Source: Amphiscolops sp. MND2022 | Lineage: Eukaryota | Direction: 5' to 3' | Length of the DNA stretch: 64,000 nt | NCBI GenBank assembly: GCA_964187785.1 | Contig: OZ076409.1 | Location: 67,024,001 to 67,088,000, forward strand | Shown here: positions 1 to 64,000 of the stretch, in pieces | How the letters are laid out: every line of letters starts with the position of its first letter | How positions within the stretch are numbered: the stretch's first letter is position 1 | Notes under the pieces: model-generated | What the model saw: only the letters and a program-made list of their open reading frames with translations | What the model was told of the DNA's origin: nothing | The model's database searches: none | Position numbers and translations under genes: made by a program

Positions 1-38
1 GAGCTGAACTCGAGAGACAACAGGCGTTCGCGCCTGCC

Positions 39-392
39 ATGCTGGCACCCACAATGGCCATGTCACTAAGTCAGCCCATCGACCGGCCCGTGACTCTGGA
101 TTTGCCCACTCATATTCTGCAGCCAGAGCCTGTGAGTCCACCATCGACACAGGCCAGTCCTCAGTCATCGCAACCCCAAACCGGAGAACACGCCGCTGAA
201 CTGACCCCTAACACTATCCTGGTGCCGCCGATCGCCGATTTAACGCTCCCAGAAGACCTATCAGACTCGGAAACAGTAGTTACTGTGGTTCCTGCTCAAC
301 GTAGAGCGTCAGTTGCGTCGGAAGATGCCAGCAATCCAGGAACTCCCGATGATGCCATAAAGAATCGAGCTCGACGCAGCTCAGCCCAATAA
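39..392 (+). CDS. Low-complexity Pro/Ser/Thr-rich ORF fragment, probably the C-terminal tail of the pol ORF of an LTR element lying upstream of the window
   Basis: GC-richer open frame ending TAA at 392, followed about 450 bp later by a purine tract and a TG...CA block. No diagnostic domain is visible. Confidence 0.35.
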   Translation: MLAPTMAMSLSQPIDRPVTLDLPTHILQPEPVSPPSTQASPQSSQPQTGEHAAELTPNTILVPPIADLTLPEDLSDSETVVTVVPAQRRASVASEDASNPGTPDDAIKNRARRSSAQ

Positions 393-855
393 ACCCTGCC
401 GCCAATGGGAGCGTTCGCGCTCCCTATAGACTCTAAACTCTGCCGAAACTGTGCCTTCAAACTTATCGCTTTAACCGGTGCTACCCGTACATGGTGCAAT
501 TTTTTGTTCATAGTTATTACTTAGTTACTGTACTGTTAGTAATGCGCTGGGTGTACGGCCAATAGAGTGCGCCTGCCCCAGCTGCTTCGCCTACGAAAGT
601 AAAAAAGAATCTATTACCAAAGAAAAACTGTTATTTCTGTTGCGCACCGTTCGCGGTGTTTTTGAGTTGCCATAGTCAAGAAAAAGTCTTAGCCTTTTAG
701 TTACGATTTTTGCCGTTTTTCCTTGTGTTTTGGTGTTCAAGCATCTTCTATCGACTGTCTAAGGAGTAGCCGAAACGGCGCCCTCCCAAAACAAGTTTTA
801 CGTTGTCCGAAATTGACCGAAAACTGTAAATGTCAAGTTGCATAAAAAAGGAGAT

Positions 856-1881
856 TGTAGCTGACCTTGGTCGCAAAAGATTTTTTTAGCGAAAACTGCT
901 TGCCCAAACGAGTTTTAACCGACTGAAAACCTTAGCTCTCGAGCTGGTGCTAAAACCTCGTTTGCATTTTTGTACAAATACCCAGGCAGTAAAGTTTTCC
1001 TTGAAAAAAAACCGCGAAATTTGACAAAAATAGTTGCTGAAAAACAAGGACTCGTCCTTGTCCCCTGTGGTGTGGATGATGGTTCCCAGCAGTCACTGCG
1101 ATGCCGTTTCCAGACGAGGCCAGATGCCGCTTGCCAGGGACGACAAGCCAGAAGCCCGGGGAGTGATGTAACGGCAACTGCCCATGTCAAAATTTTCGAA
1201 GCAAAAATTCGTTCAAATCTGACGTGGCACTCAAACATGCTCCAGACGAAAGACCTGTCAGAAAAGCAGATCAGAAATCAGAAATCGCCCCCCGCGAGAG
1301 ACGACGAGAAGAGAAGACGTAGAAAGCAGTCCCTAGAACACGGTGATGTGCCCATCTTTGGCGTTTACACTACGTAGGTAACAGAAACCGGTGTTCCAGA
1401 TGCTCGCCTGAAGATCCTGCGGTGTCCGGTGCGGTGACGAGCGCTAGCGCTGGGAAGCCATGGTCGATTCGCTCCTGTTAAATAACTCGAACTTGTGATA
1501 TTGTTATGTCTATTGTGCTTTCCTTGTTGTAGTAGATTGATATGCTCGAGAGCTGCCCATTTACATCTATGGTTACCCCTTTTTGATGTCGATTTTATCA
1601 GATTCTCCAATACTATGGCTCAACATCCTCCTGTTTTCAGTCCCTTTTTTAAAGGCTAATTGAGCAGTGGTCTTGAGACATGCAAGATGCCCGTTACTTT
1701 TAGCAGTTACAGACTAGGACCAGGCCAGAGAGTTTCCAACAAGACGGTTCCCCCACCTTGGGACTGGCTCCTTCGGAGGGAAAATGAGCTAGGGCCGCGG
1801 AGATCTAAGTCCCGGATTATATTCGCTGTTCTAGTTCCTCCACTCTACGTTGCGGTTCAAGCGCCAGCGCTTATCGTTACA
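856..1881 (+). mobile_element. Probable 3' LTR (about 1.03 kb) of an LTR retrotransposon whose body is mostly outside the window
   Basis: Polypurine tract AAAAAAGGAGA (844-854) just before TGTAGC at 856; block ends GTTACA at 1881 (imperfect TGTARC terminal inverted repeat); sequence turns abruptly AT-rich afterwards. The partner LTR is not in the window. Confidence 0.55.
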
Positions 1882-2479
1882 TAGTGTTTATTTTTTTTTT
1901 CTAAAACATACAAAAGCTGTGATTTAATTGTGTCATAGCAACAAAAAAGTTTTTTGTTGCCGCGTTATGTCCTTTTCTTCCAATAACTCCGAAAAGCGCA
2001 CCAAAATAGCTACGGAATAGCCAGCTGGTTTTTCATTGATGTATCTGGATCATTTACGCTTCCTTCCAAAGCGTTCAAAAAATGCACAACAGTTGCTCTA
2101 AAAATCGAAATTCGGAAAATGTTAGTTTTTTTGGTAATTTGGGGTCATTATTTTCCAACAAAGTGTTTCAGAATTCTCTCTGAAAATGCCTCATGGATAG
2201 CTGTTGGTTTCCGTATTGTAACTTTGTGGATATCCAAGCACAAGAAAATAATCGGAAGCTGTAACAACAAAGTGTTAAAATATCATTTGTTTGGAAGTTT
2301 TTGACTCGCTTGGTGTCATTTTGTTCGTCATAACCAAAAGAGTCCAAAAATCTACCAAAACTTATCGCACGAAAATAAGTCCATGTTAGTTGAAGGCGAT
2401 GGGAGAACTCCTTTTTTTTGGGTTTGATATTGGAACATGTTCATGTTTGGAAAAAAAAGTTTAATAAAAAAGTTTTGAA

Positions 2480-2885
2480 ATTTTTTCCGAAAAAAAGTAT
2501 TTTTTAGGTCGCACAATGCCGAAAAACTCAAAAAGAGGCCATTCAGGCTCATTCAACGTTTTCTACAAACCGAAAATTTCAAAAAAGTGCAAGGGGGTAC
2601 CCTTTGATAAATTTCAAAAATTTTCGAAAAAAGTCACATAGTGCCGAAAAAAAACCCAAAGGGGGGACCCTTTGGTCTCACCTGTACTTTTGGAAGCATT
2701 AAAAAATTTATGGTTTAGTGCGAGAATCGAACCCACGCTCTCCGGCTGGGTCGAAGATGGAAGATGAACAAATTGTAAGAAAAGTGGACCACTCAGAGTG
2801 AGATTGTCAACTGAAAAAAAAACAAAAAAACTACTCACTGTAATAGTCGGGCTTTTTTCCTTAAAGGAAAAGGCGCCGACTAAAA
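2480..2885 (-). mobile_element. HINE/DINE-1-like non-autonomous element, partial copy in tandem with the next one
   Basis: Ends on + strand with the palindromic terminus tagtcgggcttttttccttaaaggaaaaggcgccgactaaaaa; internal aaagggg(g)accc repeats. Left boundary approximate. Confidence 0.6.
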
Positions 2886-3379
2886 ACAAGACGCGAACGT
2901 CTAAAGTCGGCGCTATATCCAAGGCTCAAAATGCGCAAAAGACTTTTTTTAAAAAAAACTTGAAATTTTTTATTTTTTTTCTTTCAGAAAATGTCGCATA
3001 GTGCCGCAAAATGTAAAAGGGGGGACCCTTTGGGCTTTATTACCATATATTCTGTTGCAAAATATCAAAAAACTCGAAAGGGGGACTCTTTTAAGACTTT
3101 AAAAATTTTCGAAAAAAGTCGCTCAATGCCGAAAAAAAAATCGAACCTTTTAGTCTCGTCCGGTTTTGTAGGTTACGGTAAAAAAGTAAAAAATGAAAGG
3201 GGGGACCCTTTTGCACTAATTTCCGCTGACCGGACTTGGCCTCTTATGCTAGTAGTTTTAGTAGTTTCGATTGTAAGAAAAGTGGCCCAATCAGAGTGAG
3301 ACTGTCTGACGAAAAAAAGAAAAAAAACTAGCCACTGTAAGAGTTGGGCACTTTTCCCTAGAAAAGCGCCGACTAAAAA
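2884..3379 (-). mobile_element. HINE/DINE-1-like non-autonomous rolling-circle element, complete copy
   Basis: Minus strand reads TTTT-AGTCGGCGCT plus an adjacent inverted repeat ... AGCGCCGACT-TT-hairpin AGACG-TTCG-CGTCT-TGTTTT. Asymmetric subterminal inverted repeats, a 3' stem-loop and T-run flanks match the Helentron/DINE-1 layout. Confidence 0.7.
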
Positions 3380-4045
3380 TAACGCATTTGGCGGAGAAAA
3401 GCAAAACAAAAAGAGCAACGGTGAGCAATTAGACCTTTGTGACCTTGAGCAAGTCGCTTTGAAACCACAGATTCAAGCCGAACATTGCTTGACCACTTGG
3501 CTGCAAATATGGTACAATAGCTTGATATGGGGAGATAGTATCTGAAAGGAAAGAGCGCCGACTTTTGCGATGCCGAGCTTGGTAAGCGATCAGCTTTCTG
3601 GAAACCAGCAGGTCTAGCGATGCAGTCAACTTGTTCACTGGTTCTAGAATTTGCTATTCAAAATACTAGGTTTTTTAGAATGATATGCTGTTTTCGCTAA
3701 ATGAATTCATTATAAAATACTTTGTTCATGAAATTAAACTGAGATTTGAAAATGTCAATTTTTATTGAGTTCTCCATGGAATGTTGATAAATTACGTTGC
3801 GAAAATTTCCTGCAAAAAGCAGTTGAAATAAATGTCATAGATATTGTGAGAAGTGACATTTAAAGTTGATACCATGAAAAATGCCTGAAAATTTTACCTA
3901 AAAAGGTGAAAAAGTTATTTGAACCGGCAGTGAGTTGGTTGAAAAGCTCGCAGTACTTTTCAAATATCCATTGAAGAATGAAAGTTTTTCATCTGACTTT
4001 ATTGATTTCTAAAGTTTTAGATTGTCTAATATTAAAGCCGATTGT

Positions 4046-4426
4046 AAACAAGCCGGGACCGGCCCAAGTGGACGCCATATCTAAGGCTCAAAAATAGTAA
4101 AAGGACTCAAAATGTCAAACTATTGGTGAATTAGGGACCTTTTATGAAAAAAAATTGAAAAAAGTCTCGCAATGCCGAAAAAAACTGAAAAGGGGCCCTT
4201 TTGTCTCGTCCGGTATTTTATTTACGCGGGAAATCTTTTTGGTTCAGTTCCTTGGGCCAACGGGTACAATTTGGCGGCTTCTTAAAATTTTGTAGAACTT
4301 TTGGGGTAGAACTGTTTTGGTCACTTCAGGTGTATCGAAAAAAAATTAAAAAAATTTTAAAAAAGACACTGACGAAAAGCCATGACTATAGTCAACTCTT
4401 TTCTCTAGAAAAGCGCCGACTAAAAA
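4046..4426 (-). mobile_element. HINE/DINE-1-like element, second subfamily
   Basis: + strand starts aaacaa-GCCG-ggac-CGGC-ccaagtggacgccatatctaaggctc and ends ctcttttctctagaaaagcgccgactaaaaa. Confidence 0.65.
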
Positions 4427-5604
4427 GTGTAACTTTGCTTCAATGATTGCATAATTGTACAGTTAATCTTTGCTGATTGTCGTTAAAAAGTTATAAAAAT
4501 CAATTTTGAAAATATTCTATTCTGTTGAGGATTCTCAAGAATGGTCGTTAAAAATGAAAACAAACCCAAGTGCTCCCATTAACAAAAGTTTTACTAAAAG
4601 AAAAACGAATTTGTTCTTACCTGTTGTTGGCACTGTGCGGCTACTGTGTAAGAATGGAAAAGAAGAAAGCTAGCTGGTAGAATTTAAAGTGTGCTTCTTC
4701 AAAGACACTCGGTTCAAAATTGCAGAAAAGTTCTGAGCTTTGAAGTTGCGCAAAACAATATCCTCTAAAAAGTTCAAAGCCGTGATGGCAATCCAAGTTA
4801 ATGTGTATACAAAAGCCCAATGCCCAATCTAATTATTCTTCTGTCTAAATTGCGCAGATGTTAATGATGGTATTTTGTCTGGAGAGCAAAACAGATTAAC
4901 TCGAGAGTCGCCGCTCAAAAAACACCATGGAAGGGTGGAGGGAAATTATAGAGGGAGTATCTTGCAATTCGATGTACTTCCGCAGAACGAATTGTAACAA
5001 TTGTTGCAAACATCCAATACGAATTTTGAAAAAGTAATGTGTCTTTTATTGTAAACTTGAACGTTTGAATACATTCTTGTATTGTACGTAGTATTGTAAC
5101 GAGCATGTTCTAGCGTAAAAATAATGAAGTTATATAGAAACTTCAGGATAACATTTATTGTAGATACATGAAATCGGTGAAAAAGTACATCAACGCAAAG
5201 AAGGATCACTTGATGTCCAATTTGATTCTAAAATTAATTCAGAATGAAGAAGCTCTGTACAAAGCAACAGTTTCAAGACACTTCTTTCTCGAAAAATGCC
5301 GTCAAATGTCTTTAATTTCATATCTTGGGCTCAATAAAAAATTGAATTGCCGAAAGTGATACATATTAAAAGTTTAGTTAGAACCACTTTTACTCTTTCT
5401 TTGCTGACAATTTGCTGCTTGTTTGCGTTTGGTACGAAACGAATATTTGAGAAACGTGACTTTAACGACTCGCTTCTGGTACATCTTTGAATTTATGGAG
5501 CCGTGTCGAAGGATTATTTGAGTCCCATTCGAATCCCACCGAGACCGAAGCGTGTTTGGCCGTCCTCCTTTCCTTGTTGAATAAATCATAAAACCATTGT
5601 GCCA

Positions 5605-5746
5605 TTATACAGCCGGCAGAAAGAGGCATGACTCATCGAATCGAATTGTAACGTAGTCTGGACGCCTTTGACAAGAGCGTGCCATAAACATTACTAGCAC
5701 AAAAACATCTTCAATAGAACCATGATTAGAGGAGTCTCCGTGTCTA
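5605..5746 (-). CDS. Probable last coding exon of the unknown host gene (RHGDSSNHGSIEDVFVLVMFMARSCQRRPDYVTIRFDESCLFLPAV*)
   Basis: Strong polypyrimidine acceptor ttttgctttccttcctcttcag; 1 nt plus 47 open codons to TAA; phase 2 matches the donor at 11917/11916. Confidence 0.6.
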
Positions 5747-8700
5747 CTGAAGAGGAAGGAAAGCAAAAATCACAGAAAAAGTACTAAAAAAGACAAATAA
5801 AATGGTCATTTTTGGAATATTTTGAATTTTTAAATTTTCTGCAAGGGTCATTGGACGGATGAACTTATGAACTTGTCTCGACGTTCAGTAAGATAGGAAG
5901 TTGGCAAAATTTTGCTGTTTCTTTATGATTTGGCTTTAAACGTTCCCATAAAAATGAATTTAATTTTTTAATATTGATTGGTTTCAGAGTAGGAAGAAGT
6001 GGTTTTGGACGTTCAATCCCCCCCCCCCCCCCCAGGTACACCTTGTTGGGAACCCCCCCCATAACACGAAAGCACATTTTGTTCTTGAATAGAAATATTT
6101 CACTATTAGGAGAATGTTATAAAAATGTGAAACAATGGGGAAAAATTGAACACATGGTCCGGGTCCGTGGTTTTATATTTTCAGTCAGCTTCAGAAAATT
6201 TTGAAAAAATCCCCAAAACTTCAGAAACTTTTGAAACAAAAAAAGACACAAGGCCCAGCTGCACTATGGTACTTTTCGTATCATGTTACAACGCGGACTC
6301 ATTTTCTCAGCAACGAAAAATTAGCAAATAAAAGTGACGGACTAATTTAAATATATTAAATGCTACTTGTGAATTGAAACTTGATTTTAAAAAATACGAT
6401 TGAGAATTTGAGAATTCCGGATAATCTATCCAAAAATGGCCTAATAAAAATACAGTTTTAAACACTTTTCGAAGTATTCCGCTGGTAACTGCTGCAAGCT
6501 AAACAAGCATTTTACGACGAATTTCTTCGAATTAAGGAGAACATGTATTGATTGCTTGAAATCATCGAACCTTTGATTTGTCGAAGATTTGAAAGATATG
6601 ACTTCACACTCGAAAAGTTTTCTCAAAATTTTTTACTAGTGAAAACCGTTACTCAAAGAAAACTAAATGCTTCTGTGGAAGCTTTCGGTACTTTTCAAGA
6701 CATTATGGCGACCACATTCTCTTAATCGAAGACTCTTAGGAAATGAATAACAACGAGGAAACATAAATTAGGATGATTTCTCCGAGAAAATTTGGTCGGA
6801 AAATGATATTTTTATTTCATCTCAAAAACACTAGAAGAAGAATATATTTGAATAAATTAATCTCAGGGGCCCCGAATGGCTACGTTAAAGAAATGAAAAG
6901 CGCATAGAGAGGAGAAATCCAGACAATATCCAAAAACCTGTACGTTCAGCTGAATTTAGTTTCAAATTGGATCCAAGGAAAATAACAATCGCTTGACTGG
7001 CAATGACAACCAAAAAATATCTGAAAATCTGCATCATTTAGAAGTCTTCCGGAGCCACGTTTGTGGAGTGAAAAGAAAGCCGGTTCCAGATTTTGAATTC
7101 TTCACGTTCAATGGTCTCAGTGTAAAGTGATCTTTTTCGGGATTAGTTTCATCTTTTCAAGTTATCTCCTCTGATGGTAATGTCGTTTCAAAACTAAATG
7201 TACAATGCCATTTATCAAAATTTAGATTCGACTTTTGCCATTTCAACCTATTAAACTTTCAACCACACGGAATTTCAATCGCATGCCATTTCAGGTTGCA
7301 AACTCGAAAAACACGTCCTTGAATTTTACGAAACAAAGGTTTTTGTGTTATTTGCAAACGTTCTAAATTAGTTACATAGACTTCCACTCATAAACGAATT
7401 CCATGTTTTCCTTCAGGAAGAGCATTACGCTTAAATATCGAGTTCCGCAAAACTCAGAAATCCGCATCTACTACAGTTCAATCACCAATACCAAACCAAA
7501 CAGTCGAGTTGGAATCAATTTTTGAACAAGAATCATTCCCACAAAACAAACACATTAACTCAACGGCAAAAAACGACGAACCTACAAAATACTTTAATGG
7601 AACAATACTTCATTATTCAATCGAATAAAGTCATTGAGAGAATTTTGTGATTACTTGGCGCTTCAAACAAACTCCAGCTGTTGGCCCTGTATTCGATATG
7701 ATTTCCTTGTAACTTAAAAAGACGCTGTGATTCATTCTTGGAACCACTGGAATTTTTAAATGAACGCAACTTTCAAAAAATTTGACATATTTGTTTTCGT
7801 AATCAGAAATACTTTTAGGAAGTGACGTTGCCTTTGAATTGCGGATGAATTTGATGTGGGTTAAAATCGCAAAAATGTGAACGGATGAAGTTGCGAACTG
7901 TCGAATTTGTGGAAAGACAAAATGAAAGCGTTTGAAATGGCATAAGGTGGAACTACAAAATATTAAGTGACAGGGCTTCAAAAGAACCATCTTTAAAATA
8001 AGTTTTAATCTCTAAGAAGTTTGTAACAGAAAAAACTTTTGATTAACACATATCATGAGTAACCTCTATATATCTATATTAAACACAAACTTCAATTTGC
8101 TTTAGTTTCTAGGATTTTGTTTAGTTCTAAGTTGGTGTTGAATGGCTCAGCTGTGGTGGATACTTGGAATATTTTCAATTTCATTTTTTTTTCAAACTTT
8201 GTGAACTCTCAGTTTCAGCTCAAATGTTCATTTTTTCGTTTCTTACAGTTTCTGCCTGGAACTGCTAGTTTCCAAAGATTTTTTTCTTCTTTATGTATGA
8301 ATTAGAGCGGGAATATGCGTGACTGGGGATCGGAAAAAGAGCACGTGGTATGGAATACCTCGTTTGACCATTTTTAAAGACAAACGAAAGCCGAGGGTAA
8401 CACGTTTGGCTTCTTTCCTGCACTCGCAACTTTTTTTTCGAGAAAACCATTTTCCAACAGCGTTAGTCTAAGGTCTAAAATGCATCCATATTTCCTGAAG
8501 GTTCCCTTTTCCCCAATTTTTTCTTACCACTGTGCTAATTACCAATTTTTTGTTCCATCGAAGGTTCGCGGATGGGGTTGAAATTCGCGGGTATTTTTGG
8601 CTTTTTTTCACTGAAAAGTCCCCATGGGCGTGAAAACATTCGGGTACAATATGTGGCCAAATCACCTTTGCGTAGAAAAATTTGCAGTTTTAGCAAGTTG

Positions 8701-9590
8701 TATATTAAAACATTTTTAGCAAAAAGGAATATTCGAATACTCCAGGGTGGCATTTAGCATCAAACACGGGGTAGGAACAACAAGACGCCCCTGTGCACTG
8801 GGATATTTTCAGCCTTCAAATGCGGGTTTTTTTTCGAACCTCCGCCTCCTCCTTAATGTAACGCAATATAGCTCGGATATAACGTAAAAAAAGTCGGATA
8901 TAGAGCAATAATTTCGAACCTCCACTTCCTCCTTAGTTAAACGAAATACATGAAACGAAACGAATCATGAATGAATAGCAAGTAACTAAAATAGTCAAGT
9001 AACTATACCCTGGTTGGAAGTTCTTGAACTTTACAAGTTTTTGTAGGCTACCTAGCTAAATTTTCATGATTTTAAAAAAATCTCCACGAACGAGACTTCC
9101 ATGCATTAAATTTTCACTGATTCAATGTAATTTTATCAAGCTGCCTATAAAATGCATCCGAACTTTGGCGGAAATTCCGAGACAGTTTTGCAGGTTCCAC
9201 TGGGATTCCTTTCTAATTTTGAAAGCAGCTGTGACCTCACTAATTTTACCACGATTTCAAGGCAAATAAACATCGTCACAGTATAAGTTTCAAAGTAGCG
9301 TCATATTCAGCGTGCTATTTGACTAACGGTGATTACAGAAGATATTTACTTGAGAAACTTACGCGTGAAAACAAAATGATCGCAGCGGTGAAGAAGTGGA
9401 ATTGTTTTCAGTTTGAATTGAAGTAGTGGAAGCTGCATTGTAATCCTTCAAAATTGCTCCATGCGTGCTTTCAGTTTTTTTTGTTTATCAAAAATATAGA
9501 TTGCATGCATGTATGCAACATGGAAAACGTTTCGACAGGTTCGACTCGGGTATAAAATAGTCAAGTAGTTAAAATAGTCAAGTGATGTAG

Positions 9591-9810
9591 ATCGTGGAAA
9601 AAGGCCCCCGGGTTTCCCTCCCATACAAAAACAGGTCAATCATAGTCTGCCATCATACTCACAGTATGATTCCAGGCCAATCATACTCTCGACCATATAT
9701 GATTCCAGGCCGATCATGGCAAGATCATAGTAAGGAAATTTGTATGATTTGTATGGTACCATGATATGGTCAAATTATGATCGACCTGGTCGGGAAAACC
9801 GGGCCACGAT
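9591..9810. mobile_element. MITE-like element with imperfect terminal inverted repeats
   Basis: Left atcgtgg...cccgggtttccctccca...caggtcaatcata versus the reverse complement of the right end atcgtggcccggttttcccgaccaggtcgatcata; internal direct repeat tatgattccaggcc twice. Confidence 0.5.
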
Positions 9811-10165
9811 TTAAGGAGAAAACAAACTTGGCTTTCTTGAAGATTAAATTGCACAGGAAGCAGGAAATCATTAAATTCATAGCAGAATACGTGAAATCAT
9901 TACATTGTTGACCTTTTAAAAGAAAAACTAAGGCTAAGAAAATCAAATAAAAGATTTGATTTGAGCCCTTAAAAAGTTCTCCATAGCCTGAGCAGCACAA
10001 ACTATGAAACTTTACTATATAAAAACAAACAACGTGCGATGATTCTGATGAACTGTTTTAAAACAACGAAATTTGTTGTTTTAGTGTCGATACACAGCAA
10101 TGGGTGATGAAAACAAGCAGGGAAAAAGACATGAAAGTATCAAACTCACAAAAAGAGTATCAATT

Positions 10166-10649
10166 TCACGAAAAACCCAAACGACCGAATTGGCGCGCCC
10201 CTGGCGCTTTAAAAGGGGACCCTTTCGAATTTTTTAACATCCATTGTTGCAAAAAAATTGAAGGGGGGACCTTTTGGTGAAAATTTTTGTTTTTCGAGAA
10301 ATGTCTCACAATGTTGAAAAAAACTGAAAGGCGGTATCCTTCGGGATTTTTCAACATCCTTTCTGTCGCCAAGCATCAAAAAAATGGAGGGACTCTTTGA
10401 GGAAAAAAATTCGAGAAAAAGGTCTCACAGTGCCGAAAAAACCTGAAAGGGGGACCTCGCACGGTACTGTATGTTAAGCGAAAAAACAGGAAAAACCTCT
10501 TTGGTTCAGTTCGCTGGGCGAAATGGTTCAATTTGACACCATAGTATTTCGTAAATCTTTTGAAGAACTATTTTGGTCAGATCGTGTGGATTGGAAAAAA
10601 AGAGTCACTATAATAGTCGCGTTTCACTTCATGAAGCGCCTGCTAAAAA
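10166..10649 (-). mobile_element. HINE/DINE-1-like element, truncated
   Basis: Internal aagggggaccc repeats and terminal palindrome tagtcgcgtttcacttcatgaagcgcctgctaaaaa. Confidence 0.55.
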
Positions 10650-11287
10650 TTGTAGGAGAGTTACATGAAACCTCGTAAGTAATCTCATTAGGCCAGGTTC
10701 ACACAAAGACACTTTTTTGGGGTCTTTCGAAACGGCAATTAGGGCGCTATTTTCTCGATTTGAATTATATGTTTATTTGGATATTAAATACAGTCAAAGC
10801 TCGTGTTTCATGCTGCGAATTGTGCACAAGAAGTGGAAGGCTCTGATAGTCTCAGTTTGAGAGAAATTCCATCAAGCATTGTTATTTGAGTCTTTCGAAC
10901 GATTTTAAACATTCATGTTCTTCCTGCATGCCATAAACATAATACCCTCTTATGACAGGCATTCGATCATAAATGTTTCAAATTCCACATTTTATTCACG
11001 TTTCACATGTCTGGATACGGATATTCAAATGGTATTGTTGTTTGCTAAATAACTTTAAATTGCTGGCTAGTTGCTAAGTTAGTTGGATTTCGTTAATGGC
11101 TAGAAGTCAGGTTTATATTAATTCGCACTTTTTCGACATGTTCAATTATTCACAGTCGAGTGTTCAAGATTGATTTTTGTCAAGTTAGGGTTAAAGAGCT
11201 GAATTGCCTGTTCGAAGAAGTTCAAACATCTCGAGTTTTTCACCTGTGAAAAACCCCGGCTTGCGTCTGATTAGCAGATATCCTTAC

Positions 11288-11308
11288 CTCTCTTTTGTCT
11301 TTTCATAT
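11288..11308 (-). CDS. Possible 21-nt micro-exon of the host gene (YEKTKE)
   Basis: cag|ATATGAAAAGACAAAAGAGAG|gtaagg; symmetrical phase 2-2 and stop-free in the frame of the flanking exons. Confidence 0.3.
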
Positions 11309-11916
11309 CTGTTTGTATAGTAAGATGGACATAGGACCAAGGACCGACACAACTTTGAACCGCCTAGCATAGATATTCAAGTCATATGTTACAGCGGGAG
11401 CTCGCTTCTAACCATTGTCAAGCTTCTGTATTTTGTCTTTTTGAGCAAAGATAACACTGGTTTCAGGTAAACACATAGAATGGTTACAAATAAACAGTGT
11501 TTGGGTCAACGGAATAGGAAAAAAAGTTTTTCCGGAGAGCGTTTTCGTAACTTTATATGCATATTTGCATGAAATAGTTCCTAGATCTTTAGATATTTTT
11601 AATCTAAATTTTTCTGACACCTTTTTTGTCAAACTTTTGAGGCGCGAAGGTGACAGAAGGCGTATCATTACAGAATACGAACATCTAAATCTGATTCATT
11701 TCGGGACACTTGATGAGCTCATCTAGCAACTGTGCCATGAAATTTTTTCCAAGTTCACTCATGATGAATTTTACGAACAGATTGACATATAAAAGGGAAA
11801 AGATTCAAAGCACTCAAACTTTGAGTGTCGTATTCATGTATACTCTCGCGCGTTTCAAAAAATTGCGTTTGCCTTCAAGGAGAAATAAAATTCGAAACAT
11901 TGATTTTGCAACTTAC

Positions 11917-12190
11917 CCACGCTGTTGTTGGCGTTGTTTTTCAGCCAGAGCGCTGGGGTTAGATTCAGAGTTACATCCAGAGTTCATAGTCCAGTCATTC
12001 CTTAGGCACTGACGCATTCCAACACATTTGGTGCCGATGAGCCGGAGTTCCTCCAGTGAACTTGAACTGGAATCATGATGCTTGGTGCCATCCATGGCTA
12101 AAGCCAGAGCGAGATCCAGGGCCTCGTTACGTAACTTGTCCAGCTCCGTCAGACAATGTGAACATTTTGGGCGCTGTTTCAATGGAATCA
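11917..12190 (-). CDS. Internal coding exon of the unknown host gene (IPLKQRPKCSHCLTELDKLRNEALDLALAL...)
   Basis: GC-richer island, open frame, acceptor ccctgccgacag| and canonical donor GG|gtaagt. Contains a CxxC motif; family not recognised. Confidence 0.7.
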
Positions 12191-12652
12191 CTGTCGGCAG
12201 GGTGAGCAAGGATTATCAGATACAAGTTACATATAGCTCGCAGACTGTTCTTACTTCATATTTTCTAACGTGTTTTGACTGATCAAGCTAATAATGAGAG
12301 ACCAATAGTTTCATTGGAAAACATTTCTGAAGAAAAATTTAAGAATTTTTGGTATCTTTGAAGGTTCTTGGCATTTTGTATGAATCTGAAAAACTTTGAA
12401 ATTTTCTAAAGGCATGGGGAATTTTGTTCCAAACATTTCCATTTTTGGCTGCAAGTTTTAAATATTTGGGTTGACCCCTCAACACGTCTCAGATGAGAAA
12501 AATTCAAGGCCTTTTATAATGAAACAAAATAACTAATCCACGTTTAGTTGCAAAAAATATTGGTAAGTTAGGACTAATTAAAACACGTGATTGTTATTAT
12601 AACCTCAAGTTATGAAATCCTCAAGTTTTGATGAAAACTATTATGATAATCC

Positions 12653-12809
12653 CTGGTGATGACGGTTTTGTGAAGCGCAGAAGCGGTGATTCCGGACAGC
12701 TGGCACTGGTAGACCAGAAGTGGGGCTCGGAAAAACTGGAATTGCTACTCCGGCAACAGTCCTCGCCCAGACCCGCCGGCTCTGACTGGTTTGACTGGGT
12801 GGAACCGCC
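12653..12809 (-). CDS. Probable internal coding exon of the host gene (GGSTQSNQSEPAG...RFTKPSSP)
   Basis: GC-rich island with acceptor ttttcatttgttcgctttgaag| in phase 0. The phase-compatible donor position CAG|GGATTA is non-canonical, so the 3' boundary is uncertain. Confidence 0.5.
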
Positions 12810-14007
12810 CTTCAAAGCGAACAAATGAAAAGCAAAATTTAATTCAGTCATCTTAATTTTGAATATGAAACAACGTCGCTCCCTTTGGGTTTAGTGAAAG
12901 AAACTGGAATGGCAAAAAATACTTAGCAAAAATCAACAATTTCTTAATGCTCAGTTGCCGCCATCTGTCGAAAATGATTATTCAATAGGAAGAATTCTGT
13001 TTGAGCATTTCATTTTTTGTCAATGTTGGTTGTTTGTATTTCCTTTTTCTTGAAAGTTAAAAACACCTGAGAATATTCCTTGGGAGTGAGGGAAAAATTT
13101 CAATCAAATTTTGAACATACCGAAATCTTCATATCTACGTTGAAGAAACTAAAGAACAATCGGATCAAGGTCGTAAAACACTCGGACTATTATAGGATTC
13201 GCATAACAGCGCCAATAAAATGGATTGTACACTCTGAGACAATAAGAGTCCAATTATGAACTTTTCAGTAGCCAAATTTTGTAATTTTCGGTATATTGTA
13301 TCCTATATTTTTTCTGACTCAATGCAATTTGATTGATTGTAAATAATTTTATACTCATTTATTTAAAAGTACTGATTCTAACATTTACTGTATACGGCAT
13401 TGTATGTGCATTCTGGTAGAATTGACAAGGTAATTCCCTATAACTTTTTTCTCGCTATTAGTCACAGTTAAAGTTTATACTGAGAATTCACATCAGAAAC
13501 TTATGATTTATTGTACGTTTTTGGGAAATGGCACGTTTATGTAAACCGGAAAAGAAACCAGCTTATAGGCCACAAATGTTTCATGAGTATAGTAGCTCCA
13601 AAACTGTCAATTGAAGTTTTTACTTTTTCAATCTTTGATTCTGACTTTCGAATTCTTGGAAACATTAAGCAAAGCCGTTCAAAAAACTGTACGTTTCACC
13701 GATTTAACTTCATTGTCATCGTTATTACAATCTCAAAACCGGTTTTAAAATACAAACAAGAGGCACTGCGATATTTTTAAAATTTAAACTGCTAACACGC
13801 CTATTTCAAAACAAGGCGGAACATCTAAAGTCGGCGCTATAATTAAGGCTTAAACAGCGCAAAGTTGTAAAAATATGATCACGACTTTTTTAAAGAGAAA
13901 GTCACAAAAAAGTGTCCAAACGCCAAAGGGTGCCTTTGGTGCTCGGAAAATATTTCATAAATTAAAGTTCGGATATAGCGTGCCGGGGCAAATGGGATTT
14001 CTTATTT

Positions 14008-14037
14008 CTCCTCCTCCTCCTCCTCCTCCTCCTCCTC
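14008..14037 (+). repeat. (CTC)n microsatellite present in each array unit
   Basis: Counted 10 (14008), 13 (19056), 22 (24055), 10 (29084) and 12 (32710) triplets. Confidence 0.95.
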
Positions 14038-14943
14038 AGTAAAATGAAAATTACTTTGGATTTAACGTCAAACAATTGGATATAGCGCAATAGATTCGAA
14101 CCTCGACCTCCTCTTTAGTGGAACGCAACTTACGTCGGATTTAATGTCAAAAATTTGGATAGTATTGAAAAAAGTTATTGCTGGATATTGTTTGAGAAAA
14201 CCTAATTTCAGAAGAAATATAAAAATTCTCGAATTGTTTCAGTCCCGGAAAGTGTTAAAGGGTGGACCATTTGGGTTTGTTAAAACATCCAATTTTTTTG
14301 AAAAATATCGTTGAAAAATGAATCGGGAACATTAGGAGATATTGAAAAACTTTTAAGAAAAGTAGCACAAAGCCAAAAAACCGAAATAGGTGCGTTTAGT
14401 CTCGTCCGGGTTTGTATGTTACGTTAAAGAAATGAAGAAACGAAAGAAGGGACCCTTTGCATTAACCTAGATGCGTTTCAACTGGCCGTTCCAAAAGTTA
14501 AGTTGTCTCTGTCGGAATTGTCCACTACGCATACGTTATCTGACGAAATAAAAAACAAGAGGGGAACGTCTAAAGTCGGAACTATATCTAAGACTCAAAA
14601 AGGTCAAAATGTTGAAAAACTGCTAAGGAGGAAGAAGAAGAAAGACGAAAGTTTATTTCCCCAATTCCGCGGGGGGACGCCGAATAAGCAGTTCTGCTTT
14701 TCTAAGTCGGCGCCCTTTCGGATACTATCTCCCCATAGCAAGCTATGGTACCATATTTGCAGCCAAATGGTCAAGCAATGGTGAACTTGAAGCTGTGGTT
14801 TCAAAGTGACTTGCTCAAGGTCACAAAGGTCTGACCGCTCACCGTTGCTCTTTTTATTTTGCTTTTCGCCGCCAAATGCGTTATTTTTTGTCACTGGCCA
14901 TACCACTAAGCTAGAGATGAAAGACTTGCTTAAGGCCCAACAA

Positions 14944-15018
14944 TGGCGAGCTGAGAGAAATTCGAACCTGTTACTGCCCAGTACAGATCGAATGCTCTAA
15001 CCACTACGCCATGCTCCC
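14944..15018 (-). pseudogene. tRNA-derived sequence (pseudo-tRNA or SINE head), repeated in every unit (also from about 19952, 24979, 29971, 33603)
   Basis: 75 nt GGGAGCATGGCGTAGTGGTTAGAGCATTCGATCTGTAC...CAGGTTCGAATTTCTCTCAGCTCGCCA with A box, B-box-like motif and terminal CCA; cloverleaf stems are mostly broken. Confidence 0.6.
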
Positions 15019-16009
15019 TCATAACCACTACGCCATGCTCCCCCCAACCACCAACCACTACGCCATGCTACCCCCAAGGAAATAGGAGGTTTATGAAAAA
15101 CTCGCAAACAACTTTCAAATACCAAAAAGATGTCTTTCGTGCTAGGAAACCACTTCAGAATTTCGGATATAACGTGCTGAGGCAAATACGAGCGTTTTTC
15201 ATCCTACTGCTCCTCCTCTGTAATTAATTCGGATATAACTTCAAAAGTTCGGATATAGCGTGCTGAACAAATGGGAGCGCTTGTTTTCGAACCTCCGCCT
15301 CCTCCTTAGTAAAACTCATTTTAGTTCGGATATAACGTTGAAAATTCGGATAAACGCAATAGTTTCGAAACTCTACCTCCAAATTTCTGACAGTATTGAG
15401 ACAAATCTTTGAGATATTTTAACATCCGTTTTGTTTCAAACTATCAAACCAATTAGTGGCAGGACCCCCCTTTCGAGACATTTGAAAAATTTCAAAAAGA
15501 GTCCCACAGTGCCGGTAAACAATCGATAGGGGACCCTTTAGTCTCCTTCGGTTTTGTTTGTTACGTTAAAAAAATGAGAGGGGGCCTTTTGCAGTATCTT
15601 AGATGCGTTTTTGGTGGCCAGACTTGGCCTGTACAGTAGTTCAGTAGTTTTAGAAGTTCCTGTAAAAAGTGTCTACTACGCATACATCCTGTTATCTGAC
15701 TAAAAAACTAGTCACTGTAAAAGTCGGGCTTTTTTCCTTAAGGGAAAACGCGCCGACTAAAAAACCTGCCCCTGCAATATTCGCGCTCACTTTCTTAGAA
15801 TTCGCCTACCAAAAACTGACATATTCCGACTTAAAATGTTTACCAAAAAAATACGAAAACTTTCACACTACAATAGTTAATGCCGATCTAAAAACTAGTT
15901 CGTGCACTTACTCAGTTCACGGTAATTTGAAAAACATCTTCGCTGTTTTCAACTTCGCAAGATCCAGTGTAATTCGGATTTAGGCCACTTTTATTGTTTA
16001 TGATATAAC

Positions 16010-16429
16010 AAACAAGACGGGAACGTCTAAAGTCAGCGCGATATCTAAGGCTCAAAAAGCGGAAAGTTTTTAAAATTGTAAAAGGGGGACCTTTTCGACT
16101 TTTGGAAAATCCTGTTTATTGCAATTTTTTTTAAAAAAATGAAGGGGGACCTTTTGGCGACAAAAAAAATCAAAAAAAGTCGCACATTGCCGAAAAAATC
16201 AAAGGGAGGACCCTGTAGTCCCGTCCGGTTTTGTATCTTACGTTAAAAAGTGAGTACACGAAAAGGGGGAGCCTTTGCACTAACTTAGATGCGTTTCCGC
16301 TTGTCGGTCCAGTAGTTCAGTAGTTCTGTAAAAAAAGTGTCCACTACGCATACATTCTTTAGTCTGACGAAAAAAAACTTGCAACTGTAATAGTCGGGCT
16401 CATTTTGTTAAAATGCGCCGACTAAAAAA
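16010..16429 (-). mobile_element. HINE/DINE-1-like element, complete copy inside the array unit (repeated in all five units)
   Basis: aaaca-AGACG-ggaa-CGTCT-aaagtcagcgcgatatctaaggctc ... tagtcgggctcattttgttaaaatgcgccgactaaaaaa. Further termini of the family in unit 1 near 13808, 14553, 14686, 15764 and, inverted, 16891. Confidence 0.7.
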
Positions 16430-19400
16430 GGTAACATAAATGATCAACTGAAAACATTACGATAATTCTACTCTGATTATCGTTAAACTTGCCTCATTTC
16501 CTTCTTTCCTATCAAAGTGATCTACAATCTTCATTTACCATTTGAAAGCTGAATCAAAGCTTTTTCGAGCCCAAAGACCGCATAGTGACAAAAGCTGTGA
16601 AACAAGAATTCAGGATTTCGAATGATCAAGAATTTTTCAATGAATGCAAACCTAGACTAGGTCAAACGGTTTTTCCTTTGGGTTTTGTTTGGCACTCTGA
16701 GGAGAATTTTTGGATGTTTTCAGCATGAATAACTCCTTTGCGAACCCAAACGGTGTTGCTTTTTGGTAGGGAATGATATTTCGAGCCCCAACGTTCCATC
16801 TTTGAATTTTTCGAATGGTGCTACCATTGACAAAAATTTCGCGTTTTTGAAAAAAAATGCGGTTATATGATCTTTATTCGGACAAAGCATTTTTTAGTCG
16901 GCGGCACCGAGAACATTTCTCCGAAAAGTTTTTTGATCCCGTGGAAATGATGAGTTTTCTCAATGATTGTGGAAAAAACCTACTGTTTTTTTCGACACTG
17001 TGCGATTTTTTCCATACAATTTTAATTTGGTTAAAGGGTACCAAAGCGTTTGGGGAGCTTAAAGATTCTTTTTCGGTACTATTAGACTTTTGCCCGAAAA
17101 AAGTTTTCTCGAACAAAATATATGTGAAATAAATTCGGTTTTTTGATGTTTCAAGATTGTGAATGTCAAATTTTTGTGAATGTCAGTCTTATGCGTATCC
17201 CTTCAGGTTTTTTTCGGCACTGTAAATTTGATAAACTCTCTTTGATAAAATTGATAAAATTTGATAAAATTTGTCGCTCTTTATTAAAAAAACTTTGTTT
17301 CTTTAACCTTGAGTAGTGCGCCAATTTTGACACGAAGTGGTATTCTTACTGTTAATTTAAAACAACCTGAGAACGACCCAAGTTGGTCCACCGCTTTTAG
17401 CTTCAACCAGCAAACTTCAAATGGCTCAAGAACAATCATTAAGAAAACTTTTATCTAAAGCGCATAATCTGATTTTTTTTCCAAAACGTTATGACCAGTT
17501 TTTATAAATACATATTCGTTATATCCAGAAGAGTAAATTCAAATTGGTATAATAGCAAAATTTAGATTCGAAACTGCAATTCTTGCCTGGTAACACGCAA
17601 ATAATAGGCAAAAAGGATGTTTTTGACGTTATATTCAGATTTTATCACTATACGAGTTATACTAGTAATCGCTATTTCTATAGTTCAATTTGAAAACGAA
17701 AACTTCGGGAACAGTTTACACCGATGCCCCGCTTAAGGGTCAAAAAGTGCAGAGGTACTTCAATGCGTCAAAGATTCTATTTTTGAAATATTCTGTCAGT
17801 CCCGAAAAACCCAAAAGGTAAACCCTATGGCTTGAAAGGTTTTTTCTTCTCACAAAGAGCAACGAAAACCAAGAGACAAAATCTTTTGTTCTAACAAAAC
17901 TTGTCACAAAAACTTGCACAGCGCCAAAAAACCATGGGCTCTAAAATTTTTCAAAACTAAAATGATCAACATTACGCTCGCTTATCAACGGGATATTTTC
18001 CGTCACAGACTGTTCTACAACATCAAGATTTTGAGGCTCAAAAGTAAAAAATGCACTATGTGAATGCATAAACGTTGGAAGTATTGAAAATTTCTACACA
18101 TTTGGTTCAAGTTATCCATAAAAAACCTACGTTGGGAATACGCTAAGTACCGAATTTTTATTTGTTCTTGAGGTGAAAACCAGAAGGTAACCTATCAAAC
18201 TTTTCTATGTTAATATACACAATAAGTCACTAAAAATTTCACAAACTGGACAAACTTGACTTTTGAAATTTTTGAGACATTTCGACGCGCTTTCCAAACA
18301 GAAGAAATTGAACATATCTTTTTCAAAAAGCTTACTGAATACCGGATTGAGTCGATAGTGATTATCTAAAAAAACTGTATATCACGAAATAGTTCGAAAA
18401 CTTCACAAAAATTTCATGGAAACGTGAAACATTTTTGAATTTTCAGGGTATTTCTGCGTTTTTTTCTAATTGCAATTTTTTAAAAAGCGTACTGCATAAG
18501 TAAATATTTCGTTTGGAACCTATGAATAATAAATAATCAACAGAAGAGAAATGTTCCTAGAAAACATTGAATTTTGCAGTGATGCGATTTTATTCTAAGC
18601 CCGTACTGCTAGCTACATGTTTCAACGAAAAATCTTTTCTCTTCCAAAATGTACTGCTTAGTTCTTTCGCCCTTGAATGTTCTGAACCCTATGATCCATG
18701 AAAGCATGGGAAATTGTACAAAATTTGTATGAAACTGTACGTTTCACCAATTTAGCTTCATTGTCATCGTTATTACAATCTCAAAACCGGTTTTAAAATA
18801 CAAACAAGAGGCACTGCGATATTTTTAAAATTTAAACTGCTAACACGCCTATTTCAAAACAAGGCGGAACATCTAAAGTCGGCGCTATAATTAAGGCTTA
18901 TACAGCGCAAAGTTGTAAAAATATGATCACGACTTTTTTAAAGAGAAAGTCACAAAAAAGTGTCCAAACGCCAAAGGGTGCCTTTGGTGCTCGGAAAATA
19001 TTTCATAAATTAAAATTCGGATATAGCGTGCCGGGGCAAATGGGATTTCTTATTTCTCCTCCTCCTCCTCCTCCTCCTCCTCCTCCTCCTCCTCAGTAAA
19101 ATGAAAATTACTTTGGATTTAACGTCAAACAATTGGATATAGCGCAATAGATTCGAACCTCGACCTCCTCTTTAGTGGAACGCAACTTACGTCGGGTTTA
19201 ATGTCAAAAATTTGAATAGTATTGAAAAAAGTTATTGCTGGATATTGTTTGAGAAAACTTAATTTCAGACGAAATATAAAAATTCTCGAATTGTTTCAGT
19301 CCCGGAAAGTGTTAAAGGGTGGACCATTTGGGTTTGTTAAAACATCCAATTTTTTTGAAAAATATCGTTAAAAAATGAATCGGGAACATTAGGAGATATT

Positions 19401-22400
19401 GAAAAACTTTTAAGAAAAGTAGCACAAAGCCAAAAAACCGAAATAGGGGCGTTTAGTCTCGTCCGGGTTTGTATGTTACGTTAAAGAATTGAAGAAACGA
19501 AAGAAGGGACCCTTTGCACTAACCTAGATGCGTTTCAACTGGCCGTTCCAAAAGTTAAGTTGTCTCTGTCGGAATTGTCCACTACGCATAGTTATCTAAG
19601 ACTCAAAAAGGTCAAAATGTTGAAAAACTGCTAAGGAGGAAGAAGAAGAAAGAAGAAAGTTTATTTCCCCAATTCCGCGGGGGGACGCCGAATAAGCAGT
19701 TCTGCTTTTCTAAGTCGGCGCCCTTTCGGATACTATCTCCCCATAGCAAGCTATGGTACCATATTTGCAGCCAAATGGTCAAGCAATGGTGAACTTGAAG
19801 CTGTGGTTTCAAAGTGACTTGCTCAAGGTCACAAAGGTCTGACCGCTCACCGTTGCTCTTTTTATTTTGCTTTTCGCCGCCAAATGCGTTATTTTTTGTC
19901 ACTGGCCATACCACTAAGCTAGAGATGAAAGACTTGCTTAAGGCCCAACAATGGTGAGTTGAGAGAAATTCGAACCTGTTACTGCCCAGTACAGATCGAA
20001 TGCTCTAACCACTACGCCATGCTCCCTCATAACCACTACGCCATGCTCCCCCCAACCACTACGCCATGCTACCCCCAAGGAAATAGGAGGTTTATGAAAA
20101 ACTCGCAAACAACTTTCAAATACCAAAAAGATGTCTTTCGTGCTAGGAAACCACTTCAGAATTTCGGATATAACGTGCTGAGGCAAATACGAGCGTTTTT
20201 CATCCTACTGCTCCTCCTCTGTAATTAATTCGGATATAACTTTAAAAGTTCGGATATAGCGTGCTGAACAAATGGGAGCGTTTGTTTTCGAACCTCCGCC
20301 TCCTCCTTAGTAAAACTCACTCTAGTTCGGATATAACGTTGAAAATTCGGATAAACGCAATAGTTTCGAACCTCTACCTCCAAATTTCTGACAGTATTGA
20401 GACAAATCTTTGAGATATTTTAACATCCGTTTTGTTTCAAACTATCAAGCCAATTAGTGGCAGGACCCCCCTTTCGAGACATTTGAAAAATTTCGGAAAG
20501 AGTCCCACAGTGCCGGTAAACAATCGATAGGGGACCCTTTAGTCTCGTTCGGTTTTGTTTGTTACGTTAAAAAAATGAGAGGGGGCCTTTTGCAGTATCT
20601 TAGATGCGTTTTTGGTGGCCAGACTTGGCCTGTACAGTAGTTCAGTAGTTTTAGAAGTTCCTGTAAAAAGTGTCTACTACGCATACATCCTGTTATCTGA
20701 CTAAAAAACTAGTCACTGTAAAAGTCGGGCTTTTTTCCTTAAGGGAAAACGCGCGGACTAAAAAACCTGCCCCTGCAATATTCGCGCTCATTTTCTTAGA
20801 GTTCGCCTACCAAAAACTGACATTCCGACTTAAAATGTTTACCAAAAAAATACGAAAACTTTCACACTACAATAGGTATTGCCGATCTAAAAACTAGTTC
20901 GTGCACTTACTCAGTTCACGGTAATTTGAAAAACTTCTTCGCTGTTTTCAACTTCGCAAGATCCAGTGTAATTCGGATTTAGGCCACTTTTATTGTTTAT
21001 GATATAACAAACAAGACGGGAACGTCTAAAGTCAGCGCGATATCTAAGGCTCAAAAAGCGGAAAGTTTTTAAAATTGTAAAAGGGGGACCTTTACGACTT
21101 TTGGAAAATCCTGTTTATTGCAATTTTTTTTAAAAAAATGAAGGGGGACCTTTTGGCGACAAAAAAAATCAAAAAAAAGTCTCACATTGCCGAAAAAATC
21201 AAAGGGAGGACCCTGTAGTCCCGTCCGGTTTTGTATCTTACGTTAAAAAGTGAGTACACGAAAGGGGGGAGCCTTTGCACTAACTTAGATGCGTTTCCGC
21301 TTGTCGGTCCAGTAGTTCAGTAGTTCTGTAAAAAAAGTGTCCACTACGCATACATTCTTTAGTCTGACGAAAAAAACTTGCAACTGTAATAGTCGGGCTC
21401 ATTTTGTTAAAATGCGCCGACTAAAAAAGGTAACATAAATGATCAACTGAAAACATTACGAGAATTCTACTCTGATTATCGTCAAACTTGCCTCATTTCC
21501 TTCTTTCCTATCAAAGTGATCTACAATCTTCATTTACCATTTGAAAGCTGAATCAAAGCTTTTTCGAGCCCAAAGACCGCATAGTGACAAAAGCTGTGAA
21601 ACAAGAATTCAGGATTTCGAATGATCAAGAATTTTTCAATGAATGCAAACCTAGACTAGGTCAAACGGTTTTTCCTTTGGGTTTTGTTTGGCACTCTGAG
21701 GAGAATTTTTGGATGTTTTCAGCATGAATAACTCCTTTGCGAACCCAAACGGTGTTGCTTTTTGGTAGGGAATGATATTTCGAGCCCCAACGTTCCATCT
21801 TTGAATTTTTCAAATGGTGCTACCATTGACAAAAATTTCGCGTTTTTGAAAAAAAATGCGGTTATATGATCTTTATTCGGACAAAGAATTTTTCAGTTGG
21901 CGGCACCGTGAACATTTCTCCGAAAAGTTTTTTGATCCCGTGGAAATGATGAGTTTTCTCAATGATTGTGGAAAAAACCTACTGTTTTTTTCGACACTGT
22001 GCGATTTTTTCCATACAATTTTAATTTGGTTAAAGGGTACCAAAGCGTTTGGGGAGCTTAAAGATTCTTTTTCGGTACTATTAGACTTTTGCCCGAAAAA
22101 AGTTTTCTCGAACAAAATATATGTGAAATAAATTCGGTTTTTTGATGTTTCAAGATTGTGAATGTCAAATTTTTGTGAATGTCAGTCTTATGCGTATCCC
22201 TTCAGGTTTTTTTCGGCACTGTAAATTTGATAAACTCTCTTTGATAAAATTGATAAAATTTGATAAAATTTGTCGCTCTTTATTAAAAAAACTTTGTTTC
22301 TTTAACCTTGAGTAGTGCGCCAATTTTGACACGAAGTGGTATTCTTACTGTTAATTTAAAACAACCTGAGAACGACCCAAGTTGGTCCACCGCTTTTAGC

Positions 22401-25400
22401 TTCAACCAGCAAACTTCAAATGGCTCAAGAACAATCATTGAGAAAACTTTTATCTAAAGCGCATAGTCTGATTTTTTTTCCAAAACTTTATGACCAGTTT
22501 TTATAAATACATATTCGTTATATCCAGAAGAGTAAATTCAAATTGGTATAATAGCAAAATTTAGATTCGAAACTGCAATTCTTGCCTGGTAACACGCAAA
22601 TAATAGGCAAAAAGGATGTTTTTGACGTTATATTCAGATTTTATCACTATACGAGTTATACTAGTAATCGCTATTTCTATAGTTCAATTTGAAAACGAAA
22701 ACTTCGGGAACAGTTTACACCGATGCCCCGCTTAAGGGTCAAAAAGAGCAGAGGTACTTCAATGCGTCAGAGATTCTATTTTTGAAATATTCTGTCAGTC
22801 CCGAAAAACCCAAAAGGTTAACCCTATGGCTTGAAAGGTTTTTTCTTCTCACAAAGAGCAACGAAAACCAAGAGACAAAATCTTTTGTTCTAACAAAACT
22901 TGTCACAAAAACTTGCACAGCGCCAAAAAACCATGGGCTCTAAAATTTTTCAAAACTAAAATGATCAACATTACGCTCGCTTATCAACGGGATATTTTCC
23001 GTCACAGACTGTTCTACAACATCATGATTTTGAGGCTCAAAAGTAAAAAATGCACTATGTGAATGCATAAACGTTGGAAGTATTGAAAATTTCTACACAT
23101 TTGGTTCAAGTTATCCATAAAAAACCTACGTTGGGAATACGCTAAGTACCGAATTTTTATTTGTTCTTGAGGTGAAAACCAGAAGGTAACCTATCAAACT
23201 TTTCTATGTTAATATACACAATAAGTCACTAAAAATTTCACAAACTGGACAAACTTGACTTTTGACATTTTTGAGACATTTCGACGCGCTTTCCAAACAG
23301 AAGAAATTGAACATATCTTTTTCAAAAAGCTTACTGAATACCGGATTGAGTCGATAGTGATTATCTAAAAAAACTGTATATCACGAAATAGTTCGAAAAC
23401 TTCACAAAAATTTCATGGAAACGTGAAACATTTTTGAATTTTCAGGGTATTTCTGCGTTTTTTTCTAACTGCAATTTTTTAAAAAGCGTACTGCATAAGT
23501 AAATATTTCGTTTGGAACCTATGAATAATAAATAATCAACAGAAGAGAAATGTTCCTAGAAAACATTGAATTTTGCAGTGATGCGATTTTATTCTAAGCC
23601 CGTACTGCTAGCTACATGTTTCAACGAAAAATCTTTTCTCTTCCAAAATGTACTGCTTAGTTCTTTCGCCCTTGAATGTTCTGAACCCTATGATCCATGA
23701 AAGCATGGGAAATTGTACAAAAATTGTATGAAACTGTACGTTTCACCAATTTAACTTCATTGTCATCGTTATTACAATCTCAAAACCGGTTTTAAAATAC
23801 AAACAAGAGGCACTGCGATATTTTTATAATTTAAACTGCTAACACGCCTATTTCAAAACAAGGCGGAACATCTAAAGTCGGCGCTATAATTAGGGCTTAA
23901 ACAGCGCAAAGTTGTAAAAATATGATCACGACTTTTTTAAAGAGAAAGTCACAAAAAAGTGTCCAAACGCCAAAGGGTGCCTTTGGTGCTCGGAAAATAT
24001 TTCATAAATTAAAATTCGGATATAGCGTGTTGGGGCAAATGGGATTTCTTATTTCTCCTCCTCCTCCTCCTCCTCCTCCTCCTCCTCCTCCTCCTCCTCC
24101 TCCTCCTCCTCCTCCTCCTCAGTAAAATGAAAATTACTTTGGATTTAACGTCAAACAATTGGATTTAGCGCAATAGATTCGAACCTCGACCTCCTCTTTA
24201 GTGGAACGCAACTTACGTCGGGTTTAATGTCAAAAATTTGGATAGTATTGAAAAAAGTTATTGCTGGATATTGTTTGAGAGAACTTAATTTCAGACGAAA
24301 TATAAAAATTTTCGAATTGTTTCAGTCCCGGAAAGTGTCAAAGGGTGGACCATTTGGGTTTGTTAAAACATCCAATTTTTTTGAAAAATATCGTTAAAAA
24401 ATGAATCGGAAACATTAGGAGATATTGAAAAACTTTTAAGAAAAGTAGCACAAAGCCAAAAAACCGAAATAGGGGCGTTTAGTCTCGTCCGGGTTTGTAT
24501 GTTACGTTAAAGAAATGAAGAAACGAAAGAAGGGACCCTTTGCACTAACCTAGATGCGTTTCAACTGGCCGTTCCAAAAGTTAAGTTGTCTCTGTCGGAA
24601 TTGTCCACTACGCATAGTTATCTAAGACTCAAAAAGGTCAAAATGTTGAAAAACTGCTAAGGAGGAAGAAGAAGAAAGAAGAAAGTTTATTTCCCCAATT
24701 CCGCGGGGTGGACGCCGAATAAGCAGTTCTGCTTTTCTAAGTCGGCGCACTTTCGGATACTATCTCCCCATAGCAAGCTATGGTACCATATTTGCAGCCA
24801 AATGGTCAAGCATTGGTGAACTTGAAGCTGTGGTTTCAAAGTGACTTGCTCAAGGTCACAAAGGTCTGACCGCTCACCGTTGCTCTTTTTATTTTGCTTT
24901 TCGCCGCCAAATGCGTTATTTTTTGTCACTGGCCATACCACTCAGCTAGAGATGAAAGACTTGCTTAAGGCCCAACAATGGTGAATTGAGAGAAATTCGA
25001 ACCTGTTACTGCCCAGTACAGATCGAATGCTCTAACCACTACGCCATGCTCCCTCATAACTACTACGCCATGCTCCCCCCACCCACTACGCAATGCTACC
25101 CCCAAGGAAATAGGAGGTTTATGAAAATCTCGCAAACAACTTTCAAATACCAAAAAGATGTCTTTCGTGCTAGGAAACCACTTCAGAATTTCGGATATAG
25201 TGTGCTGAGGCAAATACGAGCGTTTTTCATCCTACTGCTCCTCCTCTGTAATCAATTCGGATATAACTTCAAAAGTTCGGATATAGCGTGCTGAACAAAT
25301 GGGAGCGCTTGTTTTCGAACCTCCGCCTCCTCCTTAGTAAAACTCACTCTATTTCGGATATAACGTTGAAAATTCGGATAAACGCAATAGTTTCGAACCT

Positions 25401-28400
25401 CTACCTCCAAATTTCTGACAGTATTGAGACAAATCTTTGAGATATTTTAACATCCGTTTTGTTTCAAACTATCAAACCAATTAGTGGCAGGACCTCCCTT
25501 TCGAGACATTTGAAAAATTTCGAAAAGAGTCCCACAGTGCCGGTAAACAATCGATAGGGGACCCTTTAGTGTCGTTCGGTTTTGTTTGTTACGTTAAAAA
25601 AATGAGAGGGGGCCTTTTGCAGTATCTTAGATGCGTTTTTGGTGGCCAGACTTGGCCTGTACAGTAGTTCAGTAGTTTTAGAAGTTCCTGTAAAAAGTGT
25701 CTACTACGCATACATCCTGTTATCTGACTAAAAAACTAGTCACTGTAAAAGTCGGGCTTTTTTCTTTAAGGGAAAATGCGCCGACTAAAAAACCTGCCCC
25801 TGCAATATTCGCGCTCATTTTCTTAGAATTCGCCGACCAAAAACTGACATATTCCGACTTAAAATGTTTACCAAAAAAATACGGAAACTTTCACACTACA
25901 ATAGTTATTGCCGATCTAAAAACTAGTTCGTGCACTTACTCAGTTCACGGTAATTTGAAAAACTTCTTCGCTGTTTTCAACTTCGCAAGATCCAGTGTAA
26001 TTCGGATTTAGGCCACTTTTATTGTTTATGATATAACAAACAAGACGGGAACGTCTAAAGTCAGCGCGATATCTAAGGCTCAAAAAGCGGAAAGTTTTTA
26101 AAATTGTAAAAGGGGGACCTTTACGACTTTTGGAAAATCCTGTTTATTGCAATTTTTTTTTAAAAAAATGAAGGGGGACCTTTTGGCGACAAAAAAAATC
26201 AAAAAAAGTCGCACATTGCCGAAAAAATCAAAGGGAGGACCCTGTAGTCCCGTCCGGTTTTGTATCTTACGTTAAAAAGTGAGTACACGAAAGGGGGGAG
26301 CCTTTGCACTAACTTAGATGCGTTTCCGCTTGTCGGTCCAGTAGTTCAGTAGTTCTGTAAAAAAAGTGTCCACTACGCATACATTCTTTAGTCTGACGAA
26401 ATAAACTTGCAACTGTAATAGTCGGGCTCATTTTGTTAAAATGCGCCGACTAAAAAAGGTAACATAAATGATCAACTGAAAACATTACGAGAATTCTACA
26501 CTGATTATCGTCAAACTTGCCTCATTTCCTTCTTTCCTATCAAAGTGATCTACAATCTTCATTTACCATTTGAAAGCTGAATCAAAGCTTTTTCGAGCCC
26601 AAAGACCGCATAGTGACAAAAGCTGTGAAACAAGAATTCAGGATTTCGAATGATCAAGAATTTTTCAATGAATGCAAACCTAGACTAGGTCAAACGGTTT
26701 TTCCTTTGGGTTTTGTTTGGCACTCTGAGGAGAATTTTTGGATGTTTTCAGCATGAATAACTCCTTTGCGAACCCAAACGGTGTTGCTTTTTGGTAGGGA
26801 ACGATATTTCGAGCCCCAACGTTCCATCTTTGAATTTTTCGAATGGTGCTACCATTGACAAAAATTTCGCGTTTTTGAAAAAAAATGCGGTTATATGATC
26901 TTTATTCGGACAAAGAATTTTTCAGTTGGCGGCACCGTGAACATTTCTCCGAAAAGTTTTTTGATCCCGTGGAAATGATGAGTTTTCTCAATGATTGTGG
27001 AAAAAACCTACTGTTTTTTTCGACACTGTGCGATTTTTTCCATACAATTTTAATTTGGTTAAAGGGTACCAAAGCGTTTGGGGAGCTTAAAGATTCTTTT
27101 TCGGTACTATTAGACTTTTGCCCGAAAAAAGTTTTCTCGAACAAAATATATGTGAAATAAATTCGGTTTTTTGATGTTTCAAGATTGTGAATGTCAAATT
27201 TTTGTGAATGTCAGTCTTATGCGTATCCCTTCAGGTTTTTTTCGGCACTGTAAATTTGATAAACTCTCTTTGATAAAATTGATAAAATTTGATAAAATTT
27301 GTCGCTCTTTATTAAAAAAACTTTGTTTCTTTAACCTTGAGTAGTGCGCCAATTTTGACACGAAGTGGTATTCTTACTGTTAATTTAAAACAACCTGAGA
27401 ACGACCCAAGTTGGTCCACCGCTTTTAGCTTCAACCAGCAAACTTCAAATGGCTCAAGAACAATCATTGAGAAAACTTTTATCTAAAGCGCATAGTCTGA
27501 TTTTTTTTCCAAAACGTTATGACCAGTTTTTATAAATACATATTCGTTATATCCAGAAGAGTAAATTCAAATTGGTATAATAGCAAAATTTAGATTCGAA
27601 ACTGCAATTCTTGCCTGGTAACACGCAAATAATAGGCAAAAAGGATGTTTTTGACGTTATATTCAGATTTTATCACTATACGAGTTATACTAGTAATCGC
27701 TATTTCTATAGTTCAATTTGAAAACGAAAACTTCGGGAACAGTTTACACCGATGCCCCGCTTAAGGGTCAAAAAGTGCAGAGGTACTTCAATGCGTCAGA
27801 GATTCTATTTTTGAAATATTCTGTCAGTCCCGAAAAACCCAAAAGGTTAACCCTATGGCTTGAAAGGTTTTTTCTTCTCACAAAGAGCAACGAAAACCAA
27901 GAGACAAAATCTTTTGTTCTAACAAAACTTGTCACAAAAACTTGCACAGCGCCAAAAAACCATGGGCTCTAAAATTTTTCAAAACTAAAATGATCAACAT
28001 TACGCTCGCTTATCAACGGGATATTTTCCGTCACAGACTGTTCTACAACATCATGATTTTGAGGCTCAAAAGTAAAAAATGCACTATGTGAATGCATAAA
28101 CGTTGGAAGTATTGAAAATTTCTACACATTTGGTTCAAGTTATCCATAAAAAACCTACGTTGGGAATACGCTAAGTACCGAATTTTTATTTGTTCTTGAG
28201 GTGAAAACCAGAAGGTAACCTATCAAACTTTTCTATGTTAATATACACAATAAGTCACTAAAAATTTCACAAACTGGACAAACTTGACTTTTGACATTTT
28301 TGAGACATTTCGACGCGCTTTCCAAACAGAAGAAATTGAACATATCTTTTTCAAAAAGCTTACTGAATACCGGATTGAGTCGATAGTAATTATCTAAAAA

Positions 28401-31400
28401 AACTGTATATCACGAAATAGTTCGAAAACTTCACAAAAATTTCATGGAAACGTGAAACATTTTTGAATTTTCAGGGTATTTCTGCGTTTTTTTCTAACTG
28501 CAATTTTTTAAAAAGCGTACTGCATAAGTAAATATTTCGTTTGGAACCTATGAATAATAAATAATCAACAGAAGAGAAATGTTCCTAGAAAACATTGAAT
28601 TTTGCAGTGATGCGATTTTATTCTAAGCCCGTACTGCTAGCTACATGTTTCAACGAAAAATCTTTTCTCTTCCAAAATGTACTGCTTAGTTCTTTCGCCC
28701 TTGAATGTTCTGAACCCTATGATCCATGAAAGCATGGGAAATTGTACAAAAATTGTATGAAACTGTACGTTTCACCAATTTAACTTCATTGTCATCGTTA
28801 TTACAATCTCAAAACCGGTTTTAAAATACAAACAAGAGGCACTGCGATATTTTTAAAATTTAAACTGCTAACACGCCTATTTCAAAACAAGGCGGAACAT
28901 CTAAAGTCGGCGCTATAATTAGGGCTTAAACAGCGCAAAGTTGTAAAAATATGATCACGACTTTTTTAAAGAGAAAGTCACAAAAAAGTGTCCAAACGCC
29001 AAAGGGTGCCTTTGGTGCTCGGAAAATATTTCATAAATTAAAATTCGGATATAGCGTGCCGGGGCAAATGGGATTTCTTATTTCTCCTCCTCCTCCTCCT
29101 CCTCCTCCTCCTCAGTAAAATGAAAATTACTTTGGATTTAACGTCAAACAATTGGATATAGCGCAATAGATTCGAACCTCGACCTCCTCTTTAGTGGAAC
29201 GCAACTTACGTCGGGTTTAATGTCAAAAATTTGGATAGTATTGAAAAAAGTTATTGCTGGATATTGTTTGAGAGAACTTAATTTCAGACGAAATATAAAA
29301 ATTTTCGAATTGTTTCAGTCCCGGAAAGTGTTAAAGGGTGGACCATTTGGGTTTGTTAAAACATCCAATTTTTTGAAAAATATCGTTAAAAAATGAATCG
29401 GAAACATTAGGAGATATTGAAAAACTTTTAAGAAAAGTAGCACAAAGCCAAAAAACCGAAATAGGGGCGTTTAGTCTCGTCCGGGTTTGTATGTTACGTT
29501 AAAGAAATGAAGAAACGAAAGAAGGGACCCTTTGCACTAACCTAGATGCGTTTCAACTGGCCGTTCCAAAAGTTAAGTTGTCTCTGTCGGAATTGTCCAC
29601 TACGCATAGTTATCTAAGACTCAAAAAGGTCAAAATGTTGAAAAACTGCTAAGGAGGAAGAAGAAGAAAGAAGAAAGTTCATTTCCCCAATTCCGCGGGG
29701 TGGACGCCGAATAAGCAGTTCTGCTTTTCTAAGTCGGCGCACTTTCGGATACTATCTCCCCATAGCAAGCTATGGTACCATATTTGCAGCCAAATGGTCA
29801 AGCATTGGTGAACTTGAAGCTGTGGTTTCAAAGTGACTTGCTCAAGGTCACAAAGGTCTGACCGCTCACCGTTGCTCTTTTTATTTTGCTTTTCGCCGCC
29901 AAATGCGTTATTTTTTGTCACTGGCCTTACCACTAAGCTAGAGATGAAAGACTTGCTTAAGGCCCAACAATGGTGAATTGAGAGAAATTCGAACCTGTTA
30001 CTGCCCAGTACAGATCGAATGCTCTAACCACTACGCCATGCTCCCTCATAACCACTACGCCATGCTCCCCCCACCCACTACGCAATGCTACCCCCAAGGA
30101 AATAGGAGGTTTATGAAAAACTCGCAAACAACTTTCAAATACCAAAAAGATGTCTTTCGTGCTAGGAAACCACTTCAGAATTTCGGATATAGTGTGCTGA
30201 GGCAAATACGAGCGTTTTTCATCCTACTGCTCCTCCTCTGTAATCAATTCGGATATAACTTCAAAAGTTCGGATATAGCGTGCTGAACAAATGGGAGCGC
30301 TTGTTTTCGAACCTCCGCCTCCTCTTTAGTAAAACTCACTCTAGTTCGGATATAACGTTGAAAATTCGAATAAACGCAATAGTTTCGAACCTCTACCTCC
30401 AAATTTCTGACAGTATTGAGACAAATCTTTGAGATATTTTAACATCCGTTTTGTTTCAAACTATCAAACCAATTAGTGGCAGGACCTCCCTTTCGAGACA
30501 TTTGAAAAATTTCGAAAAGAGTCCCACAGTGCCGGTAAACAATCGATAGGGGACCCTTTAGTGTCGTTCGGTTTTGTTTGTTACGTTAAAAAAATGAGAG
30601 GGGGCCTTTTGCAGTATCTTAGATGCGTTTTTGGTGGCCAGACTTGGCCTGTACAGTAGTTCAGTAGTTTTAGAAGTTCCTGTAAAAAGTGTCTACTACG
30701 CATACATCCTGTTATCTGACTAAAAAACTAGTCACTGTAAAAGTCGGGCTTTTTTCCTTAAGGGAAAATGCGCCGACTAAAAAACCTGCCCCTGCAATAT
30801 TCGCGCTCATTTTCTTAGAATTCGCCGACCAAAAACTGACATATTCCGACTTAAAATGTTTACCAAAAAAATACGAAAACTTTCACACTACAATAGTTAT
30901 TGCCGATCTAAAAACTAGTTCGTGCACTTACTCAGTTCACGGTAATTTGAAAAACTTCTTCGCTGTTTTCAACTTCGCAAGATCCAGTGTAATTCGGATT
31001 TAGGCCACTTTTTTGTTTATGATATAACAAACAAGACGGGAACGTCTAAAGTCAGCGCTATATCTAAGGCTCAAAAAGCGGAAAGTTTTTAAAATTGTAA
31101 AAGGGGGACCTTTACGACTTTTGGAAAATCCTGTTTATTGCATTTTTTTTTAAAAAAAATGAAGGGGGACCTTTTGGCGACAAAAAAAATCAAAAAAAGT
31201 CGCACATTGCCGAAAAAATCAAAGGGAGGACCCTGTAGTCTCGTCCGGTTTTGTATCTTACGTTAAAAAGTGAGTACACGAAAGGGGGGAGCCTTTGCAC
31301 TAACTTAGATGCGTTTCCGCTTGTCGGTCCAGTAGTTCAGTAGTTCTGTTAAAAAAGTGTCCACTACGCATACATTCTTTAGTCTGACGAAAAAAAAACT

Positions 31401-34400
31401 TGCAACTGTAATATTCGGGCTCATTTTGTTAAAATGCGCCGACTAAAAAAGGTAACATAAATGATCAACTGAAAACATTACGAGAATTCTACTCTGATTA
31501 TCGTCAAACTTGCCTCATTTCCTTCTTTCCTATCAAAGTGATCTACAATCTTCATTTACCATTTGAAAGCTGAATCAAAGCTTTTTCAAACCCAAAGACC
31601 GCATAGTGACAAAAGCTGTGCAACAAGAATTCAGGATTTCGAATGATCAAGAATTTTTCAATGAATGCAAACCTAGACTAGGTCAAACGGTTTTTCCTTT
31701 GGGTTTTGTTTGGCATTCTGAGGAGAATTTTTGGATGTTTTCAGCATGAATAACTCCTTTGCGAACCCAAACGGTGTTGCTTTTTGGTAGGGAATGATAT
31801 TTCGAGCCCCAACGTTCCATCTTTGAATTTTTCGAATGGTGCTACCATTGACAAAAATTTCGCGTTTTTGAAAAAAATGCGGTTATATGATCTTTATTCG
31901 GACAAAGCATTTTTTAGTCGGCGGCACCGTGAACATTTCTCCGAAAAGTTTTTTGATCCCGTGGAAATGATGAGTTTTCTCAATGATTGTGGAAAAAACC
32001 TACTGTTTTTTTCGACACTGTGCGATTTTTTCCATACAATTTTAATTTGGTTAAAGGGTACCAAAGCGTTTGGGGAGCTTAAAGATTCTTTTTCGGTACT
32101 ATTAGACTTTTGCCCGAAAAAAATTTTCTCGAACAAAATATATGTGAAATAAATTCGGTTTTTTGATGTTTCAAGTTTGTGAATGTCAATTTTTTGTGAA
32201 AGTCAGTCTTATGCGTATCCCTTCAGGTTTTTTCAGCACAGTAAATTTGATAAATTCTCTTTGATAAAATTGATAAAATTTGATAAAATTTGTCGCTCTT
32301 TATTAAAAAACTTTGTTTCTTTAACCTTGAGTAGTGCGCCAATTTTGACACGAAGTGGTATTCTTACTGTTAATTTAAAACAACTTGAGAACGACCCAAG
32401 TTGGTCCACCGCTTTTAGCTTCAACCAGCAAACTTCAAATGGCTCAAGAACAAGCATTGAGAAAACTTTTATCTAAAGCGCATAATCTGATTTTTTTTTC
32501 CAAAACGTTATGACCAGTTTTTATAAATACATATTCGTTATATCCAGAAGAGTAAATTCAAATTGGTATAATAGCAAAATTTAGATTCGAAACTGCAATT
32601 CTTGCCTGGTAACACGCAAATAATAGGCAAAAAGGATGTTTTTGACGTTATATTCAGATTTTATCACCATTCGGATATAGCGTGCCGGGGCAAATGGGAT
32701 TTCTTATTTCTCCTCCTCCTCCTCCTCCTCCTCCTCCTCCTCCTCAGTAAAATGAAAATTACTTTGGATTTAACGTCAAACAATTGGATATAGCGCAATA
32801 GATTCGAACCTCGACCTCCTCTTTAGTGGAACGCAACTTACGTCGGGTTTAATGTCAAAAATTTGGATAGTATTGAAAAAAGTTATTGCTGGATATTGTT
32901 TGAGAGAACTTAATTTCAGACGAAATATAAAAATTTTCGAATTGTTTCAGTCCCGGAAAGTGTTAAAGGGTGGACCATTTGGGTTTGTTAAAACATCCAA
33001 TTTTTTGAAAAATATCGTTAAAAAATGAATCGGAAACATTAGGAGATATTGAAAAACTTTTAAGAAAAGTAGCACAAAGCCAAAAAACCGAAATAGGGGC
33101 GTTTAATCTCGTCCGGGTTTGTATGTTACGTTAAAGAAATGAAGAAACGAAAGAAGGGACCCTTTGCACTAACCTAGATGCGTTTCAACTGGCCGTTCCA
33201 AAAGTTAAGTTGTCTCTGTCGGAATTGTCCACTACGCATAGTTATCTAAGACTCAAAAAGGTCAAAATGTTGAAAAACTGCTAAGGAGGAAGAAGAAGAA
33301 AGAAGAAAGTTCATTTCCCCAATTCCGCGGGGTGGACGCCGAATAAGCAGTTCTGCTTTTCTAAGTCGGCGCACTTTCGGATACTATCTCCCCATAGCAA
33401 GCTATGGTACCATATTTGCAGCCAAATGGTCAAGCATTGGTGAACTTGAAGCTGTGGTTTCAAAGTGACTTGCTCAAGGTCACAAAGGTCTGACCGCTCA
33501 CCGTTGCTCTTTTTATTTTGCTTTTCGCCGCCAAATGCGTTATTTTTTGTCACTGGCCTTACCACTAAGCTAGAGATGAAAGACTTGCTTAAGGCCCAAC
33601 AATGGTGAATTGAGAGAAATTCGAACCTGTTACTGCCCAGTACAGATCGAATGCTCTAACCACTACGCCATGCTCCCTCATAACCACTACGCCATGCTCC
33701 CCCCACCCACTACGCAATGCTACCCCCAAGGAAATAGGAGGTTTATGAAAAACTCGCAAACAACTTTCAAATACCAAAAAGATGTCTTTCGTGCTAGGAA
33801 ACCACTTCAGAATTTCGGATATAGTGTGCTGAGGCAAATACGAGCGTTTTTCATCCTACTGCTCCTCCTCTGTAATCAATTCGGATATAACTTCAAAAGT
33901 TCGGATATAGCGTGCTGAACAAATGGGAGCGCTTGTTTTCGAACCTCCGCCTCCTCTTTAGTAAAACTCACTCTAGTTCGGATATAACGTTGAAAATTCG
34001 AATAAACGCAATAGTTTCGAACCTCTACCTCCAAATTTCTGACAGTATTGAGACAAATCTTTGAGATATTTTAACATCCGTTTTGTTTCAAACTATCAAA
34101 CCAATTAGTGGCAGGACCTCCCTTTCGAGACATTTGAAAAATTTCGAAAAGAGTCCCACAGTGCCGGTAAACAATCGATAGGGGACCCTTTAGTGTCGTT
34201 CGGTTTTGTTTGTTACGTTAAAAAAATGAGAGGGGGCCTTTTGCAGTATCTTAGATGCGTTTTTGGTGGCCAGACTTGGCCTGTACAGTAGTTCAGTAGT
34301 TTTAAAAGTTCCTGTAAAAAGTGTCTACTACGCATACATCCTGTTATCTGACTAAAAAACTAGTCACTGTAAAAGTCGGGCTTTTTTCCTTAAGGGAAAA

Positions 34401-37016
34401 TGCGCCGACTAAAAAACCTGCCCCTGCAATATTCGCGCTCATTTTCTTAGAATTCGCCGACCAAAAACTGACATATTCCGACTTAAAATGTTTACCAAAA
34501 AAATACGAAAACTTTCACACTACAATAGTTATTGCCGATCTAAAAACTAGTTCGTGCACTTACTCAGTTCACGGTAATTTGAAAAACTTCTTCGCTGTTT
34601 TCAACTTCGCAAGATCCAGTGTAATTCGGATTTAGGCCACTTTTTTGTTTATGATATAACAAACAAGACGGGAACGTCTAAAGTCAGCGCTATATCTAAG
34701 GCTCAAAAAGCGGAAAGTTTTTAAAATTGTAAAAGGGGGACCTTTACGACTTTTGGAAAATCCTGTTTATTGCAATTTTTTTAAAAAAAAATGAAGGGGG
34801 ACCTTTTGGCGACAAAAAAAATCAAAAAAAGTCGCACATTGCCGAAAAAAACAAAGGGAGGACCCTGTAGTCCCGTCCGGTTTTGTATCTTACGTTAAAA
34901 AGTGAGTACACGAAAGGGGGGAGCCTTTGCACTAACTTAGATGCGTTTCCGCTTGTCGGTCCAGTAGTTCAGTAGTTCTGTTAAAAAAGTGTCCACTACG
35001 CATACATTCTTTAGTCTGACGAAAAAAAAACTTGCAACTGTAATATTCGGGCTCATTTTGTTAAAATGCGCCGACTAAAAAAGGTAACATAAATGATCAA
35101 CTGAAAACATTACGAGAATTCTACTCTGATTATCGTCAAACTTGCCTCATTTCCTTCTTTCCTATCAAAGTGATCTACAATCTTCATTTACCATTTGAAA
35201 GCTGAATCAAAGCTTTTTCAAACCCAAAGACCGCATAGTGACAAAAGCTGTGCAACAAGAATTCAGGATTTCGAATGATCAAGAATTTTTCAATGAATGC
35301 AAACCTAGACTAGGTCAAACGGTTTTTCCTTTGGGTTTTGTTTGGCATTCTGAGGAGAATTTTTGGATGTTTTCAGCATGAATAACTCCTTTGCGAACCC
35401 AAACGGTGTTGCTTTTTGGTAGGGAATGATATTTCGAGCCCCAACGTTCCATCTTTGAATTTTTCGAATGGTGCTACCATTGACAAAAATTTCGCGTTTT
35501 TGAAAAAAATGCGGTTATATGATCTTTATTCGGACAAAGCATTTTTTAGTCGGCGGCACCGTGAACATTTCTCCGAAAAGTTTTTTGATCCCGTGGAAAT
35601 GATGAGTTTTCTCAATGATTGTGGAAAAAACCTACTGTTTTTTTCGACACTGTGTGATTTTTTCCATACAATTTTAATTTGGTTAAAGGGTACCAAAGCG
35701 TTTGGGGAGCTTAAAGATTCTTTTTCGGTACTATTAGACTTTTGCCCGAAAAAAATTTTCTCGAACAAAATATATGTGAAATAAATTCGGTTTTTTGATG
35801 TTTCAAGTTTGTGAATGTCAATTTTTTGTGAAAGTCAGTCTTATGCGTATCCCTTCAGGTTTTTTCGGCACAGTAAATTTGATAAATTCTCTTTGATAAA
35901 ATTGATAAAATTTGATAAAATTTGTCGCTCTTTATTAAAAAACTTTGTTTCTTTAACCTTGAGTAGTGCGCCAATTTTGACACGAAGTGGTATTCTTACT
36001 GTTAATTTAAAACAACTTGAGAACGACCCAAGTTGGTCCACCGCTTTTAGCTTCAACCAGCAAACTTCAAATGGCTCAAGAACAAGCATTGAGAAAACTT
36101 TTATCTAAAGCGCATAATCTGATTTTTTTTCCAAAACGTTATGACCAGTTTTTATAAATACATATTCGTTATATCCAGAAGAGTAAATTCAAATTGGTAT
36201 AATAGCAAATTTTAGATTCGAAACTGCAATTCGTGCCTGGTAACACTCAAATAAAAGGAGAAAAGGCTGTTTTTGAAGTTATATTCAGATTTTATCACTA
36301 TATGAGTTATACTATTAATCGCTATTTCTATAGTTCAATTTGAAAACGAAAATTTCGGTGCCCCGCTTAAGGGTCAAAAAGTGCAAAAGTACTTCAATGC
36401 GTCAGAGATTCTGTTTTTGAAATATTCTGTCAGTCCCGAAAAACCCAAAAGGTAAACCATATGACTTGAAAGGTTTTTTCTTCTCACAAGGAGCAACGAA
36501 AACCAAGAGCCGAAATCTTTTGTTCTAACAAAACTTGTTACAAAAACTTGCACAGGGACAAAAAGCCATGGGCCCTAAAATTTCTAAAAAATAAAATGAT
36601 CATCAACACGCTCGCTTATCAACGGGATATTTTCCGTCACAAACTGTTCTGCAACATCATGATTTTGAGGCTCAAAAGCAAAAAAATGCACTATGAAAAT
36701 GCATAAACGTTCGGAGTATTGAAAATTTCTACACATTTGGTTCATGTTATCCATAAAAAAACTAAATTGGGAATACTCTAAGTACCGAATTCTTTTTTGT
36801 TCTTGAAGTGAAAACCAGAAGGTAACCTATCAAACTTTTCTATGTTAATATACACAATAAGTCACTAAAAAGTTCACAAACTGGACAAACTTGACTTTTT
36901 GACACTTTTGAGACATTTTGACGCGCTTTCCAAACAGAAGAAACTGAACATATCTTTTTCAAAAGGCTTACTGAATACCGGATTGAGTCGATATTGATTA
37001 TCTAAAAAACTGTAAC

Positions 37017-37375
37017 TAAAAGAAATAACATTCGGCAGTTATCTCGTCTCTTCTATTTGAAAAATAGGAAAAAGGCAACACTCTATTTCTCAATGTATTA
37101 TCGGCCCACAATGACGAAACAGTTAATCTGTACAAAATGACAAAACTGATAAATGAGCATACAGTTGTTGACAAATATTAATAAACATAACTTCGAGATA
37201 GCAAATGAGTAATGAATAGAAAAACATATTTTTTCTATTTTTGTAAGTACAAAAGATTTTCAGTTACCGGGATTCGAACCCGCGATCTACGGCTTTAGAA
37301 TATGCGCACTAACCTATTTCGCCATAGCGTCTTGTTATTGGTCAGTTCAATTTTAATCTTATTGTGAACGCAACA
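37017..37375 (-). repeat. 3' LTR of the BEL element (359 bp)
   Basis: Direct repeat of 45784-46126; on the minus strand begins TGTTGCG and ends TTCTTTTA; preceded by PPT-like GGGCCCGGAGGA (37376-37387). Confidence 0.95.
37261..37331 (-). promoter_or_regulatory. tRNA-like Pol III A/B-box module inside the BEL LTR
   Basis: GACGCTA-TGGCGAAATAGG-TTAGTGCGC...GCG-GGTTCGAATCC-CGG: A-box-like motif, consensus B box and a T-arm stem CGGG/CCCG at tRNA-like spacing. Confidence 0.65.
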
Positions 37376-37539
37376 TCCTCCGGGCCCGAGAAGATGAGAT
37401 TTTTTTTAAAACAAAAATAACTTTTTTTTGCACAAAAAGGTTTACTTACGTGGATGTTCAGATTACATGTTAAATGTTATTCGTTTCAGTGATATATGTT
37501 AAATAAATACAATCAAATTTTCGGGATCGAATAATGATA

Positions 37540-39020
37540 CTAATAGGATTCGGAATCGGGAACTGGTAGGACGGGGCATAACTTCGCAACGGGACGAACA
37601 AGACAACCGGTACTGGTCTTTACTTCAACAGAACGCGCAACGGCATCGCTGCCGAAATTCAATTTAACAACTCGACCTAGTGGATAATGTCCTCTTGGAC
37701 TCGTGGACTTTGTTCAACAAGGCAAAACGTGGTTATCAAGATCTCATCAGTTAAGCGTCTGTTCCCGAGAATTGCGTAGAAAAAGTGCTTAAAACTTCTA
37801 ACCACTCGTTCCCAGATGCCTCCATGGTGAGGGGCACTAGGTGGGTTGAACTTCCAGAGTATACGTTTCTTGACAAGTTTTTCAGATAAGACTTGTTGGT
37901 TCTACCTGGAAATGTTCTGTAGGAGTTCTTTTTCACTGGCTATAAAGTTGGTTCCGTTGTCCGACCATAAAACTGATGGGGTACCCCGGCGGGCTGTAAA
38001 CCTTTCGATTCCCATTATGCAGCTGCTAGTGTCCATGGAAGGCACAACTTCGAAGTGTACAGCTCGTGTAGTCAAACAAGTAAATGGGAATCCCCATCTT
38101 TTTTCAGTCGATCTTCTCACGGCAACGTAGAAAGGACCAAAGTAATCTACGCCAGTGTTGGTAAATGGAGGTTCTTTGAATGCAAGTCTTTCTCGTGGAA
38201 GGTCGGCCATCATCGGACTGATAGTCTCAGCTCGACGTTTGCGACAAGTTACACATCTTTGAACTATTGATCTCAAGGCGGTTCTAAGCTTGACGATGGC
38301 AAACTGTTGCTGCACCAACCCTCTCAGGTAGTCCACGCCTTGGTGACAATGAGCTCGGTGTAATTGTTCGAGGAATAAACGTGTAACTGGATGGCGACTG
38401 TCCAGTAAGACGGGATGCTTTGCGTCAAAACTAGATACATCAAGTTGTTTTGTTCTACCAGTTGCTCGAAGTAAACCGTTGGGTCCAACAAAGGGGGAGA
38501 ACTGTAAAAGTTTAGAGGATCTGCTGAGCGGGAAGTTCTTCAGCAGTAGCTTCTTTTCTATAGGGAAAAATTCCAATTGAGCCAGGTAGAAAAGCTTCAT
38601 TTGTGCGGTCTCAAGTTCACTTGGGTCTGTAATGGTACCCGTTTCGGAGCGGTAGGCCTCATTTTTTGGAATGAGACGCATCAGGTAGGCAACAACACGC
38701 AAAAGTTTCTCGAAAGAGCTATACTTATGCCACTCGAAAGTTGATGTGTTGACGTCCACATTGGAACTGAGAACAATCTCATTTTTGGGGGAAGGCTTTT
38801 CTGTACTTTGGTCGTTAAGGTCAGGTTTCAGTTTAAATTTTACCGGTTCCGATGGTTTGAACGGCCACTCGGACGTTTTCAGAAACTCCGGTCCATTTAA
38901 CCAACTGCTGCTCACTAATGATTTCGCTGACAGGCCTCGCGTGCCTGCATCTGCAGGGTTTTCGCTAGATTTTACGTAGTTCCACTCGTCGGTCGTTGTA
39001 AGGTCCAAAATCTCCGCCAC
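37540..39020 (-). pseudogene. BEL pol: end of RNase H region and integrase, frameshifted and internally deleted
   Basis: WNYVKSSENPADAGTRG; zinc-binding H..HQG..CVTC; GVDYFGP; TRAVHFE; SDNGTNF; after a frameshift HHGGIWER; jump from CLVEQ to SPRGHYPLGRV near 37710; TAG at 37540. Confidence 0.93.
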
Positions 39021-39045
39021 GCGGTTCGCAACGATGACTGGCTGC

Positions 39046-40257
39046 TTATCCAGAGTGTATCCACTGCAGAACAGTTGTGCTGTCGGACCACATGAAAGTC
39101 TTACTTATCTCCAGTGACAGGGCTTTCTCAATTTCTTTTCTAAGCCTTGCTGCTAGTAACGAAGCCTGTAGTTCAAGTTTTGGAATTGTCAAGGCTTTCA
39201 TGGGTGCGACTCTGGCCTTTCCGAATACAAAGGCGAGTTGTGTTTGTTCTTGGTTTTCATTCTTGACAACCTTGGCACGTAGGAACGCGACAGCGCTGAA
39301 CACGTTTCGGGAACTATCACCAAACAGGTGAAGTTCCAATGTTTCGACTTTTCCCTGGAAATAAGCTCGTGGAATGACAATGTCGCTTAAGCCTGGTAGT
39401 TCTTCACTCCTTTCAAGGAATTTGGTTACAACTTCAGGTGGTAAGTCGTCATCCCATTGTTGTCCGCTTAGCCTCCAGATGTCCTTTAGCAGTAGTCGTG
39501 CTTTGACGGTATACGGTGCGACAAGTCCAATCGGGTCGTACACTGAAGAGACTAAACTCAGAACGATCCTTTGAGTTACTTTTCGCTTGACTTCAGGGTT
39601 CGTACTGTGGTTCCACTTTAGTCCCAACACATGTGACGAGTTTTCGGTGCTCGGGATTTCTTTACCTTCGGTTGGTGATGTGGGGTCAGCTTCCAGCTGT
39701 GGCGGAATGGTAGACACGTTTGAGACGAACTTAAAGCCACCTAATGAAAGCAAATTCACTAGATCCTTAGCTTTCCGGGTAGCTTCTTCTGCGGTTGGGC
39801 TGGATTCCAAGTAGTCATCCATGTAGAAGTTGTTGATGACGCTTTGGGCGGCTTCGGGAAACTGTGATGCATTGTCGGTTGCTGTTCGTCTCAGGGCATA
39901 GTTCGCACATGTGGGGGAGCCCTTGGATCCGAAGATGTGACGAACATATTGGAATACAGCAACTTCGGATGCTGGATCTTCGCGCCACAGAAAACGAAGT
40001 GAAGGCCTATCGTCTGGAATGACACCGACTTGTAAAAACATTCCTTCAATGTCAGCCGATACAGCGTGTGGATGTTGGCGGAATCGAATCAAAATGTGGA
40101 TCAGATTCTGTAATAAGTCTGGTCCGGTTAAGAGCAAATTGTTTAAGGACTGCCCTTGAAACCTGGCGGCGCCGTTCAACACTCGTCGAACTTTGCCTGG
40201 TTTGTGGGGATGAACTACAGGGTGGTGCGGAAGGTACCACTCGCGGACTTCTTTCAC
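39046..40257 (-). pseudogene. BEL pol: reverse transcriptase and RNase H (Peptidase_A17-type) segment
   Basis: WYLPHHPV, GPDLLQNL, ADIEGMFLQV, YMDD, YDPIG, LHLFGDSS, KARVAPMK, TIPKLELQA, WSDSTTVLQWI. Confidence 0.95.
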
Positions 40258-40263
40258 TTTGAA

Positions 40264-41892
40264 TCAATCGCCTTTGTCGACGTTCACAATGTACCCCTTT
40301 GAAAAGTCGTCCTGAATCGTTTTGGAGTATCGCTCTTTCAAATCTGCGTCTTTCGCGAGATGGCGTTCTAGCGACTTGAGCTGGACGAGTGCCGAAAAGT
40401 AGTTGTTCGGTAAACTACTATCGTCCTCAGCCCAAAGCATACCAACCTGGTATCGGGACCCGTCGTGGTATGTCTTGTCGTCAAGTATCTTCTCCGCTCT
40501 CGCATCGGCAGCGGAGCGGGAGTCTACCTGTTTGAATGCTCCGTATGATTCCATATCATACCAGCTACGGAGTTGGTCAGCTAATTCTGAATCAACGTCT
40601 TTTTTAGTAGAAACAGCCTTGAAACATGTCGAATGAAATCCAGAAGTCGATGGAAGAGGTCCACTCAATACCCAGCCCAACGGTATACGGACGGCAACTG
40701 GGGTATTCTTACGGTCGGAATCGAAATACTCCAGCGGGCGGATAAAGTGAAACACGTCCTGACCTAGGATCATGTCGACGTCGGCATAGCTGTACTTCTG
40801 CAAAAATATTGGTTCCAAGTGTGGGTACTTAGTTTTCAGGTAGTTCACGTTGATCGTGTCGGTTCCCACGTTCAGATTTTCTGGGACGTATGGTTTGATG
40901 TTGAAAGGGGAGCAAGAGCCACCCGAATGAACCGGTGTCAACTTGAGCTCCACCATCTCCGTACTTATGACTTGATGGGAGTTAATCCCATGTACAGTAA
41001 GTTTCGTCGGTACGCCTTGAACTTTCAATCTATTTGCCAATCTCGCAGAAATCCATGAATGGCTACAGGCTGAATCGCACAGCGCTAAAACCTTTTCAGA
41101 GGCGGCTGTAGAATGCAATTCGGCTTCCGTTATCTGCAGAAGACCCTTAACGTCCGTGACGGAAGGTAGGCCTGAGCTTGTTTCTAACTGCTCGCTTATC
41201 TTTGTTGCTCCGACACAGGTAGAAGATTCAGGATTTCGTGGTTTCGTTACTTGGTTCTTATTCGGAAAGATCCGGTCGGCCCCATGTAAAAACGTGTTGT
41301 GAGTGCTTTCACAGCTCTCTTTAGTACATTTGCGGGGTTGCGGGCATTGTCGGAAGGAATGATTGGCATTGAAACAAGAGAAGCAAAGCTTGTTGTCGGC
41401 ACCTAACTTTGCTCTCTCTGTGGGAGTTTTCTTACGGAACACCGGACATCTCCACAGAGGATGTTTCTCTTTACACGCCACACAATTTGGCAGTCTGTCG
41501 GACTTTGGTTTTAATGTGTTGTTTTGTTGGTTGTTTGATGTCGTTGCCGCGAACACTTTCGAAGTTGTCTTGGTTCTATTGACACTTGGTTGGGGATTTT
41601 TGTCCGACTTTGGTTTGCCCGATGCAGTCTTCATTCGTTCATGAGCTTCAGCTTTATCTTTCAACCACTCATTGAAGTCAATTAGTTCAATTAGTGTTGG
41701 TCGATCTAAACTACGCTTAACGATGTGCATCGACCAAGCCTCCTTCATGTTTGGTGGGAGCTTTTGCACTGCTTGACCGAGTAGTGATGCACTTGACAGG
41801 TCTTGGTTGTAGTTGAGCGATCGAAATACGCCAACTAACGAACTGACAGTTGCATAGTAGCTTATGATACTCTCGCTGTTGTGCATTTTCAC
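40264..41892 (-). pseudogene. BEL gag C-terminus (three Cys/His knuckles) and aspartic protease segment
   Basis: CVACKEKHPLWRC, CFSCFNANHSFRQC, CTKESCESTHNTFLH; protease ALCDSACSHSWI ... DMILGQD ... LGWVLSGP. Confidence 0.93.
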
Positions 41893-43712
41893 CGGGGTAC
41901 ATTTGCAAGTTTATCCAAGTATGCAGTCACTACTGCTTGAGGTTGTCCACATTTGCGCTCAAGTGTCTTGAGGGCATCTTTGTACATGGCCCCACAGTAG
42001 GCGAATTCGGCAATTGCGACCTTAGCTTTCCCAGTCACCAATGTTTTCAGATATGTCAGCTTGACATCATCTGTCAGAGGGGCAGAGTCAATGGCGCTCT
42101 TAAACTGTCCATACCGTTCATGCCATTGAATAGGGTCGCCGCTATATTGAGACAGTTTCCACTCTGGTAGGTGGTCTTTCTTCGTTGAAGCCAGTATTTG
42201 TGCAACGTCTTGGATTGTAAAGCTCGGTACACTGGTTTGGGTCACGGAAGTTGTTGAAGATGGCACAAATGGTGTTGCATTCGCACTGGGGAACAGTGAT
42301 GACGGCTGAGTTGATGTACTAGCAACAGCTGGAGTAGCTACAACTGGTGGCGGTAAGTAATAAACAGTTCCTCCACACGTGACCGGCAAGATAGGTACTG
42401 TTGTCGGTAGAGGTGTACTACCCAAAGAGGCGGTTGTTGCTGCGATTGGGGTCGGTTGACTTTGCGGTAGTTGCCTACTTGCTTGTACAGAGGGAATAAC
42501 AGGTACGTGCGGAAACGTCCCTGCGGTCAGATTCGGAATTACATGACTCACTGGCACATTGACAATTGGGTTGAAAGGTGCAGGAATCGTTGGTGGAACG
42601 GCTGGACTGGTTGTGATTGTTGCCGTTGTTGTTATCATCGGGTTCAATGTTGGTACGGGAGGTTGAACAGTCATTGGTACGGAAGGTATAACATTCATGG
42701 GGTTCCTTTGAAGTGAAACAGAAGCAGCCGGTTGCTGAACAAGTGTAATATTCGGAAGTGGTGGTGGAAGACTAGTAACTGGGACGTAAACAGCTGCAGG
42801 ATCTTGACTTGCTATGCCTACCTGACAAGCAGTTCCGTTCTCAACGAATTGCAGTGATGCTGTGCTAATAACAGCATTGTTTGAAGCTGATGTCGTAGTA
42901 GTGGTGACTGGAGGTGGAGCGTTAGCTTCAGTAACACTGGGCGAATTGTTGATCCAATCGCTTATTCGCTCTGTTTTCTTTCCTCTGCTAGAAGCGCTCA
43001 AGCGCGACAGAGTTTCGTGAAAGTCTGTGTTTGAATCGGAGAAATCGTCTCGAAGTGCCATTTCTGTCAAAGTTGCTTCTGCTAGTTTTCGACGGTTTTC
43101 TTCTTCCAATTCCTCAACTCTCGAAGCTTGTTCCTTTCGGAGTTTTACCAGTTCCAGTTCTTGTTGCTCAAGTTCGAGTTGTTGTTTTTGCTTTGCCAGA
43201 CGTAGTGCGGCTTCGTTCTGCTTTCCAATCTCCGCACGTCTTTGCTGAGCAATAACGAAATCTCGTTGCCGTTGACTCGATGTTTTGGACATTTTAGAAC
43301 TTGAGACTTTGCTAGATTTAGTTTTGACAGTAGCTGCCTTCCGTGAAGTTTGGGAGGACTTTTCGGATTGCGGACATTGATCGATGTACTCCCTTGCTTT
43401 CTGCAGTATTCTGTCATTTTCCACGGTGACATCATCTAACCACTTCTCTAGGTCGTCAGTTATAGTTACTGGGTCGTTTGACTTCTTTGCGAGCTCTAAC
43501 AGCTGCTCGTTCTTCGCAAAGGCTTTAGTCATTGTTTCGTTGCAATAAGTCACTAATCTTTCAACGCGAACGCGTCGTTCAGAATTGTTCACGGCATCGA
43601 TGATATCTTTCTGGAACTTTTTCAACTCTGTTTCGATCTTTAAACGGCTTTCGTGGAGCTTCTGAACCTTCTCTAACATGGGGTCGGTCATCGTTAATCG
43701 GAAATTGGTCAA
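41889..43712 (-). pseudogene. BEL gag N-terminus: coiled coil, Pro/Thr-rich linker and DUF1759-like capsid region
   Basis: HLPEWKLSQYSGDPIQW...FKSAID...KLTYLKTLVTGKAK; frameshift near 41890 into the next segment. Confidence 0.9.
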
Positions 43713-44176
43713 ACAACTTCAATCAAAATTGGAACGGAATCTTTTTGAGCGTCAACCAAACAGTTAAGTCTGGACACAGTCCAAAAAGATCAGTATCCGA
43801 AAAATGGGGCTTTTGTTACCAGTAATGTAACGGTTGACAGTAGTGCTTTTGCACGAAGCGTGGAAGATTTTTTGTTTGGGTTAAAAGTAGTCTGGGACTA
43901 CGAGGACGAAGACAAAGAACTTCAAGGTGCGCAGAAGGCGCTAACTCAGTGAGAAAGGTGAGAGGGGAACGGTACTGCCAGGATTTCAACTGGTCAATTA
44001 AGTCCGGACACTATTCTGACAGTCGAGGAAGGCGAAGACTGAGTTTTCAAGGTATCAACCAGTCAATGAAGTCTGGACACAACCCTGAAGACGAAGGATT
44101 GCGAGTAGAGATTTCAACCAAACAATTAAGTTTGGACACTGTCTCTACAACGGTTAACAAGGTATGGGGGCGGTGT

Positions 44177-44782
44177 TCACTGAGAAGTGTTCGGGGAAGC
44201 CCTTTTTGCAGCGTTGCGGGCACGCTTGCTAGGCCTCTTTGGACGGCTTTTGTCGGTGATGGCGGATAGTTGATTTTCTTTCCGTAGAATGAAGTCAAGA
44301 CTTTTCAGTTCAAGTTCAGGACTCTGGTGTAAAGCCTTATATTTTTTCAAAAGTTCCGGATTCTTTTGTTTTTTCGACGAAATGAAATCCTCCACGATGC
44401 TGAATACTTCAATGTTATGATCGGTTTTCAAAACATTCAAAAATGTTCGGCGTGCGATGTCGTTTGCAATCAACCCGAGCACTGAGCTTGTTCTGAAGGC
44501 CCTTCAACTCATCAATCAATTGTGACACAGTTAGTGTTGAAAATTCTTGCTTTCATGTCGAGAAATGCTGTTATTTAAAACATCATGCCATATAACAATA
44601 TTGTTTTTCTCTTTCAGATCTTTGGAAAACAAATTCTGAACAATTTTTCTCGGATTTTTGGTGTTTTTGTTCAGACTCAGGCCCGGGATTGAAAAAATTT
44701 TGTCGTCATATCGAGTTTTTTCTTCGGTGCTTAATGTTTCCAAAGCATGATTTAAAGAACTAGCTGCTAATATGAAAACCAT
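44177..44782 (-). pseudogene. Extra ORF of about 200 aa upstream of gag, two frameshifts, SGNH/GDSL-like motif order
   Basis: ORFs 44782-44531 and 44482-44177 are bridged by a third-frame stretch LTVSQLIDELKGLQNKLSARVDCKRHRTPNIF; motifs VFILAASS, IPGLSL, IVIWHDVLNNS, ALHQS. Confidence 0.6.
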
Positions 44783-45765
44783 GTGTTTTTTCCTTATCGA
44801 TTGCTTTCGCTTATAGGAAAAATGCGCAGCCTTAGAAAATTGACAAAATGTTTTCCTTTCTAAAAACTTTTATTTTTGAAAACTTGTTTTTTCGAAAACT
44901 TTTTCGAAAAACTGGTTTACTCTGGTGCGCTATTCAGACAATAGAACAGTTTATCTATAACAACTGTTTGGACAGATTGAGTACCTGTACCTAGAAATTC
45001 ATTCTGAAAGTTTTTCTATCTCGAAACTGAACTTTAAAATATTATAAGGGCTAAGTTTTTCAAATTTTCTCAGTTACTCACGACCGGGGGCTTCTAGGGT
45101 ACTTTCGGAGGGGGTTCCGAGGGCACCGTCAGGGTTCGGGGGCACCTTCGAGCCTTCGAGGGTTACCGTCGGGCTTCGGTGGTCACTGGCTAAAAGGATC
45201 CAGATTTGATTGAAGATCACTTTGATTGAAGAGGCCTTGGAAAAATACCACTGGATCCAGTGCTGCTGTGGCTTCTTCGTTTGGCGTCGACGCCAGGGAA
45301 CGATCCCGGGACATCTGGTTCGCAGGCAGCGGCTGCGACGGTTGGGAATCTCTCAATTGTCCAGGATTTGGGGCAACGCCAAAGATAACGCTTTTCTCTA
45401 ATAGTCAAAATATAGGGAACACCGATTGAAATTCAAGTGAAAGCTGAAGGATTTGTTTCGTGTTGATCCAATGATAAGACACCTTGCATGGCGTGAAAAC
45501 AGATCCGCTTCGTCATTCTCAGTAAGTAAAGTAGAAATAATTTGGGTCACTTGAGGGATTATTCAACTGGAGGGAACAGAACAGGTACACATTTCAAGTG
45601 AAATAAAGTAAAGTCCTTCTGCAATGTCGACTAGATGCAAACTTATAATTTCTTAATTATTATTCACTGAAAGTTATATCACAGGTTGAGGAATCATTGA
45701 ACCAGGTTTCACGCAAATTAGAAACAAGAACAAGAATTTTTGAACATAAATGGGTTTTTGATAAT

Positions 45766-45783
45766 GCCTCTCTATGGCCACCA
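45766..45783 (-). promoter_or_regulatory. Primer-binding site of the BEL element (TGGTGGCCATAGAGAGGC)
   Basis: TGG-initiated sequence directly abutting the inner end of the 5' LTR. The first 8 nt fit tRNA-Ile-type 3' ends; the cognate tRNA is unverified. Confidence 0.75.
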
Positions 45784-46126
45784 TAAAAGAAATAACATTC
45801 GGCAGTTATCTCGTCTCTTCTATTTGAAAAATAGGAAAAAGGCAACACTCTATTTCTCAATGTATTATCGGCCCACAATGACGAAACAGTTAATCTGTAC
45901 AAAATGACAAAACTGATAAATGAGCATACAGTTGTTGACAAATATTAATAAACATAACTTCGAGATAGCAAATGAGTAATGAATAGAAAAACATATTTTT
46001 TCTATTTTTGTAAGTACTAAAGATTTTCAGTTACCTTATTATTTTCAGAATAAAGCGCACTAACCTATTTCGCCAGAGCGCCTTGTTATTGGTCAGTTCA
46101 ATTTTAATCTTATTGTGAACGCAACA
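45784..46126 (-). repeat. 5' LTR of the BEL element (343 bp)
   Basis: Same as the 3' LTR apart from a few substitutions and a net 16-bp loss that removes the B box. Confidence 0.95.
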
Positions 46127-47578
46127 GTAACCCACGAAATAGTTCGAAAACTTTACAAACATTTCATGGAAACGTCGAACACTTTTGAATTTTCACGGTA
46201 TTTCTGCGTTTTTTTTCTAATTGCAATTTTTTAAAAAGCGTACTGAATAGGTAAATATTTCGTTTGGAACCTATGAATAATAAATAATCAACAGAAGAGA
46301 AATGTTCCTAGAAAACATTGAATTTTGCAGTGATGCGATTTTATTCTGATCCCGTACTGCTAGCTACATGTTTCAACGAAAAATCTTTTCCAAAATGTAC
46401 TGCTTAGTTCTTTCGCCCTTGAATGTTCTGAACCCTATGATCCATGAAAGCATGGGAAATTGTACAAAAATTGTATGAAAAACAAAAAAAAAGACTATAA
46501 TTCTTGAATTAATCGTTAATTTGGGTCATTTTGAGGCAGTTTCTATCAAACAAATGCATTTATCTCTTCACAAATATCTACTGGACAGCGAATTTCTTTT
46601 GTTGAACGTTTTCACTTTTTATTCTACGAAATCGATTGAGAACTGGACAGAAATTGCACAAAAGCGTGAAAAATCTGCTTTAAAAGTTTTCCACTTTGAA
46701 ACATTTTCCATTGAAAAACTGCATTCATTTCTTCGTAGAAGCCCTCTGGATTATATCATTTTTCTAAGCCACGAAATTTTTCGGATAAGTGATGACAAAA
46801 GATGTTAAGAAGTGTATAATATCTAAATATTTTGAATTTTTGTCAATTTCATTCAGAATCTGAGGCATTTTGCCAATGAAAACCTGCATTTATTTCCTTA
46901 ACAAAATCTCGTGAACAACGAACTCTTTCTTTTTTGAACGTTCTAGCTTTTTAAACCACTAAATCAATCAAAAATTAGACAAAAGTTGCAAAGAAAATTT
47001 TTCATTCGGAAAGTTTTCCATTTTTGCAACTTTTGGGTCGTTCTTGGCTATTTGGTGTCAACTAAAAAATTTAAAAATCTCCCCAACCACGAATAACATT
47101 GAACTAAACTTACGTTAGTTGAATTCTTTGGGTGCAACTCTTTAACTTTGATATAAATTTGAACATAACAAATTTTCGGCTGATATAAATATTTTCTTCT
47201 TTCACGAAAAAATGGGGGGAATTGAAAATCAAAGGGGATCAAACATGAAATAGAGGACCCATTGAATGAGTTTGGCATTCGGCTCTATTTTCAGCTTTCG
47301 GCGGGCTCTGGTCACTTTGACAGTATTGAAAAGGAACATTAGAAATTCCCACTTTACCAGCGATCCAAAAAATGCTTGCTTTAAGCACAAAAGTAAGAGA
47401 CAGATTGGAGGAAAGGCTTGTCTTAGAGTTTTTTGCCGAGAACCAGATTCAATAAAGTGGCATAACGCAAGTGGACCCTCAAGTGGAAAAACGCAAAAAA
47501 ATTCCACATCGTTGAAATTACTCAAACGGAGGATCCTTCAATCTCTAAAAACGTTTTTTCTTGAAACTAGAATCATTT

Positions 47579-47931
47579 AACAAGTCGGAAACGGTCGAAG
47601 TCGGCGCCATATCTAAGGCTCAAAAATAGCAAAAGGACTTCAAAGTGTCAAGTATTCTCTTCTACAGTACCCGCATAAGGAAAAAATTGAAAAAAATCCC
47701 ATTTTTTCGAAGTTTGTTTCAAAATTTTTTTGGTCTCCGATAAGTCGCATAGTCCTGAAAAATGTAGAAGGGGCCCTAAAAAAAGCCTAATTAACCTCTA
47801 TCTCAAGTGCCAGCAGAAGTAGCTTGGAATTTAGTGTTAGTTCAAGTCAGCTTATAAAGCTTATAAAATCTGTCACTTCATTGGTCTTAAAAAAAGAAAA
47901 GTCTTTCTACGAAAAAACGCCGACTAAAAAA
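47579..47931 (-). mobile_element. HINE/DINE-1-like element
   Basis: aacaagtcggaaacggtcgaagtcggcgccatatctaaggctc ... gaaaaaacgccgactaaaaaa. Confidence 0.65.
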
Positions 47932-47994
47932 CAAAGGAATATTTTGTTTGTGATAGTGTTTCTTATTATTACGGTTTTAAGTATTAGTAAACAA

Positions 47995-50900
47995 TACACA
48001 ACTAACCAAATTACCAGCAAAAATGTGGGCGTGAGAGAAAACAATTCAGAATAAGTTCGCTCGTTCAATACATATTGCCAATTCAAGTAGTACTGCTATT
48101 CTCGTTTCTTTTGCCTCTATATCAGACAATAAAATTACTTCTGGTAAGGCGCCAAAAAACCTTTTCCCACCGAAAGGAATCAATGGATAGAATTATTCGA
48201 ATTAGTTGCATTGGCAAAACTTTCTTTGAAGATTACAAAAACGACATTAGAGAGAGGCCCAAAAACACCAATACAACTGGGAAACTTGCCAAAAACCACT
48301 GCTATGAAACAATTAGTCAGGTTGTTGTACCTAGCAAAAGAAAAACAGGCCGGAAAATGCAACTGGACAAATATCTTGCAACAAGCTTATTCATGATCGA
48401 GTTTTTTTTATTGGACGATTTATTGAAACAATGCAGAGATTACTTTGAGATAAGGCGAAATAGAACATTGGAACCCGGACAAGTTAACAAATGCGAAAGA
48501 AGAGCCAGTATACGCAGACACAAAGACGAACAGAAAAGAGTGTTGGAGATGCGGCGCAGAAAAACGGTGGACGACCCGAAACAATCAACAAAGTCTCTGG
48601 CTTAGAAAGGTATATTCAAAATTCCAATTCGACGGAACAGGACGATTGGAGAACAACAGCCAACCCCAGGAAAAATGACAATAATGAGGAAATTGACACA
48701 GGAGTGTTTCGGGTGGACTACTACGAAGAAAACGAAGAGATGGAAGAAGGAATGATTGCGCTGAATGTGGAAATTTACGGAAACAATAGAAAAAATTTGT
48801 CTTCATGGAATGTTCAATAAATAGCTACAAATTCAAAACAATTGCTCTAGATGAAATAGAGAAAATATTGCAGCAGAAGGAATTGAGAGTGATCGAAGGA
48901 GAAAAAATGTTGATTTCAACGGCGGGCCTTTGGATCTAGTGAGTTACGCATTTTCAAGCCACAAGCGAGCAACAAATACATCCGGATGGCAAAAATTCTC
49001 ATTGCGAAAAGTGATAATATTAAATTTCGGGATAAAATGTTTATCGATTTTGAACTTTTGCTTGGTTCAATCGTTAATAGATGAGTCGGACCTTAATGTA
49101 ATTGAGAAGAAGGGAGGAAGCGTTAAGTTTACAGACAAAATTGTACATGAAATTATATCCAAACGTGTTTTTAAAAAACAGTAAGAAAGAAAATCACAGA
49201 GTAAAAATCCGAGTAAAAGACGAAGCAAAAGTAACACAGCAAAAAGAAAAGAATCATGATTCAAATGCAACTTCCCGTAGGTAAAAAAAGTATAAGACAC
49301 CTGAAAGAAGGGCATATCGAAAAAGTAGGTATAATAAATGACGAGCCTACAATCATTACAGTCAGGAAGGTCGTTCAGTGAAAATAGCGTTAGATGCAAG
49401 AGCTTTAAACAAAGCCATAGATTAATACAAGTGCCAGATGCTAAAATTAGGAAATTTATTGGAAATGCCGGCGGAAAGAACCGATAAGAAGGTGAAGTAT
49501 GGTTATCTTCACTTGATTTGACATATGCGTACGAACAGGTGCCTTTACACGGCCTAACAGCCAAACATGGTGATTTTCAAAACAGGGGTGAGGCAACAGG
49601 AACGTATAGATATGTAATTGAAGTTTATGGTCTGACAGTTTTGCCGACAGAATTTCCGAAAAAATGGATACCCTAATAGTAATTTTTGAGGAAATGTTTG
49701 TTTTACTTGATGACATTTTATTAATGACGAAAAGAACAAAGCAACAACATTTGACAAACCTGTGGGAAATACTCAATACGGTTTTGATTTGAAGGCAGAA
49801 AATGCGAGTTCGCAGAAACGCGGAATGAGTGGCTTGGTTTAAAATAAACAGAACCGGGATAATCGTCAATGAACTGTAGAGTACAATGAATTACTAAAAT
49901 GCGAAGACCGACCAACTTAAAAGAATTTTGATTGTATCTAGGTTCTCTACACCAGCTAATAAACTTATCCCTGATTTTGCCGCTGAATGCTGTCGATTCC
50001 GAGATATACTTGCGGAAGCTTTGAAGTGACAAAAGTTGCAGGGGTATCACGTTTCAAAACAAATAGGCCAATGAGAATTCTCTGTTATGATAGTTAGCAA
50101 GGATTAGACGCAGTACTACAACAAGTTTGGAACAGTTGTCGAAAACCGATTGCTTATTGCAACTTAGATTTTCAGCAGACTTTGAAGCAAAATCATCGAT
50201 AAACGAACTGGAGCTTTAAACGCTGTATGGAGCTGTATGGAGCTGTATGGAGCTGAATGGAGCTGTATAAACTGGAGCTATATGGACCAAATCTCGAAGT
50301 TGTTTCCAATCAAAAAGCACTAAAAGGCGTTCTAAAAGCCAATAATTCTAATAAAACGACTTGCAGCTGTTTTACAAGATAAGTGTATAGACTTTTACCA
50401 TTTGACTTTTCATTTGTACAAACCTCGGAAGATTACTAGGGATGGCTGACTAATTATCTAAAGACCTTTCACCTAATGGAAGGCCAATATTATAATCATA
50501 ACAAATGTTCAATGATTGGTTCACAATAAACGTAGTTAAAGACTTTGCAAAAGAGCTAAATGGAACTATGAGATCAAAGTTACAACAACCAATAAGAATT
50601 AAGACCGATGGCGTTAGCGAAGCATAAGCCACAAAAAGCGTAATGACAAAAAGTGATTGAAATGCCAGTGAGACGCAAAAGTGGATTAGCATCACGTGTG
50701 ACAAAACAAACAAACTGTGCTGGTTAGTAAATATGGCTGAAAGTTGTGCTAAAAGAAGTGAATCCCGAACTAGCTAAATCTACGTTCAAGCAGAATATTA
50801 GAAGGATCGTCACCTTCTGAAATTACTTAAACTGGTCCAAAATAGGGACTCAGTGCAAACTGGTCATCTTCGCCCTCATGGAGGAAAAAATTAATTTCGT

Positions 50901-52590
50901 TCATCCTAGTTGACACTAATTTACTTTATGTAGACGAATGATTGGTTCTTCCAAAAGACATGCTCGACAGCAGGCTACCTGCTATATATTTTGGACATGA
51001 TGGCAGAGATGCCATGTTGAGAGAAGCCGCCGTCGCGTATTGGCACATGATTCCTAGAAAATTGTGAGGAGAGCAAATAGTTGTCCGCAAGGTTGTGCCG
51101 CAGGTAAGATCTTAGGGTGTCCAAAATCACAAAAGGAATTTGGTGAAATACCCGTGGCAGAAAACCCGAATGATGAAATTTCAGTGGATTTCGCAAGCCC
51201 GTTTCGAAATGCCCCCCAAAAATGAAGATTACATGTTGGTGTCAGCATAATCATTCGCGATGGCCGAAAATTTTCATTTTAACAAACCGGACATCGTATA
51301 AAGTACTACAATTCTTGAATGACTATGTTGCACGACACGGTATACCAAAACGAATTTAGAACGGACCCAGGCACAGCGCTCAAAAGTGAAAAGTTTGAGC
51401 TATATTGCAAAATTAATCAGAAAAAATTGTCTTGTAGTCTGTCCTGTAGAAGGTCACAGTTGAATAAAGTTGAACGAATGATTAAAACAATAAATGTAAG
51501 TCTGAGAACAGACAAAAAGTAGTATGAAAAAAACAAAGAAAATTTGAGTTTTATTTGTGTTAAGAACTGAATTTCGGAAAGACGGAACACCAGCGTTTGA
51601 AAGACCCAAGAATATGCAACCAAACATCCCAAAAGCGGCAACGCTAATTAAAATTATTTCAGAAAACGATCCCAAGCTGTAGATAGAAGAAGATGATTTC
51701 AGTGGGATGTGAACTGCACTGTGTTGATCCGAGAACGAGCGAAAGGATCAAACATAGCAGGGGCATTCCAAAGAGAAGGGAAAGGTTGTCAACGAGTCGC
51801 GAAATACAATCACAATCCTATACATTAAAGGGAAGGAGGTGATTGTCTCAAACCGGGTCGAGACGAGGCCAAGTCGAGGCAAACGGAAAAAATGTACCAA
51901 ACTGCAGCAAGTGGTCATATGAGGAAGAATTGCCAGATTGTGAAAAAGTGGCAGAGAAAAAAGCCTGAGTAGACAATATTGCAGAGAAAAGAAGCGGAAC
52001 AGTAATGAGACAAAAGAAGCGAACTGTGCACTTTAAAGCATCGCCAAGCGACAAAATGGGAACCTGGTTTGGGGAAAACCAGAAGACAAGAAAGGGGAAA
52101 CAACAAGTGAACACGCAGAAGTGACAGAGACCGTGGAGAGTGAAGAGGAAGAGGAAAAACAAAGAAGCCGTGTACATAACCTAGAAAAAAGTGAAGAAGA
52201 GGAAAAAATTAGTGCCTGGCTAAGGGAGTGTCACGTTTGACGTAAAAAATGATCATACATGCTCAGGAAGGAATGTTAAAAAACAACGAAGCTAGGCCAT
52301 AACGTGATGGTTAGCGCTGTTGAGGAGAAGTGCAGGGAATCAAAGAATTGCTAGAAGCCTAAAACAATCCAAACAAACTTTTTAACATCGTTGACCATTG
52401 TTTTAGTTGATAATAATTTGCTAAATTTGCGTTACTGTTATTTATATATTTTTTTCACATTAGCCAAAATACAAGCAGAAGCAAAATTTTGAAAAAATAA
52501 TTCACACTAATATTGCACGTTCATTGCATATTGCCAATTCAAATATTACTGCTATTCTTTTTCCTATTGCCTCTACGTCAGACTATAACA
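47995..52590 (+). mobile_element. Old, heavily decayed Ty3/Gypsy LTR retrotransposon
   Basis: Diverged direct repeats (about 47995-48134 and 52455-52590, core catattgccaattcaa..tactgctattct..ttgcctcta..tcagac). Broken motifs in Gypsy order: gag QWIELFELVALAK; RT VKIALDARALN, LDLTYAYEQVPL, YGLTVLPTEF; RH GLDAVLQQ, INELEL, LLPFDF; IN ISVDFASPF, TDPGT, KVERMIKTI. Outer boundaries approximate. Confidence 0.88.
50222..50270 (+). repeat. 10-bp minisatellite (GCTGTATGGA)x4-5 inside the decayed Gypsy RNase H
   Basis: gctgtatgga gctgtatgga gctgtatgga gctgaatgga gctgtataa. Confidence 0.9.
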
Positions 52591-54968
52591 GTTTCGTCTC
52601 CCGGTTTTGTTTCCAGCGCTGGACTCGAAATGCCTCGTTTTGTGCATCCCTGACACGCAGGCTAACGAACATCGACTACATTAAGAACTTCCAAAGAACC
52701 GATCGAAAAATTAAGTTCTGCATTTTCGCAAAACTATGAAAAACAGAATTGGTGAGGCTGTATCTAAGCTAAATTATGTCGATCTGAAGAAAATTCCAAT
52801 TCTTACGTTGCGATAAAAATTGCAATCGGTATTATTCAGTTATTGAAGACGTGTTCAATATTTATCGTTGCCGAATGAGAGGATAAAAGTATTTTATCAT
52901 TTTTGGGAAAACATTCTTTGGTTTTTGAAGGGATGTTTTCCTCAAAAAATGTCAAAACATCAGGCCAGTAGCTGATTTCATCGTTTTCACAAAGTGGGTT
53001 GACTGCGAATACTAAAACGTTTTCGAAGAAAATGAAAGATAATAAAAGATACACATTTTGTACTCTTCCAACAACGAAAATAAATTTTGTTTCTGATTAG
53101 TTTTTAGTTCTTAGTTCATTATTCGTTGTTCACACATTCTGATTTCAATAGAATTTTTTACTCCATCGCCGAAAAGTTTGACGAAGAGTGTAGGCAATTC
53201 TTTTTTGAACAGGAGTTTCTTCATCTTTTGGCAGTTGTACATCCTTACTACAATTTGATAGTAAACAGTAGTGTATCAAAAATTGAAAACCCTTTTCACA
53301 TGAATACAAGTTTTACAAAGTTCTTTTGAGATGACACTGTATGTAGAACTCTTTCAAAAGCCCTTTTGGACCCTGTTTTGGAACATTGAAAAAGGGTAGA
53401 ATTTTTCGATGTTCGTCTTTCCGGCATGAGATTTTTTGCTAGAGCGAGATTATAATTCCAACGATTGCGTAACTGTACGTTTTAAAATGGAGTTGGGACA
53501 CTTGCTACTAGATAGACAATGATGTGAATATAGTGGAGTAGACCTATTGAGACGAGTACACAAAGTAAACAAATTCCTGGTAGCAAACGTCCTGTAACTT
53601 TCAAGAACATCGACGCATAATAAATTATTTAGTCTCGAACAGGAACAAAAAAAACTATATATAAAACTTCTAAACCCGGCAAGCCTCCAAAACTCCCGTG
53701 GCGTGGCTTAACAAAAATACCTACCTTGAAAACAACCAAAATAACGGTAAATTAATGGTGGTACTTTTTGGTATAATCGGAAGGACTCAAAATATGAAGG
53801 ATTCTATTTTCAGTGAAATTTGCAATTTGAAATATTTGCTTGGAAAGAACATAGGTTGCAAGCGAACGAAGGGCCGAGACAGCGGGTTTTCCCTCTATTC
53901 TGCCGATTGAAAGAAATATGAAATGCAAATAAAATAGCAAACAAACTGTCAATTATCGAGTAATAGAACGAAATCAGCGGAAATCTGGTTAACATCTATC
54001 AAATATTTCAAAACTACCGAAGGATATGTTTATGAACACGTTTGCAGTAAAGATTTAAATTTAGACTCTTTATTTGAAATATCCTTACTGGCAACATCTG
54101 GTGTTTCAAATTTTGTCCTGTTTCTGGAATAGTGAATGAAATTGTTCTTTTTCTAGAATTTCCCGCTAGAGCTAACTTCAAAGTCAAATAAACCCTGCAC
54201 AATCTCAGATAAGACGGATTACACAGCTTTGAGCCCCAAAATTGATTTCATAAGGCTAGTTATTGTGGTTTTGTCCATTGTTTTGCACGAACTATCATCG
54301 TTACAAAAATATATTGATAGCACGTAACATTTTCTTTCATTTCAGAAAAAACACTGTCTTCAAAAGGCACTTACAAGAGTAATCAACATTTTTAGGTGGA
54401 TTAATTATTGTACTGTACCGAAACACAAGAAATTAGGTTCCTGAAAAATGATTGAGTCTGTCATTGTTGCCGGGGTTCCTTTTTTGGTCTGAATGCGTGA
54501 GTGATCTCGTGAAATATTTAGGGATTCTGAAAAATGTATAGAATATACTTGCAAGAAAGGCGCAGAAAAATGAAACAACCTCAATTTGTGAAAAATGACT
54601 TCTTGATCAAAATAATTTGACTCAAGTCGACTCCATAATTAGAAGAGATGAATAATCCGGTATCGAAATTGAACAGGGCAAAAACATGATCATGTATGAT
54701 TGGTTATGTCAACAAGACGCCCGCCGACCAAAAAAGAAAGTTTTGACATCTCGATTCATTTTATCCCATTTTCAAAGCAAATAATTAACTTAAGGGCACA
54801 CTAAGTACCTATTTGTTTGAAGTTGAAGTGTGTTGATACCAGTACCCAGGTTAATTTTTGAAAATACGCAAACAAAAGTCAAAATTGTTGAGAATGAAGT
54901 AGGAAAAATAATTTTCTGAAAAATTAGTTCATCCAGACATTTTCAATAGTTTCAATCAACAATTCAGG

Positions 54969-55130
54969 TTTTTAGTCGGCGCTTTTCTTAAGGAAAGAGT
55001 CGACTATGTCATGGCTTTCTTTTCGATACACCTGAAGTGGCCAGAATAGTTCTACCAAAAATTCTACAAAATTTCAAGGTACTGCAAAAATGTACCTGTT
55101 GGCCCAGGGAACTGGACCAAGAAGATTTTT
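54969..55130 (+). mobile_element. HINE 5' fragment, opposite orientation, related to the 4046-4426 copy
   Basis: tttttagtcggcgcttttcttaaggaaagagtcgacta followed by the reverse complement of sequence at about 4235-4340. Confidence 0.65.
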
Positions 55131-57052
55131 TTCAGTTCTGATTGTTTTCAATGCTTTCCTAAGGATTGTAAGATCATCGGAAGTGTGAACTGGTTCTAAT
55201 AACTGTTGTGGAATTCATTGATAAAGAATTCTGAATTTTTCAGTTTTCCGACTAATTTGAGGTCTTTCTCAGGTATTTTTAAAGCTAACAATTGCATCTA
55301 ATCTCCTCATAAAGCGTATTGAATAGATAGTTAATATGAGGTTGGAATTTTGGAACCTTCTCACTCACGGAATTGATTGAAAAAAAACAAAAGTTGCATT
55401 AAAAATCAATAGATTGAAAATTTTGGTATTTTCGACTATTTTGGGGTTGCTTTGACGAACTGTTCTACCAAGAAGCTGCATATATCTTTTCAAAGAAGTC
55501 TATTTATCAATGAATTGTTTCGTTGTCAAACGTTTTTAGCGTTCTAACCTGCAAAGTTTTTCGAGAAACTTTGCAAACAAGACGCCCGCTGAGCGGCGAG
55601 ATATTTTCCGCCACAAACTGTTCTACAATTAAATAGATTTGAAAGTGAAGAACAGCCAATGCACTATGAAAACGCAAAGAAGTTCGAAGAATGGAAGGCT
55701 TTGATTTATTTTAGCCTATTATAAAATAAACCCCTAACTTATAATTTCTGCGATAGCTGGCTACTTTTCATTTTTGGCACTATGCGACTCGCCGAGAAAA
55801 GAGAAAATTTTCAATAACGTTTTTGAAAATAATTTTTGAAAAACATTTTTTTGCAATTTTTAAATTTTGAGGTTTTCTGTAAAAGAAATAGGTTTCCCAA
55901 GTCTTGAGGGTGACTTCTTTGTTACTTTTGATCATATGGAATTGACGAGGTTTCTTCTTGATTTTGGAAGTTACCTCATTTCAGTTTTTCCACTCCTTTC
56001 CGAAACTTTCATTTGGTCATAGAGTACCCCGTTGCATTAATAGCTCATTTCGGCTTGAGACAGGTAGTTTTACGAGCTGAAGCTCGTTTCGCCGTCGGAG
56101 AACTTTACCGGAAAAAATTTTTAAAAATGGACTTTTCGTGATTGTTGTTGGGCAAAAGTGGTTTCCTAGTCTCAGGCAAACTTTTTGAGGTAAGTTTAAA
56201 CGCTGAGAAAATGGTAGAAGCTTAAAAAAAGGTGTTTTTTGCAAAATTAGGAAAATTCAGCGATCCGGGTTTGTTATATTATTGCACATAGTTTCACACG
56301 AAGTGTCAAAAACTGGAAATAGTTTTGACAACTTTGGGGTCAATTTAAAGAACTTTTCTAACATGAATCTACAGATATCTCCTCAAAGTTAGGCCTACTG
56401 GCTGCCGAGTTTAGCTGTTGTAGATTGTTTACACCATTCCATCCCACGAAGTAGATCGAAACATCTTTCTTTGGAAGGTGTACTCCATATCTAGTGATTT
56501 TGCTTGGAGGTTTTTGATTATTAAATTTTTTATAAATGAGGTCGAAATTTACGTAAAGTTGGGCAAATGAACTTGTCTGATATTTTTTCGAAAGACTACC
56601 GGTAGCTACACATTTCAAATTTGAGCTTATGGTATTTCTGATTGAAGTATATTTTCGGAAAGTGTCGAAAATTGGGACTATTGTCGAAAATAAAGAAAGT
56701 TCGGAAACTTTGACACCTTTGTTTTAATTTCGATGAAATTCATCCCACTTTTTCCCTATTTGCGTTTTGAATACCGAATACATTACAGTGGGGTAACCGG
56801 CAACGAAAATGCAGATTTTACTCGTTGTGCGGCTCGGAAAATGATGGACATGAATGAATGTATGGGCCAAAAATGCCCATTCGTTTCGCAGCCAAAACTG
56901 TTGCCTATTGATTTCCGAGGAAGCACAAGCTACGTATTGAGTTTCTTTGCAGGAGCGATGGCTTTAATTGCCCATGCATACTCGTTGATGAGAGTAAATT
57001 GGGCAAGTAATTCCATCGCTTGCTCAAAGAATTTCAAGATTTAGGAAGTTAA

Positions 57053-57219
57053 AACTAATCCCATTTTTTGTTCAAACCACGACAGTTTTTGAAGAATAGA
57101 ACTTCCAATGACCTGAGAGTTGAAACTATAGGGTAGTACCCTATAGTTTCAACTCTCAGGTCATTGGAAGTTCTATTCTTCAAAAACTGTCGTGGTTTGA
57201 ACAAAAAATGGGATTAGTT
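57053..57219. repeat. Perfect 167-bp palindrome (83-bp arms, 1-nt spacer at 57136)
   Basis: Arms checked base by base with no mismatch; centre tatagggta-g-taccctata. Confidence 0.97.
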
Positions 57220-57279
57220 AGTCAAACAACGTGATTTTTTGTTGTTCCACCGATTTTTGGGTGTTCCATGGTGAACACA

Positions 57280-58680
57280 ATCGTTCCTTGGTGACCCTTT
57301 TCAACGTTCCAATCCAAAAAATTTGTCAAATATTGAGAACAAAATGCATAAAATCTTAGGAAATTGGAAAGTTTTGTGAGTTTTGTCTTTTTCGGTGTCA
57401 ATTTGAGACATTTCCACAGAGAAAACTGCAATAAACTCTCCGGAAGAGTCTACTGGACAAAACATTCCTTTTATGTGACCATTTTCAATGTTCCAAACCA
57501 CAAAGTTTGTCAAAAATTTTTAAAAAAGATCCATAGCATCATTGAAAAATTTGAAAATTCTGGGAATATTGGTATTTTCGGAGTCAATTTGAGACATTTT
57601 CATTCAAAACTTTGCCATTATCTCGTCATAAAAGATTACTGGACAATCAATCCCTTTTTCTTGTTGACCCTTTAAAACATTCCAACCCATGAAGTCTGTC
57701 GAAACTTCAACAAAAAATGCATGGAAACATTGAAAATTGAAAGTTTTAGATTTTTGTCATTTCCGGTTTCAATTTGACATTTTCATTACAAAAACTTCAA
57801 TAAACTCCTCAGAAAAGCCTACTGGACAACACATTCTTTCCTTTTGGGTTACTTTCGACGTTCCAATCAACAAAGACTGTAAAAAAACTGGAAAAAAATG
57901 CATTAAAACTTTGGAAACTGGAAAATTTTGAGATTATTGGTATTTTCGGTGTCAATTTGAGACATTTTCATTCAAAACATTGCAATTATCTCGTCATAAA
58001 AGACTATTGGACAAACAATTGTTTCCTTGTTGACCTTTTTGACGTTTTAAAACATTCCAATCTACAAAATCAGTCCAAAGTTTGACCAAAATTGCATAAA
58101 AACTTTGAAAAATGGAAAAATTTGGATTTTTTGTCATTTTCGGTGTCGATTTCAGATATTTTTCAAATAAAAAAACACCAATTTTCTCTTCACAAAGGAC
58201 TACTGGACAAAGAAGTCTTACCATGATGACCGTTTCCAACATTTGAATCAACGAAGTCTGTCGCAATTTTGACAAAAATTGCATGAAACTTTGAAAGTTG
58301 GAAAATTTTTGGATTTTTTGTCATTTTCGGTGGCAATTTGAGATTATTTTCATTCAGAAAACAGCAACTGTCTCCTCGGAGAAGCCTACTGGACAACGAT
58401 TGAGCGCCATGTTGAGCTTTTTCAGCTTTCTAATCTACGGATTCTATCGAAATAATGACAAAAAATGCATACAAACGTTAAAAATCGGAAACATTTTGGT
58501 TTCTTTGTCTTTTTTGGGTCTTTTTCTTCCGAAAAAAACCGCATTTATATCTTCATAAACAACCGCTGGACAACGTATTTGTGCCCTTTTGAACTTTTTC
58601 AACATTCTAATTTACGACATCTATAGTAAAATTGACAAAAACGTTTTTTTGCAGTTTTTACTCTTTTCGGGGTCATTTTC
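57280..58680. repeat. Diverged satellite-like tandem repeat, monomer about 185 bp, about 7 copies
   Basis: Anchor tactggacaa or a variant at 57451, 57637, 57820, 58005, 58201, 58387, 58564; also recurring ttttcggtgtcaatttgagacatttt. Confidence 0.85.
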
Positions 58681-59859
58681 GGGTCATTCTGGGGTCCTTG
58701 GGGTCAACTAAAAAATTCCAAAAATCTCCACAAATATAAATCGCACGAAGCTGAATTTGTTTGATTTGAATTCTTTGGGTAACATCCTTAAAGTTAAATA
58801 TGAATTTGGTGCTTCGAAAGTTTTGTTTAAAAAAGACTGTTTGATTTAAACATTTTCCTTTCATGAAATATGGGCGGAAAATAATAATGCAGATTACAAA
58901 TACATTTTTTGGCTTATACTAAGGTCTTTTTCTAGCAACACCTACAAATTTCTCTTCAACAAAGCGTACTGCACAGGTGTTACTACCATGAATAGGCTGA
59001 ACGTTCTATATCTCGGAACCCTTCGGAAATGCATGGAAAACGTCAAAATTCGAAAAAAAATTCAGAATTTCGACAATTCTTGTTTCTCTATTAATAAGTT
59101 TCGGACCAAGTAATTTTGTGGTAGTTGAATTCTGTGGACGAAACTCTATAATTTGGATAAAATTACGAAAGGCAATTTGTGCAAAAAGATGCAGCTGACT
59201 TTCTTTTCCCATATGGATTATTATGATGATAATAATAAATATCCTCACTAATAAAACCAGATTGGAAGAACGTGAAGTCAGTTGAGCATTGATATAAATT
59301 TGATTAGCAACTCTATGAAAACCAATCTCTCACAGAAAAATAAATATCAAGCAGAGTTTTAACACAGCAAATCAGCGGCCACGCAAAGTTTTTTAACCGA
59401 TTTTATTAGCGATTCAAATTAGCGGCGACTAATAGTTGTACCAATTCGAAATATTGTATACACGGAGATACAACTTGAATTTCGAAACATTACAATTCCC
59501 ACCCTTGTAAAACCCACACTGTGTGAAATATCATGGTCTTTTTCTTGAATGAACAAGAGAAAAAAGTTAACTGCTGTATTACTGGAATTTCTAGAAATGG
59601 AGTCTGAAATACGAATTCCAAAAATGAACAAAATTACATTTAGGAAACGCTTTCAGTTCAAGTCCCTTATCATAAAAGGTTTGTGTTCATTTTGATGAGT
59701 GATTTTTTTAAATTAGGTTTTTCATTTTATAGTTATTATATTGAACAATTTCAGTCTAAAACAAAAAAAGTTAAATATATGTTTAACTTCAAGATAATAT
59801 GTAAACATTCTGTAAATATTCGAACAAACACATCTTGGAAGAGGATTTCAAAAACTTAC

Positions 59860-60141
59860 TTCTCCGAAACTGCTGACGGAGTTTGAAGTAGCAGGCCGAC
59901 TAGTGAATGCATCCATGGGAAATTCCGTGATCCTACCACTGGCAGTGAAACTGGAACATGTATTTTGAGAACAGAGTTCCGTCAGAAACGGAGGAAAACT
60001 CAATTCGTGGAGTTTTTCTTGGAACCTTGATTTGTCGGCTGAAACTGACAGAGGATGATTCCAGACAAGATCCAGATTTCCATACGCCGACTCTTCTTCT
60101 GGCCAATTTTGAGAAGTGGTCATCGAATCATATCCAAACAT
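59860..60141 (-). CDS. Probable first coding exon of the unknown host gene (MFGYDSMTTSQNWPEEES...SSFGE)
   Basis: ATG in GCCGCCATG context, 94 open codons, canonical GAA|gtaagt donor in phase 0 matching the phase-0 acceptor at 12809. Confidence 0.6.
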
Positions 60142-63100
60142 GGCGGCGTCAGTGGTCACAAAATTACAAGTGAAAGAGTATAGAAAAAGTATATAAAACT
60201 ATAATACAGGTGAGGTTAAGTGGCCTGCAGCGAGTTACAAGAATCTAAACTGAAGATCCGTTTTTGGGTACATGAACACGTGAAAACATGTGAAGGATTT
60301 CCCGGTTTGGGAGTCATTTGGGTGAACAAATGACGGAAGTAAACATGGAAATCTGATCCAAATTCAACAAGTAAGCTGAATAAGATGTGATCAAATATGT
60401 GGCAACAAGAAACCCGCAAAATGAGACAAACGTAAATTCTTCAAAGGCGACAAAGGATTTCTTTGAAACAGCATTCTGTCAATTTCTGTTTATTAATTAA
60501 ATCCTTCCGGATTTAGATCTCCATTTCTTTGCTCTCTCAAACTTCACTTTTCGGCTATACTTACTTCCTTCCAGGTAAAAGGTAGTCGAAGAACCGGGAA
60601 TAGGTAAAAGTCAGCAGTTAATAAAGATCCAATTTCACAGTTTTTACCGGACTGTGATAATTTCGCAAATCCATTCCGGTGCCGCTCAGTAGCGATAAAT
60701 TACCCCCATCAGAGTTTGATTGCGCCAACAATTGAAGTAGCTTTTAGGCCAACTGAGTCTTTTGTGATAGGACATGTCGATATACTAAGGATAAGTTTTA
60801 ACGAATTCAGATTGCAAAAAGTATAAGCTGAGCTCGGAATGAAAATCTCAGGGTTTCGAATTTCCAGTTACACGTCAAACTAAATGATTGACAGTTGATA
60901 GTTCAGCGATATAGAAGCAAATGGTGTGATTATACAAAAACAGTTTATATTTAAAGAAAGCCCTAGCAAATTGTTTTTATTGACTGTTAATATCCCATTA
61001 TGAGCTCAAAGGATACTTTCTGTAACTCTACAACAATGCTAGCATTTCTCGAGAAGAAGTTGCAAAGTGAATTCATATTTAAAGACTTGGACTTTTCGGT
61101 CAAAAAATATCCATTTAAAACATTCTAGCTTTCAAAATGGATCTCAAAATTAAAAACTCAATGCGTTCCTGGAAGTTTCTTTTAGAAAGTCACAAAGGGC
61201 TCTGAATAAGATCGTTTGGAATTATAGAAATAATTTCAATTATCGACAAGAAAGATTGAAAAAGGTAAGTAATAGAAGTCGCTACCGACAATTAAAGTTG
61301 CTACCGATCATATAAAACAAGTGAAGGCGTATTTTAGTAGGCGCTTTCAGTCAAGGCTTAAAAGGCCAGACTTTTATGGTAACTTTTTTCTTATTTAAAG
61401 ACAAACACGAATCCGAGGAAACCTGATAGATATGGCACTTAATGGCAGTTGGTCTAGTAGTGGCTGGAGTCTTGGCTTCCGATGTTGGAAGACGAGAGCT
61501 CCATTGCCGCCAGGTTCCAAATTTTCTTTATTTCTGCGGACTAAACTACTTTGATAGAATTTTTCCAACATAGTACAAAACTCAGGGAAAATGAACTTGT
61601 TCCTTGCTCCTACAACTCGAAAATTGAAAGCACGGGTTCGCGTCTACCATCATTGAACTGTAACGTCAGGCAGTCGATGTTACAAAATTTCGATGGAAAG
61701 TTCGAAATGTGCTGTATCAAATAAGCACATTCAAGATGGCCGACCGGGCAGGTACGAAAATCGTAGAACCAAAAAACGTAAAAATCGACAACCCCGTAGT
61801 CCGCGACACCCGAAGGCACCCGGAAGAGTCTGAAAAGAGAGCGAAACCCAGGTGTATCATCCAGGAAGAGACCCTCCAGAATCAAGGTGCAACCTGTCAG
61901 TGGATCTTTGCAAGAACTCCGGAACCTTCTTGAAGATGCCCGAGGAACTCTTATTAGTTAATTTCATTGTTGTTTCATTAATGTTTTTCGCAGATTTGTG
62001 ATGAAATTGGATCTAGCAGAGAAATTGACATTTTCGTGAAATTAGATCCGAAAAAGTGACACCAAGAGTACATGATAGTTTTTTTAGCTCGGATTGCCAG
62101 ATAATGACCTGAGCACTCCAGTAATATGTGTTTTGGGGTTACTTGGACATCGCACACGTTCGCTTACAAAATTTCTAGTAGCTAGGACGCCTAGAAGGCG
62201 AGTTTGACGAACCGATTTTTTTGATACTACTGTCAAGTGACCGCAATTCGCATAGAATCAATTTTGGCGCAATCGGAGGTCAATTCCCCATGATTCAGCC
62301 AATATAGTACACGGCGTGAAAGGTCGCTAGTACTACTAGAAAAGATTTTCATTTTCCTCGAACGTGCAATTCTTCAAAAAAAGCTGACTTTGACGAATTT
62401 TGCAGAAAATTGTTCATTTTTCCCAAACACAGCCTCAAGCCAACAACGCAACGATATCATTTTCACCCTAGACACCCGTGTTACGGTTTGCTGAAACGTT
62501 TAATACAGCGTTTGGACCATTCCAATTTTCATGGTCTGTAGAAAAACGGCCCATGAGACTAAGCAGTGAAAATCGCGAAAACTGATTTTTCCTCTTAACT
62601 GCAAGCAAAGTCATCTTAGTGTACATTTTTCATTGGGACAACACATAATTAGCAACCAATGTGTTGTGCAAAAAACAAGCATGCGTTGTTTGACACTTCA
62701 GAAGTTTAGACTTTGTACGCAGTGCGTCTCAATGTAGAACATCGTTGTTTTGGCGAAAATACGTTGTTTTTGAAAAACTACGCTTCTGCTGATCGTACTA
62801 CGATCATAACTGAAGAAATCACTTTGAGCTCAGTGTTTTCTTTTGTACTCACCCGCAAGGTCTGCCCTTAACCCTGATTTGCCCATTTGTCCCATTTTAT
62901 GGTCACAAAGAATGGGCAGCACGAGTAACATTTAGCACAATCAAGGCGCAGAACTTGGTGATTCCTTTACCAATCACGGCAAAACTTGTGTACAGACCCA
63001 AAATTGTTTTGTTCATACCATTAGCCTAGCCTACCGCTGTATAAAAAATATAGATTAGTGCAGTGTAAACCTTAGTTACTTTCCAAAGTATCTTTTCAAA

Positions 63101-64000
63101 AACAAACTCGAAAAACTTTCTCCAACACTAGTGGAGAAAACATTTTGTTCTAGATAGTAGTGCTTAGCACCAATTCATTTACCTTAGAGACTGTAGCTCG
63201 CAGGCCAACATTTCTCCAGTTAGAACCTAAAACGCCGTCCCAAGCTGTAAGCTCATAATCTTATTTATAATTTGTCTTACATTGGGAATTTCAGAGGCTT
63301 TAAGTTCAAGAATGCTGCTCCATTAGCCTGTGGCTAAATTTTTCACAGTGGAAGGAATGAGTGAGACCGCAAGCAATTCAAAAACAAAAGTTTATTACGT
63401 TTTCAAAAAACTGTCAATGTGAAAACGCCGGACAAGATATTCGCCCGGGGAGTACTTGCACCCTCCCCGTTCAACAGTTGTGTTTTCAAACTTCAAATGA
63501 TTGCTGCTCTAAAACGTTTTATTTCCAAACATTTTTCATGATCTACTCCAAAGTTTCGTTTTTAACTTCTGTTGGTCTTGTCTATCATCCATATTGACTT
63601 AATCATTTCTTTGAAAAGCAGTTTACTGCCATCATTTACCTATACACTGGTGCTTACGCTACCTAGACAATAGATTCAACTGAGCGTATACTGCCAACAC
63701 AAAAGACTGAATGGATCTTCTCTTCTGATGATAATTTTGATGATTTGAGATTTGCGTCACCAGTGGTGCTATTTATAGCGCAGTTTCCGTTGGACATCCA
63801 CTACGACACTTTTGCAAGATCATAGCTGTTACATTCAGTTTCACTTTTCAAGTGCTATCGTGCAATTTGTAACCTAACTTATCAAGTGGGCCCCAGCTTC
63901 GTGCCAAACTTGATGTGATGTGATGAGATCATTTTGTACAGATGCCATAACAAAAAGCGCTGGAAACTTTGGTACGAAATTAAAACTTTGAAAACATTTT

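Follow-up and report, generated by a model that had tools for sequence, protein, structure and literature searches.

A probable SGNH-fold accessory gene upstream of gag in a BEL/Pao retrotransposon family

Published accounts of BEL/Pao elements give them gag and pol and, in some cases, env (PMC8742986 and PMC3118150, in part; papers so marked are cited from the portion of their text that was available). The element analysed here carries an extra open reading frame (ORF) between its primer site and gag, which raises the question whether this frame is a gene of the element family or a passenger of a single copy, and what its product might do.

The element and its extra ORF

The window, i.e. the whole 64-kb stretch of DNA analysed, contains a complete-looking LTR element of 9.1 kb on the minus strand (46126 to 37017). 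Its 5' LTR (343 bp, 45784..46126, starting with TG and ending with TA) and 3' LTR (359 bp, 37017..37375) form a direct repeat, and the same five bases, GTAAC on the plus strand, are found outside both LTRs as a target-site duplication (right copy 46127..46131, left copy 37012..37016). The internal features are all on the minus strand. A primer-binding-site-like stretch starting with TGG abuts the LTR (45766..45783), recognised by its sequence and by its position, which is that of Belpaoviridae, where the primer site is complementary to tRNA-Arg or tRNA-Gly (PMC8742986). It is followed by a non-coding leader of about 1 kb with seven upstream ATGs (44783..45765), the extra ORF from its ATG at 44782 to its stop at 44177, a 485-nt spacer (43692..44176) in which a 30-nt repeat occurs four times (at 43752, 43986, 44055 and 44114), gag-pol (37579..43691, gag ATG at 43691) and a polypurine-tract-like sequence preceding the 3' LTR (37376..37387).

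The gag-pol region, delimited by Pfam and tblastn, comprises gag, protease, RT, RNase H/Pao, integrase and a DUF5641 region. Pfam detects in the internal frames, in this order, DUF1759, DUF1758, RVT_1, Peptidase_A17 (E 8e-41), Integrase_H2C2 and rve, and this Pao domain order identifies the element as BEL/Pao. DUF5641 is present in the sister polyproteins, in which gag-pol is a single frame; the window copy, compared by tblastn to the 2133-aa sister P0477 (93-97% identity), is disrupted near 41895, 40264, 39055 and 37705. BEL/Pao elements are metazoan, with LTRs of 0.2-1.2 kb, genomes of 4.2-10 kb and the order PR-RT-RH-IN (PMC8742986). Both LTRs and the total length of the present element lie within these ranges and gag is followed by PR-RT-RH-IN domains, so that LTR size, genome size, domain order and the single gag-pol frame of the sisters are all those of the standard layout.

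The two LTRs of the window are nearly identical apart from three single-position differences and one block of about 35 bases (37269-37325 vs 46036-46075). In the 3' LTR this block completes a tRNA-like stretch with what we take to be an A-box and a B-box, the B-box-like part being replaced in the 5' LTR; neither ARAGORN nor Rfam finds a tRNA gene in the LTR, and the fold z-score is -0.4. Both LTRs terminate in TA (37017, 45784), the usual LTR end being CA. Elsewhere in the window, a large tandem array at about 14000-36300 consists of near-identical copies, the units measuring about 5 kb and 3.63 kb, and a perfect 83-bp inverted repeat with one base between its arms (57053-57219) adjoins a satellite of about 186 nt (57285-58500), of which related copies are found at 46535-47100.

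The first-pass annotation had placed an additional ORF upstream of a BEL/Pao gag and had read it as a protein of about 200 aa broken by two frameshifts. The frame does lie between the 5' LTR and primer site (45784/45783) and the gag ATG. Its first piece (44531..44782, minus strand) comprises residues 1-84 with blocks I-III, including Ser8, Gly34 and the WHDxxNN stretch, and 77 of these 84 residues are identical to those of the intact sister P0005. The partly decayed middle piece (44427..44543, minus strand, about residues 81-119) is in another frame and shares 26 of 35 residues with natural intact sisters (44531-44427, about residues 85-119), and the last piece (44177..44449, minus strand, residues 115-204), which carries His155 and the basic tail, returns to the frame of the first and agrees with such sisters at 86 of 90 positions (44449-44180). 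Together the pieces map onto residues 1-204 of intact sisters, with the changes of frame near 44535 and near 44440 and a copy slightly shorter than its 204-codon sisters; the conserved Tyr105 is lost from the middle piece, and the window copy is therefore decayed. All motifs quoted in the annotation are found in the ORF, and the basic C-terminal tail that it had pointed out consists of the Lys/Arg-rich residues 180-200 (median net charge +25 in 71 sequences).

Conservation of the extra ORF and its linkage to gag-pol

Intact copies elsewhere had been set beforehand as a test of the annotation, and many were found. With the 83-aa first piece as query, 158 of 193 candidates qualified as relatives at E<=0.001, so the ORF is not a product of chance. 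Among the matches listed, 89 of 120 relatives are 195-225 aa long, the typical intact protein having about 204 aa, and 72 of these 89 near-full-length relatives keep an RPxRP tail. A family profile built from 30 sisters matched 802 clusters at E<=0.001 and 478 at 1e-10 in a set of 1.84 billion representatives at 50% identity. The best 150 of the 802 matched clusters are all of at most 282 aa; fused or longer forms of 386-2000 aa numbered 0 among 7999 scored candidates, which is weak evidence, and no gag-pol similarity was found in 14 long family members. A quickly built tree of 95 rows groups the window-like subfamilies in one branch of 32 rows (support 100) within a much deeper family. Dozens of the sister subfamilies are intact, at 56-90% identity.

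Conservativeness on the BLOSUM62 scale was used as a protein-level stand-in for dN/dS. The differences between 29 aligned sisters have a mean score of +0.32, where single-base changes free of selection should give -0.34 to -0.15, and 98 of 194 alignment columns contain only one or two residues. As judged from these protein comparisons, the data demonstrate that the extra ORF is a real, separate gene under long-term constraint. An observation on composition may be added: the family has hardly any methionine after the first residue (0.05% in the 29 close and 0.18% in the 71 diverse sequences; 44177-44779 in the window), against 1.1-1.6% in seven gag-pol proteins of the same lineage.

No family member was found in the prokaryote genomes searched, nor in viral contigs with three queries; viral matches limited to the tail (L003 and L004) were dropped as low-complexity. 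Metagenomes yielded two short loci with a family member (L001 and L002). The member in L001 is distant (41% identity), and about 560 nt upstream of the ORF, at 205-235, the contig has CA and then a stretch starting with TGG, which to us looks like an LTR end and primer site; downstream of the ORF it has short repeats and ends before any gag. Such short repeats are found just 3' of the ORF in both loci, as in the spacer of the window.

Linkage to gag was measured by exact equality of contig sizes between ORF proteins and gag-lineage proteins, not read from contig DNA. Thirty-six of 185 distinct ORF contig sizes coincide with one of 153 gag contig sizes, where chance would give 8.8 (3.3-18.3, 95% range of the null; P at worst 2e-4), a null calibrated on six accidental coincidences of size within the ORF set itself; of the 36 matches, roughly one in four may be accidental. 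For contigs below 100 kb, 6 of 37 matched against 0.24 expected. The remaining 149 ORF contigs have no match in this gag sample, which is partial. A first control, in which 0 of 56 contigs with distant ORFs matched gag, was dropped as the main null because 3.6 matches would be expected from the same assembly; these contigs may derive from another one. Of the six best ORF matches four have a gag or gag-pol partner. One contig of 8474 bp, whose size leaves room for one element only, carries the ORF (P0004), gag (P0405) and a Pao polyprotein of 1822 aa (P0476), and the N-terminus of its gag is identical to the window gag over 120 aa.

The distances of ORF and gag co-vary in 30 of the 36 pairs, i.e. 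those with a single ORF protein of at least 110 aa and the gag N-terminus covered (Mantel r 0.415, 0 of 5000 permutations). The rank correlation of identity to the window between ORF and gag was not significant (rho 0.36, p 0.07, 26 pairs). Several pairs are discordant, with near ORFs (distance 0.10) and distant gags (0.36-0.42), and may reflect module exchange between subfamilies or the chance sharing of a large contig. The run-on tails of three sisters resemble the spacer of the window (E 1e-13, 3e-7 and 7e-5; 15 extensions examined), so that sister copies too have such sequence behind the ORF; the 5' extensions of sister ORFs gave no match to the window leader.

Capture of a host gene fragment, or an unrelated insertion nested in the window copy only, would agree with the broken state of this copy, with the lack of a gag match for most ORF contigs in the partial sample and with the scant DNA context of distant members. 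Against it stand the dozens of intact subfamilies, the enrichment on gag contigs, the co-variation with gag, the shared downstream spacer and a search around the window ORF in which no terminal repeats or duplication were found. This explanation is already largely refuted for the window lineage, and we consider it highly improbable. Given the linkage, the co-variation and the shared spacer, the ORF belongs to the element family and is not a nested insertion, as the annotation had supposed in connecting it to BEL gag-pol. As far as contig sizes and protein sequences tell, it travels with the gag lineage of the window.

Predicted fold and candidate active site

The natural intact sister P0004 was folded with AlphaFold2. 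With 71 diverse sequences the model (pLDDT 95.8, pTM 0.88) has five strands alternating with helices, and with 30 close sequences (pLDDT 74) it is of the same structural class. Aligned to 48,161 solved chains by VIA-align, it matched 43 at Z >=8. The top match is the acetyl xylan esterase 7ddy (Z 11.6, rmsd 3.7, 159 residues aligned), followed by further acetyl esterases, the OatA catalytic domain and GDSL-like lipases, with residues 1-177 covered. The top rows are entries with GDSL or SGNH in their titles, matched at 10-18% identity, and the untitled rows we take to be SGNH proteins as well. Foldseek gave one match at E<=0.001, the GDSL-like lipase 3p94 (E 2.3e-4, TM 0.52). A BFVD structure search gave none at this threshold, with SGNH-named entries among its top rows, and the ESM Atlas provided a weak lead: in the cluster ranked third, which shares 135 of 256 features, GDSL_2 is annotated on 23% of members.

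The SGNH link is visible by predicted structure and is not detected by sequence methods. No Lipase_GDSL family of Pfam was matched by the six proteins tested, and none is among the 25 of 54 Pfam families listed for the 71 members; Pfam and NCBIfam searches returned no meaningful family, the weak matches to TPR_ZFYVE26 and KaiA_N being rejected as below the cut-offs, and a PDB sequence search with the deep family profile gave 0 matches. Alignment of the family by hhalign to E. coli TesA with 71 close relatives gave no signal, and neither did two controls, the template profile being too shallow (Neff 1.1) for the comparison to be informative. A 926-bp contig filed under Ruminococcus albus (L009) encodes a product 100% identical to E. 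coli TesA and is probably a contamination.

Conservation within the family follows the SGNH blocks. No residues are better kept than Ser8 (70 of 71 sequences) and His155 (69 of 71), and Gly34 (65), Asn70 (56), Asn71 (64) and Trp65-His66-Asp67 (65-67) accompany them; a proline directly follows His155 in 36. A second alignment of 84 sequences (median identity 35%) gave the same picture, and this conservation holds at about 30-35% identity. In the model Ser8 is placed after strand 1, Gly34 after strand 2, the two asparagines within the helix that comes after strand 3, and His155 before the last long helix, positions which fit the order of blocks I, II, III and V in SGNH proteins (PMC9487903, in part). 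Block III has an unusual WHD lead-in. Block I reads (G/A)-A-S-S instead of G-D-S-L, with alanine at position 7 in 68 of 71 sequences, and aspartate is absent from the five commonest residues at position 152, three before His155 (71 sequences). The family thus lacks the canonical GDS(L) and DxxH motifs of the full triad. The first-pass annotation had seen the Ser, Gly, Asn and His positions and the missing DxxH aspartate, which agrees with the family alignment, but the block I glycine that it also reported as missing is absent only from the window subfamily and is present in 49 of 71 family members.

Could the fold assignment be wrong, and the product be some other flavodoxin-like alpha/beta protein? 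The lack of sequence-profile support would speak for this, as would the middling Z values, which the tool itself describes as frequent. The model is of high confidence, however, both aligners and both models rank SGNH/GDSL first over residues 1-177, and conserved residues occupy four SGNH block positions, which makes a different fold very unlikely. The extra ORF is predicted to encode an SGNH fold, in agreement with the check proposed for it beforehand. The missing GDS(L) and DxxH motifs lower the case for a canonical GDSL lipase and not that for an SGNH fold, since members with a Ser-His dyad exist: the CE2 esterases and SsEst are active SGNH enzymes without the block V acid (PMC9487903, in part). 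These enzymes place a tryptophan in the block V loop, whereas the corresponding position of the BEL family is variable and mostly basic or small (as far as the same text describes them). Taking gene, linkage and model together, we regard a conserved SGNH-fold gene borne by BEL elements as very probable.

More delicate is whether the protein is an enzyme, a fold in common being no proof of function. The OSK domain of Oskar (5a4a) is among the structural matches (Z 8.7, rmsd 4.0, 147 aligned), and Oskar and the insect PAF-AH homologues are named as SGNH proteins whose activity has been lost (PMC3905857, in part). A non-catalytic SGNH derivative of this kind, binding RNA and localising the element transcript, for instance to germ plasm, would be compatible with the absence of both the DxxH and the block I aspartates and with the high net positive charge. 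OSK ranks only 32nd in VIA-align, below active enzymes, and a dead domain would not need the Ser8 and His155 that nearly all members keep, so we judge this explanation rather improbable. The conservation of these two residues leans toward a retained catalytic site over an Oskar-like dead domain, and we hold it somewhat more likely than not that the putative enzyme is active.

Proposed role and relatives in other mobile elements

According to the scheme we propose, the product would be a low-turnover Ser-His esterase, encoded by an independent accessory gene some 204 codons long, of which the window contains a decayed copy. Ser8 would be the nucleophile, Gly34 and Asn70/71 would form the oxyanion hole with either asparagine as donor, and His155 would act as base without the DxxH aspartate. 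Element RNA may be bound by the basic tail and anionic membranes by the charged surface; the RNP or particle would thereby assemble on, or move with, membranes. The analogy is with ZfL2-1, whose esterase hydrolyses pNP-acetate slowly and binds anionic liposomes and whose ORF1p has an arginine-rich motif (PMC3905857, in part). The scheme as a whole, SGNH esterase plus membrane and RNA tether, is offered tentatively, at somewhat under even confidence, and the membrane or RNP role taken by itself is a possibility on which we would lean more lightly still.

An SGNH enzyme acting on a host target would account for the same conservation of Ser, Gly, Asn and His. Such an enzyme could deacylate a silencing or defence protein, or a glycan or lipid signal, with the basic tail serving as nuclear localisation signal. 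Acetyl esterases and O-acetyltransferase domains are the best structural matches, the protein is separate and was never found fused to gag-pol (in the size class and the long members searched above), the discordant ORF/gag pairs may stem from module exchange between gag subfamilies, and deacetylation and depalmitoylation have been named as options (PMC3905857, in part). No substrate or partner supports it, however, and the strong positive charge spread over the protein is explained no less well by binding to nucleic acid or membranes, so we hold a host target to be unlikely, if worth keeping in mind.

The esterase and tether scheme also touches on translation. The extra ORF would be translated first from the element RNA, and gag through reinitiation or from a second transcript. 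The spacer contains no sense-strand ATG in its 485 nt, where 4.2-6.5 would be expected (P about 0.015), and from its sequence it fits reinitiation or a second message for gag. Leaky scanning through the whole ORF was set aside as unsupported, the out-of-frame ATGs in the ORF body not being depleted (8 vs 10). A still wider reading would make the family the defining "ORF0" of an old BEL/Pao branch, as yet undescribed and spread over several animal hosts, an active Ser-His lipid esterase giving env-less elements a membrane route in place of the envelope; we see this as an improbable extension.

Among the SGNH esterases acquired by retroelements, the present family would be one more, very divergent case, kept under selection across many subfamilies next to a complete gag, and would show that the esterase is not just a substitute for gag. 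The protein is small, has one domain and offers clear candidates for catalytic residues, which makes the lipid and membrane hypothesis easy to test. The layout extra ORF, gag, pol is missing from the ICTV Belpaoviridae profile, and it raises the question how gag is translated behind an ORF of 600 nt. We found no description of an SGNH gene in BEL/Pao, nor of one placed upstream of gag, while SGNH ORFs in other retroelements are already known. The literature searched for SGNH, GDSL or esterase in BEL/Pao or Belpaoviridae, or for an extra ORF upstream of gag, contained no report (PMC7599744 and PMC2774666 included, in part); most subscription journals and Repbase Reports lay outside it, and an earlier annotation is possible.

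SGNH ORFs are reported from CR1, L2, RTEX and Penelope elements (PMC3905857, in part) and from a fish Helitron (PMC4021074); no retroelement esterase structure was among the VIA-align and Foldseek matches listed. Like the ORF1 esterases of ZfL2-1 and of CR1, L2, RTEX and Penelope, as far as that text describes them, the BEL family has an SGNH domain 5' of the replication genes, an arginine-rich peptide and a proposed role at membranes or in the RNP. Those elements are non-LTR, and their esterase ORF replaces gag and its domain follows a coiled coil, whereas the BEL ORF accompanies a full gag, lacks a coiled coil, begins at strand 1 of the fold and carries its basic peptide at the C-terminus. 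The Ngaro-like tyrosine-recombinase retrotransposons of amphibians (bioRxiv 10.1101/2021.08.05.455354, in part) likewise have an SGNH ORF as an extra ORF of putative function in a gag-bearing retroelement; they belong to a different order of elements, and their SGNH ORF comes after the recombinase.

A close parallel by description is Vesta, an LTR element of bdelloid rotifers whose GDSL ORF3 supplements gag and pol, in a source that also names Juno, TelKA and Mag (PMC5408684, in part). Vesta ORF3 has the canonical invariant residues and was found by HHpred (same source), whereas the BEL ORF comes first, upstream of gag, lacks the DxxH aspartate and is invisible to Pfam, the two being compared by description only. 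Within the available account of Vesta, both are stand-alone SGNH/GDSL accessory ORFs without coiled-coil or transmembrane part, each with a function that is so far putative.
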